Part shown: positions 1-64,000 of the stretch, piece after piece | How the letters are laid out: each line of letters starts with the position of its first letter | How positions within the stretch are numbered: the first letter of the stretch is position 1 | Origin: Escherichia coli | GTDB lineage: Bacteria > Pseudomonadota > Gammaproteobacteria > Enterobacterales > Enterobacteriaceae | Assembly: GCF_003334785.1 (NCBI RefSeq) | Contig: NZ_QOWV01000002.1 | DNA: 64,000 nt | Strand: one strand, 5' to 3' | The notes under the pieces: generated by a model | Database searches by the model: none | The model's input: the letters and a program-made list of their open reading frames with translations, nothing else | What the model was told of the DNA's origin: nothing | Made by a program: the position numbers and the translations under genes

Positions 1-420
1 CTCACGTCCGGTTTTGTCGGCATGTTCACGGGCAAGGGCAAACATTTGCGGGTTAGCGGTCGAGCCAAAGCTGCTAAGAAAGACGCCAACGAATAGCAAA
101 ACAAAGTAGTTGCGATTCCAGGCAAAAAGGGTGCAGGCCAGCACGCCTAACAGGCAGCAAAAGACAATCAGCGATTTGCGATCGCCGCGCTTATCAGAGC
201 GCCCGGCGAGAAACTGACTTACCAGAATCCCAATGACAGCGCTGCCGGTAAAGAAGAATCCCACCATCGCCGGACGGGCATGTACTTCATCGGTAAGAAA
301 AATACTGAGTGTCGGGGTTTGCAGAGCGCCCGCAATACCGGTGAGAAAGGCAACGATTAAAAACGCCGTCGAGGTCAGGTCAAACGATTTCGCGCTGGAG
401 ACTGCGGGGGAGTTATGCAT
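1..420 (-). CDS. setB: Sugar efflux transporter SetB (MFS), N-terminal 140 codons; gene continues past window start
   Basis: Minus-strand ORF runs off the window edge (not in ORF track); reverse-complement translation starts MHNSPAVSSAKSFDLTSTAFLIVAFLTG..., hydrophobic MFS-like; ATG at 420-418; divergent from fruB as in K-12. Confidence 0.85.
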   Translation of the reverse strand, partial: MHNSPAVSSAKSFDLTSTAFLIVAFLTGIAGALQTPTLSIFLTDEVHARPAMVGFFFTGSAVIGILVSQFLAGRSDKRGDRKSLIVFCCLLGVLACTLFAWNRNYFVLLFVGVFLSSFGSTANPQMFALAREHADKTGRE

Positions 421-687
421 GCTGGTCGATCACTGGAAGAGGAAGACGCGGAGTTTACGCTGCTTGTCAGAAAATAAACAGACAGCGAAATCAAAAGCGC
501 CACGAATAGTCAAAATGCCATTTCACTGTTGCTGATTGGCTGCTGACGCTGCTGAAATGAAATTGCTGATAACGGATTTTCCCATCAGCAATTAGGAAAA
601 ATGGCAAAAAATTGTGCAGCACATCAAACTTTTGCTCATAACTTTACGGCTTTCCTTGCGTGCTGAAACAGAAGTATTATGCTTTCT

Positions 688-701
688 TGAAACGTTTCAG
701 C
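688..701 (+). promoter_or_regulatory. Cra (FruR) operator-like palindrome TGAAACGTTTCAGC in fruB promoter
   Basis: Near-perfect match to the Cra half-site palindrome GCTGAAACGTTTCA, about 90 nt upstream of fruB ATG. Confidence 0.7.
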
Positions 702-752
702 GCGATCTTGTCTTTAACCCTAAGCCAGGTTGGCGCTTTTTTTCTCATAGAG

Positions 753-773
753 GCTGAATCGTTTCAATTCAGC
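753..773 (+). promoter_or_regulatory. Second Cra operator-like site GCTGAATCGTTTCAATTCAGC
   Basis: Imperfect palindrome of the same family, 15 nt upstream of fruB start; fruBKA is the classical Cra-repressed operon. Confidence 0.65.
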
Positions 774-787
774 AAGAGAGGAGAACT

Positions 788-1918
788 ATGTTCCAGTTAT
801 CCGTACAGGACATCCATCCGGGCGAAAAGGCCGGAGACAAAGAAGAGGCGATTCGCCAGGTCGCTGCGGCGCTGGTGCAGGCCGGTAATGTAGCAGAAGG
901 CTACGTCAATGGCATGCTGGCGCGCGAACAGCAAACCTCAACGTTCCTCGGCAATGGTATTGCTATTCCACACGGCACTACCGACACCCGCGATCAGGTG
1001 CTGAAAACCGGCGTTCAGGTATTTCAGTTCCCGGAAGGCGTCACCTGGGGTGACGGTCAGGTAGCGTACGTGGCAATCGGTATTGCTGCCAGCTCGGATG
1101 AACATCTGGGCCTGCTACGCCAGCTGACCCACGTACTGAGCGATGATTCCGTTGCTGAACAACTGAAGTCAGCAACAACAGCAGAAGAACTTCGCGCATT
1201 ACTGATGGGCGAAAAGCAGAGTGAGCAGCTGAAGCTCGACAACGAAATGCTGACACTGGATATCGTCGCCAGCGATCTGCTGACTCTTCAGGCGCTGAAC
1301 GCTGCGCGTCTGAAAGAGGCGGGGGCAGTTGACGCCACTTTCGTCACCAAAGCCATCAATGAACAACCGCTGAATCTCGGACAGGGTATCTGGCTGAGCG
1401 ATAGCGCCGAAGGCAATCTGCGTAGCGCGATTGCGGTAAGCCGTGCGGCAAATGCTTTTGATGTGGACGGCGAAACGGCAGCCATGCTGGTGAGTGTGGC
1501 GATGAATGACGATCAGCCCATCGCGGTTCTTAAGCGTCTCGCTGATTTATTGCTCGACAATAAAGCTGACCGCTTGCTGAAAGCGGATGCGGCAACGTTG
1601 CTGGCGCTGCTGACCAGCGATGATGCGCCGACCGACGACGTGTTAAGCGCGGAGTTTGTGGTGCGCAATGAACACGGCCTGCATGCTCGTCCAGGTACCA
1701 TGCTGGTCAATACCATTAAACAATTTAACAGTGATATTACCGTGACAAACCTTGATGGTACCGGCAAACCGGCAAACGGACGTAGTCTGATGAAAGTTGT
1801 GGCACTTGGCGTTAAGAAAGGTCATCGCCTACGCTTTACCGCCCAGGGTGCAGATGCTGAACAGGCGCTGAAAGCAATCGGCGACGCTATCGCTGCTGGT
1901 CTTGGGGAGGGCGCATAA
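788..1918 (+). CDS. fruB: Fructose PTS enzyme IIA / FPr (HPr-like) fusion protein
   Basis: 376-aa ORF; N-terminal PTS EIIA (IPHGT motif) and C-terminal HPr-like domain; first gene of fruBKA; stop overlaps fruK start (TAATG). Confidence 0.95.
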
Positions 1919-2856
1919 TGAGCAGACGTGTTGCTACTATCACCCTTAATCCGGCTTATGACCTTGTTGGTTTCTGCCCGGAAATTGAACGCGGCGAAGT
2001 GAACCTGGTGAAAACCACCGGTCTGCATGCGGCGGGTAAAGGCATCAACGTGGCCAAAGTATTAAAAGACCTGGGAATTGATGTCACCGTTGGCGGCTTC
2101 CTGGGTAAAGACAATCAGGATGGTTTTCAGCAACTGTTCAGCGAGCTGGGCATTGCCAACCGTTTCCAGGTTGTACAGGGGCGCACCCGAATTAACGTTA
2201 AGCTGACGGAAAAAGACGGCGAAGTGACCGACTTCAACTTCTCGGGTTTTGAAGTCACCCCCGCCGACTGGGAACGCTTTGTGACTGATTCTCTGAGCTG
2301 GCTCGGTCAGTTCGATATGGTCTGTGTCAGCGGAAGCTTACCGTCAGGCGTCAGCCCGGAAGCGTTCACCGACTGGATGACTCGCCTGCGTAGTCAGTGT
2401 CCTTGCATTATCTTTGATAGTAGCCGTGAAGCGTTAGTAGCAGGTTTGAAAGCGGCACCGTGGCTGGTGAAACCTAACCGCCGCGAGCTGGAAATCTGGG
2501 CAGGCCGTAAACTGCCTGAAATGAAAGATGTGATTGAAGCTGCACATGCGCTACGTGAACAAGGCATCGCGCATGTTGTTATTTCACTGGGTGCCGAAGG
2601 CGCGCTTTGGGTTAATGCCTCCGGCGAATGGATCGCCAAACCACCGTCAGTCGATGTCGTAAGCACCGTTGGCGCAGGGGATTCTATGGTTGGTGGCCTG
2701 ATTTATGGCTTGCTGATGCGTGAATCCAGTGAACACACACTGCGTCTGGCGACAGCTGTTGCAGCCCTGGCGGTAAGTCAAAGCAATGTGGGTATTACCG
2801 ATCGTCCGCAGTTGGCCGCAATGATGGCGCGCGTCGACTTACAACCTTTTAACTGA
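1918..2856 (+). CDS. fruK: 1-phosphofructokinase
   Basis: 312-aa pfkB-family kinase ORF (GAGD motif near C-terminus), start overlaps fruB stop. Confidence 0.95.
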   Translation: MSRRVATITLNPAYDLVGFCPEIERGEVNLVKTTGLHAAGKGINVAKVLKDLGIDVTVGGFLGKDNQDGFQQLFSELGIANRFQVVQGRTRINVKLTEKDGEVTDFNFSGFEVTPADWERFVTDSLSWLGQFDMVCVSGSLPSGVSPEAFTDWMTRLRSQCPCIIFDSSREALVAGLKAAPWLVKPNRRELEIWAGRKLPEMKDVIEAAHALREQGIAHVVISLGAEGALWVNASGEWIAKPPSVDVVSTVGAGDSMVGGLIYGLLMRESSEHTLRLATAVAALAVSQSNVGITDRPQLAAMMARVDLQPFN

Positions 2857-2872
2857 CAGCAGGAGAGGCATA

Positions 2873-4564
2873 ATGAAAACGCTGCTGATTATTGACGCTA
2901 ATCTCGGTCAGGCACGCGCCTATATGGCGAAGACCCTGCTGGGCGCGGCGGCGCGAAAAGCAAAACTGGAAATCATCGACAATCCGAACGACGCTGAAAT
3001 GGCGATTGTTCTCGGTGATTCCATCCCGAACGACAGCGCGCTGAACGGTAAAAATGTCTGGCTGGGCGATATTTCCCGGGCAGTTGCGCACCCTGAGCTG
3101 TTCCTGAGTGAAGCCAAAGGCCATGCGAAACCTTACACTGCGCCGGTCGCTGCGACAGCACCAGTTGCCGCCAGCGGTCCGAAACGCGTAGTTGCGGTGA
3201 CTGCTTGCCCGACTGGCGTAGCACACACCTTTATGGCGGCTGAAGCCATTGAAACCGAAGCGAAAAAACGTGGCTGGTGGGTGAAAGTTGAAACCCGTGG
3301 TTCTGTTGGCGCGGGTAATGCAATCACTCCCGAAGAAGTCGCAGCAGCGGATCTGGTGATTGTGGCGGCAGATATCGAAGTGGATCTGGCGAAATTTGCT
3401 GGTAAACCGATGTATCGTACCTCTACCGGTCTGGCGCTGAAGAAAACCGCGCAGGAACTGGATAAAGCGGTTGCTGAAGCAACGCCGTATGAACCGGCGG
3501 GCAAAGCTCAAACGGCGACCACTGAAAGTAAGAAAGAGAGTGCAGGCGCATACCGTCACTTGCTGACGGGCGTTTCTTACATGCTGCCGATGGTCGTTGC
3601 AGGTGGTCTGTGTATCGCGCTTTCTTTTGCTTTTGGTATCGAAGCGTTTAAAGAGCCGGGTACGTTGGCTGCGGCGCTGATGCAGATTGGTGGTGGTTCA
3701 GCCTTTGCGCTGATGGTGCCGGTACTGGCAGGTTATATTGCCTTTTCCATTGCCGATCGTCCGGGCCTCACTCCGGGTCTGATTGGCGGTATGCTGGCGG
3801 TCAGCACCGGTTCTGGCTTCATTGGTGGTATTATTGCGGGCTTCCTGGCTGGTTACATTGCGAAGTTAATCAGTACGCAATTGAAACTGCCACAGAGTAT
3901 GGAGGCGCTGAAACCGATCCTGATCATTCCGCTAATTTCCAGTCTGGTGGTCGGTCTGGCGATGATCTACCTGATCGGTAAACCAGTTGCTGGCATTCTC
4001 GAAGGGCTGACTCACTGGCTGCAGACCATGGGGACTGCGAATGCGGTTCTGCTGGGGGCGATCCTCGGTGGCATGATGTGTACTGACATGGGCGGTCCGG
4101 TAAACAAAGCAGCGTACGCATTCGGTGTGGGTCTGCTGAGTACTCAAACCTATGGCCCGATGGCGGCGATTATGGCGGCAGGTATGGTGCCACCGCTGGC
4201 AATGGGTCTGGCAACAATGGTGGCGCGTCGCAAATTCGACAAAGCGCAGCAGGAAGGTGGCAAAGCCGCTCTGGTATTGGGACTGTGCTTCATTTCGGAA
4301 GGTGCAATTCCGTTTGCTGCTCGTGATCCGATGCGTGTGCTGCCGTGCTGTATCGTGGGTGGGGCGCTGACTGGCGCAATCTCAATGGCGATTGGTGCGA
4401 AACTGATGGCACCGCACGGTGGTCTGTTTGTTCTGCTGATCCCTGGCGCTATTACGCCGGTATTGGGTTACCTGGTAGCAATTATTGCCGGTACGCTGGT
4501 GGCGGGTTTGGCCTATGCCTTCCTGAAACGTCCGGAAGTGGACGCAGTAGCGAAAGCAGCGTAA
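2873..4564 (+). CDS. fruA: Fructose PTS enzyme IIB'BC
   Basis: 563-aa ORF, duplicated IIB-like N-terminus followed by polytopic IIC membrane domain; RBS AGGAGAGG upstream. Confidence 0.95.
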   Translation: MKTLLIIDANLGQARAYMAKTLLGAAARKAKLEIIDNPNDAEMAIVLGDSIPNDSALNGKNVWLGDISRAVAHPELFLSEAKGHAKPYTAPVAATAPVAASGPKRVVAVTACPTGVAHTFMAAEAIETEAKKRGWWVKVETRGSVGAGNAITPEEVAAADLVIVAADIEVDLAKFAGKPMYRTSTGLALKKTAQELDKAVAEATPYEPAGKAQTATTESKKESAGAYRHLLTGVSYMLPMVVAGGLCIALSFAFGIEAFKEPGTLAAALMQIGGGSAFALMVPVLAGYIAFSIADRPGLTPGLIGGMLAVSTGSGFIGGIIAGFLAGYIAKLISTQLKLPQSMEALKPILIIPLISSLVVGLAMIYLIGKPVAGILEGLTHWLQTMGTANAVLLGAILGGMMCTDMGGPVNKAAYAFGVGLLSTQTYGPMAAIMAAGMVPPLAMGLATMVARRKFDKAQQEGGKAALVLGLCFISEGAIPFAARDPMRVLPCCIVGGALTGAISMAIGAKLMAPHGGLFVLLIPGAITPVLGYLVAIIAGTLVAGLAYAFLKRPEVDAVAKAA

Positions 4565-4720
4565 TAAAAGGTGTGTTACAGGGCAGAAATTTCCTGTCCT
4601 GTAACATTTGATGAGCGCAAAGAGAATGACCGGTTTGTGAATGTAATTTTATGAATTTAAATGGTTTTATCTTTCAGTAGAAACTTCAAACGTTCATCAA
4701 ACACTCAGGTTATTTCCTCA

Positions 4721-4748
4721 AGGGCAGATTATTTTCTGCCCTTTTTTA
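4721..4748 (+). terminator. Rho-independent terminator downstream of fruA
   Basis: GGGCAGA-loop-TCTGCCC stem followed by TTTTTTATT. Confidence 0.7.
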
Positions 4749-4986
4749 TTGTTCTGTTCTGTGCATCCCGTCACAAATTCCTCGCTTTTGTAATTCAGGC
4801 ATTTAATCGCATTTTGTGAGCCTGCTCAAATCTGCCCATTTTGCCTCTCTGGCGGTAATTTACTTTACGTAAAACATGCATACTATGAGCACATGTTTAA
4901 ATATGAACACATGTTTAAACCGTCTTTGCAGTATCTATATTCTTGTGGATTGACAGGGTTGGTAATTTTTTACCAGAGGACGTGCT

Positions 4987-5928
4987 ATGCGCGAAAAGGA
5001 TTATGTCGTAATTATAGGTTCGGCGAATATTGATGTCGCCGGATATTCACATGAATCATTAAATTATGCGGATTCAAATCCAGGTAAAATAAAATTTACG
5101 CCTGGTGGAGTAGGGCGCAATATTGCACAAAACCTGGCGTTGCTGGGTAACAAAGCCTGGCTACTGAGCGCCGTAGGCAGTGATTTTTATGGTCAATCGC
5201 TGCTAACGCAAACCAATCAATCTGGCGTTTATGTCGATAAATGCCTGATTGTGCCGGGAGAAAATACGTCGAGTTATTTATCATTACTCGATAATACCGG
5301 TGAAATGCTGGTTGCTATAAATGACATGAATATTAGCAACGCTATTACAGCTGAATATCTCGCACAGCACGGTGAATTTATTCAGAGGGCAAAGGTCATT
5401 GTCGCGGACTGTAATATCAGTGAAGAGGCACTGGCATGGATTCTGGATAATGCCGCCAACGTACCCGTATTTGTCGATCCGGTTTCGGCATGGAAATGTG
5501 TCAAAGTGCGCGACCGTCTAAATCAGATCCACACTCTCAAGCCAAACCGCCTTGAAGCGGAAACCCTGAGTGGGATTGCGCTGTCAGGGCGTGAAGATGT
5601 GGCAAAAGTTGCTGCCTGGTTCCATCAACATGGCCTGAACCGACTGGTATTGAGCATGGGCGGCGACGGCGTTTATTACAGCGATATCAGCGGTGAAAGT
5701 GGCTGGTCTGCGCCGATCAAAACCAATGTTATTAATGTTACCGGAGCGGGCGATGCCATGATGGCGGGACTTGCTTCGTGTTGGGTAGACGGAATGCCGT
5801 TTGCCGAATCTGTTCGTTTCGCACAGGGATGTTCGTCAATGGCGCTCTCCTGTGAATACACCAATAACCCCGATTTATCGATTGCCAACGTTATATCGTT
5901 AGTGGAGAACGCAGAATGTCTGAATTAA
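4987..5928 (+). CDS. psuK: Pseudouridine kinase (pfkB family)
   Basis: 313-aa ORF MREKDYVVIIGSANIDV...; pfkB motifs; overlaps psuG by 13 nt. Confidence 0.9.
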   Translation: MREKDYVVIIGSANIDVAGYSHESLNYADSNPGKIKFTPGGVGRNIAQNLALLGNKAWLLSAVGSDFYGQSLLTQTNQSGVYVDKCLIVPGENTSSYLSLLDNTGEMLVAINDMNISNAITAEYLAQHGEFIQRAKVIVADCNISEEALAWILDNAANVPVFVDPVSAWKCVKVRDRLNQIHTLKPNRLEAETLSGIALSGREDVAKVAAWFHQHGLNRLVLSMGGDGVYYSDISGESGWSAPIKTNVINVTGAGDAMMAGLASCWVDGMPFAESVRFAQGCSSMALSCEYTNNPDLSIANVISLVENAECLN

Positions 5929-6854
5929 AAATTTCCCCTGAATTATTACAAATTTCCCCGGAAGTGCAGGACGCTTTAAAAAACAAAAAACCGGTTGTGG
6001 CGCTGGAATCGACCATTATTTCTCACGGGATGCCGTTCCCACAAAATGCCCAGACCGCAATTGAAGTTGAAGAAACTATTCGTAAACAGGGCGCTGTACC
6101 TGCCACGATCGCCATTATTGGCGGCGTGATGAAAGTGGGGTTAAGCAAAGAAGAAATTGAATTACTGGGTCGTGAAGGGCATAACGTGACCAAAGTTAGT
6201 CGTCGCGATTTACCTTTTGTTGTTGCCGCCGGAAAAAATGGCGCAACCACTGTGGCTTCAACGATGATTATTGCGGCGCTTGCCGGAATTAAAGTATTTG
6301 CCACCGGGGGAATTGGTGGTGTGCATCGCGGGGCGGAACATACCTTCGATATTTCTGCCGATTTGCAAGAACTGGCAAATACTAATGTCACCGTTGTTTG
6401 TGCCGGGGCGAAATCTATTCTCGATTTAGGATTAACCACTGAGTATTTAGAAACCTTCGGTGTGCCGTTAATTGGCTATCAGACTAAAGCGCTGCCTGCG
6501 TTTTTCTGCCGCACCAGCCCGTTTGACGTCAGCATTCGTCTCGACAGCGCCAGCGAAATTGCCCGTGCAATGGCGGTGAAATGGCAAAGCGGTCTGAACG
6601 GTGGCCTCGTGGTAGCGAACCCGATCCCGGAACAGTTTGCTATGCCGGAACACACTATCAATGCGGCGATCGATCAGGCGGTAGCTGAAGCTGAAGCTCA
6701 GGGAGTCATTGGTAAAGAAAGTACGCCATTCCTGCTGGCGCGCGTTGCTGAACTGACCGGCGGTGACAGCCTGAAATCCAACATCCAGCTGGTGTTCAAC
6801 AACGCCATTCTGGCGAGCGAAATTGCCAAAGAATATCAGCGTCTCGCGGGTTAA
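5916..6854 (+). CDS. psuG: Pseudouridine-5'-phosphate glycosidase
   Basis: 312-aa ORF; operon partner of psuK (yeiN/yeiC arrangement). Confidence 0.9.
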   Translation: MSELKISPELLQISPEVQDALKNKKPVVALESTIISHGMPFPQNAQTAIEVEETIRKQGAVPATIAIIGGVMKVGLSKEEIELLGREGHNVTKVSRRDLPFVVAAGKNGATTVASTMIIAALAGIKVFATGGIGGVHRGAEHTFDISADLQELANTNVTVVCAGAKSILDLGLTTEYLETFGVPLIGYQTKALPAFFCRTSPFDVSIRLDSASEIARAMAVKWQSGLNGGLVVANPIPEQFAMPEHTINAAIDQAVAEAEAQGVIGKESTPFLLARVAELTGGDSLKSNIQLVFNNAILASEIAKEYQRLAG

Positions 6855-6947
6855 TTTCTGACGGGCAGAAAGCCGTCGCCCGTACTCATCAAGCATACCA
6901 AAACCTGGCGCTGACGCCGGGTTTACCGGCATGAAGGGAAAATCATT

Positions 6948-8198
6948 ATGGATATAATGAGAAGTGTTGTGGGGATGGTGGTGTTACTGGCAATAGCATT
7001 TCTGTTGTCAGTGAATAAAAAGAGCATCAGTTTGCGCACGGTTGGAGCCGCACTGCTGCTGCAAATCGCTATTGGTGGCATCATGCTCTACTTCCCACCG
7101 GGAAAATGGGCAGTAGAACAGGCGGCATTAGGCGTTCATAAAGTGATGTCTTACAGTGATGCCGGTAGCGCCTTCATTTTTGGTTCGCTGGTTGGGCCGA
7201 AAATGGATGTCCTGTTTGACGGTGCGGGTTTTATCTTCGCCTTTCGCGTACTTCCGGCGATTATTTTCGTTACTGCGCTCATCAGTCTGCTGTACTACAT
7301 TGGCGTGATGGGGCTGCTGATTCGCATCCTTGGCAGCATTTTCCAGAAAGCCCTCAACATCAGCAAAATCGAATCTTTTGTTGCGGTTACTACTATTTTC
7401 CTCGGGCAAAATGAGATCCCGGCGATCGTTAAACCGTTTATCGATCGCATGAATCGCAACGAGTTGTTTACCGCAATTTGTAGCGGGATGGCGTCCATTG
7501 CTGGTTCGATGATGATTGGTTATGCCGGAATGGGCGTACCAATTGACTACCTGTTAGCGGCATCGCTGATGGCGATCCCTGGCGGGATTTTGTTTGCACG
7601 TATTCTTAGCCCGGCAACCGAGCCTTCGCAGGTCACATTTGAAAATCTGTCGTTCAGCGAAACGCCGCCAAAAAGCTTTATCGAAGCGGCGGCGAGCGGT
7701 GCGATGACCGGGCTAAAAATCGCCGCTGGTGTGGCGACGGTGGTAATGGCGTTTGTCGCAATTATTGCGCTGATCAACGGCATTATCGGCGGAATTGGCG
7801 GCTGGTTTGGTTTCGCCAATGCCTCTCTGGAAAGTATTTTTGGCTATGTGCTGGCACCGCTGGCGTGGATCATGGGTGTGGACTGGAGTGATGCCAATCT
7901 TGCGGGTAGCCTGATTGGGCAGAAACTGGCGATTAACGAATTCGTCGCTTACCTGAGTTTCTCCCCATACCTGCAAACGGGCGGCACGCTGGAAGTGAAA
8001 ACCATTGCGATTATCTCCTTTGCGCTTTGTGGTTTTGCTAACTTTGGTTCTATCGGTGTTGTCGTTGGCGCATTTTCGGCTATTTCGCCAAAACGCGCGC
8101 CGGAAATCGCCCAGCTTGGTTTACGGGCGCTGGCAGCAGCAACGCTTTCCAACCTGATGAGTGCGACTATTGCCGGGTTCTTTATTGGTCTGGCGTAA
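6948..8198 (+). CDS. psuT: Concentrative nucleoside transporter (NupC family), putative pseudouridine transporter
   Basis: 416-aa polytopic membrane ORF; close paralog of the ORF at 10138-11388. Confidence 0.9.
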   Translation: MDIMRSVVGMVVLLAIAFLLSVNKKSISLRTVGAALLLQIAIGGIMLYFPPGKWAVEQAALGVHKVMSYSDAGSAFIFGSLVGPKMDVLFDGAGFIFAFRVLPAIIFVTALISLLYYIGVMGLLIRILGSIFQKALNISKIESFVAVTTIFLGQNEIPAIVKPFIDRMNRNELFTAICSGMASIAGSMMIGYAGMGVPIDYLLAASLMAIPGGILFARILSPATEPSQVTFENLSFSETPPKSFIEAAASGAMTGLKIAAGVATVVMAFVAIIALINGIIGGIGGWFGFANASLESIFGYVLAPLAWIMGVDWSDANLAGSLIGQKLAINEFVAYLSFSPYLQTGGTLEVKTIAIISFALCGFANFGSIGVVVGAFSAISPKRAPEIAQLGLRALAAATLSNLMSATIAGFFIGLA

Positions 8199-8207
8199 TG
8201 CTCGATT

Positions 8208-8250
8208 TGTAGACCGGATAAAACGTATTAAGCGTTGCATCCGGCAATCG
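8208..8250. repeat. REP (repetitive extragenic palindrome) element
   Basis: TGTAGACCGGATAAAACG...GCATCCGGCAA matches REP consensus family (GCCGGATAAGGCG.../GCATCCGGC). Confidence 0.8.
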
Positions 8251-8268
8251 CGCTATTGAAAATAATTT

Positions 8269-8928
8269 TTACTGCATCATCCCGGAGAATTTATTCTCCG
8301 GGTCCATCTCCAGCGCCAGTCCTGACAACTGCTTTCTGTTTTTAATGAGATATCCTTTCTTGCTTTTAATTAATAAACCGTCGTGAATGAACTGCGCGAG
8401 AACATATAAAAGATGTCGATAAGAAACGCCTAAATACTCTGCCGCTTGCGTATGCTTTTCGTGATAAAGATCACCTTCCTGCGAGAGTAATATAAATGCT
8501 GCCAGGCGATTCACTAACGGAAATGATTGATTCTGAGTTAAAGAAACAATATTACGATAATTTTTATGACTTAAGGTGACGCAGAGTTTTCGTAAAAATA
8601 GCGTGTCGTTTAATAACAGCGGACGGTAATGTTTCATAGGGAGCGCAAGGCACCAACACTCTTCAATAGCCTGCACCGCACGCGGTTCATGGTCTTTATC
8701 GATTAACTCAATCTCGCCAATAAAACAGGGGGCGGCAAAGAAATCGATCAGCGACACGCGACCATTAGCTAGCGTGGCGTAAAGCCTGGCGCGGCCTCGC
8801 GTCAGGTAAAACAGCCAGGACGGCTGTTGCCCTTCCTGCACAATGTAGTCACGCGCTAAAAAATGAAACAGCCGCGTATCGGCTGAAACATCCGTTAAAA
8901 AGCAATCCTTAAACGCGGATTCACTCAT
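8269..8928 (-). CDS. yeiL: CRP/FNR-family transcriptional regulator
   Basis: ORF with cNMP-binding-like N-terminus and C-terminal HTH; chose ATG at 8928 (MSESAFKD...), since the longer frame to 8967 begins with GTG. Confidence 0.85.
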
Positions 8929-9096
8929 CAATTGCTGCTTAAGATCATTATTGTGGATTTCTTTCACGATGTTTATCCGCTATGAGATTTCTCATATTTA
9001 GCATACGTACGCTGTTGTTAAGATTCAATCATCGGCCCGGTCGAATTTTCTTTGCTGTAGAAAAAATAACGCAACTGGAAACAGAGGAAATAAACA

Positions 9097-10038
9097 ATGG
9101 AAAAGAGAAAAATTATTCTGGATTGTGATCCGGGTCATGATGATGCTATTGCTATAATGATGGCGGCGAAACATCCGGCAATAGATTTATTAGGCATCAC
9201 TATTGTAGCGGGTAATCAGACGCTTGATAAAACATTAATTAATGGCCTGAATGTTTGCCAGAAACTGGAGATTAATGTTCCGGTTTATGCGGGGATGCCG
9301 CAGCCCATTATGCGTCAACAAATCGTTGCCGATAATATTCACGGTGAAACCGGACTGGATGGCCCGGTATTCGAGCCGCTGACCCGCCAGGCAGAAAGCA
9401 CTCATGCGGTGAAATATATCATTGATACCCTGATGGCAAGCGATGGCGATATCACTCTGGTGCCGGTTGGTCCGCTTTCAAATATCGCGGTGGCAATGCG
9501 TATGCAACCCGCGATCCTGCCCAAAATCCGTGAAATTGTGCTAATGGGCGGCGCTTACGGTACAGGCAACTTCACGCCATCTGCCGAGTTCAACATCTTT
9601 GCCGACCCGGAAGCCGCACGCGTAGTGTTCACCTCCGGCGTTCCATTAGTGATGATGGGCCTCGATCTCACCAACCAGACCGTTTGCACCCCGGACGTGA
9701 TTGCTCGGATGGAAAGGGCAGGCGGCCCCGCCGGAGAGCTGTTCAGCGACATCATGAACTTCACTCTCAAAACGCAGTTCGAAAACTACGGCCTTGCTGG
9801 CGGCCCGGTGCACGACGCCACCTGCATCGGTTATCTGATTAACCCTGATGGCATTAAAACCCAGGAGATGTACGTCGAAGTGGACGTCAACAGTGGCCCT
9901 TGCTATGGGCGTACCGTCTGCGACGAGCTGGGCGTTCTTGGCAAGCCCGCCAATACCAAAGTCGGCATCACTATTGATACAGACTGGTTCTGGGGATTAG
10001 TCGAAGAGTGCGTGCGCGGCTACATCAAAACCCATTAA
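9097..10038 (+). CDS. rihB: Pyrimidine-specific ribonucleoside hydrolase
   Basis: 313-aa ORF with N-terminal DCDPGHDDA nucleoside hydrolase signature. Confidence 0.93.
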
Positions 10039-10137
10039 GTGTTGATAACAAGCCGGGCCGGTATCGCAAGATGCAGGCCTGGCTATTTCTGATGGGCAGA
10101 AAGCCGTCGCCCAATATGACATGAAGAGATAATCACT

Positions 10138-11388
10138 ATGGATGTCATGAGAAGTGTTCTGGGAATGGTGGTATTGCTGACGATTGCGTTTTTACTGTCA
10201 GTAAACAAGAAGAAGATCAGCCTGCGTACCGTTGGCGCGGCGTTAGTGTTACAGGTCGTGATTGGCGGCATTATGCTTTGGTTACCGCCAGGGCGTTGGG
10301 TCGCTGAAAAAGTCGCTTTTGGCGTGCATAAAGTGATGGCGTACAGCGACGCGGGTAGCGCATTTATCTTCGGTTCTCTGGTCGGACCGAAAATGGATAC
10401 CTTATTTGATGGTGCAGGATTTATCTTTGGTTTCAGGGTGTTACCGGCAATTATCTTCGTCACCGCGCTGGTGAGTATTCTCTACTACATCGGTGTGATG
10501 GGGATTTTAATTCGAATTCTCGGCGGTATCTTCCAGAAAGCATTAAATATCAGCAAGATCGAGTCATTCGTCGCGGTCACCACCATTTTCCTCGGGCAAA
10601 ACGAAATTCCGGCAATCGTCAAACCCTTTATCGATCGTCTGAATCGCAATGAATTATTTACAGCGATTTGTAGTGGCATGGCCTCGATTGCTGGTTCGAC
10701 AATGATTGGTTACGCCGCACTGGGCGTGCCTGTGGAATATCTGCTGGCGGCATCATTAATGGCGATCCCTGGCGGGATCTTGTTTGCCCGCCTGTTAAGC
10801 CCGGCAACGGAATCTTCGCAGGTTTCCTTTAATAACCTCTCTTTCACCGAAACACCGCCAAAAAGCATTATTGAAGCCGCTGCGACAGGGGCAATGACCG
10901 GGCTGAAAATCGCCGCAGGTGTGGCAACAGTGGTGATGGCATTTGTTGCAATAATTGCGTTGATTAACGGTATTATCGGCGGCGTTGGTGGCTGGTTTGG
11001 TTTTGAACATGCCTCGCTGGAGTCCATTTTAGGTTACCTGCTGGCTCCACTGGCGTGGGTGATGGGTGTGGACTGGAGTGATGCGAATCTTGCCGGGAGT
11101 TTGATTGGACAGAAACTGGCAATAAATGAATTTGTCGCTTATCTCAATTTCTCACCCTATCTGCAAACGGCTGGCACTCTCGATGCTAAAACTGTGGCGA
11201 TTATTTCCTTCGCGTTGTGCGGTTTCGCTAACTTTGGTTCTATCGGGGTGGTGGTGGGGGCGTTTTCTGCGGTTGCGCCACACCGTGCGCCGGAAATCGC
11301 CCAGCTTGGTTTACGGGCGCTGGCGGCGGCGACGCTTTCCAACTTGATGAGTGCGACCATTGCCGGGTTCTTTATTGGTTTAGCTTGA
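10138..11388 (+). CDS. nupX: Nucleoside permease (NupC family)
   Basis: 416-aa membrane ORF, roughly 85 percent identical by eye to psuT (6948-8198). Confidence 0.9.
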   Translation: MDVMRSVLGMVVLLTIAFLLSVNKKKISLRTVGAALVLQVVIGGIMLWLPPGRWVAEKVAFGVHKVMAYSDAGSAFIFGSLVGPKMDTLFDGAGFIFGFRVLPAIIFVTALVSILYYIGVMGILIRILGGIFQKALNISKIESFVAVTTIFLGQNEIPAIVKPFIDRLNRNELFTAICSGMASIAGSTMIGYAALGVPVEYLLAASLMAIPGGILFARLLSPATESSQVSFNNLSFTETPPKSIIEAAATGAMTGLKIAAGVATVVMAFVAIIALINGIIGGVGGWFGFEHASLESILGYLLAPLAWVMGVDWSDANLAGSLIGQKLAINEFVAYLNFSPYLQTAGTLDAKTVAIISFALCGFANFGSIGVVVGAFSAVAPHRAPEIAQLGLRALAAATLSNLMSATIAGFFIGLA

Positions 11389-11396
11389 GTGTCATT

Positions 11397-11490
11397 GCCT
11401 GATGCGCAAGCTTATCAGGCCTACATTTACTTGCTGAAATTGCCTGATTTGTAGGCCGGATAAGACGCGTTAAGCGTCGCATCCGGCAAC
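11397..11490. repeat. Two REP-type palindromic units (BIME-like)
   Basis: GCCTGATGCGCAAGCTTATCAGGCCTACA and TGTAGGCCGGATAAGACGCGTTAAGCGTCGCATCCGGCAAC. Confidence 0.8.
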
Positions 11491-11494
11491 ATTG

Positions 11495-12583
11495 TTACAC
11501 CATTGGCACTAATGAAAGCGCGTTATCGGCAGACAGGGTAGGGTTGTTTAAGCTGCCGCTGGCGCGCGAAATTGCCGCGCAGGCTACCGCAAAACGGGCG
11601 CTGTCGCGGAAACTGTATCCTTCAAGAAAGCTATATACCAGGCCCGCCATAAAACCATCGTCAGCACCAAAACTGTCTACTGTCGTATGCGCTGGCGCGG
11701 TCAGCAAAAATTGTTCTCCATCCTTTTCGCTGCAATAAACTGACTCATCGGGCAAATAAACAAACAGTTGCTGAACACCTTGCTGATGCAATGCATTCAC
11801 TGCGGTATTACGGTCAGCATCGCTGGTGATCGCCTGTCCCCATAAAATTTCCAGCTCCGGTAAAGTGGGTTTCAGGGTGTGAATATGCACCAGCCAGTGT
11901 TTGATTTTGCCCGCTTTGAATTCTGAAACGGTATCGACAAACACCGGGATTTCATCAGCGAGGGTAAAGACCCATTCCAGCGCCTCGGCTGTCAGGTTGC
12001 AATCAGCCAGTACCACGCCCGCATGACGAAGTAAATCGCGCGACCCGTTCAGTAGTTGCGGTGTCAACTGTTCCAGCAGATGGGTATCGTTAATCGCCAG
12101 CACGGTTTGATCGTCTCGATTGGCAATTGCCAGATACGTCGATGTGCTTTGACCATGCAAACGAACGCAGCCGGAGACATTCACGCCGGCACGGCGCGTT
12201 TCTTCCAGGAGCATTTCGCCATAAAAGTCATCGCCAATCACTGAAAGCAAATGGACGTCACGGCCTAACAGCGCCAGATTGTGGGCGATGTTGCGTCCCA
12301 CGCCGCCCGCTGAGCAATGAATTGTACCGGGATGAGAAGCCGATTGCGGGTAACGGATATCCGCCATCCCGCGAATATCCATATTGATTGTCCCCACCAC
12401 TACGCAGTATTCCTGCTCGGTGAGAATGTAACCTTTGCCTTTAATCCGGCCTTTGCGCATTAAATCCATAATATGCGCCGCAACGCGCGAACGGCTGATT
12501 TGCAGCATGTCCGCAATTTCGTTCTGCTGAATCAGCGGGTTACGCCGTAAAATTGCAAGGATCTCCTTTTCCCGGTTATTCAT
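11495..12583 (-). CDS. yeiI: Putative sugar/nucleoside kinase with N-terminal HTH domain (pfkB family)
   Basis: 362-aa ORF; N-terminal HTH (MNNREKEILAILRRNPLIQQNEIADML...) fused to a pfkB kinase domain paralogous to psuK (GGVGRNIAHNLALLG). Confidence 0.88.
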   Translation of the reverse strand: MNNREKEILAILRRNPLIQQNEIADMLQISRSRVAAHIMDLMRKGRIKGKGYILTEQEYCVVVGTINMDIRGMADIRYPQSASHPGTIHCSAGGVGRNIAHNLALLGRDVHLLSVIGDDFYGEMLLEETRRAGVNVSGCVRLHGQSTSTYLAIANRDDQTVLAINDTHLLEQLTPQLLNGSRDLLRHAGVVLADCNLTAEALEWVFTLADEIPVFVDTVSEFKAGKIKHWLVHIHTLKPTLPELEILWGQAITSDADRNTAVNALHQQGVQQLFVYLPDESVYCSEKDGEQFLLTAPAHTTVDSFGADDGFMAGLVYSFLEGYSFRDSARFAVACAAISRASGSLNNPTLSADNALSLVPMV

Positions 12584-12585
12584 CT

Positions 12586-13443
12586 TCAGGCTACCGCTTT
12601 TTCAGTTTGTTGCGCTTTCAGCCAGGCGATCTCTTCTGCCCAGATATCCGGGTTGATGGTTTCGAGGATCAGCGGAATGCCGTCGAAACGGTCGTCCTGC
12701 ATGATCCAGCGGAACGCATCATGACCGATATTGCCTTCACCGAGGCTATGATGGCGGTCAACGCGGCTGCCAAAGGTGCTTTTCGCATCGTTAAGGTGCA
12801 TCCCGCGCAGATACTTAAAGCCGACAGTACGGGCAAAATCCGCGAATGTTTTCTCGCATTCGGCTGGAGTACGCAAATCATACCCGGCAGCGAAAGCATG
12901 GCAGGTATCAATGCAGACGCCGACGCGGGATTTATCTTCCACGCCGTCGATAATCGCCGCGAGATGTTCGAATTTAAACCCTAAGTTACTGCCCTGACCG
13001 GCGGTGTTTTCTATCACCGCTGTCACACCTTGAGTTTTATCCAGCGCAATGTTGATGGATTCGGCAATACGCGCAAGGCAATCCTCTTCTGAAATCTGCA
13101 TCAGATGGCTGCCAGGGTGGAAGTTGAGCAAAGAAAGCCCCAGCTGTTCGCAACGCTGCATTTCATCTATAAAGGCATCGCGCGATTTTTCCAGAGCTTC
13201 AGTGACCGGATGTCCGAGGTTAATCAGATAACTGTCGTGGGGAAGAATTTGCGCCGATGTGTAGTGATATTTTTCACAGGCGGCTTTGAATTCATCGATG
13301 GTTTGCGTCGTGAGCGGTGCGGCACGCCACTGACGTTGGTTTTTGGTGAACAAGGCAAACGCGGTTGCGTCGATTTCGGCGGCGCGAATTGCGGCATTTG
13401 CCAGACCGCCAGCAGCACTAACGTGCGCTCCAATGTATTTCAT
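12586..13443 (-). CDS. nfo: Endonuclease IV (AP endonuclease)
   Basis: 285-aa [17 protein letters not shown]...; 2-nt gap to yeiI. Confidence 0.95.
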
Positions 13444-13516
13444 GCGAGGACTCCTGTTAAACCCGCTGGAGGAAAACGGTAATGATAGCGGGTTAACAGG
13501 AGCAAGATGTAGTGGT

Positions 13517-14566
13517 TTATGCGATGACGCTTTGAATCACATAGTTAATCGCACCACCACCAACAATCAGCCAGGCAAACAGTACCAGTGCCATCAGCAG
13601 AGGTTTCGCCCCAGCTTTTTTCAGCGCGCTGACGTGAGTGGTCAGACCCAGCGCCGCCATCGCCATTGCCAGCAGGAAGGTATCCAGCGTTACCAGCATG
13701 TTCACCACGCTCTGCGGTAACAGGTGGAACGAGTTAAAGATGGCAACTACGATGAACAAGATGGCAAACCACGGAATAGTGATTTTGCTTTTCTCGCCGC
13801 TGTTCGCCCCAGACAGCTGTTTAACACGCGCCGCCAGCAGGATGAGGAACGGAGCCAGCATCATCACGCGCAGCATTTTGGAAATAACTGCTGCGTTTTC
13901 CGCATCCGGGCTGATGGCATGACCTGCCGCCACCACCTGCGCCACTTCGTGCACAGTAGAACCAATGTAGATACCGAAAGTTTCCGGACTAAACCATTGA
14001 GACATCAGCGGATATATCGCCGGGTAGAGGAAAATCGCGACGGTCCCGAAGATAACAACGGTTGCAACAGCCACGGTTACTTTACTGGCTTCCGCTTTCA
14101 CTACCGGCTCAGTCGCCAGTACCGCGGCAGCACCACAGATACTGCTACCGGCACCGATCAACCAGCTGGTGTGCTTATCCAGACCAAACACTTTCTGCCC
14201 CAGGAAGCAAGCCAGCAGGAAGGTACTGGACAGCGTCAACACGTCAATGATGATCCCACTGATACCGACATCGGCAATTTGCGAGAACGTCAGACGGAAG
14301 CCATAAAGAATGATACCCAGACGTAATAAATATTGCTTGGCAAACAGCACACCACCGTCACAGCTTTTCCAGATGTGCGGATAGATGGTGTTGCCTAAAA
14401 CCATCCCCAACAAGATTGCGAGGGTGAGGGCACTAAACCCGGCACCCGCAACCGCGGGAATGGAACCACCCCACAGGGCGACCCCGGTGATAACTGCACT
14501 CAGGGCTAACCCCGGAATAAAATGCCACAGTGTACGATGTTGTTTCTGTAAGGTGATATTCGTCAT
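13517..14566 (-). CDS. yeiH: UPF0324 family inner membrane protein
   Basis: 349-aa polytopic hydrophobic ORF. Confidence 0.88.
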
Positions 14567-14664
14567 AACCCTCTCCTTTAACCGGGCATAAGGTTACGAC
14601 TAACTGGTTTAAAAATAAAATTGATTATATATTTATAATTAATCTTTATAAGTGGTAAGCGACT

Positions 14665-15546
14665 ATGCACATCACCCTCCGGCAGTTGGAAGTTTTTGCA
14701 GAAGTATTGAAAAGTGGATCAACCACCCAGGCGTCGGTGATGCTGGCGTTGTCGCAATCAGCAGTGAGCGCAGCCTTGACCGACCTGGAAGGGCAGCTTG
14801 GCGTGCAACTGTTTGATCGCGTGGGGAAAAGACTGGTTGTTAATGAACACGGGCGGCTGCTCTATCCGCGTGCGTTGGCATTGCTTGAACAGGCGGTTGA
14901 AATCGAACAACTGTTTCGCGAAGACAACGGCGCGATTCGTATCTATGCCAGTAGTACCATCGGTAACTACATTCTGCCTGCAGTTATCGCCCGTTATCGC
15001 CATGATTATCCGCAGTTGCCGATTGAACTTAGCGTTGGGAATAGCCAGGACGTGATGCAAGCGGTGCTGGATTTCCGCGTTGATATTGGCTTTATTGAAG
15101 GACCGTGCCACAGCACTGAAATCATTTCTGAACCGTGGCTGGAAGACGAGCTGGTGGTTTTCGCCGCGCCGACTTCGCCGTTGGCCCGTGGTCCGGTCAC
15201 CTTAGAACAGCTGGCCGCTGCGCCGTGGATCCTGCGTGAACGCGGTTCCGGCACGCGGGAGATTGTCGATTATCTGTTGCTGTCACATTTACCGAAGTTT
15301 GAGATGGCGATGGAATTAGGTAACTCCGAGGCAATCAAACATGCGGTGCGTCATGGGTTGGGAATTAGTTGCCTGTCGCGACGTGTGATTGAAGATCAAT
15401 TGCAGGCAGGCACATTAAGTGAAGTTGCGGTCCCTCTGCCGCGCCTGATGCGTACGTTGTGGCGTATACATCATCGGCAAAAACACCTTTCCAACGCGCT
15501 ACGGCGCTTTCTGGACTATTGCGATCCCGCAAATGTGCCGCGTTAA
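14665..15546 (+). CDS. yeiE: LysR-type transcriptional regulator
   Basis: 293-aa ORF with N-terminal LysR HTH ([24 protein letters not shown]...); divergent from yeiH. Confidence 0.9.
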
Positions 15547-15750
15547 GTTGCTGTACAAGAACATGCTGGTGCTGTGTCGATTTCGTGACGCAGCGCCTTC
15601 AGCATGCATTCGCCAGAAAAGAGATTGGCTGCTTTACTTATAATCCCTGGGCGATCATGAAGGTGTCTTATAACCGTGAATTTCTGCCGGAAGGATTGCC
15701 AATCGTCTGCTACAATCGCGCCTCATTTTTAAGATGGATAGCATTTTTGT

Positions 15751-17220
15751 ATGGTTTCCGAAACTAAAACCACAGAAGCGCCGGGCTTACGCCGTGAATT
15801 AAAGGCGCGTCACCTGACGATGATTGCCATTGGCGGTTCCATCGGTACAGGTCTTTTTGTTGCCTCTGGCGCAACGATTTCTCAGGCAGGTCCGGGCGGG
15901 GCATTGCTCTCGTATATGCTGATTGGCCTGATGGTTTACTTCCTGATGACCAGTCTCGGTGAACTGGCTGCATATATGCCGGTTTCCGGTTCGTTTGCCA
16001 CTTACGGTCAGAACTATGTTGAAGAAGGCTTTGGCTTCGCGCTGGGCTGGAACTACTGGTACAACTGGGCGGTGACTATCGCCGTTGACCTGGTTGCAGC
16101 TCAGCTGGTCATGAGCTGGTGGTTCCCGGATACACCGGGCTGGATCTGGAGTGCGTTGTTCCTCGGCGTTATCTTCCTGCTGAACTACATCTCAGTTCGT
16201 GGCTTTGGTGAAGCGGAATACTGGTTCTCACTGATCAAAGTCACGACAGTTATTGTCTTTATCATCGTTGGCGTGCTGATGATTATCGGTATCTTCAAAG
16301 GCGCGCAGCCTGCGGGCTGGAGCAACTGGACAATCGGCGAAGCGCCGTTTGCTGGTGGTTTTGCGGCGATGATCGGCGTAGCTATGATTGTCGGCTTCTC
16401 TTTCCAGGGAACCGAGCTGATCGGTATTGCTGCAGGCGAGTCCGAAGATCCGGCGAAAAACATTCCACGCGCGGTACGTCAGGTGTTCTGGCGAATCCTG
16501 TTGTTCTATGTGTTCGCGATCCTGATTATCAGCCTGATTATTCCGTACACCGATCCGAGCCTGCTGCGTAACGATGTTAAAGACATCAGCGTTAGTCCGT
16601 TCACCCTGGTGTTCCAGCACGCGGGTCTGCTCTCTGCGGCGGCGGTGATGAACGCAGTTATTCTGACGGCGGTGCTGTCAGCGGGTAACTCCGGTATGTA
16701 TGCGTCTACTCGTATGCTGTACACCCTGGCGTGTGACGGTAAAGCGCCGCGCATTTTCGCTAAACTGTCGCGTGGTGGCGTGCCGCGTAATGCGCTGTAT
16801 GCGACGACGGTGATTGCCGGTCTGTGCTTCCTGACCTCCATGTTTGGCAACCAGACGGTATACCTGTGGCTGCTGAACACCTCCGGGATGACGGGTTTTA
16901 TCGCCTGGCTGGGGATTGCCATTAGCCACTATCGCTTCCGTCGCGGTTACGTATTGCAGGGACACGACATTAACGATCTGCCGTACCGTTCAGGTTTCTT
17001 CCCACTGGGGCCGATCTTCGCATTCATTCTGTGTCTGATTATCACTTTGGGCCAGAACTACGAAGCGTTCCTGAAAGATACTATTGACTGGGGCGGCGTA
17101 GCGGCAACGTATATTGGTATCCCGCTGTTCCTGATTATTTGGTTCGGCTACAAGCTGATTAAAGGAACTCACTTCGTACGCTACAGCGAAATGAAGTTCC
17201 CGCAGAACGATAAGAAATAA
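15751..17220 (+). CDS. lysP: Lysine-specific permease (APC family)
   Basis: 489-aa amino-acid permease ORF. Confidence 0.95.
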   Translation: MVSETKTTEAPGLRRELKARHLTMIAIGGSIGTGLFVASGATISQAGPGGALLSYMLIGLMVYFLMTSLGELAAYMPVSGSFATYGQNYVEEGFGFALGWNYWYNWAVTIAVDLVAAQLVMSWWFPDTPGWIWSALFLGVIFLLNYISVRGFGEAEYWFSLIKVTTVIVFIIVGVLMIIGIFKGAQPAGWSNWTIGEAPFAGGFAAMIGVAMIVGFSFQGTELIGIAAGESEDPAKNIPRAVRQVFWRILLFYVFAILIISLIIPYTDPSLLRNDVKDISVSPFTLVFQHAGLLSAAAVMNAVILTAVLSAGNSGMYASTRMLYTLACDGKAPRIFAKLSRGGVPRNALYATTVIAGLCFLTSMFGNQTVYLWLLNTSGMTGFIAWLGIAISHYRFRRGYVLQGHDINDLPYRSGFFPLGPIFAFILCLIITLGQNYEAFLKDTIDWGGVAATYIGIPLFLIIWFGYKLIKGTHFVRYSEMKFPQNDKK

Positions 17221-17240
17221 GTTTCCTCCCTTCCTTGCTA

Positions 17241-17266
17241 AGCCCTCTCAACCGAGAGGGCTTTTT
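17241..17266 (+). terminator. Rho-independent terminator downstream of lysP
   Basis: AGCCCTCTC-AACC-GAGAGGGCT hairpin followed by TTTTTC. Confidence 0.8.
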
Positions 17267-17314
17267 CAATTCCATTTCCCTGACAAATCATGCGGATATA
17301 AAATTTAACATTTG

Positions 17315-17344
17315 GATTGATAATTGTTATCGTTTGCATTATCG
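17315..17344 (+). promoter_or_regulatory. Fur box-like operator in cirA promoter
   Basis: GATTGATAATTGTTATCGTTTGCATTATCG resembles the GATAATGATAATCATTATC Fur consensus; cirA is a classical Fur-repressed gene. Confidence 0.6.
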
Positions 17345-17513
17345 TTACGCCGCAATCAAAAAAGGCTGACAAATCAGAGGCTGTTCCGGCTTTCTGGGAT
17401 GATCACCTGCATAAAAAATAAGTCCACCGCGATGCTGCCGTACGCAAGGGGACGTGAAGAAGATGTGAGCGATAACCCATTTTATTTTCGTAGTTACCTC
17501 ATGGAGATATGGA

Positions 17514-19505
17514 ATGTTTAGGTTGAACCCTTTCGTACGGGTCGGGCTGTGTTTGTCCGCTATTTCTTGTGCATGGCCTGTGTTAGCGGTCGATGATGAT
17601 GGCGAAACGATGGTTGTCACTGCATCTTCCGTGGAACAAAATCTTAAAGATGCACCTGCCAGTATCAGCGTCATTACCCAGGAAGACCTGCAGCGAAAAC
17701 CGGTACAGAATCTGAAGGATGTCCTCAAAGAAGTGCCTGGCGTACAACTGACGAACGAAGGGGATAACCGTAAGGGCGTTAGTATTCGTGGTCTGGACAG
17801 CAGCTATACCCTGATTCTCGTCGACGGTAAACGCGTGAACTCCCGCAATGCCGTCTTCCGCCACAATGATTTCGATCTGAACTGGATCCCGGTCGATTCC
17901 ATCGAACGTATTGAAGTGGTCCGTGGCCCGATGTCGTCGCTGTACGGTTCCGATGCGCTCGGCGGTGTAGTGAATATCATCACCAAAAAAATCGGTCAGA
18001 AATGGTCGGGTACCGTTACCGTCGATACCACCATTCAGGAACATCGCGATCGCGGTGACACCTATAACGGTCAGTTCTTTACCAGTGGACCATTAATTGA
18101 TGGTGTGCTGGGAATGAAAGCTTACGGCAGCCTGGCAAAACGTGAAAAGGATGACCCGCAAAACTCAACGACCACCGATACCGGAGAAACGCCGCGTATT
18201 GAAGGATTCTCCAGCCGCGACGGCAATGTCGAATTTGCCTGGACACCGAATCAAAATCACGATTTTACTGCCGGATACGGTTTCGACCGTCAGGATCGTG
18301 ATTCCGACTCGCTGGACAAAAACCGCCTGGAACGCCAGAACTACTCCGTCAGCCATAATGGGCGTTGGGATTACGGCACCAGCGAACTGAAATACTACGG
18401 TGAGAAAGTCGAGAACAAAAACCCTGGCAACAGCAGCCCGATAACTTCCGAAAGCAATACGGTCGACGGCAAATACACGTTGCCGCTGACGGCGATTAAT
18501 CAGTTTCTCACGGTTGGCGGTGAATGGCGTCACGACAAACTTAGCGATGCGGTGAACCTGACCGGGGGAACCAGCTCCAAAACGTCTGCCAGCCAGTACG
18601 CGCTGTTTGTGGAAGATGAATGGCGGATCTTCGAGCCGCTGGCGCTGACGACCGGCGTGCGTATGGACGATCACGAAACCTACGGTGAACACTGGAGTCC
18701 GCGTGCCTACCTGGTTTATAACGCCACCGACACCGTAACGGTGAAAGGGGGCTGGGCGACGGCATTTAAAGCACCTTCTCTGTTGCAACTTAGCCCTGAC
18801 TGGACGAGCAATTCCTGCCGTGGCGCATGTAAGATTGTGGGTAGCCCGGATCTGAAACCAGAAACCAGCGAAAGTTGGGAGCTGGGGCTTTACTACATGG
18901 GTGAAGAAGGCTGGCTGGAAGGGGTTGAATCCAGCGTTACCGTTTTCCGTAACGATGTGAAAGATCGTATCAGCATCAGCCGTACGTCTGACGTCAACGC
19001 TGCACCGGGCTACCAAAACTTTGTTGGTTTTGAGACGGGCGCTAACGGACGGCGCATACCGGTATTTAGCTACTACAACGTTAACAAAGCTCGTATTCAG
19101 GGCGTGGAAACCGAACTGAAAATTCCGTTCAACGATGAATGGAAACTGTCGATCAACTACACCTACAACGATGGTCGTGATGTCAGCAACGGCGAAAACA
19201 AACCGCTATCCGATCTGCCGTTCCATACTGCTAACGGTACGCTGGACTGGAAACCGCTGGCGCTGGAAGACTGGTCATTCTATGTTTCTGGGCACTATAC
19301 CGGGCAGAAACGCGCCGACAGCGCGACGGCTAAAACACCGGGCGGTTATACCATCTGGAATACCGGCGCGGCCTGGCAGGTGACTAAAGACGTCAAACTG
19401 CGCGCAGGCGTGCTGAACCTTGGCGACAAGGATCTCAGTCGTGACGACTACAGCTATAACGAAGACGGACGTCGTTACTTTATGGCAGTGGATTATCGCT
19501 TCTGA
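17514..19505 (+). CDS. cirA: TonB-dependent outer membrane receptor (colicin I receptor, catecholate siderophore uptake)
   Basis: 663-aa ORF with signal peptide, TonB box (ETMVVTAS) and C-terminal aromatic residue (ends ...DYRF). Confidence 0.95.
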
Positions 19506-19536
19506 TGAGAAGATGCCCGGCGAACCGGGCGGACTT

Positions 19537-20406
<870 letters not shown>

Positions 20407-20630
20407 TCATCATACCGTTTATTCAATGTGCTGTGAGTAACTTTCACTTCCGTATTTGCATAACGATGTTTTAACATCTGCTGATGAAAGGCAGCGGCAA
20501 TTACAATAATTATCGCTGTGAATACTGGATTATGTGCGCCGCCTCACGCACAATAATCAGGCTGTAAATCAGCTTAATAACTTTGCCCCCACGCAGGGCG
20601 GAGGCGTCACACCTGCAGGAGAAATCATAA

Positions 20631-21299
20631 ATGCCATCACTCAGTAAAGAAGCGGCCCTGGTTCATGAAGCGTTAGTTGCGCGAGGACTGGAAACACCGC
20701 TGCGCCCGCCCGTGCATGAAATGGATAACGAAACGCGCAAAAGCCTTATTGCTGGTCATATGACCGAAATCATGCAGCTGCTGAATCTCGACCTGGCTGA
20801 TGACAGTTTGATGGAAACGCCGCATCGCATCGCTAAAATGTATGTCGATGAAATTTTCTCCGGTCTGGATTACGCCAATTTCCCGAAAATCACCCTCATT
20901 GAAAACAAAATGAAGGTCGATGAAATGGTCACCGTGCGCGATATCACTCTGACCAGCACCTGTGAACACCATTTTGTTACCATCGATGGCAAAGCGACGG
21001 TGGCCTATATCCCGAAAGATTCGGTGATCGGTCTGTCAAAAATTAACCGCATTGTGCAGTTCTTTGCCCAGCGTCCGCAGGTGCAGGAACGTCTGACGCA
21101 GCAAATTCTTATTGCGCTACAAACGCTGCTGGGCACCAATAACGTGGCTGTCTCGATCGACGCGGTGCATTACTGCGTGAAGGCGCGTGGCATCCGCGAT
21201 GCAACCAGTGCCACGACAACGACCTCTCTTGGTGGATTGTTCAAATCCAGTCAGAATACGCGCCACGAGTTTCTGCGCGCTGTGCGTCATCACAACTGA
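20631..21299 (+). CDS. folE: GTP cyclohydrolase I
   Basis: 222-aa [27 protein letters not shown]... Confidence 0.95.
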
Positions 21300-21315
21300 T
21301 TAAAAGGCAGGAACC

Positions 21316-22473
21316 ATGGAGCGCAACGTCACGCTCGATTTTGTTCGCGGCGTCGCCATTCTGGGGATCCTGCTATTAAACATCAGCGCCTTTGGGCTAC
21401 CAAAGGCGGCTTATCTCAATCCCGCCTGGTACGGTGCTATTACGCCGCGGGATGCATGGACTTGGGCATTTCTTGATCTCATCGGCCAGGTGAAATTCCT
21501 CACGCTTTTTGCGCTACTGTTTGGTGCGGGCCTGCAAATGTTGCTGCCCCGTGGCAGACGCTGGATCCAGTCGCGGTTAACGCTGTTAGTCTTGTTGGGC
21601 TTTATTCACGGTTTATTGTTCTGGGACGGCGATATTTTGCTGGCTTACGGGCTGGTGGGCTTAATCTGCTGGCGGCTGGTGCGCGATGCGCCATCGGTAA
21701 AAAGCCTGTTTAATACAGGCGTCATGCTTTATCTGGTGGGGCTTGGCGTTTTGCTGTTATTGGGGCTGATTTCCGACAGCCAGACCAGCCGCGCCTGGAC
21801 GCCGGATGCATCGGCTATTTTGTATGAAAAATACTGGAAGCTTCACGGCGGCGTTGAAGCGATCAGTTATCGTGCCGATGGTGTTGGCAACAGTTTACTG
21901 GCACTGGGCGCACAGTATGGCTGGCAACTGGCAGGGATGATGCTCATTGGTGCGGCGCTGATGCGCAGCGGCTGGCTGAAAGGGCAGTTCAGCTTACGTC
22001 ACTATCGTCGTACTGGTTTTGTGCTGGTGGCGATTGGGGTGACCATTAACCTTCCTGCCATCGCCCTGCAATGGCAGCTGGACTGGGCGTATCGCTGGTG
22101 TGCCTTCTTACTTCAAATGCCGCGGGAACTGAGTGCGCCGTTTCAGGCGATTGGCTATGCGTCGCTGTTTTATGGCTTCTGGCCGCAATTGAGCCGCTTT
22201 AAGCTGGTGCTTGCGATCGCCTGCGTCGGACGGATGGCGCTGACCAACTATCTATTGCAAACGCTGATTTGTACCACGCTTTTTTACCACCTCGGTTTGT
22301 TTATGCATTTTGACCGCCTGGAGCTGCTGGCGTTTGTTATTCCGGTATGGCTGGCGAATATCCTCTTCTCTGTTATCTGGCTGCGTTACTTCCGCCAGGG
22401 GCCGGTGGAATGGCTCTGGCGTCAGTTAACTTTGCGTGCTGCCGGACCGGCAATATCTAAAACATCAAGATAA
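21316..22473 (+). CDS. yeiB: DUF418-family inner membrane protein
   Basis: 385-aa hydrophobic ORF immediately downstream of folE. Confidence 0.88.
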   Translation: MERNVTLDFVRGVAILGILLLNISAFGLPKAAYLNPAWYGAITPRDAWTWAFLDLIGQVKFLTLFALLFGAGLQMLLPRGRRWIQSRLTLLVLLGFIHGLLFWDGDILLAYGLVGLICWRLVRDAPSVKSLFNTGVMLYLVGLGVLLLLGLISDSQTSRAWTPDASAILYEKYWKLHGGVEAISYRADGVGNSLLALGAQYGWQLAGMMLIGAALMRSGWLKGQFSLRHYRRTGFVLVAIGVTINLPAIALQWQLDWAYRWCAFLLQMPRELSAPFQAIGYASLFYGFWPQLSRFKLVLAIACVGRMALTNYLLQTLICTTLFYHLGLFMHFDRLELLAFVIPVWLANILFSVIWLRYFRQGPVEWLWRQLTLRAAGPAISKTSR

Positions 22474-22503
22474 CGATCTGGATCACATTCGTTAACAAAA
22501 CGG

Positions 22504-22538
22504 CTGTAACCGTTTCCATTGCTGTGACTCGATTCACG
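22504..22538 (+). promoter_or_regulatory. galS promoter region: gal-operator-like site plus CRP-like site
   Basis: CTGTAACCGTTTCCAT resembles the GalR/GalS operator; adjacent TGTGACTCGATTCACG fits TGTGA-N6-TCACA. Confidence 0.55.
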
Positions 22539-22614
22539 AAGTCCTGTATTCAGTGCTGACAAAATAGCCGCCAGCAAGCAGTCATTTACTGCAATCTCAT
22601 AACAGGTAGTGAAT

Positions 22615-23655
22615 ATGATCACCATTCGTGATGTAGCGCGTCAGGCTGGCGTCTCTGTGGCAACGGTTTCCCGGGTGCTCAATAACAGCACGCTGGTCAG
22701 TGCCGACACGCGTGAAGCAGTAATGAAAGCCGTGAGTGAGCTGGATTATCGGCCAAACGCCAATGCCCAGGCGCTGGCAACTCAGGTTAGCGACACCATT
22801 GGCGTGGTGGTGATGGACGTTTCTGATGCGTTTTTCGGCGCGCTGGTAAAAGCGGTGGATCTGGTCGCTCAGCAGCATCAGAAATACGTGCTAATCGGCA
22901 ATAGCTATCATGAAGCGGAAAAAGAGCGTCACGCCATTGAGGTGTTAATTCGCCAGCGTTGTAATGCGTTGATTGTTCACTCAAAAGCATTGAGTGACGA
23001 TGAACTGGCGCAATTTATGGATAACATTCCCGGTATGGTGTTAATCAACCGCGTTGTGCCGGGGTACGCCCATCGTTGCGTTTGCCTGGATAATCTCAGC
23101 GGTGCCCGAATGGCGACGCGCATGTTGCTGAATAACGGTCATCAACGTATTGGTTATCTTTCTTCCAGCCACGGCATTGAAGATGACGCCATGCGTAAAG
23201 CAGGCTGGATGAGTGCGTTGAAAGAGCAGGATATTATTCCGCCGGAAAGCTGGATTGGCGCTGGTACGCCGGACATGCCGGGCGGTGAGGCGGCGATGGT
23301 TGAACTGCTGGGGCGCAATCTACAACTTACCGCTGTATTTGCTTATAACGACAATATGGCCGCTGGCGCACTGACAGCATTAAAAGATAATGGCATTGCG
23401 ATTCCGTTACATCTCTCAATCATCGGTTTCGATGATATTCCCATCGCCCGTTACACCGACCCGCAATTAACGACCGTGCGTTATCCCATTGCTTCAATGG
23501 CGAAATTAGCCACCGAACTGGCCTTGCAGGGGGCAGCAGGCAATATTGATCCTCGTGCCAGCCACTGTTTTATGCCGACGTTAGTGCGTCGCCATTCTGT
23601 CGCAACACGCCAGAATGCGGCGGCGATCACTAACTCAACAAATCAGGCGATGTAA
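22615..23655 (+). CDS. galS: LacI/GalR-family repressor of the mgl operon (galactose isorepressor)
   Basis: ORF with N-terminal [26 protein letters not shown]; ATG at 22615 chosen over the upstream GTG. Confidence 0.93.
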
Positions 23656-23668
23656 CCGCTTTCAATCT

Positions 23669-23684
23669 GTGAGTGATTTCACAG
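23669..23684 (+). promoter_or_regulatory. CRP binding site in mglB promoter
   Basis: TGTGAGTGATTTCACA, perfect TGTGA-N6-TCACA; a gal-operator-like ATGTAACCGCTTTCAAT lies just upstream (23650-23666). Confidence 0.75.
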
Positions 23685-23934
23685 TATCTTAACAATGTGA
23701 TAGCTATGATTGCACCGTTTTAACGTTGTAACCCGTATGTAACAGTGAATAATCACTTTTGCCGAGGTAACAGCGTCATAACAACAATTAAAGCCGTTTT
23801 CTGGAGCGTTACCGGGCATGGAAGAACGAATTTTAAAAAGTGAGCTTCGGCGTTCAGTAACACTTCATTAACTCTACTGCCCCGCCGAGCATTTATCTCA
23901 AGCACTACCCTGCATAAGAAAAACCGGAGATACC

Positions 23935-24933
23935 ATGAATAAGAAGGTGTTAACCCTGTCTGCTGTGATGGCCAGCATGTTATTCGGTGCCGCTGCACAC
24001 GCTGCTGATACTCGCATTGGTGTAACAATCTATAAGTACGACGATAACTTTATGTCTGTAGTGCGCAAGGCTATTGAGCAAGATGCGAAAGCCGCGCCAG
24101 ATGTTCAGCTGCTGATGAATGATTCTCAGAATGACCAGTCCAAGCAGAACGATCAGATCGACGTATTGCTGGCGAAAGGGGTGAAGGCACTGGCAATCAA
24201 CCTGGTTGACCCGGCAGCTGCGGGTACGGTGATTGAGAAAGCGCGTGGGCAAAACGTGCCGGTGGTTTTCTTCAACAAAGAACCGTCTCGTAAGGCGCTG
24301 GATAGCTACGACAAAGCCTACTACGTTGGCACTGACTCCAAAGAGTCCGGCATTATTCAAGGCGATTTGATTGCTAAACACTGGGCGGCGAATCAGGGTT
24401 GGGATCTGAACAAAGACGGTCAGATTCAGTTCGTACTGCTGAAAGGTGAACCGGGCCATCCGGATGCAGAAGCACGTACCACTTACGTGATTAAAGAATT
24501 GAACGATAAAGGCATCAAAACTGAACAGTTACAGTTAGATACCGCAATGTGGGACACCGCTCAGGCGAAAGATAAGATGGACGCCTGGCTGTCTGGCCCG
24601 AACGCCAACAAAATCGAAGTGGTTATCGCCAACAACGATGCGATGGCAATGGGCGCGGTTGAAGCGCTGAAAGCACACAACAAGTCCAGCATTCCGGTGT
24701 TTGGCGTCGATGCGCTGCCAGAAGCGCTGGCGCTGGTGAAATCCGGTGCACTGGCGGGCACCGTACTGAACGATGCTAACAACCAGGCGAAAGCGACCTT
24801 TGATCTGGCGAAAAACCTGGCCGATGGTAAAGGTGCGGCTGATGGCACCAACTGGAAAATCGACAACAAAGTGGTCCGCGTACCTTATGTTGGCGTAGAT
24901 AAAGACAACCTGGCTGAATTCAGCAAGAAATAA
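23935..24933 (+). CDS. mglB: Periplasmic D-galactose/D-glucose-binding protein
   Basis: 332-aa ORF with signal peptide ending AHA. Confidence 0.95.
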
Positions 24934-24941
24934 GACTGATT

Positions 24942-24968
24942 GGGCGCAGTCTATTACTGCGCCCTTAT
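24942..24968 (+). terminator. Intercistronic hairpin (putative partial terminator or mRNA stabiliser) between mglB and mglA
   Basis: Perfect 9-bp stem GGGCGCAGT / ACTGCGCCC with 5-nt loop followed by TTATTG. Confidence 0.55.
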
Positions 24969-24993
24969 TGTATGGCCAACAAGGTAAAATTAT

Positions 24994-26514
24994 ATGGTCA
25001 GCTCAACGACTCCGTCCTCCGGGGAATACTTGTTGGAAATGAGCGGTATCAACAAGTCCTTTCCTGGTGTTAAGGCACTTGATAACGTTAATTTAAAAGT
25101 CCGGCCACATTCTATCCATGCATTAATGGGGGAAAACGGTGCAGGAAAATCGACATTATTAAAATGCCTGTTTGGTATTTATCAAAAAGACTCCGGCACC
25201 ATTTTATTCCAGGGTAAAGAGATCGATTTCCATTCTGCAAAAGAAGCCCTGGAAAATGGTATTTCGATGGTACACCAGGAGTTAAACCTGGTATTACAAC
25301 GTTCGGTGATGGATAACATGTGGCTGGGGCGATATCCCACCAAAGGCATGTTTGTCGATCAGGACAAAATGTACCGCGAAACCAAAGCGATTTTTGACGA
25401 ACTGGATATTGATATCGATCCGCGTGCGCGCGTCGGCACATTATCCGTTTCGCAAATGCAGATGATCGAAATCGCCAAAGCGTTTTCCTATAACGCGAAA
25501 ATTGTGATTATGGATGAACCGACTTCTTCGTTAACCGAAAAAGAGGTCAATCATCTGTTCACTATTATTCGTAAATTAAAAGAGCGCGGCTGCGGTATTG
25601 TTTATATCTCGCATAAAATGGAAGAAATCTTCCAGTTATGTGATGAAGTTACCGTATTGCGCGACGGTCAGTGGATCGCCACCGAACCGCTGGCAGGACT
25701 GACGATGGACAAGATCATCGCCATGATGGTTGGGCGTTCTCTTAACCAGCGTTTCCCTGACAAAGAAAACAAACCGGGCGAAGTCATCCTCGAGGTACGT
25801 AACCTGACGTCACTGCGCCAGCCGTCGATTCGCGATGTCTCGTTTGATCTGCATAAAGGGGAGATCCTCGGTATTGCCGGTCTGGTGGGGGCGAAACGTA
25901 CCGATATTGTTGAGACGTTATTTGGTATTCGCGAGAAATCGGCTGGCACCATAACGTTGCACGGCAAACAGATCAATAACCATAATGCCAACGAAGCCAT
26001 AAACCATGGATTTGCACTGGTAACTGAGGAGCGCCGCTCAACGGGAATTTATGCCTATCTGGATATTGGTTTTAACTCGTTAATTTCCAATATTCGCAAC
26101 TACAAAAATAAAGTTGGTTTACTGGATAACTCGCGGATGAAAAGCGATACCCAGTGGGTGATTGATTCGATGCGGGTAAAAACGCCGGGTCATCGGACGC
26201 AAATTGGTTCGCTCTCCGGTGGTAATCAGCAAAAGGTGATTATTGGTCGCTGGCTACTAACGCAACCAGAAATATTAATGCTCGATGAACCGACGCGCGG
26301 TATTGATGTCGGGGCGAAGTTTGAAATTTATCAGTTAATTGCCGAACTGGCGAAGAAAGGCAAGGGGATTATTATTATCTCCTCTGAAATGCCTGAGTTG
26401 TTAGGGATAACAGACCGTATTCTGGTCATGAGCAATGGTCTCGTTTCCGGAATTGTCGATACAAAAACAACAACGCAAAACGAAATTCTGCGTCTTGCGT
26501 CTTTGCACCTTTAA
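24994..26514 (+). CDS. mglA: Galactose/methyl-galactoside ABC transporter ATP-binding protein (duplicated ABC domains)
   Basis: 506-aa ORF with Walker [10 protein letters not shown]. Confidence 0.95.
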
Positions 26515-26529
26515 GATTAGGGGCTTCCC

Positions 26530-27540
26530 ATGAGTGCGTTAAATAAGAAAAGTTTTCTTACTTACCTGAAAGAGGGCGGTATTTACGTCGTTCTTTTAGT
26601 TTTGCTGGCGATTATTATTTTCCAGGACCCAACATTTTTAAGTCTGTTGAACTTAAGTAATATTCTCACCCAGTCATCGGTGCGTATTATTATCGCGCTC
26701 GGTGTGGCAGGGTTAATTGTCACCCAGGGGACCGATCTTTCTGCTGGTCGTCAGGTAGGGCTGGCGGCAGTGGTGGCTGCGACATTATTGCAGTCCATGG
26801 ATAACGCCAACAAAGTGTTCCCGGAAATGGCGACGATGCCGATTGCGCTGGTTATTCTGATTGTCTGTGCCATTGGTGCGGTGATCGGTTTGATCAACGG
26901 TCTGATTATCGCTTATCTCAACGTGACGCCGTTCATTACCACGCTCGGCACGATGATCATCGTCTATGGCATCAACTCGCTCTATTACGACTTTGTCGGG
27001 GCGTCGCCAATTTCTGGTTTTGACAGTGGCTTCTCTACCTTTGCTCAGGGCTTTGTCGCGCTGGGGAGTTTCCGTCTCTCTTACATCACCTTCTACGCGT
27101 TGATTGCGGTGGCGTTCGTCTGGGTGTTGTGGAACAAAACCCGCTTCGGTAAGAACATTTTTGCCATTGGCGGTAACCCGGAAGCGGCAAAAGTATCTGG
27201 TGTCAACGTCGGCCTGAACCTGCTGATGATCTACGCGTTGTCTGGCGTGTTCTATGCCTTTGGCGGGATGTTAGAAGCCGGACGTATCGGCTCTGCCACC
27301 AACAACCTCGGCTTTATGTATGAGCTGGATGCTATCGCGGCGTGCGTGGTAGGCGGTGTATCGTTCAGCGGCGGTGTGGGGACGGTGATTGGCGTGGTGA
27401 CCGGGGTAATTATTTTTACCGTCATCAACTATGGCCTGACGTATATCGGCGTAAACCCATACTGGCAGTACATCATCAAAGGGGCGATTATTATCTTCGC
27501 CGTAGCGCTGGATTCACTGAAATACGCGCGTAAGAAATGA
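26530..27540 (+). CDS. mglC: Galactose/methyl-galactoside ABC transporter permease
   Basis: 336-aa polytopic membrane ORF. Confidence 0.95.
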   Translation: MSALNKKSFLTYLKEGGIYVVLLVLLAIIIFQDPTFLSLLNLSNILTQSSVRIIIALGVAGLIVTQGTDLSAGRQVGLAAVVAATLLQSMDNANKVFPEMATMPIALVILIVCAIGAVIGLINGLIIAYLNVTPFITTLGTMIIVYGINSLYYDFVGASPISGFDSGFSTFAQGFVALGSFRLSYITFYALIAVAFVWVLWNKTRFGKNIFAIGGNPEAAKVSGVNVGLNLLMIYALSGVFYAFGGMLEAGRIGSATNNLGFMYELDAIAACVVGGVSFSGGVGTVIGVVTGVIIFTVINYGLTYIGVNPYWQYIIKGAIIIFAVALDSLKYARKK

Positions 27541-27597
27541 TGTGAATGTGGTCCGCATTCGGTCATAAACGCACATAACATCATGATCTGTGTGGTT

Positions 27598-27780
27598 TTG
27601 TAGGCCGGATAAGGCGTTCACGCCGCATCCGGCAACAGGAGCCAAATGCCGGATGCAACGCTGGCGCGTTTTATCCGGCCTACAATAAGCTCAACATACT
27701 GATTTGTATGGTTTTGTAGGCCGGATAAGGCGTTCAAGCCGCATCCGGCGACAGGAACCAAATGCCGGATGCGTCTCTGG
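27598..27780. repeat. BIME: cluster of about four REP units in alternating orientation
   Basis: Repeated TGTAGGCCGGATAAGGCGTTCA(C/A)GCCGCATCCGGC units between convergent mglC and preA. Confidence 0.85.
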
Positions 27781-27782
27781 TT

Positions 27783-29018
27783 TTACAACGTTACCGGGTG
27801 TTCTTTCTCGCCTTTCTTAAACTTCACTTCCCCGAGCTCAATACAACCCACCGGGCAGACGTGACCACAAAGCAGACAACCCACACATTTCTCGGTATTA
27901 CAATGCGGTGTGCGGGTTTTCTCGCTCCATTCCATCGCCTGGTGACCGCCGTCGTAACAGGAAATATAACAGCGTCCACAGCCAACACATTTATCAAGAT
28001 TGATACGGGGATAGACAATATAACTGCGGTCTAAATCTTCCGCCGGGACAATATTGTTATTCGCCAGACCTACCATCTCCTGCAGCGAATCAAATCCCTG
28101 ATCGGCGAGATAATGCGACAACCCGCTTGCCATATCTTCCACTATCCGATACCCGTACTGCATGATGCCGGTGGTCACCTGTAACGTTGCTGCGCCGAGC
28201 AATAAAAACTCAGCCGCATCCTCCCAGGTTTCAATGCCGCCGATACCGCTGATTGGGAAATCGCGCAGTTCTGGATGGGTGCGCATTTGCTGAATGAAGC
28301 GCAGGGCGATCGGTTTTACCGCTTTACCGGAATATCCGGAAATACTCGATTTTCCGTTAACGATCGGCATACCGATTTTCTGATTAAGATCGATATTGGT
28401 GATGGATTTAACGGTGTTAATCGCCGCAATGCCATCTGCGCCGCCGCGCTTCGCCGCCAGCGCCACTTCGCACATATCACCGATATTCGGCGTCATCTTC
28501 GCCAGCATTGGCAGCGTGGAACCCCGTTTCACTGCCCGACAATATTTTTCTACCAGCTCCGGGCTTTGCCCGACATCGCTACCCATCGCATGAGAAGTCA
28601 TTTGCGGACAGGAGAAGTTACACTCGATCATATCCGCGCCAGCTTCTTGCACCAGGCGCGCCAGCTCCTCCCATTGCTGCTCATTTTCCCCCATGATCGA
28701 AGCGATCAATACTTTGTCCGGGTAATCTTCCTTCAGCCGACGCAGGGCGGCCAGATTCTCTTCCAACGGATGTTCAGCAATCTGCTCCATATTTTTGAAG
28801 CCGATAAAACCGGTATCTTCTTTCACCAGATGATCAAAACGCGGCGAGACTTCGTTGGCGATAAAAAAGCCGATCGTTTTAAACACCACACCGCCCCAAC
28901 CTGTGTCGTAGGCTTTGGCACACATCTCATAGCAGTTGCCTACCGGCGAAGAAGAGAGGCAGAACGGGTTGGGAAACTTCACGCCGCAAAAAGTAATCGA
29001 AAGATCTTTCGTTAACAT
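27783..29018 (-). CDS. preA: NAD-dependent dihydropyrimidine dehydrogenase subunit PreA
   Basis: C-terminal 4Fe-4S ferredoxin motifs (CVGCGRC, CPVGC); ATG at 29018 (MLTKDLSI...) preferred over the upstream TTG; overlaps preT stop. Confidence 0.92.
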
Positions 29019-30250
29019 GAGCAAGCTCCCTCTAAATAGTGATGAATCGCCTCGGCGGCTTCTTTCCCGGTTTTCACGGCATAGACCACGGTTTTGTCAC
29101 CCTCAACAATCTCGCCAGCAGCAAAGACTTGCGGGTCGCGGGTCTGGTAATTTTGTGTTTTGATGGTGTTACGCTGCGGCTCTAACTCCGCAAAGGCATC
29201 TAGTCTGGCATGCTGACCGACGGCGAGAATAATTTTATCTGCCGCCATCGTCAGTTCGCCCGATAACCGTACATGCTTAAACGTGACTTTATTGCCTTCC
29301 ACGGCTACTGGCGTGAATCCATCGATGATCGAAACGCCCAGCTCCCGGGCGCTGGTAAACTCTTTTTCGCTTGCCGGAAACTCATCTAACTCTTCACGCG
29401 CTACGCAAGTTACCGCCTGACAGCCGAGAACTTTCAGCGTGCTGGCTACGTCCATCGCGACATCACCGCCGCCGATAATTAATGCGCTTTGTGGAATGCT
29501 GATATCGCCTTGCGCCTGTCGTGCACGTTGCAAGAAGTCGACGGCAATCTCAACGTCACTATGCTCAAACAGCGGTAGCCCGGAACCGCTTGATAACCCC
29601 ACGGTGACCAGTACCGCGCGGTTTTCTGCTTTCAGCTGCTCAAGGGTGAGTGTGTTACCGACTTCGTTGTTGCACTTAATGGTCACGCCCATTTTTTCAA
29701 TACGGGCGATCTCTGCATCCAGCACTGATTGCGGTAACCGGAATTGCGGAATACCGTTACGCAACCAGCCACCGGGGTGCGCTTCTTTCTCATAAATCGT
29801 GACGTCATAACCCTGGTTTGTCAGTGTCACACTGGCCTGCAATCCGGCAGGACCTGCGCCAATAATCGCGACTTTGCCGAGCGTTTTAGTACCGGGCTGA
29901 TAAATTTCCATTCCGGTTTGTTGTTCAAAATCAGTAACAAAACGCTGTAAGCGGCCGATATCAATGGGAGCATCAACACCGGCACGGGTACAACCGCTTT
30001 GGCATAATTTCTCCGTCGGGCACACTCTGGCACAAACGGCACCGAGGGCATTATTTTCGCGAATTGTCTCGGCAGCGCCTTTAAAATTACGAAAGTAGAT
30101 TGAGCGAATAAATTTCCCCGGATCGGTCTGTGCCGGGCAAGCCTGACTACAGGGAGCGTCGTGACATAATAAACAGCGAGAGGCTTCTTTAATCGCCAGT
30201 AAAGACGTAAAAGCCGGAGTGAGTTCATCCAGATAATTTTGTTGCGGCAT
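29012..30250 (-). CDS. preT: Dihydropyrimidine dehydrogenase subunit PreT (GltD-like)
   Basis: 412-aa ORF with FAD/NAD-binding GAGPAG motif and N-terminal Cys cluster. Confidence 0.92.
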
Positions 30251-30443
30251 GTGATCTTCCTTAATGCTATAGGTAATTAAGGCGAGCGTTTAGTAAATAA
30301 TAATGTACTGATATTAAGGCTAAGCGTGCGGGGGAATTTAAACTGTGAAAAGATTCACAAATAGCTGCGGTTAGGAATGTGATATCCGCAGCTTATCAGG
30401 TGAAGTAATAATTATTCTCAATAATTAACTGGAGAGGGGAATA

Positions 30444-32439
<1,996 letters not shown>

Positions 32440-32568
32440 GGCGTTGCCTCATAATCATGTAATGGGATAACAGTTTACGAACCCGTTGTGGCTTTATATG
32501 TGATCTGAATCTCATTAATTATGCAACGCGTGAAACATACATCAAAAATGCGCGACGCATCGCAAATT

Positions 32569-33695
<1,127 letters not shown>

Positions 33696-33897
33696 TTAAT
33701 TCGTAAAACGTGCTACCGATCACATTAAGAAATCAGCGCTTATTTTTTCGCTCCCCGGCATTACGCAATGCGCAGCGAACTCAGGCATACATCAAGCATA
33801 GAGAGGGATTGCAGTTTGCAGCAATCCCTCTTTGCAGACCTTTAATCCGCTGACCATAGGCGCTAACATAGCGCCTCATTTTTTTGCGGGTGATGAT

Positions 33898-34845
33898 ATG
33901 CGTGTGTTACTGGCACCGATGGAGGGAGTGCTTGACTCTCTGGTGCGTGAATTGCTGACCGAAGTTAACGACTACGATCTGTGCATCACCGAGTTTGTCC
34001 GCGTGGTGGATCAACTGCTGCCGGTAAAAGTCTTTCATCGCATTTGCCCTGAGCTACAAAACGCCAGCCGGACACCATCTGGTACGCTGGTGCGCGTGCA
34101 GTTGTTAGGTCAGTTCCCACAATGGCTGGCAGAGAACGCCGCCCGTGCGGTGGAGTTAGGTTCCTGGGGCGTGGATCTCAATTGCGGCTGCCCGTCGAAA
34201 ACGGTTAACGGTAGCGGCGGCGGGGCGACGTTACTCAAAGATCCTGAACTCATCTACCAGGGTGCAAAAGCGATGCGTGAAGCTGTACCGGCGCATTTGC
34301 CCGTCAGCGTGAAAGTGCGTCTGGGCTGGGACAGCGGTGAGAAGAAATTTGAAATCGCCGATGCGGTTCAACAGGCTGGCGCTACGGAGCTGGTGGTGCA
34401 TGGGCGGACGAAAGAGCAGGGTTACCGCGCGGAGCATATTGACTGGCAGGCGATTGGCGATATTCGCCAGCGGCTGAATATTCCGGTGATTGCCAACGGT
34501 GAAATCTGGGACTGGCAGAGCGCGCAACAATGCATGGCGATCAGCGGCTGCGACGCAGTGATGATTGGTCGCGGGGCGCTCAATATTCCCAACCTGAGCC
34601 GGGTGGTAAAATATAACGAACCGCGAATGCCGTGGCCGGAGGTGGTTGCTTTGCTGCAAAAATATACCCGTCTGGAAAAGCAGGGCGATACCGGGTTATA
34701 TCACGTTGCGCGGATTAAACAGTGGTTGAGTTATTTGCGTAAAGAATACGATGAAGCAACGGAATTATTTCAGCATGTTCGGGTGTTGAATAATTCCCCT
34801 GATATTGCAAGGGCTATTCAGGCAATTGATATCGAGAAACTCTAA
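33898..34845 (+). CDS. dusC: tRNA-dihydrouridine synthase C
   Basis: ORF from ATG at 33898 ([13 protein letters not shown]...), Dus-family TIM barrel. Confidence 0.92.
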
Positions 34846-34892
34846 AAAACCATAGTGATGTTTTTTGACAATGTGTTAGCTCTTTATCAATA

Positions 34893-35130
34893 GGCCGCAC
34901 GGTTGTTTGGTGGCGTCAAAATTGCCGAGGCGTTCCCTGAAGGCCGGGGCAGCCCACATGGATGTGGGCTGAGGGCGCGTTTTACAGGGATGTTACCTCG
35001 CGCCCGACCCGGTAGCCGTAAGGGATAAGTCGAGGGCACCGCGCAGCGGCGATTTTGTTCGCCAGAGCCCGGGGGTGCAGGGGGCGGCGGCGATTGGCCG
35101 CCCCCTGCGCGCTCCTTGCGCCAGTGATTA
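34893..35130. other. GC-rich, palindrome-dense intergenic element (unclassified)
   Basis: About 240 bp of high GC flanked by AT-rich DNA; perfect inverted repeats CAGCCCACAT-GG-ATGTGGGCTG, GGGCGCG-N19-CGCGCCC and GCAGGGGGCGGC-N8-GCCGCCCCCTGC. Confidence 0.5.
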
Positions 35131-35217
35131 TATGAAGCAATGCACATGACAGGAGCGCAACAGGATGAGAGACTGAAATATTCTCGTTATTTTCGGACCT
35201 GATGACATTAATTAATT

Positions 35218-35301
35218 TTAAAATATCATCTTAAATACGCCAGTCACCACCAGTAGCCCAATCAGGAAAATAATCAATACAGCCCAGAGTATAATTTTCA
35301 T
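35218..35301 (-). CDS. yohP: Small hydrophobic membrane protein (27 aa)
   Basis: Reverse-complement translation MKIILWAVLIIFLIGLLVVTGVFKMIF, below the ORF-track size cutoff; recognised from memory as YohP. Confidence 0.75.
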   Translation of the reverse strand: MKIILWAVLIIFLIGLLVVTGVFKMIF

Positions 35302-35524
35302 TGGCGTTCCTTTATTTGTGAGTGCTGAATAAGTATAGGAAAAAACGAAGCCCTTTGCCGTTATCCATAAACGATTAAGATAAATCGGAAGATATCATTC
35401 ACTTAGTGTATATTTTTCTGGATATGTCGTTTTATTGCCACTGATGTATTGCCACGCGAAACTAAAAAATATATCGCAACACACGGTAATCTCCGCGCAC
35501 CTTTTCTTACCTGATTATTCCCCC

Positions 35525-36961
35525 ATGAATCGTGATTCCTTTTATCCAGCCATCGCCTGTTTTCCGCTGTTACTGATGCTGGCCGGGTGTGCGCCTATGC
35601 ATGAAACCCGCCAGGCGTTAAGCCAGCAAACGCCCGCTGCACAAGTTGACACCGCATTACCCACGGCGCTGAAAAATGGTTGGCCAGACAGCCAATGGTG
35701 GCTGGAGTATCACGATAATCAACTCACTTCCTTAATTAACAATGCACTACAGAACGCACCGGATATGCAGGTGGCTGAACAGCGCATTCAGCTAGCTGAA
35801 GCCCAGGCGAAGGCAGTTGCCACTCAGGATGGTCCGCAGATCGACTTTTCGGCGGATATGGAGCGGCAAAAAATGTCGGCAGAAGGCTTAATGGGGCCGT
35901 TTGCTCTGAACGATCCGGCCGCAGGTACGACCGGCCCGTGGTACACCAACGGTACTTTTGGCTTAACGGCGGGCTGGCATCTCGATATCTGGGGAAAGAA
36001 TCGGGCGGAGGTTACTGCCCGCCTGGGTACGGTTAAAGCACGGGCGGCGGAACGCGAGCAAACCCGCCAATTGCTGGCTGGCAGCGTAGCCCGCCTGTAC
36101 TGGGAGTGGCAAACCCAGGCGGCGTTAAACACGGTCTTGCAGCAAATAGAAAAAGAGCAGAACACCATTATCGCGACCGATCGCCAGCTATATCAGAACG
36201 GGATTACTTCTTCAGTTGAAGGTGTGGAAACCGATATTAATGCCAGCAAAACCCGGCAGCAGCTCAACGATGTCGCGGGGAAAATGAAAATTATTGAGGC
36301 ACGGTTAAGCGCACTTACAAATAACCAGACAAAGTCATTGAAGCTTAAACCGGTCGCGTTGCCGAAAGTGGCAAGCCAGCTTCCTGATGAACTGGGGTAC
36401 TCCTTACTGGCCCGGCGGGCAGATTTGCAGGCGGCGCACTGGTACGTTGAGTCATCGCTAAGCACCATTGATGCGGCAAAAGCGGCATTTTATCCTGACA
36501 TCAACCTGATGGCCTTCCTGCAACAGGATGCGTTGCACTTAAGCGATCTGTTCCGTCATTCCGCGCAGCAAATGGGCGTTACGGCAGGCCTGACGCTACC
36601 CATTTTCGATAGTGGTCGTCTTAACGCCAATCTCGATATCGCAAAAGCCGAAAGCAACTTGTCTATCGCCAGCTACAACAAAGCGGTGGTTGAAGCGGTG
36701 AATGACGTGGCGCGGGCAGCCAGTCAGGTTCAGACACTGGCGGAGAAAAACCAGCATCAGGCGCAAATTGAGCGCGATGCCTTGCGTGTGGTAGGTCTTG
36801 CGCAGGCGCGCTTTAACGCGGGCATCATTGCTGGTTCCCGCGTCAGCGAAGCCAGAATCCCCGCGCTGCGTGAGCGGGCCAATGGCCTGTTATTGCAAGG
36901 GCAGTGGCTGGATGCCTCCATTCAACTCACTGGTGCGTTGGGCGGGGGTTACAAACGCTGA
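35525..36961 (+). CDS. mdtQ: Outer membrane efflux lipoprotein (NodT/OprM family), apparently intact
   Basis: 478-aa ORF from MNRDSFYPAIACFPLLLMLAGC (lipobox LAGC); the uninterrupted frame extends further upstream to 35435. Confidence 0.85.
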   Translation: MNRDSFYPAIACFPLLLMLAGCAPMHETRQALSQQTPAAQVDTALPTALKNGWPDSQWWLEYHDNQLTSLINNALQNAPDMQVAEQRIQLAEAQAKAVATQDGPQIDFSADMERQKMSAEGLMGPFALNDPAAGTTGPWYTNGTFGLTAGWHLDIWGKNRAEVTARLGTVKARAAEREQTRQLLAGSVARLYWEWQTQAALNTVLQQIEKEQNTIIATDRQLYQNGITSSVEGVETDINASKTRQQLNDVAGKMKIIEARLSALTNNQTKSLKLKPVALPKVASQLPDELGYSLLARRADLQAAHWYVESSLSTIDAAKAAFYPDINLMAFLQQDALHLSDLFRHSAQQMGVTAGLTLPIFDSGRLNANLDIAKAESNLSIASYNKAVVEAVNDVARAASQVQTLAEKNQHQAQIERDALRVVGLAQARFNAGIIAGSRVSEARIPALRERANGLLLQGQWLDASIQLTGALGGGYKR

Positions 36962-37013
36962 TGATATGCGCCTTCTATACTTAACGTTTATTCAGCGTTA
37001 AGTGGAGAACTCG

Positions 37014-48727: not shown

Positions 48728-49459
48728 TTAAATGCCGAGTGGGAAAATATCATGGCCTTGTTCTTGCCAACTGGTGAGTTGCTGCTGTTGGGCGGAGGTT
48801 CGATTTTCACCGCACCACACCAGCAATGTACGGCCTTCGAATAGTTCAGGGCGTAGTTGATTGAGCGAGTGGGCGAGGACATCAATGCGCCATCCTTGTT
48901 GACTGGCAATCCAGCCCTCCAGCCACAGACGGGTGGTATCCTGAATATTCCAGCCAACCACCAGCGCATCTTTACCCTGTTTTTTACGTGCCGAAGCCAG
49001 ACAAATGGCGATGTAGTTGATCAGTACGCCGTCGAGGATCGCCAGCAGCGCCTGGAGAGTCGGTTGTTGGCACTGAAGCCGTCGGCGCAGAGGAATAAAC
49101 AGATGTGTGGTGAGTGTCTGGGCGGGGTAATCCTGACCGCGCTCTTTGATCCACGTTCGCAGGCTATGTAGATTGCCGCTTTGCAGGTAAGTCAGTAATG
49201 TTTCTTGCTGATCGCGCCAGCCGTTCTGCACATCAACATTTTCATTACTGAGCAGCATTTTAACTTTGCTGACCTGCACGCCGTTGTCGATCCAGCGTTT
49301 GATCTCGCGGATCCGGTCAATATCGGCATCGTTGAACAGCCGATGACCGCCGTCTGTCCGTTGCGGTTTCAGCAATCCGTAACGCCTCTGCCACGCGCGT
49401 AACGTGACAGGATTAATATCACAAAGCAACGCCACTTCACCAATTGTGTAAAGCGCCAT
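48728..49459 (-). CDS. mlrA: MerR-family transcriptional regulator (curli regulator MlrA)
   Basis: 243-aa ORF with N-terminal MerR HTH (MALYTIGEVALLCDINPVTLRAWQRRYGL). Confidence 0.92.
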   Translation of the reverse strand: MALYTIGEVALLCDINPVTLRAWQRRYGLLKPQRTDGGHRLFNDADIDRIREIKRWIDNGVQVSKVKMLLSNENVDVQNGWRDQQETLLTYLQSGNLHSLRTWIKERGQDYPAQTLTTHLFIPLRRRLQCQQPTLQALLAILDGVLINYIAICLASARKKQGKDALVVGWNIQDTTRLWLEGWIASQQGWRIDVLAHSLNQLRPELFEGRTLLVWCGENRTSAQQQQLTSWQEQGHDIFPLGI

Positions 49460-49680
49460 CGTCTCACCCTTGCTCGCGAGGTCCCGGTTTAACTTTAGAC
49501 GCAGTTTTGCGAACCAGGTAGTTTTGCCCGTTTTTTGTGCATCTATAGGGTGATTTTATTTTTGCCAGGCGATTTTGAGTGATCGTACTCACGAATTCTC
49601 ATTTTTCTGCAAGAGTTCAAAGAAAGTTAAACGCAGGCAATGTATGTTACGCGTTTTAAAGGGAAGTGTGGTTTGCGGGT

Positions 49681-51366
49681 ATGTACGATTTTAATCTGGT
49701 GTTGCTGCTGCTTCAGCAGATGTGCGTTTTTTTAGTCATTGCGTGGTTAATGAGTAAAACGCCATTATTCATACCGTTAATGCAGGTCACGGTTCGTCTG
49801 CCGCATAAATTTCTCTGCTACATCGTCTTTTCCATCTTCTGCATCATGGGCACCTGGTTTGGGTTGCACATTGACGATTCTATTGCCAATACCCGTGCGA
49901 TAGGCGCGGTAATGGGCGGCTTACTCGGCGGTCCGGTCGTCGGTGGGCTGGTTGGTCTGACCGGCGGCTTACATCGATATTCGATGGGGGGCATGACCGC
50001 GCTAAGTTGCATGATCTCAACCATCGTTGAAGGATTGCTCGGCGGCCTGGTACACAGCATCCTGATCCGTCGCGGGCGCACTGATAAAGTCTTTAACCCC
50101 ATTACCGCCGGTGCCGTCACGTTCGTCGCTGAAATGGTGCAAATGTTGATCATCCTGGCGATCGCCCGACCTTATGAAGATGCGGTACGTCTGGTGAGTA
50201 ATATTGCTGCGCCAATGATGGTCACCAATACCGTCGGCGCGGCGCTGTTTATGCGTATATTGCTCGATAAACGCGCGATGTTTGAAAAATACACTTCAGC
50301 TTTTTCTGCCACTGCGCTGAAAGTGGCGGCCTCGACGGAAGGCATTTTGCGCCAGGGGTTTAACGAAGTGAACAGCATGAAAGTGGCACAGGTGCTGTAT
50401 CAGGAGCTGGATATTGGTGCAGTCGCGATTACCGATCGAGAGAAATTGCTAGCCTTTACCGGAATTGGTGACGACCACCATTTACCCGGCAAACCGATTT
50501 CTTCGACTTATACCTTAAAAGCGATTGAAACCGGTGAAGTGGTCTACGCTGATGGCAACGAAGTACCTTACCGTTGCTCTTTGCATCCGCAATGCAAACT
50601 GGGGTCGACGCTGGTAATTCCGTTGCGTGGTGAAAATCAGCGGGTGATGGGCACCATCAAATTGTATGAAGCCAAAAACCGTTTATTCAGTTCAATCAAC
50701 CGCACGCTGGGCGAGGGGATTGCGCAACTGCTTTCGGCGCAGATCCTTGCCGGGCAATATGAGCGGCAAAAAGCGATGCTCACCCAGTCAGAGATCAAAC
50801 TGCTTCACGCCCAGGTGAATCCCCATTTTTTGTTTAATGCGCTTAACACCATTAAAGCGGTGATCCGTCGCGACAGCGAACAGGCCAGCCAGCTGGTGCA
50901 GTATCTTTCCACTTTTTTCCGCAAAAACTTAAAGCGGCCTTCGGAGTTTGTTACTCTCGCCGACGAAATTGAACATGTGAATGCTTATCTGCAAATTGAA
51001 AAGGCGCGCTTCCAGTCGCGGTTGCAGGTCAACATTGCTATTCCGCAAGAATTATCCCAGCAGCAATTGCCCGCGTTTACCCTGCAACCGATAGTGGAAA
51101 ACGCCATTAAACATGGGACATCACAACTGCTGGATACAGGGCGAGTGGCAATCAGCGCCCGACGTGAGGGGCAACATTTAATGCTGGAGATCGAAGACAA
51201 TGCCGGTTTGTATCAACCGGTAACCAATGCCAGTGGGCTGGGGATGAATCTGGTGGATAAGCGTTTACGTGAACGGTTTGGCGATGACTATGGGATAAGC
51301 GTCGCCTGTGAGCCTGATAGTTACACCCGAATAACGTTACGACTACCATGGAGGGACGAGGCATGA
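49681..51366 (+). CDS. btsS: LytS-type sensor histidine kinase (pyruvate-responsive BtsS)
   Basis: ORF from [13 protein letters not shown]...: 5TM-Lyt membrane domain, GAF-like region, His kinase core (HFLFNALN). Confidence 0.9.
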
Positions 51367-52082
51367 TTAAAGTCTTAATTGTCGATGATGAACCGTTAGC
51401 ACGGGAGAACCTGCGCGTATTTTTGCAGGAGCAGAGCGATATTGAAATCGTTGGTGAGTGTTCAAACGCCGTGGAAGGGATCGGCGCGGTGCATAAACTG
51501 CGCCCGGATGTGCTGTTTCTCGATATCCAGATGCCGCGCATCAGTGGTCTGGAAATGGTGGGGATGCTCGACCCGGAACATCGTCCGTATATTGTTTTTC
51601 TCACCGCGTTTGACGAATACGCCATTAAAGCCTTTGAAGAACACGCCTTTGATTATCTGCTGAAGCCAATTGATGAAGCGCGACTGGAGAAAACGCTGGC
51701 GCGTTTGCGGCAGGAACGCAGCAAGCAGGATGTTTCGCTGTTACCAGAAAATCAACAGGCGCTGAAATTTATCCCTTGTACTGGGCATAGTCGGATTTAT
51801 TTGCTGCAAATGAAAGATGTGGCATTTGTCAGCAGTCGGATGAGCGGTGTCTACGTTACCAGCCACGAAGGGAAAGAGGGCTTTACCGAATTGACATTAC
51901 GTACCCTGGAAAGTCGTACACCACTACTGCGCTGCCATCGTCAGTATCTGGTTAACCTCGCGCATTTACAGGAGATTCGTCTGGAAGATAACGGCCAGGC
52001 CGAGTTGATTTTGCGTAATGGCTTAACCGTGCCGGTCAGCCGCCGTTATCTGAAAAGCTTAAAAGAGGCGATTGGCCTGTAA
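51363..52082 (+). CDS. btsR: LytTR-family response regulator BtsR
   Basis: ORF from [16 protein letters not shown]... with receiver domain and C-terminal LytTR; start overlaps btsS stop. Confidence 0.92.
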
Positions 52083-52128
52083 AAGACTGCTAAAATGGCT
52101 TTTTGCCTCATCAACACCTGAAGGCCTC

Positions 52129-52599
52129 ATGCTAAGTAACGATATTCTGCGCAGCGTGCGCTACATTTTGAAAGCCAATAATAATGACCTGGTGCGTATT
52201 CTGGCGCTGGGTAATGTCGAAGCCACCGCGGAACAGATCGCCGTCTGGCTACGTAAAGAAGACGAAGAGGGTTTTCAGCGTTGTCCGGACATTGTTTTGT
52301 CGTCATTCCTCAATGGCCTGATTTATGAAAAACGCGGCAAGGATGAGTCTGCTCCGGCACTGGAGCCGGAACGTCGCATTAATAACAACATCGTGCTGAA
52401 AAAATTACGCATCGCGTTTTCGCTGAAAACCGATGACATTCTGGCGATCCTCACCGAACAGCAGTTCCGCGTTTCGATGCCGGAAATTACGGCGATGATG
52501 CGTGCACCGGATCATAAAAACTTCCGCGAATGCGGCGATCAATTTTTACGTTATTTTCTGCGTGGACTGGCAGCGCGCCAGCATGTGAAGAAAAGCTAA
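52129..52599 (+). CDS. yehS: DUF1456-family protein
   Basis: 156-aa ORF from MLSNDILRSVRYILK. Confidence 0.85.
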   Translation: MLSNDILRSVRYILKANNNDLVRILALGNVEATAEQIAVWLRKEDEEGFQRCPDIVLSSFLNGLIYEKRGKDESAPALEPERRINNNIVLKKLRIAFSLKTDDILAILTEQQFRVSMPEITAMMRAPDHKNFRECGDQFLRYFLRGLAARQHVKKS

Positions 52600-52608
52600 G
52601 ACGGGTAT

Positions 52609-52633
52609 GGCGGCCATGCGAAACATGGCCGCC
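52609..52633. terminator. Bidirectional hairpin between convergent yehS and yehR
   Basis: Perfect 10-bp stem GGCGGCCATG / CATGGCCGCC with CGAAA loop. Confidence 0.6.
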
Positions 52634-52639
52634 GACAGA

Positions 52640-53101
52640 TTATTTCACTTCTTTAAAACCAGCGGCTTTCATCACCAGTTCCATTTGCGCCATAGTGATA
52701 CCTTTTTTGGCATCTTCAGCAGAAACGTTGATTCCTGAAATACCATGCAGGGCTTTAAAATCCACTTTTTCCATATCGATAGTCACGTTTTCCTGCGCGT
52801 AGGTATCGGTATAGGTTAATTTTTCTTCAACACCCGCGATGTTTTTGTATTTGGCGCTTAACGGCTCAAGTGCCCTGGCAGCATCTTCTTTGGTGGTTGC
52901 ACCAATGGAGGCAAATTGAATTTTGGTTTCAGAAGATTGCTTAAGCACCTTGTCACCTTTGTAGACATAGGTAATGGCAATTTCAGTGCCGTTCAGATTG
53001 GCGCTGAATTTCTTCGATTCTTCTTTGTCACCGCAGCCAGCAAGAGAGAAAACCAGAACAGATGCAACAACGAGGGAAAACAGCTTATTGAAAGCCTTCA
53101 T
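52640..53101 (-). CDS. yehR: Lipoprotein (DUF1307)
   Basis: 153-aa ORF from MKAFNKLFSLVVASVLVFSLAGC (lipobox). Confidence 0.88.
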   Translation of the reverse strand: MKAFNKLFSLVVASVLVFSLAGCGDKEESKKFSANLNGTEIAITYVYKGDKVLKQSSETKIQFASIGATTKEDAARALEPLSAKYKNIAGVEEKLTYTDTYAQENVTIDMEKVDFKALHGISGINVSAEDAKKGITMAQMELVMKAAGFKEVK

Positions 53102-53225
53102 GTAAAACTCCATTTTATTTAATCAAGAAACTGGTGACTCTCACCAGGGGCTATATAGAATATGCCTAATACCGTGGCGTGAGCAGTCCGGAACTGGAGT
53201 AGAACTCTTAGTAAAAAGCACTATT

Positions 53226-55229
53226 TCATCCTTGTTGCTGAAGCATGGGGAATAATTGTTCGCAAAGCAAAACACCGTTATTCATTGCTTCTACCCGTGC
53301 CTCGCTTTCTGTATTACGAAATTGTGCCAACACATGTGCCAGCCGATAAAAACCCACCGCGGTGAGGTCATTCGCCAGCAACTCTGCCTGACTAATAGCG
53401 CTCTGTTCCTGATAGCGCCAGCCGTTATGGAGCAGTTGAATAAGTAACGCCTGGCAGCGCATCAGCAACTGATGAGCAGTAGACGGCACAGGCAGAACGC
53501 TGGTAGAAGGTAGTGATACCACCACAGGCGCAGTTTCTGCGTCCAGCGCCCAGGCACGAGTCTTTGTCATCATTACCTGTGGTTCCAGTGTCAATTGCCC
53601 ATCAACAAAACTGACAAAGCCAGAAACCAGATACACGGGGTCGTCTGTTTGTTGCAAAAGCGCCGCCATGCGTTCAACGGCATAAGGCGCGCTGGCTGAG
53701 GCTGGCAGTGATAACGTCAGCAGATTATCTTCACCTTCGCCGCTGATTACCTGCGCATCCAGCGTCTGGCGGCTGCTATCCCAACCGAGCGAAATACACT
53801 CAGCGACCGGCAGAATAAATAAGTTATCGACCTGATTAAGAGGCCGTATGCAGGCGGGGGGACGCTGGCGTAAATATTCCCGCAAAGCCACAATGCCCGG
53901 CTGGCGTAACGGCGCGCTCAACATTTGCCAGGCATCAGGCGACAGCGGCACAACGCTGCTTAAGCGGTTGCGGGTAGCTAACAGCAGCTCGCCATCGGCA
54001 CTGCGTTTTGCTGCTTGTGAAACAATTTGCCCGCCCGCCAGTGCGCCAGCCTGAAAACTAAACAGCCGACGCGTAGCTGCCGGTGAGTTTTCCTGTTCAC
54101 TTCGCGGCCAACTGCGCGAAAGGTGCAAAATACTGCCGGTGTCGGGATCGGTAAACCAGATGCGTAAACCATAATGCTCAATATCCTGCCAGCAACGCAT
54201 ACCTAAAGACACCAGCCGCAGATGATCAAGCTTTGCTTCTCCGGCAATGCCTGCGCCAACGACCGTGCGCCACGGCATGGGAGGAATTTCACCAACACTG
54301 TCGCGCTGCGCCATTTCGTGTGCGCAATTTAATCGACTGTTTAATGCGGCAAGCTGACACAAGCATTCTCCGGCATGATAATGGCTTGCGCGGGCGTGGA
54401 AGGCATCAACGCTGGCGCGCAGTTGCCGTAGCGATTCACTCACCCATCGCCAGTTGCAGCGTTCCGCCGCTTGCTGCGCGCGGCTGAAAGCGGCCTCGTA
54501 GTGAATAAGCGGCTGGCTGATGCCGCCAAGCCATAATGCCTGGCTTAATTGCTGAACATATTGACGACACGTTTGGCCTTCTTCGCTGGCAAACGGATCG
54601 TCAGATGATGTGACGTGTTCGCTGCGCATCTGCCAGATTAAATGGTTAAATTCTGCTTGCTGCGCTTTGGCCTCGACGAAGGCCTGTACCGCCAGTACGA
54701 TATGTTCGCAAAGAGTGCCTTCAATACAATCACAACGGGCGAAACGAATGCTGCTGCGGGAATAAAAACGCACATCGCTCATCGGTAAGCGGGCAGAGGG
54801 AATTTCGCCCGGCGTACAGAACAACTCAATGGTGATGCCTTTAGCGACCAGCGCCTGCGCGCGTTTGCGGGTGGCATCGGGCAGGGTAGCCAGTTCTTCC
54901 AGCCAGATTGCCGGATCCCACTCTTCTTCTTTTTCCGCAGGCTGGGCGGTAGCACAAAGTCGTTGATAACTTAACACCAGCATCACGCGATGACGGCACA
55001 TGCCGCTGGCCCCACAGGTGCACTGAGCCTCTTTCAGTGCCTGGCCGTTCGCCAGCTGGGTACGGACACCGTCACTGAAGGTGGCGATTAAAGCGCCGTT
55101 CTCATGGCTGATTTCCGGGACGTTGCCATTTTCCAGTTCCTTAAGGCTGCGCTTAACAAAACCGGCATTGCTTAACGCCGTCAGTGCCTGTGGTGTCAGT
55201 TCTAATAATTCCGGACGTAGTGAATTCAT
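53226..55229 (-). CDS. yehQ: SWIM zinc-finger-motif protein of the yehLMPQ cluster
   Basis: N-terminal CTCGASGMCRHRV (C-x-C...C-x-H); start at 55229 overlaps yehP stop (ATGA), alternative ATG at 55253. Confidence 0.85.
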   Translation of the reverse strand: MNSLRPELLELTPQALTALSNAGFVKRSLKELENGNVPEISHENGALIATFSDGVRTQLANGQALKEAQCTCGASGMCRHRVMLVLSYQRLCATAQPAEKEEEWDPAIWLEELATLPDATRKRAQALVAKGITIELFCTPGEIPSARLPMSDVRFYSRSSIRFARCDCIEGTLCEHIVLAVQAFVEAKAQQAEFNHLIWQMRSEHVTSSDDPFASEEGQTCRQYVQQLSQALWLGGISQPLIHYEAAFSRAQQAAERCNWRWVSESLRQLRASVDAFHARASHYHAGECLCQLAALNSRLNCAHEMAQRDSVGEIPPMPWRTVVGAGIAGEAKLDHLRLVSLGMRCWQDIEHYGLRIWFTDPDTGSILHLSRSWPRSEQENSPAATRRLFSFQAGALAGGQIVSQAAKRSADGELLLATRNRLSSVVPLSPDAWQMLSAPLRQPGIVALREYLRQRPPACIRPLNQVDNLFILPVAECISLGWDSSRQTLDAQVISGEGEDNLLTLSLPASASAPYAVERMAALLQQTDDPVYLVSGFVSFVDGQLTLEPQVMMTKTRAWALDAETAPVVVSLPSTSVLPVPSTAHQLLMRCQALLIQLLHNGWRYQEQSAISQAELLANDLTAVGFYRLAHVLAQFRNTESEARVEAMNNGVLLCEQLFPMLQQQG

Positions 55230-56362
55230 GACTGAAGGTTCTCTGCAAGCCATGATGCCAGCTCGCCCGGCGTCATGGCGGCTATTTGTGCGCCGACATT
55301 AACCAGCGCCTGGGCCGTATCGCGGTCATAGCAAGGCGTTGCTGTGCTATCGAGCGCTGCCAGTCCCAGCACTTTGATGCCGCTCTGGACACACTTTTTC
55401 ACCTGATGCGTCAGCAATGATGATGAACCCCCTTCATAAAAATCGCTCACGAGGATAATGACGCTTTTTGCTGGTTGTTCAATAAGTTGCCGACCATACT
55501 CCACGGCACTGGCGATATTGGTTCCGCCGCCCAGTTGTACTTTCATTAATAGTTCTACCGGATCGGCAACGTCTGCCGTGAGATCAACGACGCTTGTGTC
55601 AAACGCCACCAGATGGGTACGAATGCCGGGTAACTGCCACAAACAGGCCGCCATCACCGCAGAGTGGATCACCGAATCGACCATCGAGCCGCTTTGATCA
55701 ACCAGTAAGACCAGTTGCCATTGTTCGCTTTGGCGTTTAATGCGGCTGTTAAATCGGGGGGATTCGATATACAACTTGCCGTGTTGCGGGTGCCAGTGTT
55801 GCAGGTTGGCGCGCAGAGTACTTTTGAAATCAAAGTTTCGCGCCAGTGGAATAAATGAGCGGCGACGGCGATCGCGGACACCAGAAAAAGCCTGACGAAC
55901 TTCCTTTGCCAGTCGAGCCATAATTTCTTCAACAACCTGGCGCACTATCCGGCGGGCGGTAGCCAGTACTTCGGGGTTCATCAGATGTTTGGTATGCAAA
56001 ACGGCGCGTAGCAGGCTTTCAGAAGGCTGCATACGTTCCAGCACGTCGAGATTCGTCACCACATCTTCAATGCCATAGCGCAGTACGGCATCGCTTTCCA
56101 GCCGCTCAATCACCTGTTGCGGAAACAGCGTGTGAATACTGTTGATCCACTCAGGGGTGGTGAGATTTGAGCCACCTAATCCACCGGAGCGTTCACCACG
56201 CTGGAGCCGTTCAGGATCGCGCCCATACAGCCATTCCAGCGCGTGGTCTATCTGCCGGGCGTTGTCATCCAGCCCACAAAGCGTCGTTTCTGCCGCTTCG
56301 CCAAGAATTAATCGCCAGCGTTGTAGCTCACGGGGGGTCAGAAGATCGTTCAGTTCAGACAT
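55226..56362 (-). CDS. yehP: von Willebrand factor A (VWA) domain protein
   Basis: 378-aa ORF from MSELNDLLTPRELQ...; MIDAS-like DQSGS in C-terminal half. Confidence 0.88.
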   Translation of the reverse strand: MSELNDLLTPRELQRWRLILGEAAETTLCGLDDNARQIDHALEWLYGRDPERLQRGERSGGLGGSNLTTPEWINSIHTLFPQQVIERLESDAVLRYGIEDVVTNLDVLERMQPSESLLRAVLHTKHLMNPEVLATARRIVRQVVEEIMARLAKEVRQAFSGVRDRRRRSFIPLARNFDFKSTLRANLQHWHPQHGKLYIESPRFNSRIKRQSEQWQLVLLVDQSGSMVDSVIHSAVMAACLWQLPGIRTHLVAFDTSVVDLTADVADPVELLMKVQLGGGTNIASAVEYGRQLIEQPAKSVIILVSDFYEGGSSSLLTHQVKKCVQSGIKVLGLAALDSTATPCYDRDTAQALVNVGAQIAAMTPGELASWLAENLQS

Positions 56363-58634
56363 GGAAAACTCCCCAGTGTTGCAGCGATGCCAGTGCCTGC
56401 TGTTCGAGTTGTTGATGATGTGCAATGGCCTGTGGTGGACAATGCAACGGCATTTGCAGCGCTGAAACAGGAAGCTGCGCAAGCTGGTAATGCTCAAGCA
56501 CCTGATGCGCCAGCGTCCCGCGTTCTCGTGGCGGTAGCCAGGCCATTGCCGCGCGTAAATCGGGCAGGGCGTTAATAAAATCGTCGTCACTTAGTTGATT
56601 TAAATGACTGCTGAAACCGGCGATAAATGCAGGTTGACAGGCCAGTTGATGACGGGCTAATGCCAGCAAACCGTGCAGCGCCTCACCGGATTGTGCCGGG
56701 GATAACTGCGCCAGCATCGTCAGCGCCGCTTCGGCACTGGCGTTGGGATGTTCCAGACGCATTAGTGCGCCAAGAGCCGCGCCGCGATCCAGCGCCGGGG
56801 CATGAATCGCCTGACTGCGTCGCTCCAGTAAGGCTACCGCCGCAGAAAGAGAAACGCCGGGTAAATTAACGCCGCTATGTAGATCGCGCAGGATATGGCA
56901 AAGCGCTTGCCAGCTATGCAGGTGAGCGTGAAACTCCTTTTCATCCGGTCTGCCGTTAGATTCACACAGCCACAGCGTGCGATCGATAGCCGCGCATAAC
57001 GTCGTTTGTAATATCTGCGCGCCTTGCATACCGCTAATTTCATCCAGCCGCCATAAGGCATATAGCACTTCCAGCGCCTGGCCCATTTCGGCAAATTGAT
57101 TTTCCTGGGCGATTAATAATGTGAGTTGCTCCAGTAATTGTTGACTGAAGGACGCCAGACCCGCTAACGCCGCCTGGCTAAGACATGTGGTGATACTGCC
57201 GATTCCACCCGTGTCCAGCATATCGGCTTCTAATTTATGGCGTGCGGCTTCCTGGAGTGTTGCACCAAAGCAGGCGGCCTCAATCAATGCCGCATGCTGG
57301 CTAAGCGGGCGGGTTAATTTCCAGTGTTCTTCACCGTTGCCTGCAAGTGTCAGTGTACTTCCCTGCTGGCGTACAATCCCTGGGATCTCCAGTATTGCCA
57401 GCCGATGTAACACCTGACTTTGCGCTAGTCCATTGGGGTTAAAGCGATTTAAGGTAAGCTCCGCCGGAAGAGAGATTGCGGTACGTTCCAGTTCGCAGGT
57501 GACATCTTTTGGCAGAGGCGGTTGTGGCGTAGAAGGGGCAAGTTTACCGAATCCGTCACCCGCTAATGTGTCTATCAACGTTAGCAGAATCGGATCGGTA
57601 TCGGGATGAATAACGCCGCGATAGCTCCACGGCAACGGCGCATTCAGGGCTTCTTTAATCAGCGAGCCTGCTAAGGCATCCAGCCAGTCAGTGCGTAACG
57701 GTAGTGTATGACCGCGCAACTGTGCCAGCGCCATCGCATGCAGATGAGCGGCAGCCATATCCGCGGTAGAAGCGGGCAATTTGTGCTGGCGCAAACGGGT
57801 AAGGATAGTTTTTAGCAGTTGTTCACCGGCCTTCTGCAAGCCCCACTGCCAGCACCAGTTTTGCCATACCGGGGCAGGCATTCCTGAAAGGTATCCTGCC
57901 AGCACATCAAGGCGCTTTTCACTGTAGGGTGTGAGATAACAACCTGTAACGGCATCTGCCAGCGAGGGCAATTCTGGCTTGTTAATTTCCTGAGGGCATT
58001 CGCGCCACATCTTTGCCAGTGCCGGAGCGTGCCAGCCACCGCAGACAACCAATACGTCGCCATCATTTTGCTGCATCGCCCATCCAATCCAGCGGGTCAT
58101 AAAGGCTTCGCGCTGACGATTGAGTACATCGCCGGGGGAATCGCCGCGCAGTTGGGCAAAATAGTGCGCCAGCGCAGAGGGTAATGCAATTTGCTGGCTT
58201 TCATCTTCGAACAAGTGATCCCACAGGGTGTCGCTGTTATCCATGCGGGTGGCACGCAGCAGCAAGGTCTGGCTTTCCTCTTGCGTATCAGGCGAATCGT
58301 CCTCTTCTTCACTCTGCGCCCAGCAAGGCAAATCGATGAAGTAAGTTTGTGCCTGAATACAACGAGCGGCTTGTAGCGCCTGCCACTCCGGCGAAAATTC
58401 AGCAAATGGCGTCCAGGCACCACGCCCGGGGGCTGCACCGTCCTGATACTGGCAATAACTGTAAATAGCTACCGGAAGCTGGTGGGCTAAAAACAGTTCG
58501 TCTACCCGGTCATTAAAATCAGCCGGGCCTTCAATCAACACGTATCGTGGCCGCTGGCTTTCGATTAACGATTTCACCAGCCGGGCGCAGGCCGGACTAT
58601 GATGCCGGATGCCGACAATTAACGGCTCGCTCAT
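56355..58634 (-). CDS. yehM: Large uncharacterised protein of the yehLMPQ cluster
   Basis: 759-aa ORF from MSEPLIVGIRHHSPACARL...; Ala/Leu-rich, probably alpha-helical; 2-nt gap to yehP. Confidence 0.85.
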   Translation of the reverse strand: MSEPLIVGIRHHSPACARLVKSLIESQRPRYVLIEGPADFNDRVDELFLAHQLPVAIYSYCQYQDGAAPGRGAWTPFAEFSPEWQALQAARCIQAQTYFIDLPCWAQSEEEDDSPDTQEESQTLLLRATRMDNSDTLWDHLFEDESQQIALPSALAHYFAQLRGDSPGDVLNRQREAFMTRWIGWAMQQNDGDVLVVCGGWHAPALAKMWRECPQEINKPELPSLADAVTGCYLTPYSEKRLDVLAGYLSGMPAPVWQNWCWQWGLQKAGEQLLKTILTRLRQHKLPASTADMAAAHLHAMALAQLRGHTLPLRTDWLDALAGSLIKEALNAPLPWSYRGVIHPDTDPILLTLIDTLAGDGFGKLAPSTPQPPLPKDVTCELERTAISLPAELTLNRFNPNGLAQSQVLHRLAILEIPGIVRQQGSTLTLAGNGEEHWKLTRPLSQHAALIEAACFGATLQEAARHKLEADMLDTGGIGSITTCLSQAALAGLASFSQQLLEQLTLLIAQENQFAEMGQALEVLYALWRLDEISGMQGAQILQTTLCAAIDRTLWLCESNGRPDEKEFHAHLHSWQALCHILRDLHSGVNLPGVSLSAAVALLERRSQAIHAPALDRGAALGALMRLEHPNASAEAALTMLAQLSPAQSGEALHGLLALARHQLACQPAFIAGFSSHLNQLSDDDFINALPDLRAAMAWLPPRERGTLAHQVLEHYQLAQLPVSALQMPLHCPPQAIAHHQQLEQQALASLQHWGVFHV

Positions 58635-58644
58635 GCATCTTTCC

Positions 58645-59733
58645 TCACGGCAGGCGGTGGCGGGCTTGATAATAAGCCTGCCAGTGAGCTTCTTTATGTG
58701 TGGCGACACGCTGTTCGAAGTAACGGCGCAGACGAGCGCGATCTTCTTCATTATCTTTGACGATGGTTCCGGCAATGCAGTCCACCAGGTCGGCTGGCTC
58801 ACCTGCGCGATTCGCTAAAAACCAGGCGCGGACGCCCACTGCGTGGGCCACGTTCACGGCTTCAGCGGTGGACATAATTGCCGTCAGGGTATCCATTGAC
58901 GTTTTCTTTTCGCCGTTGGCACGCAGATCGCGGAAGGTGCGGACCAGTAACTCCAGTACCGCGTCAGGCACTTTATGCGGAATACCGCTATGGGCCAGCA
59001 AACGCGCCGAAGCACTGGCGACCAGTTCCAGCTCCTGGGCGAAATCCATAATCGGAAAGACAGTTTCAAAATCGAAGCGACGCTTTAGCGCGGCACTCAT
59101 CTCATTGACGCCGCGATCGCGGGTATTGGCAGTGGCAATAATATTAAAGCCTTCTCGCGCATAGAGCTGACTGGCTTCACTGGTGAGTTCCGGCACCGTC
59201 ATAACCCGGTCAGAAAGCATACCTAACAGACAGTCTTGCACTTCCAGCGGTGTACGCGTTATCTCTTCAAAACGGACGATTTTGCCGTCGCGCATTCCCT
59301 GATAAAGCGGGGCAGGGACCAGCGCTTCCGTTGACGGACCATGATTGATAAGCAGGGCGTAGTTCCAGCCATACTTGATTTGATCTTCGGTGGTAGATGC
59401 CCCGCCCTGGATGGTTAACCCGGCATCGCCGCTAATAGCGGTTGCCAGTAATTCAGACAGGAGAGATTTTGCGGTGCCAGGTTCCCCCACCAACATCAAA
59501 CCGCGCCCGGTGGCAAGAGTGACTAACATACGTTCGACAGCAGAGGGACTAATCACCACTTTACGGCTAATATTTTGCGCGCTATCGCCAAGGATAAAAG
59601 CACGGGCCGCAGGCAAACTTAACTGCCAACCGGGCGGGCAAGGTGCGTTATCATTTTGTTTTAATTTTGCCAGTTCATCGGCGTATAACACAGCGGCAGG
59701 CGGACGCTGCAGATGATTATTCTGCGGTGACAT
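58645..59733 (-). CDS. yehL: MoxR-like AAA+ ATPase
   Basis: 362-aa ORF from MSPQNNHLQRPPAAV...; Walker A GEPGTAKS; AAA_5-like core. Confidence 0.88.
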   Translation of the reverse strand: MSPQNNHLQRPPAAVLYADELAKLKQNDNAPCPPGWQLSLPAARAFILGDSAQNISRKVVISPSAVERMLVTLATGRGLMLVGEPGTAKSLLSELLATAISGDAGLTIQGGASTTEDQIKYGWNYALLINHGPSTEALVPAPLYQGMRDGKIVRFEEITRTPLEVQDCLLGMLSDRVMTVPELTSEASQLYAREGFNIIATANTRDRGVNEMSAALKRRFDFETVFPIMDFAQELELVASASARLLAHSGIPHKVPDAVLELLVRTFRDLRANGEKKTSMDTLTAIMSTAEAVNVAHAVGVRAWFLANRAGEPADLVDCIAGTIVKDNEEDRARLRRYFEQRVATHKEAHWQAYYQARHRLP

Positions 59734-59843
59734 ATATTCATCCCTGAAATGTATTAATGAAATAAACGATATTTTACGCGCAATAAATGTTTGGCGCATT
59801 AGTTGTTTGAGCGGAAAATATCTGGAAAGCAGATCACAGTAAA

Positions 59844-59877
59844 TAAAAAAACCTGCTGGTGAGGCAGGTTCTTTTAT
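59844..59877 (-). terminator. Rho-independent terminator downstream of yehK, upstream of yehL
   Basis: On minus strand AACCTGCCTCACCAGCAGGTT hairpin followed by TTTTTTTATTT. Confidence 0.75.

Positions 59878-64000: not shown

Follow-up and report, generated by a model that had tools for sequence, protein, structure and literature searches.

BirA, a biotin ligase with an N-terminal winged helix, is, like NadR and PutA, a bifunctional enzyme-repressor. The protein that concerns us here, YeiI of Escherichia coli, resembles all three in that an N-terminal DNA-binding domain is fused to an enzyme domain and in that such proteins are encoded with or beside the pathway that they would control; the enzyme domain of a YeiI-type protein would likewise sense a metabolite. 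It differs from them in its sensor fold, which is PfkB (ribokinase-like), and in that PsuK and YeiI apparently divide the two roles between them in E. coli. We know of no transcription factor for which a PfkB-fold sensor has been described. Since the pathway in question, breakdown of pseudouridine by psuKGT, is catabolic, the ligand should be an inducer, unlike the corepressor of BirA. In other bacteria the gene of the fused HTH-PsuK protein comes first in its operon and follows boxes of the kind described below, which implies autoregulation.

Three further families invite comparison. The ROK repressors (NagC, Mlc, Bacillus XylR) join an HTH to a sensor of sugar-kinase fold in which catalysis has been lost or changed, with active paralogues in the same genome, and their operators, in some cases paired, overlap the promoter. 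The GADD that YeiI carries in place of GAGD is a parallel to this; however, the ROK fold is ASKHA rather than PfkB, the operator sequences are unrelated and no ROK profile matches YeiI. Operators of the DeoR/GlpR type are short A/T-rich palindromes with TGTT..AACA ends that lie in tandem and overlap a catabolic promoter dependent on CRP. The psuK locus shares the type of palindrome, the tandem layout and the catabolic promoter, but its unit is 5-2-5 and not 5-6-5, the spacing between its boxes varies among lineages, and YeiI has an HTH_24 domain rather than HTH_DeoR. Finally, Lrp/AsnC (FFRP) dimers bind short A/T-rich palindromes, often in arrays. YeiI shares their Pfam winged-helix type, HTH_24, but lacks the RAM domain (AsnC_trans_reg) and has PfkB instead.

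The literature that we searched names no regulator of pseudouridine catabolism (psuKGT), and describes no transcription start, operator or regulator of psuK. It likewise holds no study of YeiI function, the protein being listed among uncharacterised sugar kinases or predicted transcription factors. As judged from sequence, the cis-element at psuK would be an ordinary operator pair, and the trans-acting factor that we propose would belong to a class undescribed in the papers and structures searched.

A tandem repeat at the psuK promoter

The window (the whole 64-kb stretch of DNA analysed here) is of the E. coli K-12 type. It carries the genes fruK, fruA, psuK, psuG, psuT, yeiL, rihB, nupX and yeiI in this order, and its fruA-psuK intergenic region (4565-4986) is identical to that of MG1655; RefSeq annotation of identical DNA agrees with the names that a first-pass annotation of the sequence had given to fruA and psuK. 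That annotation had also reported a 13-nt motif occurring twice at 18-bp spacing downstream of an AAACATG arm, and its coordinates prove exact. The sequence CACATGTTTAAA is found at 4890-4901 and 4908-4919, with no other mismatch-free copy in the 64-kb window; together with the preceding G/A the copies span 4889-4901 and 4907-4919, 18 bp from start to start, and AAACATG lies where it had been placed (Table 1). Both copies are contained in a tandem repeat of contiguous 18-bp units, TATGAGCACATGTTTAAA / TATGAACACATGTTTAAA, at 4884-4901 / 4902-4919 (17/18 identical). This larger repeat around CACATGTTTAAA had been missed by the first-pass annotation. Tandem duplications with a period of at least 18 and at most one mismatch were absent from 300 first-order Markov random sequences of 64 kb, against one in the real window, and the repeat is therefore real and not a product of chance. 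As looser versions of the motif occur elsewhere in the window at chance-level frequency, the signal belongs to the psuK promoter locus and not to a window-wide repeat family.

Table 1. Positions in the window of the promoter elements, conserved islands and genes discussed in the text
Feature	Coordinates	Strand	Description
fruA	2873-4564		RefSeq annotation of identical DNA
Island 1	4814-4828		TTGTGA-N6-TCA in the enteric alignment
CRP-like site	4815..4830	.	TGTGAgcctgcTCAAA; centre 4822.5, ~-70.5 from the inferred start (class I distance)
Island 2	4859-4863		TTTAC in the enteric alignment
-35 hexamer	4859..4864	+	TTTACT; TTTAC invariant in the enteric alignment
Island 3	4872-4886		AAACA..GC, then TA..AT in the enteric alignment
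Upstream arm	4872..4878	+	AAACATG; conserved AAACA half-site-like element in the promoter spacer
-10 hexamer	4881..4886	+	TACTAT; 16-bp spacer from -35; TA..AT invariant in the enteric alignment
Two head-to-tail 18-bp units	4884..4919	+	form taken by the boxes in K-12-type Escherichia
Box 1 (island 4)	4887..4898	.	GAGCACATGTTT, imperfect 12-bp palindrome RAACA-YR-TGTTY; RARCA-YR-TGTTY in the enteric alignment; abuts -10, spans the inferred start
Box 2 (island 5)	4905..4916	.	GAACACATGTTT, second palindrome, 18 bp downstream of box 1; ~+13 to +24; GAACA-YR-TGYTY in the enteric alignment
Palindrome / predicted 5'-UTR hairpin	4960..4975	+	TGGTAA-TTTT-TTACCA; directly before the Shine-Dalgarno AGAGGA
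psuK	4987..5928	+	pseudouridine kinase without DNA-binding domain; first gene of psuK-psuG-psuT, the operon under this promoter
yeiI	11495..12583	-	candidate trans-acting factor; HTH_24 winged helix + PfkB

While the exact repeat is thus present, the 13-nt direct repeat did not hold up as the unit: what is conserved is a 12-bp palindrome, RAACA-NN-TGTTY, occurring twice. By this comparison the functional unit appears to be the palindrome, here called a box, and the exact direct repeat a derived state of K-12-type Escherichia. The half-sites can alternatively be read as TGTTY-N6-GAACA. The AAACATG arm could be a degenerate third half-site; the 12-mer at this position, AAACATGCATAC, agrees with the box consensus at only 6/10 positions when read directly. 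Searches of the 64-kb window with the exact 12-mer, with GAACAYRTGTTY and with TGTTYN6GAACA gave chance-level counts and no other intergenic match. No box was found before yeiI or nfo, or elsewhere in the window, and so there is no second target in it that would corroborate the motif and no evidence for a local regulon with yeiL, rihB, nupX, yeiI and nfo.

The promoter itself could be placed with the help of an adaptive mutation. In 5 of 7 mouse-gut populations a single A-to-C change appeared between psuK and fruA; its authors assign it to the psuK promoter region, report that in vitro growth was altered and state that intergenic changes can alter psuK expression (PMC9509342). An A-to-C change in the same intergenic region was found in three long-term stationary-phase populations (PMC7858067). 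The gut mutation is listed at NC_000913.2 position 2257444 (PMC9509342, supplementary data 7 and 8; the numbering was verified via the lrp P44S entry of the same table), which is NC_000913.3 position 2259422 and, on the opposite strand, window position 4861. It reads as T to G at the third base of the -35 hexamer, converting TTTACT to TTGACT, a classical up-mutation. This mutation defines the -35 element and sets box 1 over the start, and from the conserved hexamers together with this one up-mutation we infer that transcription begins near 4893. Box 1 starts one base past the -10. With the boxes at or just downstream of the presumed start, repression is the likely mode of action. CTTTACT is also found at the -35 in Yersinia, Serratia, Photorhabdus and Xenorhabdus, and the -10 of other lineages is TATTAT or TATCAT. 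A second promoter returned by a consensus scan, TTTAAA-16-TATATT (4914-4941), was rejected as the main promoter: outside Escherichia this region shows no conservation, and one Escherichia genome lacks 11 bp between the two hexamers. The upstream TTTACT/TACTAT pair is conserved and is where the adaptive mutation falls.

The first-pass annotation had recognised no consensus for CRP, Cra, Fur or CytR in the repeat, and we concur. The repeat lacks TGTGA-N6-TCACA, and the notion that it is itself a CRP site was dropped, as no register across the boxes matches that sequence. A CRP-like site is present ~70 bp upstream of the presumed start. Its TTGTGA-N6-TCA is invariant in the 12 sequences of the enteric alignment (core TGTGA-N6-TCAAA), and the Pasteurella operon has a comparable TGTGC-N6-TCACA in its upstream region. 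CRP probably assists the psuK promoter from this site near -70.5; a published table of CRP footprints has no entry for psuK or fruA in its main text (PMC12871828). Close to the gene, the arms of the 4960-4975 palindrome change together, to TGGCAA..TTGCCA in Citrobacter and in a second E. coli haplotype, with a G.U intermediate in E. albertii. RNAalifold was run on this hairpin, and indels misaligned its arms.

Conservation of the boxes from Escherichia to distant operons

Both repeat units are unchanged in an alignment of six diverse E. coli. Two units were counted in 6/6 E. coli, a small sample against 4232 matching genomes, and in three other Escherichia species-level genomes, with no slippage-type variation in copy number. 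To the psuK upstream regions of the latter three we added those of E. albertii, two Buttiauxella, four Citrobacter and a Raoultella-labelled MAG. In this enteric alignment the fruA-psuK intergenic region is mostly diverged, and five islands are invariant or nearly so (Table 1): the core of the CRP-like site, the -35, the AAACA element with the -10, and the two boxes. Outside K-12-type Escherichia box 2 reads GAACATGTGCTC or GAACATATGTTC. A second E. coli haplotype of the locus, ~81% identical in psuK and present in 1201 of 5426 complete genomes, has GAACATGTGTTT as box 1 and GAACACGTGCTC as box 2 at unchanged spacing. The exact repeat was not seen in this haplotype or in E. albertii, Citrobacter and Buttiauxella, all of which keep both boxes between diverged flanks. 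The position of the boxes relative to the -35 and -10 is constant throughout Escherichia spp., E. albertii, Citrobacter, Buttiauxella, the Raoultella-labelled MAG and the second E. coli haplotype.

More distant operons carry the motif too. In Yersinia, Serratia, Xenorhabdus, Photorhabdus, Pasteurella, Shewanella, Aliivibrio, a Burkholderiaceae MAG and the gammaproteobacterium L029 the motif lies upstream of operons that combine an HTH-PfkB gene with psuG; the HTH-PfkB gene is the first of the operon and a nucleoside transporter usually follows. The DNA-binding domain is, in these organisms, part of the pseudouridine kinase itself. When the enteric-clade motif AAACA-NN-TGTTT was sought upstream of eight distant operons, matches of at least 9/10 numbered 9 in 2.76 kb of upstream regions and 8 in 102 kb of flanks, a ~40-fold enrichment (Fisher-combined P ~1e-6 against dinucleotide shuffles). 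The proximal pair is spaced by 18 bp in Yersinia, Serratia, Photorhabdus, Pasteurella and the enteric clade, and by 19 bp in Shewanella, Aliivibrio and L029. Across 12 lineages the invariant positions are C4, G9, T10 and T11 in box 1 and A2, A3, C4, A5, T8 and G9 in box 2, while the central two bases vary; invariant half-sites around a variable centre are the pattern expected of a dimer that contacts two half-sites. In the Enterobacterales among the distant operons the pair lies downstream of a CTTTACT -35-like element and an A/T-rich -10. Absence of the motif from orthologous promoters had been named by the first-pass annotation as grounds for abandoning its reading; the boxes are instead found in 12 lineages, from Escherichia to Shewanella/Aliivibrio, just past the -10.

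In Yersinia and Serratia the annotated start codon falls within box 1 (ATGTTTAAA). The true start is probably an ATG 27 nt downstream, a choice that would restore the family N-terminus MTSREKQIL. Yersinia, Serratia, Xenorhabdus and Photorhabdus have an additional isolated site, ACCAAACA-NN-TGTTTGGT, ~250-285 bp upstream, and an orphan Xenorhabdus paralogue has an isolated upstream site as well. The placement of these distal sites suggests an auxiliary operator, possibly one acting through DNA looping. Examples of lone 12-bp palindromes are ACCAAACACTTGTTTGGT (Yersinia) and CAACACTTGTTT (Burkholderiaceae MAG).

YeiI and other explanations for the boxes

The first-pass annotation had taken the repeat for a site bound by a local psu-operon regulator that is dimeric or binds in tandem, and every computational test that we ran favours such a site. 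The boxes are very probably a conserved protein operator, on the evidence of their conservation and enrichment. As to what binds them, YeiI and YeiL were among the candidates offered. YeiI gained from the comparison through its synteny, its shared winged helix and the fused homologues that head psu operons, and YeiL lost, since its locus block is missing where the boxes are kept.

YeiI consists of HTH_24 (residues 1-48, E = 2.3e-10) followed by PfkB (residues 58-348, E = 2.5e-67) and is 38-40% identical to PsuK. Its N-terminal region matches HTH_24, HTH_11 and MarR-type profiles, with no match to HTH_DeoR, and most of the full-length homologues among the matches listed have the same HTH-PfkB architecture. 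An HTH and an enzyme fold are thus present in one polypeptide, and a conserved palindrome at the pathway promoter co-occurs with this candidate regulator. The recognition-helix region (ISRSxVAxHIMxL) hardly differs between YeiI and the fused kinases, which makes a single DNA specificity plausible. In every genus examined whose psuK is without an HTH, yeiI is syntenic with psuKGT. E. albertii, Citrobacter, Buttiauxella and the Raoultella-labelled MAG have psuK-psuG-psuT with convergent yeiI and nfo directly after it and no yeiL-rihB-nupX; in E. coli psuKGT and yeiI are parted only by the insertion of yeiL-rihB-nupX, whose NupX protein is 87-89% identical to PsuT.

The PfkB domain of YeiI has diverged at its catalytic motifs. 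An alignment of the YeiI clade (E. coli, an 85%-identical cluster, Enterobacter, Salmonella, Pseudocitrobacter, [Enterobacter] lignolyticus, Entomohabitans, Phytobacter and Affinibrenneria) has GADD or GADE in all orthologues at the place of the PfkB GAGD, a motif retained by PsuK and the fused kinases. The clade also has NDT for NDM and a diverged ASxPG-type loop as against the DSNPGK substrate loop, both of which are canonical in PsuK and the fused kinases. A psuK mutant is stated to be unable to use pseudouridine as carbon source (PMC12506659). The degenerate motifs of YeiI and this phenotype together suggest that the roles were split once the gene had been duplicated. Palindromic sites fit the finding that EcPsuK is a homodimer (PMC9247573), and the lid of PsuK-type kinases is reported to form the dimer interface and to move upon substrate binding (PMC9061257). 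None of the PDB matches is a solved structure with HTH and PfkB together, all of them starting at residue 54-61.

From these associations YeiI is probably the protein that binds the boxes. The link is one of guilt by association, and another factor common to these genomes would be possible in its place. Two dimers at 18-bp spacing would not share a face of the helix, and this is not the arrangement most often seen with cooperative binding.

A role for YeiL, which belongs to the CRP/FNR family and is encoded just downstream of psuT, would have it bind as a dimer to an FNR-like 5-4-5 site, TGAAC-N4-GTTYA. Its gene adjoins psuKGT in E. coli, the boxes can be written in this register on direct reading, though its flanking T and A are conserved only within the enteric clade, and the protein is poorly characterised, with one regulated gene and one binding site according to RegulonDB as cited in PMC9308461. 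We nevertheless regard YeiL as a very unlikely binder: E. albertii, Citrobacter, Buttiauxella and the Raoultella-labelled MAG lack yeiL-rihB-nupX at this locus and yet keep both boxes, and no CRP/FNR-family gene lies at the locus itself next to the eight distant psu operons (Yersinia, Serratia, Pasteurella, Shewanella, Aliivibrio and others). The boxes might also be parsed differently, with the central TGTTT-N6-GAACA (4894-4909) as the true site, a DeoR-family operator of the GlpR/DeoR type to which the outer half-sites would be accessory. TGTTY-N6-GAACA is present in all enteric sequences, and the C. werkmanii version, ATGTTCGATATTGAACAT, is close to what we take to be the GlpR consensus, WATGTTCGWT.AWCGAACATW. 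In addition, glpR is a recurrent target in the same evolution experiments (PMC7858067, PMC9509342). Yet the gap between the boxes varies, being N6 in ten lineages (Enterobacterales and Pasteurella) and N7 in Shewanella, Aliivibrio and L029, whereas the N2 within a box never does, and the 12-bp palindromes also occur singly. The CG dinucleotides of the GlpR half-site are missing in E. coli and the candidate regulator YeiI has no DeoR-family HTH, so that this parsing, too, strikes us as improbable.

Because two similar palindromes are necessarily complementary, an RNA hairpin comes free with the pair, and this bears on the idea that the element acts as RNA, a 5'-terminal stem-loop (4895-4920) stabilising psuK mRNA or modulating its translation, with the DNA palindromes incidental. 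Folding of the inferred transcript does predict an 11-bp hairpin right at its 5' end (z = -2.15 for the 118-nt leader), and predicted hairpins between box 1 and box 2 have -8 to -14 kcal/mol throughout Escherichia, Citrobacter and Buttiauxella. Against this, the predictions give no stable hairpin (-1.8 to -3.7 kcal/mol, z ~-1 or weaker) in Serratia, Photorhabdus, Pasteurella and Aliivibrio, where the boxes are kept; the distal single boxes ~250 bp upstream in Yersinia-type promoters are not explained by an RNA hairpin; and a variable YR centre between invariant half-sites is the signature of a protein site. A permissive Rfam search of 4000-5600 returned one sub-threshold chance match inside fruA, none in the intergenic region and nothing above gathering thresholds. 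We therefore consider an RNA element unlikely as the explanation of the boxes; to go by the predicted folds, the pair may have an additional, lineage-specific role at the mRNA 5' end in the enteric clade. There is hardly any room for a functionless 18-bp duplication left by neutral slippage. Its units are contiguous and 17/18 identical, and the exact repeat is restricted to K-12-type Escherichia, as such an origin would have it; but copy number and sequence are invariant in the six diverse E. coli, lineages without the exact repeat still carry two boxes in the same register, and the motif is enriched upstream of distant psu operons. At most, box 2 has been homogenised towards box 1 in one lineage.

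A proposed repressor of pseudouridine catabolism

Taking the locus as a whole, we favour the reading of the repeat as a pair of palindromic operators, 18 bp from centre to centre, that serve a winged-helix repressor acting as a dimer, most probably YeiI. In the model that we propose, psuK is transcribed from a weak sigma-70 promoter, probably with assistance from CRP. One YeiI dimer on each box would cover the start and the initial transcribed region and block either open-complex formation or promoter escape, so keeping psuKGT off. Binding of pseudouridine or its 5'-phosphate to the PfkB domain would then change the geometry of the dimer, reorient the winged helices and release the DNA. That YeiI is a pseudouridine-released repressor of psuKGT is, in our judgement, evenly balanced.

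The model extends to the history of the family. In many Proteobacteria a single fused HTH-PfkB protein at the head of the operon would serve as both kinase and autoregulator. In the Escherichia/Citrobacter/Enterobacter lineage a duplication would have split these roles: PsuK would be a kinase only, and YeiI would have kept the HTH and gained a degenerate catalytic motif, becoming sensor and repressor. We see about an even chance that winged-helix-PfkB proteins form a transcription-factor family widespread in Proteobacteria, with a self-repressing bifunctional pseudouridine kinase as ancestor and YeiI as a pseudokinase descendant turned dedicated sensor and repressor.

The analysis ties a cis-element to a specific candidate protein and makes predictions at the level of single bases. 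It also offers a mechanistic reading for one of the most recurrent adaptive mutations of mouse-gut E. coli (PMC9509342), namely a better -35 at a promoter guarded by boxes; if the model is true, it would explain the repeated selection in the gut of an up-mutation that bypasses a weak, repressed promoter. A repressor-operator pair that responds to pseudouridine could be used as a biosensor in strains for pseudouridine production. If borne out, the model would further give a function to yeiI, a long-standing y-gene, add a PfkB-fold sensor to the enzyme-derived types of transcription factor, and show clearly how a protein that was both kinase and regulator can give rise to an enzyme and a separate pseudoenzyme regulator.

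The psuK promoter and its natural variants

The adaptive A-to-C mutation between psuK and fruA that recurs in the mouse gut maps to window position 4861, inside the inferred -35 hexamer of psuK (4859-4864), where it converts TTTACT to TTGACT. It arose in 5 of 7 mice in a published study of gut evolution (PMC9509342), and long-term stationary-phase evolution likewise yielded a psuK/fruA intergenic A-to-C change (PMC7858067); these papers describe it solely as an intergenic or promoter-region SNP. Upstream of this promoter lies a putative CRP site, TTGTGAgcctgcTCAAATCT, whose TGTGA and TCA parts are unchanged in an alignment of 12 enteric sequences. The Pasteurella operon is also preceded by a similar CRP-like site.

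In E. coli, psuK and its promoter exist as two deeply diverged haplotypes of ~81% nucleotide identity (window 4987-5928 against 5545-6942 of L028, the locus of strain L725), the minority form being present in 1201 of the 5426 complete genomes. Yet the neighbouring fruK product is the same protein (WP_000091263.1) in both, which suggests an old recombination import. In the minority form the promoter hexamers are better ones (-35 TTTACA, -10 TATTAT). Several E. coli strains have the psuK promoter or 5' end broken or deleted by IS1 insertion, as seen at L027 (strain L1_E925, 6042-6810) and in the genome-search matches H61 and H67; the break in L1_E925 falls at the window equivalent of 4880, just 5' of the -10 hexamer and of box 1, the first of the paired candidate operator palindromes.

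Inverted repeats before psuK and after fruA

The arms of the palindrome TGGTAA-TTTT-TTACCA are altered jointly, to TGGCAA..TTGCCA, in Citrobacter and in the second E. coli haplotype, and E. albertii carries a G.U intermediate. These paired changes suggest a 5'-UTR hairpin or, alternatively, a second protein site; the sequences in the RNAalifold run on this element include indels. The two hairpins that follow fruA share AGGGCAGA and had no match in Rfam. They could form a double terminator, or mark where a small RNA derived from the 3'-UTR ends.

Positions of sequence features near psuK and in related loci
Feature	Sequence	Position	Remark
CRP-like site TTGTGAgcctgcTCAAATCT	window	4814-4833	~70 bp upstream of inferred psuK start
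Palindrome TGGTAA-TTTT-TTACCA	window	4960-4975	directly 5' of psuK Shine-Dalgarno
Hairpin 1, inverted repeat	window	4574-4606	16-nt arms; immediately past fruA stop codon
Hairpin 2, AAGGGCAGA..TCTGCCCTT + T-run	window	4720-4752	clean terminator-like stem; ~150 bp beyond hairpin 1
yeiL, rihB, nupX block	window	8269-11388	
ACCAAACA-NN-TGTTTGGT	L018 (Yersinia)	~6753	
ACCAAACA-NN-TGTTTGGT	L019 (Serratia)	~6745	
ACCAAACA-NN-TGTTTGGT	L022 (Xenorhabdus/Photorhabdus set)	~4716	
ACCAAACA-NN-TGTTTGGT	L025 (same set)	~4725	
ACCAAACA-NN-TGTTTGGT	L030 (same set)	~3718	

Fused HTH-PfkB genes and the yeiL-rihB-nupX block

In the Yersinia and Serratia loci (6995-7030 in each) the HTH-PfkB gene, which encodes the fused winged-helix and kinase homologue, is annotated from a start codon (giving MFKNKQVSI...) that falls within operator box 1. 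Translation probably begins instead 27 nt further downstream, at an ATG whose resulting N-terminus agrees with that of all other family members. Yersinia, Serratia, Xenorhabdus and Photorhabdus have a lone extended palindrome, ACCAAACA-NN-TGTTTGGT, ~250-285 bp upstream of this gene, and the palindrome also precedes an orphan Xenorhabdus paralogue; it could serve as an auxiliary operator for looping. Another conserved element, CTTACGATC-N-TTCTC, is found between this palindrome and the promoter.

The psuT-yeiI interval is without yeiL-rihB-nupX in E. albertii, Citrobacter, Buttiauxella and a Raoultella-labelled MAG, and NupX is 87-89% identical to PsuT at the protein level. These features suggest an inserted segment that carries a transporter duplicate and is specific to E. 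coli and its nearest relatives.

Follow-up and report, generated by a model that had tools for sequence, protein, structure and literature searches.

A candidate cis-acting RNA hairpin in the leaders of the psuT and nupX transporter genes of Escherichia coli

Two nucleoside transporter genes of Escherichia coli, psuT and nupX, are preceded by almost the same 28-nt sequence, which raises the question of what this repeat is and whether it acts on the genes that follow it. To our knowledge, psuKGT is the only known bacterial route of pseudouridine salvage, and no description of the regulation of psuKGT or rihB-nupX was found in the literature searched. The psuKGT promoter region has been repeatedly selected in the mouse gut (PMC9509342). 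The stretch of DNA analysed here (64,000 nt, referred to as the window) closely resembles that of K-12 (3 differences in a 13-kb comparison with MG1655), and the RefSeq gene names therefore apply to the following genes and neighboring elements:

4987-5928, + strand: psuK, pseudouridine kinase (PfkB); ORF, with RefSeq MG1655 annotation mapped on
5916-6854, + strand: psuG, pseudouridine-5'-phosphate glycosidase, with stop codon TAA at 6852-6854; ORF, RefSeq, orthologues with PF04227
6948-8198, + strand: psuT, CNT (NupC-type) transporter of 416 aa; ORF, RefSeq, Pfam on homologues
8214-8244, + strand: REP element 3' of psuT; REP pattern, Rfam sub-threshold
8269-8928, - strand: yeiL, CRP/FNR-family regulator, divergent from rihB; ORF, RefSeq, synteny
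9097-10038, + strand: rihB, pyrimidine ribonucleoside hydrolase; ORF, RefSeq
10138-11388, + strand: nupX, CNT transporter of 416 aa, paralogue of psuT; ORF, RefSeq
11456-11486, + strand: REP element 3' of nupX; REP pattern, Rfam sub-threshold
11495-12583, - strand: yeiI, HTH plus PfkB-like protein; ORF, RefSeq, domain and synteny

The preliminary description had grouped yeiI, rihB, and nupX into one module, a grouping that did not survive the comparison of 18 loci by synteny, in which yeiI (on the opposite strand) accompanies psuK-psuG-psuT every time and is absent where rihB-nupX occurs alone, and in which the divergent CRP/FNR-type gene yeiL is the constant partner of rihB-nupX. The true modules are yeiI plus psuKGT and yeiL-rihB-nupX. 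The kinases are related as described, with 39% identity between PsuK and YeiI across the PfkB domain, and YeiI orthologues carry HTH_24 plus PfkB. The REP elements noticed 3' of both transporters (8214-8244 and 11456-11486) were also recovered, as part of a window REP family of 6 copies, and the naRNA4/REP Rfam matches are sub-threshold. The transporters are indeed paralogues, of 416 aa each and 88% identical without gaps, and the CNT domains PF01773, PF07670, and PF07662 (Nucleos_tra2_N, Gate, and Nucleos_tra2_C) are present on all close PsuT/NupX homologues. In the tree, the psuT genes form one clade and E. coli psuT and nupX are not sisters; on this topology, the transporter duplication is ancient and not recent.

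The repeat lies at two places, which agree exactly with the positions and the single mismatch first described:

6854-6881, + strand: 28-nt motif copy 1, exact match to ATTTCTGACGGGCAGAAAGCCGTCGCCC
10085-10112, + strand: 28-nt motif copy 2, one mismatch to copy 1

Copy 2 differs from ATTTCTGACGGGCAGAAAGCCGTCGCCC by C→T at position 9 (27/28 identical). A third copy was not found in the 64-kb window with up to 3 mismatches allowed, the shuffle expectation for such matches in the window being 0, and the motif occurs at about two places per genome (median 2) in 5425 of 5426 E. coli genomes. The final A of the psuG stop codon (TAA, 6852-6854) is also the first base of copy 1, from whose end 66 nt remain to the psuT ATG (6948); copy 2 is separated by 46 nt from the rihB stop (10038) and by 25 nt from the nupX ATG (10138). 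Pairwise alignment of the loci, as the preliminary description had proposed, showed that inter-locus homology starts precisely where the motif does and runs to the stop codons. Because nucleotide identity of the paralogous genes is 78.8% overall and falls to 52.5% in third codon positions and to 47% in four-fold degenerate sites, an identity of 27/28 in non-coding DNA is far above the neutral expectation, and the motif is, judged by these rates, not a neutral leftover sequence.

The motif contains most of a hairpin (hp1), which occurs in both leaders:

6861-6883, + strand: hp1 of the psuT leader; minimum free energy fold, RNAalifold, covariation, covariance model
10093-10113, + strand: hp1 of the nupX leader; fold, RNAalifold, covariation, covariance model

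In psuT, hp1 starts 6 nt past the psuG stop codon and consists of a 5' arm ACGGGC (6861-6866), an 11-nt loop AGAAAGCCGUC (6867-6877), and a 3' arm GCCCGU (6878-6883), with a minimum free energy of -11.1 kcal/mol; in nupX, it reads UGGGC - AGAAAGCCGUC - GCCCA, with a closing pair U-A vs. C-G in psuT. The covariance model matches positions 6853-6891 (46.9 bits) and 10084-10122 (41 bits), and hp1 folding energies range from -8 to -11 kcal/mol. Conservation in orthologous loci had been set beforehand as the condition on which the motif was to be judged, and hp1 was found in 20 of 23 transporter leaders from about 12 enterobacterial genera, including genomes with psuT or nupX only. The conserved unit is a 6-bp stem, (A/G)(C/U)GGGC...GCCC(G/A)(U/C), which was also predicted independently by RNAalifold, with an 11-nt loop [A/C]G-NNN-GC-N-GU-[C/U], where G16, G20, C21, G23, and U24 are invariant or nearly so and the adjacent loop positions vary freely.

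Among 19 sequences, 86.8% of hp1 stem cells are paired (vs. 32-54% for slid partners), and the covariation score of 0.256 (vs. 0.170 in shuffles) was reached by none of 500 shuffles. Pair 10-30 is CG in 12 sequences, UA in 5, and UG in 2, unbroken throughout; pair 11-29 is GC in 17 and AU in 2; and pair 9-31 is AU in 10, GC in 3, and GU in 1, so that the covariation rests on three covarying pairs in 19 related sequences. The covariation analysis suggested in the preliminary description thus upholds this flanking stem and not the GACGG...CCGTC hairpin put forward there, which can be drawn in E. coli, yet is paired in 72.6% of cells, no more than shuffles (72.9%), and loses one of its pairs in 13 of 19 sequences. 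With its conservation beyond neutral and its compensatory pair changes, hp1 has one of the features by which a structured cis-regulatory mRNA leader element would be recognized.

The remaining three of the 23 leaders carry different-loop hairpins. In the Leclercia-type nupX leaders L081 and L085, the stem ACGGG/CCCGU is kept and an unrelated loop lengthens it (12 bp and -19.5 kcal/mol in L085), and the Entomohabitans psuT leader has an unrelated 15-bp hairpin in the same place. Among 70 loci with distant CNT homologues, no convincing covariance-model match was found, a match in L066 being rejected as an unrelated palindrome. Similarly, a metagenome scan with the pattern RGGCAGNNNGCGGTCGCCY returned only chance matches in high-GC soil DNA, with a PsuT homologue encoded in 0 of 80 fetched loci (median GC of these loci 65%). 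No Rfam family reached its gathering threshold for hp1 or the leader in a cmscan of 4000-14000 (E≤10), which gave chance-level matches only; isrJ scored 18.9 bits against a threshold of 37 (E=9.4, not significant) at 6851-6925, and nothing matched hp1 itself.

The 28-nt repeat and the hairpin differ in their depth. The left 8 nt of the motif (ATTTCTGA) are conserved in E. coli only, and in nupX this stretch is also the U-tract of the terminator-like hairpin behind rihB; in this comparison the 28-nt extent has E. coli-specific boundaries, unlike the more deeply conserved hairpin. The near-perfect identity in E. coli exceeds the deep conservation, and for this excess, a short patch of gene conversion or parallel change between the two leaders, 3.2 kb apart, is the favored explanation. 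A reading in which the motif has no function of its own, having arisen as a by-product when the paralogues underwent conversion or simply persisting as a generic hairpin of the spacer, draws on this E. coli-specific 8-nt flank and on the loops, which are identical at 11/11 positions in E. coli and differ at 4/11 between the Kluyvera paralogues and at 1-2 between orthologues. It is nevertheless distinctly improbable: conversion cannot account for single-copy genomes (Citrobacter, E. albertii, Leclercia, and Buttiauxella), compensatory changes are beyond its reach, and the hairpin persists while synonymous sites are saturated. In addition, no conversion tract reaching into the coding sequence was seen, psuT/nupX identity falling to 77% directly past the start codon; the Shine-Dalgarno stretch through the start codon is common to both leaders.

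An inverted repeat of this kind may also be read at the DNA level, as an operator through which a dimeric regulator, be it YeiL, YeiI, or another, controls an internal transporter promoter. Two palindromes can be drawn in the sequence, TTTCTG-N5-CAGAAA and CGGGC-N11-GCCCG, and the regulator genes yeiL and yeiI adjoin the loci. The half-sites vary yet remain complementary, and every wobble pair in hp1 is G·U on the sense (+) strand, which in DNA would be mismatched symmetry; moreover, the 17-bp centre-to-centre spacing is atypical of helix-turn-helix dimers. TTTCTG/CAGAAA, also considered as the alternative hairpin of a speculative structural switch, is weakly conserved (60.5% of cells paired). 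Neither YeiL nor YeiI is the partner of hp1, because hp1 occurs without yeiL at the locus (Citrobacter, K. michiganensis, and E. albertii; L002-L005, L088, and L091) and without yeiI (Leclercia and Buttiauxella; L081-L084, L089, and L090), so that the expected co-occurrence is missing. Operators of the DeoR/CytR or CRP/FNR type, judged by their consensus sites, were rejected on orientation and spacing. No sigma-70-like promoter was found near either motif copy, and an internal transporter promoter was rejected, the candidate hexamers not being conserved. The operator reading is very improbable.

Since they have no promoter-like site of their own, the transporter genes are probably read through from psuKG or rihB, and the position of hp1 between co-oriented genes, with G·U pairs on the sense strand, fits a transcribed leader. 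Supplements of Term-seq, Rho, SMRT-Cappable-seq, dRNA-seq, and RIL-seq studies that were searched have no entries for either spacer, and the genes are poorly expressed in laboratory media. The other parts of the leaders are:

6884-6900, + strand: conserved single-stranded linker (..AUCAAGCAUACCAAAA) from hp1 to hp2; alignment of 11 leaders
6901-6924, + strand: hp2, AAACCUGGCG-CUGA-CGCCGGGUUU; fold of -15.9 kcal/mol, leader alignment
6931-6950, + strand: Shine-Dalgarno region (GAAGGGA) and psuT start codon; locus alignment, leaders
10051-10084, + strand: strong hairpin 3' of rihB, -26 kcal/mol; fold

The 93-nt psuG-psuT spacer is predicted to fold into hp1 and hp2. Its identity between E. coli and Citrobacter/Kluyvera is 79-85%, against 43-49% at four-fold sites, and the whole spacer is, on this contrast, under constraint. 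Hp2 is terminator-like and followed by ACCGG, with a U run of just 3-4 nt; its sequence is almost invariant, and no compensatory changes were seen. It is present in psuT leaders, absent from the nupX leader of the window, and lost, together with the linker, from most nupX leaders. The U-rich tail UAUUUCU (10085-10091) of the rihB hairpin is the left end of motif copy 2, and hairpin plus tail look like an intrinsic terminator in the predicted fold. All three hairpins have the GC-rich stem-loop of intrinsic terminators and all three were left unflagged by a strict terminator scan. Hp1 itself is not a terminator, because it has no U-tract and is followed by GUACUCAU in psuT or AAUAUGAC in nupX. 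An upstream mini-ORF at CATGAAG was discarded because its ATG is not conserved: L084 and L086 have ATC instead, and L011 and L085 lack it.

Small attenuating riboswitches and protein-dependent attenuators have a layout similar to that of the psuT leader, in which a hairpin is followed by a conserved single-stranded stretch, a terminator-like hairpin, and the ribosome-binding site, and hp1 with the linker might therefore sense a nucleoside-related metabolite, or be bound by a widely conserved RNA-binding protein or sRNA, and control terminator-like hp2 or mRNA fate, coupling transporter expression to nucleoside/pyrimidine status. The (nearly) invariant loop bases amid variable neighbors and the constraint on the entire psuT leader, well past that of synonymous sites, speak for such a ligand- or factor-responsive device. 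It has no Rfam match, most nupX leaders keep hp1 without the linker and hp2, the loop is wholly replaced in three leaders, and one hairpin of 23 nt would make a very small aptamer, which leaves this reading unlikely. A preQ1-I-like pseudoknot between loop and linker was rejected because the E. coli loops lack the GGU able to pair with ACC, and inspection of the leaders revealed no consistent, covarying complementarity.

The strongly conserved spacer could also yield an sRNA of about 75 nt, derived from the 3'UTR or spacer in the manner of SroC from gltI-gltJ, with hp1, a seed, and hp2 plus its U run, the nupX hp1 being a remnant. Such an RNA would open with a hairpin, continue through a conserved A/U-rich linker, and end in a GC stem with U3-4, and the chance-level match to Hfq-binding isrJ spans the same region. 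This is very improbable given that the supplements searched, from conditions with hardly any expression of these genes, list no such RNA among 3' ends and RIL-seq partners, that its U run is short for an Hfq-binding RNA, that no target is known, and that the retention of hp1 in hp2-less nupX leaders is unexplained. That the psuT leader and its reduced nupX version are a new K-12 riboregulator, in which a nucleoside/pyrimidine signal or RNA-binding factor switches a CNT transporter, or else a source of an sRNA, is considered quite unlikely.

Intercistronic stem-loops are known to set differential expression within operons, for example the malE-malF REP stabilizer, papB-papA processing, and the Rhodobacter puf hairpins. 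Like these, hp1 is conserved and predicted to form a stable sense-strand structure between an upstream cistron and a membrane-protein cistron, beside terminator-like structures and without a promoter-like site of its own; unlike them, its loop is partly fixed and it segregates with the downstream transporter gene and not with the upstream gene. Hp1 shares with REP/BIME elements a GC-rich imperfect palindrome in an E. coli spacer, and true REPs flank both transporter genes, but it does not match the REP consensus, is confined to two leaders, and has two copies per genome vs. the many dispersed copies required of REP, so it does not belong to that family. Set beside intrinsic terminators and intra-operon attenuators such as the pyrE and pyrBI leaders, hp2 (a GC stem, then UUU/UUUU) and the rihB hairpin (UAUUUCU) resemble weak terminators and lie just past a stop codon in pyrimidine-salvage operons, whereas the psuT and nupX leaders have no U-rich pause region or leader peptide, and hp1 lacks a U-tract. 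Lambda boxB/nut, BglG RAT, and preQ1-I likewise have a short leader hairpin with a conserved loop, to which psuT adds a terminator-like hairpin; hp1 has no sequence or model match to them and no supported pseudoknot, and in contrast to the BglG RAT and its terminator, hp1 and hp2 do not overlap.

Overall, we lean, by a small measure, toward hp1 being a cis-acting mRNA leader element of PsuT/NupX-clade transporter genes that tunes transporter expression. Of the preliminary interpretation, selection on a shared upstream element is upheld and a regulatory or processing role for it, exerted through RNA, is the favored reading; the 28-nt boundaries, which belong to E. coli, are not upheld. Hp1 would have been in place when the ancestral transporter gene duplicated and would have been retained by both lineages across Enterobacteriaceae, and the inter-locus homology in E. 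coli would start at the motif because hp1 predates the duplication and was kept. With transcription reading through from psuKG or rihB, hp1 would form a stable structure on the mRNA at the enzyme/transporter boundary and act in cis, where it and a neighboring terminator-like hairpin (hp2 downstream in psuT, the rihB hairpin upstream in nupX) would determine the yield or survival of transporter mRNA relative to enzyme mRNA. This could come about by partial termination, by processing with protection of the ends, or by shielding of the ribosome-binding site, and a generally available factor or a tertiary contact may also read the fixed loop bases. In psuT leaders, hp1 begins so soon after the psuG stop (6-10 nt) that a terminating ribosome could reach it. 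Between hp1 and the start codon lie anywhere from 25 to about 66 nt, a variability that counts against a direct translational operator. A plain structural role leaves the fixed loop bases unaccounted for, and a loop-reading factor leaves the three loop-replaced leaders unaccounted for.

The corrected modules redirect functional work on YeiI and NupX, yeiI going with psuKGT and yeiL with rihB-nupX. With hp1, the best-studied bacterial genome would gain a structured RNA that its annotation lacks, and this element, conserved, covarying, and placed where enzyme and transporter genes meet, would offer a concrete, easily mutated handle on the balance between uptake and catabolism.

A 28-nt motif occurs twice in the window, at 6854-6881 before psuT and at 10085-10112 before nupX, with 27/28 bases identical between the copies, exactly where the preliminary description had placed it. 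A search of the window that tolerated up to 3 mismatches found no further copy, and shuffled sequences gave 0 matches. Among 5426 complete E. coli genomes, all but one (5425) carry the motif, and the median number of places is two per genome. The motif is thus shared across the species in two copies, which sets it apart from a dispersed repeat. The order of the surrounding genes was taken from the RefSeq annotation and the ORF list.

Genes around the two copies of the motif (window positions)
2873-4564, plus strand, fruA
4987-5928, plus strand, psuK
5916-6854, plus strand, psuG
6948-8198, plus strand, psuT, CNT (NupC-type) nucleoside transporter gene
8269-8928, minus strand, yeiL
9097-10038, plus strand, rihB
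10138-11388, plus strand, nupX, paralogous CNT nucleoside transporter gene
11495-12583, minus strand, yeiI
following yeiI in the gene order, minus strand, nfo and yeiH

Across 13 kb compared, the window is K-12-like and differs from MG1655 at only three positions (6574, 8353, and 11889), which indicates a K-12 relative and not MG1655 itself; window positions equal 2264283 minus the MG1655 coordinate. The fruA-psuK spacer (4565-4986) contains the fruA terminator at 4720-4743 and, at 4914-4941, a promoter-like site, and is reported to come under selection repeatedly as E. coli adapts to the mouse gut (PMC9509342). REP elements follow both psuT and nupX, as had been described, and the same family is represented by a BIME-like cluster of three elements on alternating strands (27605-27748) and a lone element at 44672-44699.

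The PsuT and NupX proteins are 88% identical and their genes 78.8%, a figure that falls to 52.5% for third codon positions and 47% for four-fold degenerate sites; neutral positions are thus near saturation, and an identity of 27/28 in non-coding DNA requires explanation. Pairwise alignment of the flanks showed unrelated 3' ends for psuG and rihB and homology between the two loci from the motif's first base onward; this homology is interrupted by a 41-nt stretch present only at psuT, resumes at CATGAAG(G/A)GA...ATG, and stops at the stop codons. The left 8 nt of the motif are not conserved in other genera.

Leaders (the spacers before the transporter ATG) of 23 PsuT/NupX-clade genes were gathered from Escherichia, Citrobacter, Kluyvera, Klebsiella, Leclercia/Enterobacter, Buttiauxella, Superficieibacter, Entomohabitans, Dryocola, and others, and 20/23 contain a hairpin core, hp1, with the stem (A/G)(C/U)GGGC...GCCC(G/A)(U/C) and an 11-nt loop of consensus [A/C]G-NNN-GC-N-GU-[C/U]. 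RNAalifold predicted the 6-bp stem unprompted from an ungapped 39-nt alignment; by pair counting, 86.8% of its cells are paired vs 32-54% with slid partners, and its covariation score of 0.256 was reached by 0/500 shuffles (0.170 ± 0.020). Pair 10-30 is CG in 12 sequences, UA in 5, and UG in 2 with none unpaired, pair 11-29 is GC in 17 and AU in 2, and pair 9-31 is AU in 10, GC in 3, GU in 1, and unpaired in 5. All wobbles are G·U on the plus strand; read from the opposite strand they would become A·C. This pattern points to a sense RNA, as opposed to an antisense transcript or symmetry of the DNA. The hairpin first proposed within the motif, GACGG...CCGTC, pairs only in E. coli: 72.6% of its cells are paired vs 72.9% in shuffles (384/500 reach the observed value), and pair 11-22 is broken in 13/19 sequences. 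Another candidate, TTTCTG/CAGAAA, found weak support (60.5% paired). Comparison across genera shows hp1 as a conserved, covarying hairpin predicted for the sense strand of the transporter gene's leader.

The remaining three leaders also carry hairpins. Leclercia-type nupX leaders (loci L081 and L085) keep the stem ACGGG/CCCGU and have the loop swapped for helix-extending sequence, giving 12 bp and -19.5 kcal/mol in L085, and in Entomohabitans psuT the position of hp1 is taken by a perfect 15-bp hairpin unrelated to it. The persistent feature is therefore a stable hairpin at this site, together with specific loop bases in most lineages. A covariance model built from 19 hp1 sequences gave strong matches confined to PsuT/NupX-clade leaders, with just two copies in the window, and 70 loci with more distant CNT homologues yielded no strong match.

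Known element types were also considered. No Rfam family matched hp1, and no sigma-70-like promoter was found near its copies. A REP element was ruled out by the median of two places per genome and by REP matches lying at other sites, and a terminator by the missing U-tract, hp1 not being flagged in the terminator scan. In Serratia and Hafnia orthologues (73% identical protein), the corresponding spacer holds a long hairpin of another kind. This unrelated hairpin is conserved before the transporter gene in Serratia, Hafnia, and Klebsiella sp. BIGb0407 (L006 3875-3935, in the psuG-transporter spacer; L007-L009), with an 11-bp stem CCTGAAAGGTG, a loop of ~20 nt, and CACCTTTCAGG.

In psuT leaders, 6-10 nt separate the psuG stop codon from the start of hp1, and downstream of hp1 come a conserved linker, AUAUCA-N-ACAUACC-AAAA, and then a second, terminator-like hairpin, hp2 (AAACCUGGCG-NNNN-CGCCGGGUUU; -15.9 kcal/mol), with 3-4 U in total after it. 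Between E. coli and Citrobacter/Kluyvera the 93-nt psuG-psuT spacer is 79-85% identical, and the four-fold sites of psuT are 43-49% identical. Linker and hp2 are kept in K. spallanzanii nupX, and most other nupX leaders lack hp2, some retaining a reduced linker alone, a distribution that indicates an ancestral hp1-linker-hp2-SD leader of which hp1 is the part surviving in both the psuT and nupX lineages. Short CTGG/CCGG repeats flank the loss of hp2 in nupX lineages. The K-12-type nupX leader (10113-10137, CCCAATATGACATGAAG) is 12 nt shorter than that of L001, another E. coli lineage (~7165-7201, CCCATAACGGGATCAGACCTGACATGAAG), and this deletion takes out the outermost hp1 pair. Immediately upstream of hp1, E. 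coli nupX has a -26 kcal/mol hairpin followed by UAUUUCU; the 28-mer's left end thus also serves as the U-tract in a terminator-like structure of rihB. An IS200C insertion in L214 (E. coli ETEC4071) falls between this U-tract and hp1 (window ~10089/10090; junction ...GGAGGATATTTATT|CTGATGGGC), and hp1 stays joined to nupX.

In a neighbour-joining tree, all psuT genes form one clade nested among nupX, and the E. coli psuT and nupX genes are not sisters. No conversion tract was found in the E. coli paralogue coding sequences, which are 77% identical over their first 90 nt. The hp1 loops of the E. coli pair are identical, whereas those of the Kluyvera paralogues differ at 4/11 positions and orthologous loops at 1-2; the additional likeness of the E. 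coli pair is thus local, and we infer that it would be explained by a short conversion patch or by parallel change.

Among 18 loci surveyed, yeiL-rihB-nupX always occur together, also at non-syntenic sites (L084, L089, and L090), as do psuK-psuG-psuT-yeiI (Citrobacter, E. albertii, K. michiganensis, and L091), and the order varies where both sets are present (L085 vs E. coli). While the preliminary description was right about the repeated motif, its interpretation needs correction in the hairpin and also in the grouping of yeiI with rihB and nupX, which is wrong since yeiI always accompanies psuK-psuG-psuT and yeiL always accompanies rihB-nupX. The yeiL-rihB-nupX set acts as a portable cassette. 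E. coli, Kluyvera, and Entomohabitans have it between psuT and yeiI, and L085 has it upstream of psuKGT; in Leclercia, Buttiauxella, and L083 it stands alone beside fruA, in K. spallanzanii and H11S18/Dryocola it is found at unrelated sites, and E. albertii and Citrobacter lack it. All 7/7 YeiI orthologues examined (window, L002, L003, L086, L087, L088, and L091) have F-G-A-D-D at the position where PsuK and the Serratia HTH-kinase (L006 1774-2892), the first gene of its own kinase-psuG-psuT operon, have the canonical PfkB motif T-G-A-G-D. Together with the strict co-occurrence with psuKGT, this suggests that YeiI may be a degenerate-kinase sensor/regulator of pseudouridine catabolism and not a second catabolic kinase. 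Genomes without yeiL and genomes without yeiI both contain hp1, and neither regulator can therefore be its dedicated partner.

The psuG-psuT and rihB-nupX spacers have no entries in the public Term-seq, Rho, full-length-transcript, dRNA-seq, and RIL-seq supplements examined. The sole nearby entries are three Rho-termination regions (Adams et al., 2021, PMC7815308, supplementary file 2), situated after fruA (MG1655 2259533(-), window ~4750 (+)), after the psuT REP and antisense to yeiL (MG1655 2255991(-), window ~8292 (+)), and antisense to nupX (MG1655 2253044(+), window ~11239 (-)). That hp1 and the start codon are not a constant distance apart speaks against a direct translational operator, and the fixed loop bases may reflect a factor- or ligand-dependent mechanism. 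On comparative grounds, hp1 is a genuine RNA structure, conserved and unannotated, whose general kind is familiar; it is a putative regulatory element, which would act in cis on the mRNA jointly with the adjacent terminator-like hairpins and may, with them, set expression of the transporter relative to the upstream enzymes.

Follow-up and report, generated by a model that had tools for sequence, protein, structure and literature searches.

The DNA that separates the lysP terminator from the start codon of cirA (positions 17267–17513 of the window, meaning the whole 64,000-nucleotide stretch of Escherichia coli DNA that was analysed) is, with a probability of roughly 0.93, the canonical and well-studied cirA regulatory region of E. 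coli, with two Fur-covered promoters, a long leader, and sites for the small RNAs RyhB and OmrA/B. Every regulatory element found in this control region is already known, having been mapped by experiment for this exact sequence. The present analysis established the identity with K-12 and covered promoter matches, Fur-box matches, sRNA complementarity and the conservation pattern. What is gained is the anchoring of the published elements to window coordinates, a pattern of conservation in 69 Enterobacteriaceae that matches the published sites, and the removal of an incorrect hairpin hypothesis. The region is relevant to iron uptake, colicin sensitivity and antibiotic sensitivity, CirA being a receptor also for siderophore-conjugated antibiotics.

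Genomic context and conservation

The gene upstream of cirA is lysP (15751–17220 in the ORF list), whose intrinsic terminator hairpin on the plus strand (17240–17263; 10 pairs followed by a T run in the terminator scan) forms the upstream edge of the cirA control region. The cirA coding sequence (17514–19505, plus strand) encodes a TonB-dependent receptor of 663 amino acids, identified from the ORF list and the RefSeq annotation of identical DNA as the receptor for catecholate siderophores and colicins Ia/Ib. Its start codon lies at 17514, and the studied interval is the gap between the terminator and this codon. The intergenic region between lysP and cirA (17221–17513) is the same as that of E. 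coli K-12 MG1655 at 293 of 293 bases, so that published K-12 coordinates transfer directly to the window. The mapping was based on the cirA ATG, located at 2244791 in NC_000913.2 and at 2246769 in version.3. Positions 17200–17560 were present in all complete E. coli genomes (5426 of 5426), annotated as lysP and cirA.

Two observations concern the surroundings of the locus. In seven related genomes (strains 0H15–0H26 and 2021CK-01361), the 3′ end of lysP, together with the region of its stop codon, is duplicated in tandem over 59 bp just upstream of the lysP terminator, equivalent to an insertion after window position 17238 (L084:140–198 in strain 0H26); the cirA promoter and leader are unaltered in all seven. 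On a larger scale, window and MG1655 coordinates run exactly in step from cirA as far as 30450 and differ by 46 bp at 59940, which implies either a net 46-bp indel between these two points or a window from a strain other than MG1655.

For the cross-species comparison, a collection of species-representative genomes was scanned with the first 220 amino acids of CirA. This yielded 80 loci from Escherichia, Salmonella, Enterobacter, Klebsiella, Kluyvera, Citrobacter, Buttiauxella and others, with the ATG in the same place in all of them, and the removal of sequences at least 95% identical left 69 upstream regions for alignment. Three blocks were found to be conserved: the Fur box and promoters (17296–17345), TGTGAGC (17464–17470), and ACCTCATGGAGA..GGAATG (17496–17516). 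Conservation is limited to these blocks, which coincide with the Fur/promoter, RyhB, and OmrA/B–Shine-Dalgarno elements, respectively, and 17346–17462 is poorly kept. Furthermore, species differ in the spacing between Fur box and ATG, which across Enterobacteriaceae is either about 175–209 nt or about 100–147 nt (loci compared for leader length: L012, L016, L019, L044, L057, L065 and L079). The short leaders, found in Enterobacter, Leclercia and others, have no equivalent of 17356–17415 or of a still larger segment, including the 5′ stem-loop of E. coli. One locus (L031, CACSKA010000001.1) comes from a contig named 'Chryseobacterium sp. 18061', and its cirA is typical of Enterobacteriaceae (85% identity), with the same Fur box and leader; this assembly is probably mislabelled or contaminated.

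Tandem promoters under a cluster of Fur boxes

An information-theory study of Fur sites reports the cir DNase footprint as NC_000913.2 2244957–2244999, and describes three overlapping cir Fur sites that span 31 bp and are centred on 2244980, at −189 from the gene start (PMC2189734). Mapped through K-12, the footprint corresponds to window positions 17306–17348 and the centre of the cluster to 17325. Within it, three Fur 19-mers overlap in a 6-bp register, starting at 17313, 17319 and 17325 and matching GATAATGATAATCATTATC at 13, 14 and 12 of 19 positions, respectively; they make up the core of overlapping Fur boxes at 17313–17343. The Fur-like site of the initial annotation (17315–17344) falls inside the published footprint and overlaps two tandem promoters, and its distance to the cirA ATG, put at about 170–200 nt, was measured as 170–199 nt.

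No site with three or fewer mismatches to the Fur 19-mer consensus was found in the 64-kb window, and the search used the full mismatch spectrum together with the 7-1-7 motif in place of this cut-off. Six or fewer mismatches occurred at only 37 of about 128,000 positions (both strands, 64 kb), three of which belong to the cirA site. In addition, no sequence in the window matches the 7-1-7 Fur motif better than 17318–17332 (TGATAATTGTTATCG), which shares first place with two mismatches. The cirA Fur site is thus moderate as a single consensus match and strong as a cluster. The operator block ATTGATAAT..TTATC.TTT..TTATC is kept in most of the 69 species, with ATTGATAAT....TTATC at 80–100% identity in the alignment. 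Fur is reported to occupy the DNA upstream of cirA in vivo, RyhB raises cirA RNA, and a cirA fusion has been studied in a fur mutant on account of Fur repression (PMC2588501).

Other Fur-like sequences were noted elsewhere in the window. At 20496–20514, a Fur-like 19-mer with five mismatches (GGCAATTACAATAATTATC) lies about 120 nt past the 5′ end of ORF 19537..20373, which encodes an esterase-like protein of 278 amino acids on the minus strand. A site at 59967–59985 (GATAATGAGATTTATAATC) has four mismatches to the 19-mer, the joint lowest count in the window, and belongs to the yehK–yehL intergenic region of K-12; we know of no published link of this site to Fur. The sole other site in the window with two mismatches to the 7-1-7 motif is 30406–30420 (TAATAATTATTCTCA), located between yeiS and preT (yeiT), about 156 nt upstream of preT, and coinciding with the Fur-site cluster predicted for yeiT at −163 (PMC2189734).

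A consensus promoter scan of the plus strand from 17150 to 17600, done blind to the published transcription starts, returned exactly two sites, TTAACA-17-TATCGT and TTGATA-17-TATCGT. The first is cirA promoter P1 (17305–17341, plus strand), with its −35 hexamer TTAACA at 17305–17310 and its −10 hexamer TATCGT at 17328–17333. The second is P2 (17317–17354, plus strand), with TTGATA at 17317–17322 and TATCGT at 17340–17345. Guillier and Gottesman (2008), who cite the original mapping, give the p1 and p2 leaders as 173 and 160 nt (PMC2588501). By arithmetic from these lengths, transcription would start at A17341 for P1 and at A17354 for P2; the 5′ untranslated leader accordingly occupies 17341–17513 on the plus strand for the P1 transcript and begins at 17354 for that of P2. 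The −10 hexamers end 7 nt (P1) and 8 nt (P2) before the starts implied in this way.

The long 5′ untranslated region proposed initially is therefore borne out by the published leaders of 173 and 160 nt, matched by the only two promoter-like sites in the region. The operator overlaps both promoters, the hexamers of P1 (17305–17333) and of P2 (17317–17345) lying within the 17306–17348 footprint, and the length of the transcript's leader is the reason for its large distance from the ATG. A promoter directly before the start codon, which the initial annotation had named as the finding that would speak against a long leader, was not what emerged, both promoters being located in the Fur footprint. 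As a further observation, most non-Escherichia species have a near-consensus TTGACATAA upstream of P1 at 17293–17301, where E. coli has CGGATATAA; judged by this resemblance, other genera may use a third, stronger −35 element or promoter that E. coli does not have.

RyhB pairing site and Hfq

Control of the cirA leader by RyhB and Hfq, as claimed for this DNA at the outset, is well founded. A comparison with the RyhB sequence, suggested at the same time as a check, revealed 12 contiguous base pairs at 17462–17473 on the plus strand (−52 to −41), where GAUGUGAGCGAU pairs with RyhB nucleotides 41–52; the flanking GAAG at 17456–17459 faces CUUC of RyhB. Among 2842 background windows of 90 nt drawn from the 64 kb, this match ranks in the top 0.7% by run length and only in the top 3.5% by hybridisation energy. 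In a local duplex search, the single-stranded RyhB core (nucleotides 41–52, AUUGCUCACAUU, plus CUUC) bound −58 to −41 of the leader with −22.1 kcal/mol, and the whole segment from −90 to −1 gave −22.2 kcal/mol with the same core. The sequences of RyhB, OmrA and OmrB were taken from the K-12 record, and sRNA–leader duplexes were computed over 28-nt local windows in place of whole-length RNAduplex. Whole-length RNAduplex runs of sRNA against leader gave meaningless end-to-end duplexes (−69.7 kcal/mol over 200 nt for RyhB), and the top local RyhB match uses RyhB's own terminator hairpin (nucleotides 65–91) and was discarded as inaccessible.

Experimental evidence for this site has been published. 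Wang et al. (2015) used a mutant fusion together with the corresponding ryhB mutant to confirm that RyhB activates cirA directly (Fig. S3; PMC4666370), and their mutagenic oligonucleotide JW5381 changes cirA TGTG to GTAT (PMC4666370). This change maps to 17464–17467, the centre of the predicted RyhB duplex, so that the four bases altered in the compensatory-mutation experiment lie within the 12-bp match. Across species, GTGAG was found in 62 of the 69, the median distance to the ATG being 50 nt and most distances falling within 44–58 nt. Most genera have TGTGAGCAAT, a perfect complement of RyhB nucleotides 41–50. Escherichia, Salmonella, Atlantibacter and Buttiauxella have TGTGAGCG, with G at 17471 where most genera have A, which yields a G-U pair with RyhB.

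In secondary accounts of the published work, Hfq is described as binding at a translational enhancer in the cirA 5′ untranslated region and blocking translation, with the RyhB site upstream of the Hfq site. The same accounts state that RyhB, once bound upstream, restructures the 5′ untranslated region and prevents Hfq binding. A U-rich tract on the plus strand at 17479–17491 (AUUUUAUUUUCGU), just upstream of the Shine-Dalgarno sequence, is from its position and composition the probable Hfq-binding 'translational enhancer'. Its U/G-rich composition is kept in all species of the alignment, and the sequence itself is variable.

OmrA/OmrB site and translation start

The OmrA/OmrB pairing site on the plus strand (17495–17504, −19 to −10) consists of UACCUC at 17495–17500, an unpaired A, and UGG at 17502–17504, and overlaps the Shine-Dalgarno sequence. 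Read directly, its sequence complements CCCAGAGGUA, the 5′ end of OmrA/B, and the −19 to −10 site of cirA has been validated by compensatory mutations (PMC2588501). The block containing it is almost invariant in the 69 species. In the window-based energy search, the site (6+3 bp) was not ranked first, as expected for so short a duplex, and whole-length duplexes of OmrA/B with the leader were no better than shuffles.

The start region on the plus strand (17503–17516) comprises the Shine-Dalgarno GGAG at 17503–17506, GGAA at −3 to +1 and the cirA ATG at 17514–17516, and these columns are invariant. The conserved GGAA was remarked on by Guillier and Gottesman, who also found that changing four of the six nucleotides between the Shine-Dalgarno sequence and the ATG had an unexplained 8-fold 'up' effect (PMC2588501). 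An invariant out-of-frame ATG is located at −13 (17501), opening a 6-codon ORF, MEIWNV (17501–17521), that ends 5 nt into cirA.

Folding of the leader and alternative readings

As a whole, the leader shows little sign of a conserved fold. Its folding energy equals that of dinucleotide shuffles (z of +0.21 for the P1 and −0.29 for the P2 leader), and the RNAalifold consensus over the species is essentially empty. Several alternative readings nevertheless attribute a role to local structure or to coding potential in this region.

The least improbable alternative is a hairpin that sequesters the ribosome site in cis, formed between part of the U-rich tract (17483–17491, UAUUUUCGU) and 17501–17509 (AUGGAGAUA), with Hfq or RyhB stabilising or opening it. 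In E. coli, these pairs are predicted with P of about 0.8–0.93 and occur in both the minimum-free-energy and the centroid structures of the P1 and P2 transcripts; moreover, the literature describes a restructuring of the cirA 5′ untranslated region upon RyhB binding. The comparative data, however, make this reading unlikely. Across the 69 species, 61.8% of cells pair, as against 61.1 ± 0.7% in shuffles and 62.1% when the partners are slid by +3, and RNAalifold keeps only two pairs of the stem. In addition, U-A and G-U pairs account for six of the nine, a weak composition expected of any U-rich tract beside a purine-rich Shine-Dalgarno sequence. The hairpin predicted in E. coli was rejected as indistinguishable from the shuffled and slid controls in 69 species. 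Judged from the alignment, what has been kept near the Shine-Dalgarno sequence is a richness in U, as an Hfq site or enhancer would show, and not a helix.

A second predicted structure involves the RyhB site itself. In Escherichia and Salmonella, the 5′-terminal 14–17 nt of the P1 transcript (17344–17357, GUUACGCCGCAAUC) can pair with the RyhB target site at 17462–17476, with P of about 0.8 in the P1 fold. The duplex is significant in E. coli (z = −3.3), in Salmonella (z = −2.9) and in a few other taxa; it is not general, the mean z over 60 species being −0.51, with only 20% of them below −1.5. In E. coli and Salmonella, the G at 17471 weakens RyhB pairing to G-U and strengthens the helix with the leader's own 5′ end. 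The P2 transcript, starting at 17354, is without most of the 17344–17357 arm, so that masking of the RyhB site could depend on which promoter is used, in which case P1 and P2 mRNAs would differ in their dependence on RyhB and Hfq. We consider this modelled scenario improbable; the helix itself would be a lineage-specific feature, and a low-probability one.

The initial annotation had placed a possible hairpin near the ribosome-binding site, at GGATGATCACCTGCAT, and suggested that it could occlude translation. In the predicted fold, most positions of the segment are strongly paired (P of 0.8–0.98), and this is the one point in favour of the proposal, which is otherwise contradicted and very improbable. 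The segment lies at 17398–17413, that is −116 to −101 from the ATG, about 90 nt from the Shine-Dalgarno sequence and some 100 nt from the ribosome-binding site. Its partners (P ~0.8–0.98 in the partition function) are local, namely 17363–17371 and the 17374–17397 hairpin, and not the ribosome-binding site. Together they form a variable 5′ stem-loop on the plus strand (17363–17408 in the minimum-free-energy and partition-function folds), which includes most of the segment. No part of the leader is less conserved or more often deleted than this stem-loop (cross-species identity of 0.17–0.49, occupancy of 0.54–0.71), and 17356–17415 is gapped in Enterobacter spp. and other short-leader species. 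Furthermore, deletion of the dispensable segment −149 to −54, which contains the stem-loop, left cirA-lacZ activity similar to that of the full-length fusion and retained the response to OmrA/B (PMC2588501).

Equally hard to sustain is the proposal of a regulatory upstream ORF or leader peptide that overlaps the cirA start, beginning at ATG 17432 (17432..17521, 29 codons) or at ATG 17501 (17501..17521, MEIWNV). An open frame at 17324..17521 does end 5 nt into cirA, the ATG at 17501 is invariant in the alignment, and an alternative start near GGAA was a speculation of Guillier and Gottesman (PMC2588501). Neither ATG, however, is preceded by a Shine-Dalgarno sequence; 17432–17462 is among the least conserved parts of the leader and contains frame-breaking indels, and the OmrA/B and Shine-Dalgarno block accounts for the invariance of the 17501 ATG. 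The ORF 17324..17521 was likewise rejected as a leader peptide, since it has neither a Shine-Dalgarno sequence nor conservation. Finally, a riboswitch or transcription attenuator, for which 160–173 nt would be in the range of lengths, can practically be discounted: Rfam at E ≤ 10 gave no family match to the leader and only chance matches on the lysP terminator, the folding energy equals that of shuffles, the scan found no terminator-like site between the TSS and the ATG, and the central leader is unconserved and variable in length.

Working model of cirA control

The preferred reading, a leader governed by Fur at the promoters and by RyhB, Hfq and OmrA/B near the start codon, draws on the literature for Fur footprinting, for leader lengths (from TSS mapping), for Hfq repression and for the compensatory-mutation tests, while the exact Hfq site is one that we infer. 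For the start sites, the location of Hfq and the change in leader structure, it relies on secondary citations of the original studies. According to this model, transcription proceeds from tandem sigma-70 promoters, P1 (TSS 17341) and P2 (TSS 17354), both under overlapping Fur boxes (17306–17348). With these boxes over both promoters, Fe2+-Fur blocks transcription when iron is plentiful. The leader RNA, of 173 or 160 nt, carries the further control. When no sRNA is present, Hfq in the U-rich region beside the Shine-Dalgarno sequence would repress translation and the mRNA would be unstable. Under iron starvation, RyhB, itself Fur-repressed, would pair at 17462–17473, restructure the leader, displace Hfq and activate translation. 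OmrA and OmrB pair over the Shine-Dalgarno sequence (17495–17504) and repress. The middle of the leader, from about 17356 to 17455, is an evolutionarily variable spacer with no demonstrated role.

Comparison with known systems

A parallel to this arrangement is shiA, which together with cirA has been named as one of the two RyhB-activated targets. Both have a long 5′ untranslated region in which RyhB pairing upstream of the ribosome-binding site activates translation. In shiA, RyhB opens a self-inhibitory hairpin over the ribosome-binding site, the classical anti-antisense mechanism. The cirA leader differs in that its published repressor is Hfq rather than a cis hairpin, and no conserved hairpin at the ribosome site was found in the aligned leaders.

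With respect to cirA itself, the window and the published systems agree. The K-12 cirA (cir) promoters P1 and P2 and the Fur operator (Griggs and Konisky, 1987, 1989, as cited in PMC2588501 and PMC2189734) belong to the same locus, with no difference; footprint, promoters and leader lengths map exactly onto the window, the sequence being the same at 293 of 293 positions. Repression by OmrA and OmrB (Guillier and Gottesman, 2008; PMC2588501) is likewise matched with no difference, UACCUC-A-UGG being present here. Nothing in the sequence differs from the published RyhB-activated cirA system either: for the activation of cirA by RyhB through antagonism of Hfq (Salvail et al., 2013, EMBO J; confirmed by Wang et al., 2015, PMC4666370), the pairing site in the window includes the four published mutated bases.

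Follow-up and report, generated by a model that had tools for sequence, protein, structure and literature searches.

The mglB-mglA spacer and its hairpin

The window, that is, the whole stretch of 64,000 nucleotides of Escherichia coli DNA that was analysed, matches E. coli K-12 MG1655 at 100% identity around the hairpin described here, and each of the 5,426 complete E. coli genomes contains the region. According to the RefSeq annotation of the identical MG1655 stretch, the gene order on the + strand is yeiB, galS, mglB, mglA and mglC, with preA on the opposite strand. The features on which the analysis bears are the following (window coordinates, with the source of each assignment in brackets):

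23927-23930, + strand: mglB Shine-Dalgarno sequence GGAG, strong (sequence)
23935-24933, + strand: mglB, gene of the periplasmic galactose/glucose-binding protein, the stabilised upstream segment (ORF list, RefSeq annotation)
end at 24933, + strand: mglB stop codon TAA (sequence)
24934-24993, + strand: mglB-mglA spacer, 60 nt, exactly the segment to which the preliminary description referred
24942-24964, + strand: hairpin, perfect 9 bp with 7 G-C pairs (sequence, folds, scan, covariation, Dar & Sorek S6)
24942-24950, + strand: hairpin 5' arm, GGGCGCAGT (sequence)
24951-24955, + strand: hairpin loop, CTATT (sequence)
24956-24964, + strand: hairpin 3' arm, ACTGCGCCC (sequence)
24965-24972, + strand: U-rich tail, TTATTGTA (sequence, Term-seq, T-score)
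24981-24984, + strand: putative mglA Shine-Dalgarno sequence AAGG, 9 nt before the ATG and within a conserved block, GGCCAACAAGGTAWAATT
24994, + strand: mglA start codon ATG (sequence)
24994-26514, + strand: mglA, gene of the ABC-transporter ATPase, the less stable downstream segment (ORF list, annotation, half-life and abundance ratios)
26530-27540, + strand: mglC, permease gene, last of the operon (ORF list, annotation)

The preliminary description had reported, in the mglB-mglA spacer, a perfect 9-bp hairpin with a CTATT loop and a short T-rich run after the stem. Sequence and folding confirmed the hairpin, which starts 8 nt after the stop codon in E. coli, and the T-rich run proved accurate but modest, T accounting for 4 of the 5 bases nearest the stem and for 5 of the nearest 8. 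From position 24965 onward, the spacer reads TTATTGTATGG. The 9-bp stem was present in both the MFE and the centroid structure when the RNA was folded in a 76-nt context (z = -2.89), and the same stem was recovered in both structures of a 260-nt context; the energy of the bare hairpin is -16.5 kcal/mol. The short fold also paired UGGCCA (24973-24978) with UGGUCA (24995-25000), a pairing that was lost in the 260-nt fold. A weak pairing of AGACUG (24933-24938) with CAGUCU (24947-24952), which the scan for terminator-like sites returned as a minus-strand site, could in principle compete with the 5' arm of the hairpin, and was treated as a chance occurrence because its sequence is confined to Escherichia.

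Perfect hairpins of at least 9 bp are more numerous in the 64-kb window (9 distinct; 11 entries were listed, two hairpins appearing twice with different stem/loop splits) than in 100 dinucleotide shuffles (1.9 +/- 1.7), and those with at least 7 G-C pairs number 4 as listed (3 distinct). Since only about 0.31 hairpins of the latter kind are expected per 64 kb, which corresponds to about 0.0003 when scaled to a single 60-nt spacer, the presence of one between mglB and mglA is not due to chance.

Conservation and covariation of the hairpin in Enterobacteriaceae

The comparison set consisted of 80 Enterobacteriaceae loci, one genome per species, scanned with MglB, to which MG1655 was added (n = 81). 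The mglB stop and the mglA start were placed by tblastn, and the spacers extracted between them measured 60-249 nt. A hairpin with a GGGCG...CGCCC core was found after the mglB stop in 72 of the 81 loci, at a distance of 6-24 nt from the stop in all but two; the two exceptions are Citrobacter loci (L022 and L044), in which an inserted element shifts the hairpin to 130-137 nt after the stop. The remaining nine loci fall into two groups, one with an unrelated hairpin and the other with an insertion in the loop. In the first, Trabulsiella, Pluralibacter and one Citrobacter carry at the same place an unrelated strong hairpin, CCCGUGCUGA...UCAGCACGGG, while Cedecea and Buttiauxella agrestis have other unrelated stems there. 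The second comprises Raoultella (L057 and L066) and Enterobacter sp. 10-1 (L071), in which the outer stem is kept around a large insertion (spacers of 177-249 nt); here, the outer stem is of the Klebsiella type (CGGGCG...CGCCCG, AUUAUUCC) and 70-170 nt of structured sequence replace the loop, a pattern which suggests insertion into the hairpin loop. Within E. coli, the exact K-12 spacer was found in 1,515 genomes, and another 3,241 genomes differ from it mostly by two bases; judging from the 96.7% identity of the sampled rows, we infer that this two-base variant corresponds to the CGTTT loop of locus L002. The stem is stable and the loop polymorphic in this species, in which a compensated-stem variant (AAU/AUU) is rare.

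Inserted sequences were observed in a few of these spacers. In the two Citrobacter loci mentioned above and in Buttiauxella agrestis (L081), 120-130 nt are inserted between the mglB stop and the hairpin (locus positions 3500-3640), in what we take, by eye, to resemble an ERIC/IRU element. Similarly, the Salmonella arizonae spacer (L043, locus positions 3545-3600) shows after the hairpin what is presumably a REP-like palindrome, again judged by eye.

Covariation was assessed in a MAFFT alignment (A1) of 56 distinct sequences having both arms in register, using an 11-pair structure. Paired cells amounted to 86.4%, as against 76.3% in shuffles and 31-55% with the partners slid, and the covariation score was 0.306, as against 0.133 in shuffles (0 of 500 reached 0.306) and 0.03-0.09 with the partner columns slid. 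The four pairs of the GGCG core are invariant, and the outermost G-C pair differs in one sequence. By comparison, the next three pairs (10-24, 11-23 and 12-22 of A1) vary on both sides, occurring as C-G/U-A/U-G, A-U/G-C/G-U and A-U/C-G/G-C/U-A, with only 0-3 unpaired cells of 56. The sequences had been selected for at least 6 contiguous pairs with GGCG/CGCC, which could bias pairs 5-10 and has no effect on pairs 11-13. Given that G·U cells outnumber A·C cells by 24 to 4, the folded species is the sense-strand RNA, and not an antisense RNA or a DNA cruciform. Overall, this comparative evidence from aligned sequences shows that the hairpin has been under selection as a sense-strand RNA structure across Enterobacteriaceae, and it is this, namely compensatory evolution together with lineage-specific replacement of the hairpin, that the present analysis modestly adds.

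RNA 3' ends, mRNA decay and the role of the hairpin

The curated Term-seq data of Adams et al. 2021 (eLife, PMC7815308, supplementary file 1) contain a "primary" mglB 3' end at NC_000913.3 2239314(-); two of the three condition sheets contain it, with 147,960 and 77,438 reads. The sequence context given for this end is TTCAGCAAGAAATAAGACTGATTGGGCGCAGTCTATTACTGCGCCCTTATT on one side and GTATGGCCAA on the other. The format of these rows (50 nt, 3' end, 10 nt) was checked on the sgrS row, where the end is the last U of the U8 tract; the mglB end is accordingly the last T of TTATT, at window position 24969, 5 nt past the stem. From their position in the file, the two sheets containing the end appear to be LB OD 0.4 and LB OD 2.0, and the sheet without it M63 glucose; under this assignment, its absence from the latter would fit catabolite repression of mgl.

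Independent evidence comes from Dar & Sorek 2018 (PLoS Genet 14:e1007354, PMC5927463), who worked in E. coli BW25113 and combined Term-seq with measurements of RNA decay after rifampicin. In their S3 Table, mglC-mglA-mglB figures among the differentially decaying operons, mglB being the stabilised gene; the mglB/mglA ratio is 2.65 +/- 0.37 for half-life and 3.04 +/- 0.57 for steady-state mRNA. In their S6 Table of "E. coli 3' protective structures" (26 listed), the mglB/mglA row displays the same 9-bp stem (-17.7 kcal/mol), its sequence ending ...GGGCGCAGTCTATTACTGCGCCCTTATT, with a 3' end identical to that of Adams et al. (window 24969). Hence, two independent published Term-seq sets place an in vivo RNA 3' end immediately past the stem, a published rifampicin time course gives the upstream segment a longer half-life and a higher level, and an energetically stable stem-loop, as is expected of a 3' protective structure, lies at the 3' boundary of the stabilised segment. 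The screen of Dar & Sorek dropped gene pairs in which a Term-seq site of the upstream gene came with a hairpin and a U stretch, as well as pairs with substantial bicyclomycin-sensitive (Rho) termination, and mglB-mglA passed; the remaining hairpins were read by these authors as barriers to 3'-to-5' exonucleases, as at malE-malF, a higher ribosome density on the stabilised gene steering the initial endonuclease cut downstream (PMC5927463). As mglB is absent from their tables for E. aerogenes and Salmonella, the published decay pattern is that of E. coli. In the SMRT-Cappable-seq supplements mgl is not mentioned, and the accessible literature reports neither an RNase E site nor a dependence on exonucleases for the mgl operon, and no mutant of the hairpin.

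The mglB-mglA hairpin is therefore already known, being catalogued with data for this very operon, and is an ordinary case of a well-known design: the element of Dar & Sorek is identical in sequence, fold and Term-seq 3' end (...GCGCCCTTATT), although it figures there as a table row only, unnamed in the text, without a mutant and without the cross-species covariation presented above. The preliminary description had assigned to the hairpin either partial termination or 3' protection, by which the binding protein would be expressed more highly than the membrane components, and this is borne out by the published 3' end and decay data. The Term-seq check that it named had already been published twice, with a strong mglB 3' end at 24969, and the outcome that would have spoken against it, no 3' ends at the hairpin and equal mglB and mglA mRNA, is contradicted by these ends and by the ratio of 3.04. 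Of the two mechanisms it offered, 3' protection has direct support, while partial termination is less likely and is not needed to account for the data.

On balance, we consider it probable that the hairpin is a stabiliser of a discrete mglB mRNA, the 3' ends of which arise mainly by processing. Under this explanation, mglBAC is transcribed from the mglB promoter, and most 3' ends would be produced by a cut of the read-through transcript, presumably by RNase E and within or ahead of mglA, and by subsequent trimming to the stem. RNAs ending 5 nt past the GC-rich stem would resist the 3'-to-5' exonucleases (PNPase, RNase II), so that the mglB segment would outlive the mglA-mglC segment and accumulate about threefold; weak intrinsic termination at UUAUU would provide at most a minor share of the ends. 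Together with the stronger mglB ribosome-binding site (the putative mglA Shine-Dalgarno sequence, AAGG with 9-nt spacing, is weaker than the GGAG of mglB), the hairpin would then yield the periplasmic binding protein in excess over the membrane and ATPase subunits. With its value of 2.65, the half-life ratio comes close to explaining the mRNA ratio of 3.04, leaving at face value about 13% for termination (1 - 2.65/3.04); by our own arithmetic, the published ratios leave room for about 0-30%. We reason that the ratios would, within error, also be compatible with about 30% termination combined with a long-lived terminated mglB RNA, and Term-seq is unable to separate a termination end from a trimmed end. 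Since every reading requires a long-lived, hairpin-ended mglB RNA, the stabiliser role is the firm part.

A partial intrinsic terminator, at which about 30% or more of the polymerases would release at UUAUU to give a monocistronic mglB mRNA, only read-through polymerases reaching mglA and mglC and the same hairpin also protecting the released RNA, is a possibility that we hold to be rather unlikely. The GC-rich stem-loop of an intrinsic terminator (about 5-14 bp, loop of 3-8 nt) is certainly there, with 9 bp and a loop of 5 nt, and 4 of the next 5 nt are U; the 3' end lies within this U run, and the invariant G-C pairs are at the base of the stem beside the tail, where terminators need them. 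The tail (UUAUUGUA; 5 U of 8) has a T-score of 3.88, compared with a window baseline of 2.09 +/- 0.59, which is above the 95th percentile (3.26) and below the 99th of window positions, and the hairpin ranked top in a terminator-like consensus scan of 6 kb. Likewise, the T-score exceeds the window 95th percentile in 45-56% of species, UUUU directly follows the stem in many genera, and Enterobacter-type spacers carry UUUUAUAAC, in one Enterobacter 21 nt from the stop. The classical d score (d'Aubenton-Carafa formula) was above zero for E. coli, as it was for 85% of the distinct species sequences. However, the U tract, for which intrinsic terminators have a usual length of about 7-9 nt right behind the stem, is short and interrupted here, and the hairpin is kept in lineages with a tail that is not U-rich, such as Kluyvera (AAUACUGA), Klebsiella (AUUAUUCC) and Buttiauxella (AUUCAGAU); the constant feature is the structure, not the terminator tail. 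In addition, most of the 3.04-fold abundance step is already explained by the half-life ratio, and with the stop 8 nt before the stem, a terminating ribosome would be expected to cover the 5' arm in coupled transcription-translation. Finally, the tail passes the terminator-like scan used here, yet it was not counted as a U stretch, and the site was not flagged, in the terminator screen of Dar & Sorek (PMC5927463). It is very unlikely that the ends originate instead from Rho-dependent termination inside mglA, where poorly translated mglA RNA would recruit Rho and the heterogeneous ends would be trimmed by exonucleases back to the first stable stem, even though the putative mglA Shine-Dalgarno sequence is the weaker one, an internal mglA 3' end lies at window 25456, and a passage of a review (PMC7863352) places Rho-dependent terminators within mglA and mglC, with reference to Peters et al. 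2009 and Ciampi 2006. Supplementary file 2 of Adams et al. 2021 lists no Rho termination region in mgl, the mglA-internal end was scored there as not Rho-dependent (0.91, "No"; PMC7815308), and Dar & Sorek, who excluded bicyclomycin-sensitive pairs, kept mglB-mglA (PMC5927463).

That the hairpin belongs to a dispersed-repeat family (REP/BIME-type, as at malE-malF and hisJ-hisQ) and acts through the properties of that family rather than as a locus-specific structure appears extremely unlikely. REP/BIME copies do lie just after mglC (window 27603-27680 and 27719-27782; Rfam naRNA4, 88 and 38 bits), and the Salmonella arizonae spacer has, by eye, the REP-like insert noted above. An Rfam scan of 22500-28500 at E <= 1 found no match at the hairpin and only REP/naRNA4 after mglC, the 60-nt spacer is single per genome (median 1 place), and its sequence is unlike the REP consensus. 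With no Rfam match and single-copy status, REP/BIME membership of the hairpin was ruled out for E. coli, although REP elements fill this role in other binding-protein operons (PMC5927463). The copies after mglC, which correspond to the "REP156abc" given for mglBAC in PMC10100675, indicate that the operon ends in REP hairpins, while its internal boundary uses a non-REP hairpin.

The closest known counterpart of the proposed stabiliser is found in another operon of the binding-protein-first ABC type, malE-malF (Newbury et al. 1987, as described in PMC5927463), where the more stable upstream mRNA has its end at a stable stem-loop just behind the binding-protein gene (malE/malF ratios of 3.2 and 3.3; PMC5927463); the mal element consists of multi-copy REP hairpins without a U-rich tail, whereas that of mgl is single-copy, shorter, non-REP and has a U-rich tail. 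Leaky intrinsic terminators within operons, of which a section of a review (PMC7863352) gives T1 between rpsU and dnaG, resemble the mgl hairpin in having a GC-rich stem and a U tail between co-transcribed genes and in that the downstream genes need read-through. They differ in that the mgl tail is short (UUAUU), that decay, in the published data, accounts for most of the expression step, and that termination is only putative at mgl. The hairpin would explain how one promoter gives more of the periplasmic binding protein, which is also the galactose chemoreceptor, than of the ATPase and permease, an excess which is textbook design for ABC importers.

A more speculative idea, to which we attach little probability, is that the element is dual-purpose, a ribosome-gated weak terminator through which the MglB:MglAC ratio would be open to adjustment instead of being fixed. 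The 5-bp GGGCG/CGCCC base, invariant in about 70 species, and the 6-24 nt between stop and stem might set how often the 5' arm is masked; the share of mglB-only transcripts would depend on the coupling of mglB translation to transcription, and this coupling could in turn be altered when Spot 42/Hfq represses mglB translation. Work in Salmonella showed that Spot 42, acting with Hfq, pairs in the 5' UTR of mglB and thereby represses the gene (Holmqvist et al. 2016, PMC5207318), and repression by UhpU was reported in a 2025 PNAS paper; translation of the stabilised gene is thus itself regulated. In the window, the mglB 5' UTR extends over approximately 23760-23934.

Further observations in the mgl operon

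The block GGCCAACAAGGTAWAATT (24975-24993), just before the mglA ATG, is nearly invariant in Escherichia, Citrobacter, Enterobacter and Kosakonia, while the rest of the spacer varies, and a block containing AAGG is conserved in most of the spacers of the 80 species. When the same position was compared in L006-L064, a second clade was seen to have CGCAGCCAGGTATAACT instead. The conservation of GGCCAACAAGGTAWAATT exceeds what a 4-nt Shine-Dalgarno sequence needs.

In E. coli K-12 AB1157 (NZ_CP076404.1; L082, 2501-2545), the sequence ...ACTGCGCCCTTA is immediately followed by an IS5 element, which begins 3 nt past the hairpin. The junction corresponds to window 24967, and mglA, mglC and the following sequence up to part of sanA are missing. 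This deletion is probably the basis of the strain's old mgl allele, "mgl-51".

Other Term-seq ends were present in the region. An abundant "orphan" 3' end (92,182 reads), scored as not Rho-dependent, lies at window 23785, 150 nt upstream of the mglB ATG and about 25 nt downstream of a promoter-like site (23726-23753); it could be left by decay or belong to a very short leader RNA. Besides the mglA end at 25456, Adams et al. 2021 (PMC7815308) reported an ORF-internal end in mglC (window 27023), which belongs to the candidate sRNA "mglC int", having its own promoter, a northern band in LB and RIL-seq chimeras with ArcZ (PMC7815308).

Follow-up and report, generated by a model that had tools for sequence, protein, structure and literature searches.

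The GC-rich palindrome cluster 3' of dusC in Escherichia coli is the known repeat TRIP1c (RRS-dusC), whose fold is maintained by selection

In this study, we analyzed a GC-rich, palindrome-dense element located in the spacer between two convergent genes of Escherichia coli; the window referred to below is the whole 64,000-nucleotide stretch of DNA that was examined. The dusC reading frame ends at 34845, yohP is a minus-strand gene at 35218-35301, and mdtQ begins at 35525. The whole TRIP1c unit lies on the plus strand at 34895..35161 (about 2,229,388 down to about 2,229,122 in MG1655), starting 50 bp past the dusC stop and ending 57 bp short of the yohP stop. These limits were set by BLAST to the copy between lysO and aqpZ and by the end of conservation in a 21-sequence alignment (A2), which stops at ...AGGAGCGCAAC, position 35161. 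A first-pass annotation had noticed the element but had put it at about 240 bp. The true repeat unit runs from about 34895 to about 35161-35168, and is longer because an extra conserved helix (35111-35116/35151-35156) closes its 3' end. The very high GC between AT-rich flanks was borne out, with values of 0.60-0.72 across 34900-35100 versus 0.32-0.38 in the flanks, and the three perfect inverted repeats were recovered at exactly the annotated coordinates, namely I4 (34950-34959/34962-34971, arms of 10 nt with 2 nt between), I14 (34973-34979/34999-35005, 7 nt arms with 19 nt between) and I2 (35077-35088/35097-35108, 12 nt arms with 8 nt between). No second copy of the element was found within the window, where the search returned only the self-match and 13-nt chance matches.

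This palindrome cluster is TRIP1c (Rudd, 1999; Li et al., 2024), which is also known as RRS-dusC, a "replication risk sequence" (Pham et al., 2023, 2024), and our finding is therefore a rediscovery of a known element; RRS are also treated in a recent preprint (Kusi-Appauh et al., 2026). Locus, sequence, length, G-rich motif, strand relative to replication and the lysO-aqpZ partner all agreed with the published element, and no difference appeared at the level of identity. TRIP1c was described as a 273-bp sequence 43 bp past the yohI stop (Li et al., 2024), upstream of yohG (mdtQ), and the window element, 50 bp past the stop of dusC (yohI), agrees with this place. The near-perfect repeat core, at 34907..35126 on the plus strand by pairwise alignment, equals the RRS-dusC core published as 222 bp (PMC11194060, PMC10287960). 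The partner copy, TRIP1a or RRS-lysO, lies between lysO and aqpZ; in MG1655 it differed from the window core (34907-35126, 220 bp) by one mismatch, at 34923, and when the tail was included (34897-35168) BLAST gave 94.5% identity over 272 bp. The window was 99.96% identical to MG1655 2,226,000-2,234,000, and the element itself was 100% identical to K-12 J53 and 99.6% identical to most K-12 records. Position 35030 is T in the window copy and C in MG1655, T being the TRIP1a-type base. Among the origins proposed by the first-pass annotation, a different repeat family proved right, with copies present in 5426/5426 complete E. coli genomes. The copy-number search that it had suggested showed a multi-copy element, with a median of three places per genome and a range of 1-8. 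It had also held that near-identical copies matching a known family would make the element just a repeat, and in that sense it is one. TRIP1c is, at the same time, an unusually well-studied repeat. The TRIP1 name dates from 1999, and experiments published from 2023 onwards support a role for the element as a programmed post-replication gap trigger flanking the Ter domain.

The distribution of the element across strains was variable in place and direction. K-12-type flanks at dusC-yohP were present in only 3299 of the 5424 complete E. coli genomes (about 39% lacked them), and in both non-K-12-flank genomes examined, O157:H7 and ST131, the dusC-yohP element was inverted; published counts for TRIP1c are 2952 forward and 2789 reverse (Li et al., 2024). 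Five E. coli TRIP1 loci of differing frequency have been reported (Li et al., 2024), and we found further loci at asmA-yegH and, in Pseudocitrobacter, at mdlB-glnK. Opposite orientations at the same locus were observed between strains at dusC-yohP, aqpZ-lysO and yegH-asmA, and the K-12 yegH-asmA spacer holds a truncated relic of the element. A joined-flank query, meant to define the insertion ends from an empty dusC-yohP site, was run in 50 sampled genomes; all 50 carried an insert of 233-390 bp and none had an empty site. Klebsiella carried the element at no fewer than eight distinct loci, with one tandem duplication, and up to 13 matching places were found in one chromosome-sized record of K. 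pneumoniae. Of eight Klebsiella loci, six had a negative flanking GC skew on the element strand (between -0.018 and -0.040, none of them under 2.3 standard errors), one had a positive skew and one a skew that was not significant, and K-12 synteny agreed with this orientation for those loci that could be placed. These results demonstrated that the orientation of TRIP1 relative to replication is not conserved. A copy in Kluyvera has near-100% identity despite a far lower genome identity (Pham et al.).

The structure of the element exceeds chance. The 274-nt unit reached a minimum free energy of -138.9 kcal/mol, compared with -116.2 +/- 5.3 kcal/mol for shuffled sequences (z -4.3; none of 200 as good), the two-hairpin segment 34940-35012 reached a z of -5.5 with DNA parameters, and the plus strand folded about 13 kcal/mol better than the minus strand. 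Minimum free energy, consensus fold and pair counts placed a Y-shaped domain at 34901..35071 on the plus strand, which encloses two loop-conserved hairpins. Its outer stem is formed by four helices (34901-34915/35060-35071, 34918-34924/35050-35056, 34925-34931/35029-35035 and 34934-34937/35022-35025), and helices 1-4 of the domain were 90-100% paired with compensatory changes at 17 pairs. Hairpin 1 (34950..34971, plus strand) is built on the 10-bp stem of the earlier annotation, CAGCCCACA/TGTGGGCTG, and its loop motif CATGGATG at 34957-34964 was invariant in all 21 family members; five of the nine pairs of this hairpin (helix 7) covary, one position being A-U in 11, G-C in 9 and C-G in 1. Hairpin 2 (34973..35005, plus strand), the annotated 7-bp stem with a 19-nt loop, has the outer stem GGGCGCG/CGCGCCC and an inner mini-stem AC/GT that presents ACAGGGATGT; it comprises helices 8 and 9, with an inner pair that is A-U in 11 and G-C in 9. 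Beyond the Y-domain, the annotated 12-bp stem with an 8-nt loop extends to TGCA...TGCG, forming a GC hairpin at 35076..35109 on the plus strand. Its pairing is kept in other species by compensation in helices 11 and 12 (G-C 13/A-U 8 and G-C 15/A-U 4), and with DNA parameters both strands form the hairpin (59-nt segments, -21.9 and -20.7 kcal/mol). The published putative G-quadruplex motif GGGGGTGCAGGGGGCGGCGG was matched exactly at 35071..35090 (motif from PMC11194060), overlapping the 5' arm of this hairpin, and it matched on the plus strand only. A 3'-terminal stem-loop, GCTCCT...AGGAGC (inverted repeat I9; 35111..35156, plus strand), completes the unit. Its helix 14 showed covariation at C-G 17/U-A 4, C-G 17/A-U 4 and C-G 12/U-A 5, and a diverged subfamily has another helix, CGTTCAC...GTGAACG, at the position of this stem-loop.

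Detection of covariation with the 21 family sequences of alignment A2 revealed compensatory changes in 37 of 71 pairs across Escherichia, Klebsiella, Citrobacter and Pseudocitrobacter. Shuffled alignments gave 14.4 +/- 2.4 pairs with double changes, and none of 500 reached 37; paired alignment cells made up 96.6%, compared with 88.4% for shuffled alignments and 35-44% when the partners were slid. Wobble pairs were biased to the G-rich (plus) strand, with 58 G-U cells versus 14 A-C cells, and two hairpin loops, CAUGGAUG and CA(R)GGAYG, were invariant. The covariation analysis that the first-pass annotation had recommended thus shows a fold conserved across genera of Enterobacteriaceae, well beyond one strain. 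Compensatory evolution together with invariant loops points to selection on the fold rather than to decay; the TRIP1 fold is maintained by selection, and this is established here along with the identity, boundaries and strand of the element. The fold is conserved in a way that the published model does not fully explain, and that model assigns no role to the two invariant hairpin loops. The TRIP1 and RRS papers report neither the invariant GGA loops, nor the covariation, nor how the Klebsiella copies are oriented with respect to replication.

The same substitutions bear on whether the region encodes a small protein, either the 86-aa frame or a tiny frame past AGGAG...ATG at 35151-35178. As annotated earlier, the only long reading frame across the element is of low complexity, a Pro/Gly/Arg-rich frame on the minus strand (34887..35147); it does exist, and at the 3' end there is indeed an AGGAG with an ATG behind it. 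However, several single-base indels separate Klebsiella from E. coli copies inside the frame (alignment columns 110, 114, 137 and 150), substitutions are paired across helices and follow no codon pattern, and the AGGAG resembling a Shine-Dalgarno sequence belongs to a covarying helix, of which it forms the 3' arm. Short frames past this AGGAG also differ wholly between copies (MRD*, MMNQHITTS* and MLNTNIELKIPL*). A coding function was rejected on the grounds of the indels, the paired substitutions and the helix arm, and its probability is practically negligible. A match to the AgvB small RNA on the minus strand at 35135-35195 (22.9 vs. 56 bits, E 0.18) was taken as chance.

Our preferred reading, to which we assign a probability of roughly 0.85, is that the element is TRIP1c, which forms with TRIP1a/RRS-lysO a near-identical, strongly self-folding, GC-rich intergenic pair placed about 650 kb to either side of dif, and that the published gap model applies to it in this K-12-like strain. 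In K-12, RRS have been reported to stall polymerases and to trigger post-replication gaps bound by RecA and SSB (PMC10287960, PMC11194060; Kusi-Appauh et al., 2026). According to the RRS papers, RecA and SSB single-stranded DNA peaks occur at both RRS and are gone upon deletion of the element, Pol I, II and IV are halted at the G-rich site, and only on the G-rich strand, a relocated RRS still triggers gaps, and deletion of both copies needs a compensating amplification. An RRS inverted in the laboratory gave no RecA or SSB peak, and single-molecule work in the 2026 preprint found gaps at essentially every replisome encounter in the K-12-type orientation. Polymerase stalling, gap formation, the want of a clean double deletion and supercoiling effects are all taken here from the literature only. 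On our side, the flanking GC skew on the element plus strand was +0.0335 +/- 0.0105; the locus lies in the left replichore and the window is reversed relative to MG1655 at 2.229 Mb, which makes the G-rich (plus) strand the template for lagging-strand synthesis, in agreement with the RRS papers. In this model, a fork unwinding the element would allow the G-rich strand to fold, with a putative G-quadruplex amid dense hairpins, and the lagging-strand polymerase would halt there. This would leave a gap the size of an Okazaki fragment (up to 2 kb), onto which SSB and RecA would load, and the RRS authors propose that the transient gap serves as a topological swivel close to where the Ter domain ends.

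The published G-quadruplex prediction rests on two G5 runs and two GG runs (PMC11194060). A regular-expression scan for the canonical form, (G3+ N1-7)x4, was negative for the window copy and for 19 of the 21 family members. The G-rich run is one hairpin arm, and the opposite arm covaries with it. A term search of the main text of the 2024 RRS paper returned no tests of cation-dependence, circular dichroism or G-quadruplex mutants. Tension with the gap model arises from the pair-by-pair conservation of the fold, from two loops whose invariance it does not explain, from the scatter of the family over many Klebsiella loci and from orientation. Most Klebsiella copies lack the orientation that the model requires, and both genomes examined with other flanks (O157:H7 and ST131) carry the dusC copy in reverse. 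Thus, while we infer that gap formation is the property kept by selection, this is doubtful for the TRIP1 family as a whole.

Two other readings have to be weighed against the gap model, and the first takes the element to work mainly as structured RNA, or else as a site where single-stranded nucleic acid binds a ligand. The transcript of the dusC 3' end would then carry the Y-domain, presenting two GGA loops for a dimeric protein such as CsrA, and would serve in mRNA 3'-end stability or in protein titration, the K-12 gaps being a side effect of a very stable fold. We consider this unlikely, although several results fit it. Fixed loops amid 37 covarying pairs, together with the wobble bias and the better fold of the plus strand, all point this way. 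Within hairpin 2, UUACAGGGAUGU agrees with the CsrA SELEX consensus RUACARGGAUGU (PMC7652899) at 11 of 12 positions, and hairpin 1 (CCACAUGGAUGU) does so at nine of 12, retaining the ACA, GGA and GU elements that a CsrA review describes as nearly universal in CsrA sites. As in CsrB, CsrC and the Rsm RNAs, the GGA of TRIP1 sits in hairpin loops with flanking ACA...GU, the sites being 28 nt apart. The Rfam scan suggested by the first-pass annotation did return a match, to TwoAYGGAY (RF01731; 34917-35054, plus strand, 29.7 bits, E 0.048), but one that stays below the gathering score of 43 bits, and for Klebsiella copies the match fails E <= 1. A diverged Pseudocitrobacter paralogue (L037:2218-2281), which aligns helix for helix with TRIP1, scored 49.2 bits against the gathering score of 43, over the two-hairpin core only. 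TRIP1 resembles TwoAYGGAY (Weinberg et al., 2010) in having two adjacent hairpins inside an outer stem that is present and covarying, with loop 1 (AUGGAU) fitting AYGGAY; it differs in loop 2 (AGGGAU), which has a purine at the Y position, and in about 120 extra structured bases, the GC hairpin and the terminal stem-loop. CsrA binding by TwoAYGGAY is itself a published prediction only. A pattern scan for the two-loop module retrieved at least 120 loci, mostly from Gammaproteobacteria, and hairpin 1 was extended by at least four further pairs in 66% of them versus 2% expected by chance; because the loop pattern itself had served to retrieve these wider gammaproteobacterial loci, a covariance-model match to TRIP1 would be partly circular. 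Two Lachnospiraceae loci from the scan were clearly above the TwoAYGGAY gathering score (93.8 and 72.6 bits).

As for transcription, all copies lie directly past the stop codon of some gene, and no intrinsic terminator is predicted in the spacer for either dusC or yohP, which makes read-through into the element plausible. Against this, the promoter and terminator scan found none inside the element, and a promoter-like site at 35202-35229 was within chance expectation. The K-12 lysO-aqpZ copy is antisense to both neighbours and lies behind the aqpZ terminator. Neither dusC nor ybjE is flagged by CLIP-seq or by the Edwards, Kulkarni and Sowa CsrA target sets, and of the coordinate prefixes covered (22290-22293, 9150 and 9152) none begins a listed CLIP peak, absences that would also be expected at dusC and ybjE from a poorly expressed transcript. 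Each copy offers two GGA loops, compared with about 18 CsrA subunits per CsrB, and the long, rigid hairpin 1 stem has 9 bp, whereas SELEX ligands mostly have at most four contiguous pairs; TRIP1 also differs from CsrB, CsrC and Rsm in having no promoter or terminator and no CLIP signal in E. coli. A single-stranded DNA fold would likewise give compensatory changes and a G-T wobble bias. The small RNA or 3'UTR element named in the first-pass annotation is a candidate reading only: covariation and conserved GGA loops fit it, and the promoter and terminator scan, Rfam score and CLIP data speak against it. A broader proposal, which we regard as speculative, is that the selected property is the Y-fold presenting two invariant GGA loops to a sequence-specific ligand rather than a lagging-strand G-quadruplex, with RRS as the enterobacterial members of a much wider dual-GGA-loop class in Gammaproteobacteria. 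Such a TwoAYGGAY-like, CsrA/RsmA-type class may act as RNA or as protein-bound single-stranded DNA, and the K-12 gaps may be a consequence of one orientation. If the loops bind protein or work in RNA, the RRS phenotypes, namely the absence of a clean double deletion and the genome-wide changes in supercoiling, would need reinterpretation.

The other reading holds that TRIP1 is a selfish or neutral dispersed repeat, non-autonomously mobile or spread by recombination or horizontal transfer and serving no selected host function, which accumulated in post-gene spacers like REP/BIME because it is tolerated there; the K-12 phenotypes would be incidental to a hard-to-replicate sequence. The variable copy number in E. 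coli and K. pneumoniae, the Klebsiella loci with their tandem duplication, the five published E. coli loci of differing frequency and the further ones at asmA-yegH and mdlB-glnK, the opposite orientations at three loci, the K-12 relic and the Kluyvera copy all accord with such spread. However, the ends ACAAACCGCAC... and ...GGAGCGCAAC are not mutual inverted copies and thus form no terminal inverted repeats, no target-site duplication was seen at four junction types, and no transposase or integrase recurs beside related elements. Clustering of the reading frames that lie 2.5 kb or less from 128 dual-loop elements showed recurrence of housekeeping families alone (for example, ABC-F ATPases), with no recombinase among them; a large membrane protein recurring near these elements is taken to be FadE-like. 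Phage records gave no match in 50,697, and the inspected ones among 34 "plasmid" matches lay amid chromosomal housekeeping genes, several of the records being megabase-sized, so a phage or plasmid origin was dismissed. A prophage attachment site was also discarded, as the K. pneumoniae Z0117KP0003 prophage abuts a copy but its junction lies about 50 bp beyond the element. The filled dusC-yohP site in all 50 sampled genomes, selection on the fold and the compensating amplification reportedly needed upon loss of both copies likewise argue against a neutral repeat, and we hold this reading to be rather improbable. The mobile-element remnant of the first-pass annotation is possible, in that dispersal and orientation polymorphism agree with it, but no terminal inverted repeats, target-site duplication or associated transposase were found.

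Comparison with known repeats sets TRIP1 apart. In line with the earlier statement that the element does not match the REP consensus, no naRNA4 or other REP-derived Rfam family matched 34000-36000 at E <= 1; these families do match true REPs in loci L037 and L010. TRIP1 shares with REP/BIME a GC-rich, palindromic, multi-copy nature and a position just past stop codons, often between convergent genes and in either orientation, and BIME-2 is likewise tied to chromosome topology. In contrast, the TRIP1 sequence is unrelated, its unit measures about 270 bp, compared with about 35 bp for REP, and K-12 has three copies rather than hundreds. The pilE G-quadruplex of Neisseria gonorrhoeae is, according to the RRS authors, the only other bacterial G-rich gap-triggering element; it serves antigenic variation at a single locus, whereas TRIP1 is a dispersed 270-nt multi-helix repeat.

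The GC-rich, palindrome-dense element in the dusC-yohP spacer is real and already known: it is TRIP1c, also published as RRS-dusC. The TRIP1 family was named by Rudd (1999); Li et al. (2024) examined it across 6725 genomes and gave TRIP1c a length of 273 bp and a start 43 bp past the yohI (dusC) stop. The dusC and lysO copies were described by Pham, Cox, Goodman and colleagues as 222-bp 'Replication Risk Sequences', RRS-dusC and RRS-lysO (PMC10287960, PMC11194060). The sequence is K-12-like, with 100% identity to strain J53; the window shows 99.96% identity to MG1655 2,226,000-2,234,000 in reverse direction, where the MG1655 annotation has nothing at the TRIP1c position, a gap that probably explains why the first-pass annotation left the element unplaced. 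A match was present in all 5426 complete E. coli genomes, at a median of 3 and a maximum of 8 places per genome. The second K-12 copy, in the lysO-aqpZ spacer, has 94.5% identity along 272 bp, with a single mismatch within 34907-35126. The first-pass annotation, which had offered several interpretations, was thus partly borne out, its option of a different repeat family being the correct one.

TRIP1c occupies a 372-bp spacer between the convergent dusC (+ strand, ORF end 34845) and yohP (35218-35301, minus strand). The island that had been outlined at 34893-35130 was confirmed (GC 0.60-0.72 versus 0.32-0.38 in the flanks), but its end was placed too early, the unit reaching from ~34895 to ~35161. 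A repeat finder recovered all three perfect inverted repeats seen earlier, at 34950-59/34962-71, 34973-79/34999-35005 and 35077-88/35097-108, and also detected long-range pairing of 16 nt (34917-32/35042-57) and a further pair of 8 nt (35109-16/35151-58). The RNA fold of the 274-nt unit is far better than expected by chance on both the + strand (-138.9 kcal/mol, z -4.3) and the minus strand (-125.4 kcal/mol, z -4.5). Immediately 3' of the dusC stop codon lies only an A/T-only 7-bp inverted repeat, AAAAAAC...GTTTTTT, at 34844-34866. Because the spacer contains no predicted intrinsic terminator for either dusC or yohP, the repeat may serve as the end point of both transcripts.

Folding and covariation were assessed on an alignment of 21 family members from E. 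coli, E. albertii, Pseudocitrobacter, K. pneumoniae, K. aerogenes and C. freundii. RNAalifold predicted 71 pairs, and 37 of them carried at least one compensatory double change, compared with 14.4 +/- 2.4 pairs changed on both sides in shuffled alignments (0 of 500 reached 37) and 6-13 with slid partners. Standard pairs made up 96.6% of cells, against 88.4% after shuffling and 35-44% with slid partners. One pair of hairpin 1 (34950-34971) occurs as A-U in 11 members, G-C in 9 and C-G in 1; the inner stem of hairpin 2 (34973-35005) alternates between A-U (11) and G-C (9); and the GC hairpin (35076-35109) between G-C and A-U (13/8 and 15/4). At the 3' stem-loop (35111-35156), a diverged subfamily has another helix at the same position. 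Each helix named in the first-pass annotation is thus supported by covariation, and the alignment indicates that the TRIP1 structure is under selection. The loop CATGGATG (34957-64) of hairpin 1 is invariant in 21/21 members, and in the second loop CA(R)GGAYG is retained with few exceptions. Wobble cells, drawn from only ~10 and ~5 alignment columns, comprise 58 G-U versus 14 A-C and favor the G-rich strand, making the + strand the relevant folded single strand, as either RNA or ssDNA.

The best-supported account of how the element acts in this strain is that it triggers replication gaps, an account that comes from the RRS papers (Pham et al., 2023, 2024; Kusi-Appauh et al., 2026 preprint) and not from the present analysis. 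RecA and SSB were found on lagging-strand ssDNA extending over 1.4-2.5 kb from each RRS, the peak was gone once the RRS was deleted, and an RRS at new positions still triggered gaps. Both RRS could be deleted only with a large amplification, or after being swapped for inverted copies, and deletion or inversion altered supercoiling genome-wide. The G-rich site on the lagging-template strand stopped Pol I, II and IV, whereas the complementary strand was a far weaker block (PMC11194060). In single-molecule assays, virtually all encounters produced a gap if the G-rich strand served as lagging template, and fewer did so in the opposite orientation (2026 preprint). The published 20-nt G-rich motif lies at 35071-35090, on the + strand only, and the flanking GC skew on that strand (+0.0335 +/- 0.0105) and the map position make it the lagging-strand template, as published. 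An effect at the DNA level in this orientation is hence experimentally supported.

As for a G-quadruplex at the G-rich run, this run forms one arm of the GC hairpin, the C-rich arm covaries with it, and the canonical G4 pattern is absent from 19/21 family members; a term search of the main text of the 2024 RRS paper returned no cation-dependence, CD or G4-mutant tests. In favor of the G4, the two strands of the GC hairpin are about equally stable as DNA (-21.9 and -20.7 kcal/mol for 59-nt segments), so that the hairpin alone cannot account for the reported strand-specific polymerase block.

A simple lagging-strand model is at odds with how the copies are oriented and dispersed. Li et al. (2024) counted 2952 forward and 2789 reverse TRIP1c orientations. 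K-12-type dusC-yohP flanks were found by a joined-flank query in 3299 of 5424 complete E. coli genomes, with other flanks in the rest; in JJ1886 (ST131) and one O157:H7 strain, the dusC-yohP element is inverted, and the spacer around it has a different sequence that is 98.7% identical between these two strains. Both orientations were also seen for the aqpZ-lysO copy, and a truncated relic at K-12 yegH-asmA points the other way from the full copy of another Escherichia genome. In Klebsiella, the strand was called at eight loci from flanking GC skew over ~40 kb. Six of them have the G-rich strand as leading-strand template (skew -0.018 to -0.040, 2.3 standard errors or more in every case) and one has it as lagging template (+0.0425); skew does not assign the eighth, and synteny with K-12 agrees for the placeable loci. 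Inverted laboratory constructs showed no RecA or SSB peak (RRS papers). Taken with the inverted E. coli alleles and the Klebsiella skew, this means that the orientation for efficient gap formation is not the feature conserved in the family.

Two further options of the first-pass annotation have evidence on both sides. For a mobile-element remnant, variation in copy number, orientation polymorphism, the relic and a tandem duplication suggest past movement or recombinational spread, and in Klebsiella the family members sit in eight or more different spacers, with 13 places in one chromosome-sized record. Against it, no terminal inverted repeats were found at the TRIP1c ends, no target-site duplication at its junctions, no recurring transposase among ORFs within 2.5 kb of 128 dual-loop elements, no copies in 50,697 phage records and no empty dusC-yohP site among 50 sampled genomes. 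The structured RNA option agrees with the covariation and the fixed GGA loops; against it, a scan found no promoter or terminator in or beside TRIP1c, and the Rfam match, TwoAYGGAY on the + strand, reached 29.7 bits (E 0.048), below the gathering score of 43. Klebsiella copies gave no TwoAYGGAY match at E <= 1. The Pseudocitrobacter mdlB-glnK spacer has a diverged paralogue whose helices align one by one with those of TRIP1; it exceeds the threshold at 49.2 bits, by its two-hairpin core only. CsrA binding to TwoAYGGAY was predicted earlier by Gardner and colleagues; UUACAGGGAUGU agrees with the CsrA SELEX consensus RUACARGGAUGU at 11/12 positions and CCACAUGGAUGU at 9/12, keeping ACA, GGA and GU. 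Against CsrA binding in E. coli, dusC and ybjE were negative in CLIP-seq and three other CsrA target sets, and none of the listed CLIP peaks has a coordinate beginning with 22290-22293, 9150 or 9152, the prefixes covered for the two loci. That the conserved function involves recognition of both GGA loops, whether in RNA or in ssDNA, is a minority reading, which we consider unlikely; it is kept alive by the comparative results (covariation, loops, orientation), which are new as far as the literature found shows.

A pattern scan with ACATGGATGT-N10-30-ACARGGAYGT, one genome per species, returned at least 120 loci. Among the matches listed, most were from Gammaproteobacteria, often several per genome, and hairpin 1 was longer by at least four further pairs in 66% of sites, against a chance expectation of 2%. 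Many of the sites form a Y; their long outer stems vary from copy to copy within one genome yet remain complementary. This is a resemblance in design to TRIP1, not proof of homology. Multi-copy Y-shaped elements with loops ACAUGGAUGU and ACARGGAYGU occur in Marinobacter (loci L040, L074, L075, L117, L121, L123-L125), Xanthomonadales (L014, L015, L023, L050, L054-L056, L066-L069), Shewanella (L007, L024, L025, L034, L035, L079-L084) and Pseudomonas saliphila (L028-L032). Their 20-30 bp outer stems are unrelated between copies of one genome and each perfectly self-complementary (z down to -10.5); none of these elements reaches an Rfam gathering score. Tandem arrays of period 51-53 nt in which the two GGA hairpins alternate (L070:12805-12895; L118:7972 onward; L119, L120), from uncultured Thalassotalea and one gammaproteobacterial MAG, look like CsrB/Rsm-type sponge RNAs and match no Rfam family at gathering score. 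In several genera, dual-GGA-loop elements repeatedly neighbor a large, putative FadE-like membrane protein and ABC-F ATPase genes (L031, L040, L046, L054, L074, L075, L113; L102, L114, L117, L121, L124, L125), and a K. pneumoniae copy past the ABC-F gene ybiT follows the same pattern; such recurrence may point to locus-specific, cis-acting roles.

Several individual copies were also recorded. The 5'-truncated yegH-asmA relic (L137:5490-5700; MG1655 ~2,139,490-2,139,700, outside the window) belongs to a diverged TRIP1-like subfamily, is without the two GGA hairpins and is absent from the five TRIP1 loci of Li et al. (2024); the full copy is in E. coli SCPM-O-B-8794 (L058:8804-8988, minus strand). 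In K. pneumoniae CP125156.1, the chromosome-sized record with 13 matching places, labeled a plasmid in PLSDB, a 437-bp unit with the element is tandemly duplicated (L126:1064-1278 and 1501-1715). Pseudocitrobacter faecalis mdlB-glnK holds two members head to head, L037:1865-2137 (minus) and L037:2150-2400 (+), one E. coli-like (87.6% identity), the other strongly diverged with the same helices and the only copy above the TwoAYGGAY gathering score. Two E. coli genomes (H69, H71) have a dusC-yohP insert ~41 bp short (span 710 versus the usual 751), implying an internal deletion variant of TRIP1c. The sole base of the element unlike MG1655 is T at 35030 (C in MG1655), which turns a helix 3 G-C pair into G-U and is the base of the lysO-aqpZ copy, a match that gene conversion between the copies would explain. 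Finally, compared with MG1655, a run at ~35672 is longer by one A and position 36949 shows a T/G difference, which leaves mdtQ intact in the window (478 codons, 35525-36961), whereas MG1655 has an annotated 1436-bp pseudogene; these differences indicate a K-12-like strain, not MG1655 itself.

Follow-up and report, generated by a model that had tools for sequence, protein, structure and literature searches.

The 27-codon open reading frame between dusC and mdtQ of a K-12-like Escherichia coli is the small membrane protein gene yohP, flanked by a dispersed structured repeat that probably replaced an ancestral terminator hairpin

The window, i.e. the whole stretch of 64,000 nucleotides of Escherichia coli DNA analyzed here, carries on its reverse complement a short open reading frame between the convergent gene dusC and the divergent gene mdtQ. 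The features of this locus are given below by position and strand, together with the basis of each assignment.

33898..34845, + strand: dusC (tRNA-dihydrouridine(16) synthase), convergent with yohP and used as synteny anchor (annotation)
34907..35177, + strand (the better-folding, dusC-sense strand): GC-rich element of 271 bp, a dispersed structured intergenic repeat; the left edge perhaps lies ~10 nt further out, at 34897
35077..35158, - strand: two strong hairpins within the element, one directly after the other, at 35158-35109 and 35108-35077 (seen as inverted repeats I2 and I6 and in the fold)
35178..35217, - strand: AT-rich (28% GC), unstructured 3' flank of yohP, present in the K-12-type arrangement only (fold, alignment)
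35218..35301, - strand: yohP coding sequence, 27 codons plus TAA, encoding MKIILWAVLIIFLIGLLVVTGVFKMIF (translation, RefSeq, NCBIfam, pN/pS)
35307..35312, - strand: Shine-Dalgarno sequence AAGGAA, the AGGA core of which ends 6 nt before the ATG (direct reading, flank alignment)
35330..35339, - strand: putative -10 region CCTATACTTA with the hexamer TATACT at 35337-35332, of the sigma-S type and without a conserved -35 (flank alignment)
35525..36961, + strand: mdtQ, divergent from yohP, intact with 478 codons; its promoter region lies in the 223-bp spacer that also holds that of yohP

Translation of the reverse complement yielded MKIILWAVLIIFLIGLLVVTGVFKMIF followed by a stop, and the claim of a 27-codon hydrophobic ORF, made in a sequence-only reading of the window, was thereby borne out. 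In the predicted product, a single transmembrane helix spans residues 3-23 between Lys2 and Lys24 and includes Gly15 and Gly21. The coordinates and the GC content (35% for the ORF, 28% for its 3' flank, and 63% for the neighboring stretch at ~34907-35177) likewise agreed with the placement of the ORF in AT-rich DNA between a GC-rich stretch and mdtQ. As the window contains 330 ATG-started ORFs of 20-50 amino acids, a length of 27 codons alone is no evidence for a gene. Among these 330 small ORFs, yohP ranked first in hydrophobicity, with a best 19-residue Kyte-Doolittle mean of 2.96 (z = 3.4).

The same reading had named the ORF yohP, encoding a single-helix small membrane protein, and this was correct according to both the RefSeq annotation and NCBIfam. 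In RefSeq, the protein is listed as 'small membrane protein YohP' (WP_000691708.1) and was found annotated in every genome sampled, including J53, MG1655, LF82, and 2013C-4187; the MG1655 entry is b4679 (2,228,982-2,229,065). The match to NCBIfam NF011345 (PRK14762; YohP, equivalog) scored 67.3 bits (E = 7.7e-19) at a curated cutoff of 58 bits, and residues 1-27 aligned to profile positions 1-27 of 27. A solved structure of YohP was not found in the PDB.

The window originates from a K-12-like E. coli. Over positions 34800-35600 it matches J53 at 100% identity, and MG1655 is 99.97% identical across the 12 kb surrounding yohP; with three mismatches and one indel in 12 kb relative to MG1655/J53, the window is K-12-like, not identical. 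The YohP protein is identical to that of E. coli K-12 (b4679), and the dusC-yohP-mdtQ synteny as well as the -10 and Shine-Dalgarno signals are shared with the Salmonella orthologue encoded by STnc1330. Compared to these two, the gene itself shows no difference; variation among E. coli lineages and from genus to genus is confined to the 3' flank. A convergent dusC and a divergent mdtQ surround yohP in J53, MG1655, LF82, and 2013C-4187, and the dusC-yohP-mdtQ arrangement was also found in Escherichia, Citrobacter, Salmonella, and one Enterobacter species. On the mdtQ side, the 478-codon ORF of the window is 98% identical end to end with MdtQ of LF82. In the annotation of MG1655 and J53, mdtQ is a pseudogene of 1436 nt with a frameshift, and the A-run at 35672-35676 is one A shorter in J53.

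Expression signals upstream of yohP were read from an alignment of the flanks. The Shine-Dalgarno box (AAAGGAA/AAGGGA) is conserved in Escherichia, Citrobacter, and Salmonella. Further upstream, the box TTTCCTATACTTA is nearly invariant across genera, and the sequence beyond it is not conserved. The TATACT hexamer has an upstream C, and this pattern of TATACT, upstream C, and no fixed -35 fits a promoter of the sigma-S type. Transcription would start near 35323-35326, which corresponds to a predicted 5'UTR of ~22-25 nt. Published work has described the Salmonella YohP transcript, first catalogued as the non-coding sRNA STnc1330, as sigma-S dependent, with a canonical sigma-S -10, and abundant in stationary phase. 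Salmonella 3xFlag-YohP was nearly undetectable in an rpoS mutant, a dependence that has been shown for Salmonella only. In E. coli, chromosomal YohP-SPA under its native promoter was elevated in stationary phase, in minimal medium, and under oxygen limitation. Epitope tagging, which had been proposed as a check on the ORF, is thus already published for E. coli (SPA) and Salmonella (3xFlag), and the protein is made. A lack of ribosome occupancy, or of a tagged product from the native locus, is contradicted by published data.

For the comparative analysis, 80 orthologous Enterobacterales loci were collected with DusC as synteny anchor. A YohP ORF downstream of dusC and on the opposite strand was present in 18 species loci; YohP-bearing loci came from five Escherichia, nine Citrobacter-type, and two Salmonella subspecies loci, and from Enterobacter quasihormaechei, Franconibacter, and Buttiauxella. 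In all 18 species loci the ORF starts with ATG and has exactly 27 codons. Among the 16 distinct DNA alleles, 21 of the 27 codons vary synonymously only. Amino acid changes are limited to codons 3, 4, 7, 8, 10, and 13 and are all exchanges between I, L, V, and A, whereas K2, G15, G21, and K24 never change. The frame always ends at the same position, with TAA, TAG, or TGA as stop codon. With a mean pS of 0.585 and a mean pN of 0.042 (ratio ~0.07), yohP is under strong purifying selection at the protein level, and its conservation across species places the ORF far beyond chance. The suggested comparison of conservation with synonymous-site variation therefore came out in favor of a coding gene, with a fixed length of 27 codons and a pN/pS of 0.07. 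Within E. coli, yohP together with its promoter was found in 5422 of 5426 complete genomes (5355 at ≥99% identity), and it is a single-copy gene in complete E. coli genomes.

Absence of yohP from the locus was also observed. In the type strain of E. albertii (NBRC 107761; locus L008, 1090-1226), a deletion equivalent to window positions 35178-35359 removed yohP and its promoter; the same deletion took most of the repeat element and left a 75-bp remnant. In four Citrobacter species (L012, L013, L016, and L022), dusC adjoins mdtQ with no yohP in between. Within 2.5 kb of dusC, yohP was not found in Klebsiella, Serratia, Yersinia, Pectobacterium, and Erwinia. A disrupted frame in close relatives, which had been named as evidence against the gene, was not seen: the losses in E. 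albertii and the four Citrobacter species are clean absences, with no broken frame left behind. Hence, yohP is dispensable in some lineages, in agreement with the mild deletion phenotype published.

The properties of YohP are known from published work. It is an integral inner-membrane protein with carbonate-resistant localization, oriented mainly N-out/C-in, and forms SDS-resistant dimers through Gly15 (PMC7549839). YohP is recognized post-translationally by SRP and inserted via SecYEG or YidC, and in stressed cells the U-rich yohP mRNA bypasses SRP by direct binding to SecY or YidC. For membrane targeting of the mRNA, the coding sequence is enough and the UTRs are dispensable. The U content of 40% determined here for the yohP coding sequence is consistent with this mRNA-targeting work. 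Production of YohP leads to sublethal depolarization, psp induction, (p)ppGpp accumulation, nucleoid condensation, less protein synthesis, and slower growth; a yohP deletion mutant is more sensitive to ciprofloxacin and to H2O2/oxidative stress. The authors of these studies cautioned that most effects stem from premature or plasmid expression, and that the deletion phenotype is mild with almost no change of the proteome. In stationary phase, cells survive the high native levels of YohP, and the induction by SDS/EDTA and H2O2 described in earlier work was not reproduced. Unlike AcrZ, MgtS, and MgrB, YohP has no known specific protein partner.

Other small membrane proteins induced by sigma-S or by stress, such as YncL and YohO, resemble YohP in being single-helix proteins of <50 amino acids, although their sequences are unrelated and their loci separate. 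YncL is sigma-S dependent in Salmonella and, like YohP, causes depolarization and nucleoid condensation. YohO is encoded within the window by the second most hydrophobic small ORF (48561-48668, - strand), preceded by an AAGGAG Shine-Dalgarno sequence, and passes NCBIfam NF010225 with 80.1 bits at a cutoff of 57 bits.

On the 3' side of yohP, the first 50 nt past the stop are unstructured in the K-12 arrangement (fold of 35170-35220 on the - strand, -0.3 kcal/mol). The first stable structures downstream are the two hairpins of the GC-rich element, which start ~60 nt away; the fold of 35072-35220 (- strand) reaches -55.7 kcal/mol (z = -5.2). These hairpins (35158-35109 and 35108-35077) are followed by ACCCCCGGG, without a U-run. 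A terminator scan of the dusC-yohP spacer found no terminator-like site in either the K-12 or the LF82 arrangement, and no hairpin with U-run on the yohP (-) strand. No E. coli 3'-end map for yohP was found in the literature, and a search of supplements of Adams 2021 gave no entry for yohP, dusC, or these coordinates. From the position of the element, yohP transcripts probably run into it. A sub-threshold Rfam match to AgvB on the yohP 3' flank (22.9 bits at a threshold of 56) was dismissed as noise, as were the other sub-threshold matches. At the opposite end of the spacer, directly past the dusC stop, lies AAAAAACCATAGTGATGTTTTTT (34846-34870, + strand), in which a weak stem of A and T only is placed between an A-run and a T-run. 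This could be a weak bidirectional terminator-like feature, although the terminator scan did not report it.

In other genera the 3' flank is organized differently. The dusC-yohP spacer of Salmonella, Citrobacter, and Enterobacter measures 32-103 bp, lacks the element, and contains one GC hairpin or a REP. There, yohP has its own hairpin, which starts 5-10 nt past the stop and has a folding energy of -13 to -27 kcal/mol. In Buttiauxella, the hairpin of yohP is followed by CCCCUUUUUAUUU, i.e. a U-run. Some Citrobacter loci (L015, L019, L020, and L021) carry a classical REP, GCCGGATAAGGCGTTTACGCCGCCATCCGGC, in this spacer and others a plain hairpin, which indicates that different repeat families colonized the yohP-dusC spacer depending on the genus. 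A REP pair in E. whittamii (L007, 5751-5828) scores as Rfam naRNA4 with 72.5 bits. In E. coli, the ancestral terminator hairpin is gone in both spacer arrangements (see below). We infer that the element is an insertion of the Escherichia lineage that displaced the ancestral hairpin, and that it is neither a dedicated part of yohP nor a canonical terminator. With the hairpin replaced by the repeat, E. coli yohP transcripts would have to either enter the repeat or be ended by Rho.

The element lies in the path of both the yohP and the dusC transcripts and is unannotated in RefSeq and in MG1655. A consensus fold of 13 aligned copies, drawn on the K-12 + strand, comprises 77 pairs with 98.6% of cells paired. 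Compensatory double changes were found at 14 pairs compared to 0-3 when the partners were slid, and the observed values were reached by 0 of 500 shuffles for four of five measures and by 477 of 500 for the count of further pair types; these values have to be read with care, as there are only a few copies, these are related to each other, and the same alignment had served to derive the structure. The + strand folds better than the - strand (-113.8 versus -96.6 kcal/mol). Helix 9 varies only by G.U to G.C changes, and together with several other G.U pairs it forms only on the dusC-sense strand in K-12; variation of this kind means that helix 9 cannot form on the other strand.

Loop 1, retained with its hairpin in 12 copies, is AUGGAU in every one of them and agrees with AYGGAY. 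Loop 2 is AGGGAU or AGGGAC, with a purine at position 2. These loops (AUGGAU/AGGGAY) resemble the CsrA SELEX consensus. In its architecture, the element is similar to the TwoAYGGAY RNA (Rfam RF01731), with a multi-stem domain, a long outer closing helix, and two hairpins with GGA-containing loops. It differs from this family by an extra 3' domain of ~100 nt, its behavior as a dispersed repeat, and a second loop off the AYGGAY pattern. TwoAYGGAY was the only Rfam family with a marginal score for the element (29.7 bits for the K-12 copy and 29.9 bits for the copy in the alx-sstT spacer), and the covariance model gave no match in three Klebsiella loci, the LF82 copy, or the E. whittamii copy. Membership in the family was rejected on score (29.7-29.9 bits at a gathering threshold of 43 bits) and on loop sequence. 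The TwoAYGGAY family has been proposed to bind CsrA. Nevertheless, CsrA binding by the element found no support in E. coli CsrA CLIP-seq and integrated gene tables, in which no CsrA effect is flagged for dusC, ybjE, or sstT.

The element occurs with a median of three copies per E. coli genome. Apart from the dusC-yohP spacer, it occupies the aqpZ-lysO and alx-sstT spacers, and it is also found in Klebsiella, where copies are numerous (13 places in one chromosome, some of them in tandem). In the dusC-yohP spacer of 5426 E. coli genomes, the K-12 orientation was present in 3304 (~61%) and the inverted one in 2000 (~37%). In the spacer of LF82 (L003, 1116-1502) and of 2013C-4187, the element is inverted, 88% identical to the K-12 copy, and surrounded by unrelated flanks. 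Identity between the K-12 and LF82 types resumes only 2 nt past the yohP stop, and dusC is one codon longer in the inverted arrangement. A simple inversion in place was ruled out by the unrelated flanks, their lengths (61 + 40 versus 39 + 76 nt), and the identity of only 88%. The two forms of the spacer look rather like two old alternative alleles or independent insertions. All six species-level loci of Escherichia that retain yohP carry the element in this spacer, and both orientations were also found in Escherichia species other than E. coli. The polymorphism of the dusC-yohP spacer is therefore old or recurrent.

The observations above bear on several other explanations of the locus. That the open frame arose by chance in AT-rich DNA could be argued from the abundance of short ORFs (330 starting with ATG in the window), but conservation, annotation, and published experiments all contradict it; this reading is refuted, and we assign it practically no probability. 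A locus that is primarily a regulatory small RNA of the STnc1330 kind, with the ORF incidental or secondary, would match the first annotation of the Salmonella transcript as non-coding, and dual-function RNAs do exist. The pN/pS of 0.07, the saturating synonymous change, the fixed length, and the conserved Shine-Dalgarno sequence, however, demonstrate selection on the peptide and not on the RNA sequence, and the YohP protein is abundant, which makes this explanation highly improbable. While the selection pattern excludes a purely non-coding sRNA, it would leave room for an added RNA-level role of the yohP transcript. It has to be considered as well whether YohP is the toxin of an unrecognized type I toxin-antitoxin pair, i.e. 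a depolarizing peptide kept under control by a small RNA that is antisense to its gene or overlaps it. With TisB, DinQ, HokB, and Ibs/Ldr, YohP shares the small hydrophobic helix with flanking positive charges (lysines in YohP), depolarization, nucleoid compaction, and a link to dormancy or tolerance, and the parallel to TisB, DinQ, and Hok-type toxins was drawn by the YohP authors themselves. A sigma-70-like match (ATGACA-16-TATCAT, 10 of 12 positions) lies antisense to the yohP 3' end at 35202-35229 (+ strand), its -10 being formed by yohP codons 25-26, and the equivalent in LF82 (L003, 1487-1514, + strand) matches at 9 of 12. Promoter-like sites antisense to yohP are nevertheless no more frequent than by chance (1 found versus 1.3-2.0 expected), no Rfam sRNA maps to the yohP locus, PADLOC gave no match, and the yohP-dusC gap of 32-57 bp in Salmonella/Citrobacter leaves little room for an antitoxin gene. 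In contrast to those toxins, YohP has no known or detectable antitoxin RNA, is single-copy, and is sublethal at its native levels, which are high in stationary phase without killing; the published effect, too, is sublethal. Its control appears to be by sigma-S, not by SOS or antisense RNA. We therefore regard a toxin-antitoxin pair as very unlikely.

For the GC-rich element, the sequence-only reading had suggested the 3'UTR or terminator region of yohP. By position this held, since in K-12 nothing stable lies between the yohP stop and the element hairpins ~60 nt downstream, and the presence of the element in the spacer at 6/6 Escherichia species-level loci retaining yohP points in the same direction. 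A dedicated element that evolved as part of yohP is a different matter. Copies of the element also occupy loci that have nothing to do with yohP, as well as Klebsiella genomes. Of 5426 E. coli genomes, 2000 carry it inverted and 3304 in the K-12-like form, and it is missing in Salmonella, Citrobacter, Enterobacter, and Buttiauxella, whose yohP is followed by a hairpin of its own. On the yohP strand no hairpin is followed by a U-run, pairing in helix 9 and at several other G.U positions is restricted in K-12 to the dusC-sense strand, and the published localization of the mRNA does not need the UTRs. The notion of a dedicated element is thereby largely refuted, and we consider it quite unlikely. 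The reading that we prefer for the ORF is that it is yohP, a bona fide and already characterized gene, to which this analysis adds nothing new on YohP biology (probability about 0.93).

Based on the literature, largely on premature or plasmid expression, accumulation of the YohP helix in the membrane would cause a sublethal loss of membrane potential. This loss would set off a 'metabolic silencing', in which the phage-shock response is induced, (p)ppGpp accumulates, the nucleoid condenses, and protein synthesis declines, and such silencing may in turn raise the tolerance to some stresses. At the RNA level, the yohP transcript would in the ancestral arrangement end at a single hairpin just past the stop, common to the convergent dusC. 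In Escherichia, a mobile structured repeat would have replaced this terminator hairpin, and E. coli yohP transcripts would then enter the repeat, or be ended by Rho, before dusC. A further step, namely that the orientation switch gives yohP and dusC lineage-specific 3'UTRs, could alter termination, stability, or protein binding (e.g. by CsrA) of the yohP mRNA, and so the deployment of YohP by lineage; we think this unlikely.

The reading of the raw sequence picked out a real 27-codon gene below ordinary ORF cutoffs, and the checks it proposed all spoke for this gene, which serves as a positive control for the scan. YohP is already a model for the insertion of small membrane proteins and for stress-induced 'metabolic silencing', and what is new here is peripheral, namely the proposed replacement, in the Escherichia lineage, of the yohP terminator hairpin by a dispersed structured repeat, both orientations of which are present within the species E. 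coli. This dimorphic repeat could matter when yohP expression is compared between strains or when the native yohP 3'UTR is defined in constructs.

Follow-up and report, generated by a model that had tools for sequence, protein, structure and literature searches.

The mdtQ locus and its product

The window analysed here, a stretch of 64,000 nucleotides of E. coli DNA, carries on its plus strand, at positions 35525 to 36961, an intact coding sequence for mdtQ (formerly yohG), recognised from its open reading frame and from matches to the NF008524 and TIGR01845 family models. The frame extends from an ATG at 35525 to a TGA at 36959-36961 and comprises 1437 nt, or 478 amino acids, with zero internal stops; an earlier sequence-only reading had described it as uninterrupted, and 478 codons followed by the TGA can indeed be read from the sequence. 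A frame of 478 open codons and a family match of 1024 bits could not plausibly arise together by chance. Upstream lies the divergent gene yohP (35218-35301, minus strand), which corresponds to b4679 of MG1655 and encodes a small membrane protein of 27 aa with the translation MKIILWAVLIIFLIGLLVVTGVFKMIF followed by a stop. Downstream, after 52 nt, follows yohF (37014-37775, plus strand), an SDR oxidoreductase gene identified from its open reading frame and the MG1655 annotation. A terminator scan found no terminator-like site in the gap between mdtQ and yohF, and it is possible that the two genes are co-transcribed, but the pairing is not an obligatory one, as Citrobacter has no yohF at this place. 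The GC content across mdtQ varies between 50 and 60%, is similar to that of its neighbours, and is native-like.

A mechanical list of open reading frames placed the start of the gene further upstream, at a TTG at 35435, which would give a protein of 508 aa. This start was rejected, as the ATG at 35525 is where the family profile, the RefSeq annotation and the conservation across genera begin. The profile aligns over its positions 1-478, the RefSeq CDS in other strains occupies the identical 1437-nt span, and Escherichia albertii, Salmonella and Citrobacter all have the N-terminal residues M-N-R, and for these reasons the ATG at 35525 is regarded as the real start of mdtQ. A purine-rich Shine-Dalgarno motif is absent from the 20 nt that precede this ATG (ending in CCTGATTATTCCCCC).

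The first 66 nt of the gene (35525-35590, plus strand) encode, as read from the sequence, a lipoprotein signal peptide with the lipobox L-A-G-C, the codon for Cys22 being located at 35588-35590 and an Ala occupying the +2 position, so that the N-terminus of the protein is MNRDSFYPAIACFPLLLMLAGC followed by APMH. The LLMLAGC motif that had been pointed out earlier is therefore present, and its L-A-G-C portion fits the lipobox consensus with Cys22 as the modified residue. The segment A20-G21-C22-A23-P24-M25-H26 is invariant in the orthologues of E. albertii, Salmonella and Citrobacter (counted in this analysis, with E. coli, as four genera). On a motif-based judgement the combination of a lipobox cysteine with a residue other than Asp at +2 agrees with that of NodT-type lipoproteins. 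Under the sorting rule of the Lol system an Ala at +2 leads to the outer membrane, and an outer-membrane localisation is thus predicted for MdtQ.

The assignment of the product to a family is consistent across several models. The NCBIfam equivalog model for MdtQ, NF008524, scored 1024.4 bits where 650 are required, with residues 1-478 aligned to profile positions 1-478, and the NodT subfamily model TIGR01845 scored 274 bits over residues 16-475, its cut-off being 210.05, while the scores obtained with the models for MdtP, CusC-type proteins, AdeK/AdeC and TolC were all under their respective cut-offs. Two outer membrane efflux protein (OEP) repeats (Pfam PF02321) were detected in tandem on the plus strand, the first covering residues 69-266 (35729-36322; E=2.2e-17) and the second residues 293-473 (36401-36943; E=9.8e-13), which is the arrangement expected of the outer membrane factor family (PF02321; TC 1.B.17). 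The earlier description of the gene product as a NodT/OprM-type outer-membrane efflux lipoprotein is in keeping with the TIGR01845 score, the two repeats and the lipobox. Given the NodT score, the two OEP repeats and the identity of its closest solved relatives, the product of mdtQ is, judged by sequence, a typical lipoprotein-type subunit of a TolC-family channel.

By homology to relatives of solved structure, one would expect export of the MdtQ precursor and attachment of lipid to Cys22 in the L-A-G-C motif, with the Ala at +2 directing the mature protein to the outer membrane. There it would assemble as a trimer, each protomer contributing its two OEP repeats to a beta-barrel pore and a long periplasmic alpha-helical tunnel. 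Through this tunnel an inner-membrane transporter, acting with a periplasmic adaptor, could discharge its substrates; both would be encoded elsewhere, and there are no such genes near mdtQ. Trimeric channel function, sorting to the outer membrane and the extrusion of, for example, puromycin and acriflavine would all follow by analogy with related proteins. A drug-susceptibility phenotype has been reported for a null mutant of mdtQ in E. coli (PMC11762307). This phenotype would lend only weak support if it was obtained in a K-12 background, where the gene is already frameshifted. The strains used in the source of the observation, the study by Sulavik et al. of 2001, are said to have been K-12.

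The K-12 frameshift and its distribution

In the MG1655 genome (NC_000913.3) mdtQ, or b2139, is annotated as a pseudogene of 1436 nt, which agrees with the status given to it in the sequence-only reading, and its pseudogene status in K-12 is both published (PMC12719787) and recorded in RefSeq. A pairwise alignment of the gene in the window with b2139 revealed exactly two differences. One is a synonymous substitution in a Gly codon at 36949 (plus strand), where the window has T and MG1655 has G. The other is the pseudogene lesion itself, which resides in a homopolymer run at 35672-35676 (plus strand), within codons Lys50-Asn51 (CTG AAA AAT GGT), that consists of five As in the window (A5) and four in MG1655 (A4). 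Being one A short, the MG1655 sequence is shifted out of frame past Lys50 and reaches a stop after 69 residues, and the remainder of the protein, which then has no signal peptide, is readable solely in a different frame. The window, with A5 and an open frame, differs from this K-12-type pseudogene (A4, stop after 69 residues), so the disruption of MG1655 is absent here, and the alignment places the difference at a single run. The sequence-only interpretation would have had to be abandoned had the frame been identical to that of MG1655; with two differences found, it stands.

The wider context of the gene indicates how the window is related to K-12. Throughout its length the window is collinear with MG1655 positions 2264282-2200329, read as the reverse complement, and over its first 44.6 kb the deletion in mdtQ is the only indel between the two. 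Nine SNPs and this one indel separate the first 42 kb from MG1655 (about 99.98% identity), whereas from about 42 kb onwards the differences cluster and identity falls to about 98%. This mosaic pattern is consistent with a recombination boundary near 42 kb. Several small indels relative to MG1655 are also seen at 44655-64000, on the bglX/osmF to yehI side. An interval of 25 kb (24000-48999) is 100% identical to ML35, NCTC9100, LR-64-2 and one more isolate. In view of this identity and of the pattern of SNPs and indels relative to MG1655, the window is best read as coming from a close relative of K-12 and not from K-12 itself.

A K-12 derivative in which the frameshift had reverted from A4 to A5 would also account for the near identity of the first 42 kb to MG1655 (about 99.98%) with the mdtQ run as sole indel. 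Such a derivative, however, would not be expected to carry the nine further SNPs in these 42 kb, one of them inside mdtQ, nor to diverge from MG1655 by about 2% past roughly 42 kb, nor to share 25 kb at 100% identity with ML35 and NCTC9100, which are not K-12 strains; moreover, other phylogroups and genera have A5. A K-12 revertant is refuted by the remaining differences between the window and MG1655, and the probability left to it is very slight.

The frequencies of the two alleles were determined with probes centred on the A run, of 68 nt for A4 and 69 nt for A5, that were required to match exactly in 5,426 complete E. coli genomes. The A5 probe was found in 4,574 of the 5,426 and the A4 probe in 355, and most of the genomes that matched neither have a SNP near the run. 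All 60 of the A4 matches listed resemble strains of K-12 or laboratory descent: the majority bear the names of K-12 derivatives (MG1655, C600, DH5alpha, DH1, J53, NCM3722, AG100 and others), and the others among these 60 have chromosomes of K-12 size and match at the MG1655 coordinate.

These counts also bear on the notion that a miscounted homopolymer, leaving either a spurious fifth A in the window or one A too few in MG1655, produced the difference. Although a single-base lesion in a homopolymer run is the commonest type of sequencing error, A4 occurs exactly in 355 separately deposited assemblies, the 60 listed being K-12-type or laboratory strains, and A5 in 4,574; in addition, 25 kb of the window are 100% identical to four independent genomes, and the A4 form has been flagged by RefSeq as 'frameshifted' in other records. 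The allele counts effectively refute an artefact of sequencing or assembly, to which we attach hardly any probability at all.

A second view of the distribution was obtained from a sample of 60 genomes, spaced evenly across the range of identity, in which the length of the mdtQ match was scored. A gap-free match of 1437 nt was present in 55 of the 60, and one further genome had a gap-free match in which the first base alone was missing. The K-12-type form of 1436 nt was seen in three (one of which, T177A, is flagged 'frameshifted' by RefSeq), and in the remaining one, STEC379, mdtQ is truncated. A gap-free match does not equate with an open frame, as SCU-387, one of the 55, has an internal stop.

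The residues K50-N51-G52-W53-P54, which the run helps to encode, do not vary between E. albertii, Salmonella and Citrobacter, and this invariance across genera identifies A5 as the ancestral state and A4 as derived in the K-12 lineage. The intact gene is the form of most sequenced E. coli and the allele in the window is an ordinary one; the pseudogene label, as far as the compared sequences go, applies to the K-12 lineage only. We thus consider it highly probable that 35525-36961 represents the ancestral intact allele of mdtQ, whose product belongs within the TolC superfamily to the NodT/OprM lipoprotein branch, and that the lesion is confined to the K-12 lineage. The source of the DNA would then be a phylogroup-A-like close relative of K-12 in which the deletion never occurred. 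That mdtQ is a pseudogene in K-12 and an intact core gene elsewhere is already known, and the finding adds nothing beyond the public genomes and a recent review (PMC11762307). It does call for caution in the transfer of annotation, as the 'pseudogene' label of b2139 is a peculiarity of K-12 that goes back to one lost A and should not be applied to the rest of the species. What K-12 has taught about outer-membrane efflux channels likewise concerns a strain without one of the four TolC-family channels common to most E. coli.

Conservation, loss and the upstream spacer

A full-length comparison with intact orthologues, which had been proposed along with the first description of the frame, shows 94% protein identity to E. 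albertii and 80-82% to Salmonella enterica and many Citrobacter species, the orthologues being annotated as MdtQ. Nei-Gojobori estimates for the window allele against those of O157:H7 FRIK2455, NU14, Ecol_743 and KKa019 gave dS values of 0.04-0.11 and dN/dS ratios of 0.03-0.13, from which purifying selection on mdtQ can be deduced. The gene occupies the orthologous position, between dusC-yohP and yohF-yohD, in MG1655, other E. coli and Salmonella; in the latter the order is dusC-yohP-mdtQ-yohF-yohD-yohC-pbpG-dld-bglX, and the Citrobacter context is like that of Salmonella, except that yohP is replaced by a methyltransferase gene and yohF is missing. A gene for an adaptor or an inner-membrane pump adjoins mdtQ in none of E. 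coli, Salmonella and Citrobacter, and none is present in the 64-kb window as judged by the MG1655 annotation. Taken together, the dN/dS ratios, the dusC/yohD synteny and the invariant lipobox indicate that mdtQ is an old, vertically inherited and maintained orphan outer-membrane factor. Horizontal acquisition of the gene was considered and ruled out by its native-like GC content and the synteny across genera. A review of 2025 places mdtQ in the core genome of the E. coli phylogroups in spite of its pseudogene label (PMC11762307). On the strength of purifying selection and conservation, we infer that the gene is functional in addition to having an intact frame.

At the same time, mdtQ has been lost on several occasions. 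In strain 600055 it is inactivated by an IS421 insertion at a site corresponding to 36008-36019 of the window, and in SCU-387 by a nonsense mutation at codon 53; independent premature stops have been described in Salmonella Typhi and Paratyphi A (PMC9241588). With the K-12 frameshift and the truncated gene of STEC379, these independent inactivations make it evident that mdtQ is dispensable. Some E. coli MdtQ entries in databases have in-frame internal deletions, of 43 aa (a 435-aa form encoded on 43 contigs) or of 24 aa, which shorten the first repeat or the linker. The frame of such forms is 'intact', yet the encoded proteins may be non-functional.

The spacer between yohP and mdtQ (35302-35524) consists of 223 nt with a GC content of 38%. 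It contains a conserved non-coding block, GATGTATTGCCACGCGAAACTAAAAAA, at 35443-35469 (plus strand), 56-82 nt upstream of the mdtQ ATG; E. coli, Salmonella and Citrobacter agree at 26 of its 27 positions, the rest of the spacer being variable. This block may be a promoter or an operator or other regulator site, and its conservation suggests that the regulation of mdtQ has been maintained. A search with Rfam at a permissive threshold gave no match between yohP and mdtQ, the 27-nt block included, and elsewhere only sub-threshold matches of the REP/TRIP type. One sigma-70-like site was noted, at 35202-35229, about 300 nt upstream of mdtQ, but such sites are no more frequent here than in shuffled sequence. 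According to the literature mdtQ is encoded independently, and its promoter is without experimental confirmation (PMC11762307).

The interval between dusC and yohP contains, at about 34889-35161, a GC-rich repetitive stretch with a spurious antisense ORF of 86 aa and a weak TwoAYGGAY-like Rfam match; its position corresponds to that of a TRIP1c repeat between yohI (dusC) and yohG (mdtQ) that has been implicated in chromosomal rearrangements (PMC10888264). Between yohF and yohD, a match to the REP-derived naRNA4 at 37819-37896 (minus strand) remained, with 49.8 bits, under the gathering score of 59.5, and is probably an ordinary REP element.

In a number of other isolates the spacer has been entered by insertion sequences. 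IS1 occurs at 35338-45 in EC24, at 35351-61 in NT1N31, at 35383-91 in SC516 and, only 16 nt before the mdtQ ATG, at 35498-509 in E1648, and ISVsa5 occurs at 35400-08 in MSB1_1D; the mdtQ ORF of all five isolates is 100% identical to that of the window. There have thus been at least five insertions upstream of an intact mdtQ, which are regarded as independent events because the sites differ between strains. A single IS1 clade was considered as a common source and rejected, as the junction probe for E1648 is present in only three genomes and the four other IS-bearing strains have other sites. Among the best matches listed, 18 IS-bearing records were obtained for the mdtQ region and 2 (from one strain) for a neighbouring control region, an excess that, judged against a single control region, is suggestive only. 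It may reflect an AT-rich target hot spot, IS1 preferring AT-rich DNA, or it could reflect selection on the expression of mdtQ. A bolder proposal would make MdtQ a functional, conditionally expressed, TolC-independent exit channel that has been overlooked since K-12 lacks it, with the upstream IS1 and ISVsa5 insertions reflecting selection for altered, for example activated, expression; we regard this proposal as unlikely.

The same insertions could be read in an opposite sense, namely that mdtQ is a cryptic gene whose intact frame is expressed weakly or not at all and is in slow decay, in which case the K-12 frameshift would be one of many neutral losses. Several IS elements in the upstream spacer of other strains are reminiscent of cryptic loci that are activated by insertion sequences, and it would fit such a gene that there is no recognisable Shine-Dalgarno motif ahead of the ATG, that the promoter is neither convincing nor verified, that mdtQ is an orphan without an adjoining adaptor or pump, and that it has been inactivated independently and repeatedly. 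A decaying gene is, however, difficult to reconcile with dN/dS ratios of 0.03-0.13 between deep E. coli lineages, with 80-82% protein identity, an invariant lipobox and a kept position across Escherichia, Salmonella and Citrobacter, with a conserved 27-nt upstream block that suggests retained regulation, with the gap-free 1437-nt match in 55 of 60 sampled genomes, or with the place of mdtQ in the phylogroup core genome (PMC11762307). The probability of a cryptic gene is accordingly low, and an ancestral allele that has been retained under selection is the reading adopted here.

Comparison with known efflux channels

Among proteins of solved structure, the best relative of MdtQ in a sequence search is VceC of Vibrio cholerae (PDB 1yc9), which matched residues 51-477 with E=1e-39; it was followed by OprM, CmeC, SilC, CusC, OprN, MtrE and OprJ. 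The two-repeat OEP architecture is common to VceC and MdtQ, and a trimeric channel-tunnel fold like that of VceC would be expected for MdtQ. VceC is the outer-membrane factor of the VceAB pump and is encoded together with an MFS pump and an adaptor (vceCAB), in contrast to mdtQ, which has no adjacent partner genes.

Within E. coli, the closest paralogue by profile is MdtP (YjcP), the model for which, NF007390, matched MdtQ with E=2.7e-106. The score of 356 bits is nevertheless well under the MdtP cut-off of 597, and an identification of the protein as MdtP was rejected on that basis. Like MdtQ, MdtP is a poorly characterised NodT-type lipoprotein, and similar drug susceptibilities have been reported for null mutants of the two genes; mdtP, however, shares the mdtNOP operon with genes for an adaptor and a transporter, and mdtQ is not part of such an operon (PMC11762307).

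TolC of E. coli is not a lipoprotein, and MdtQ differs from it in having a lipobox; the TolC subfamily model TIGR01844 gave 54 bits on MdtQ against a cut-off of 225, and the identity of the two proteins has been put at only about 12% (PMC11762307).

The match is complete with MdtQ (YohG) as defined in RefSeq (WP_001078139.1; NF008524), which is the same gene as that at 35525-36961. The 1437 nt are 100% identical to the RefSeq mdtQ CDS of many genomes, including those of ATCC 8739, E. coli C and ML35, and nothing sets the sequence in the window apart from this common allele, with which it also shares its position between yohP/dusC and yohF/yohD.
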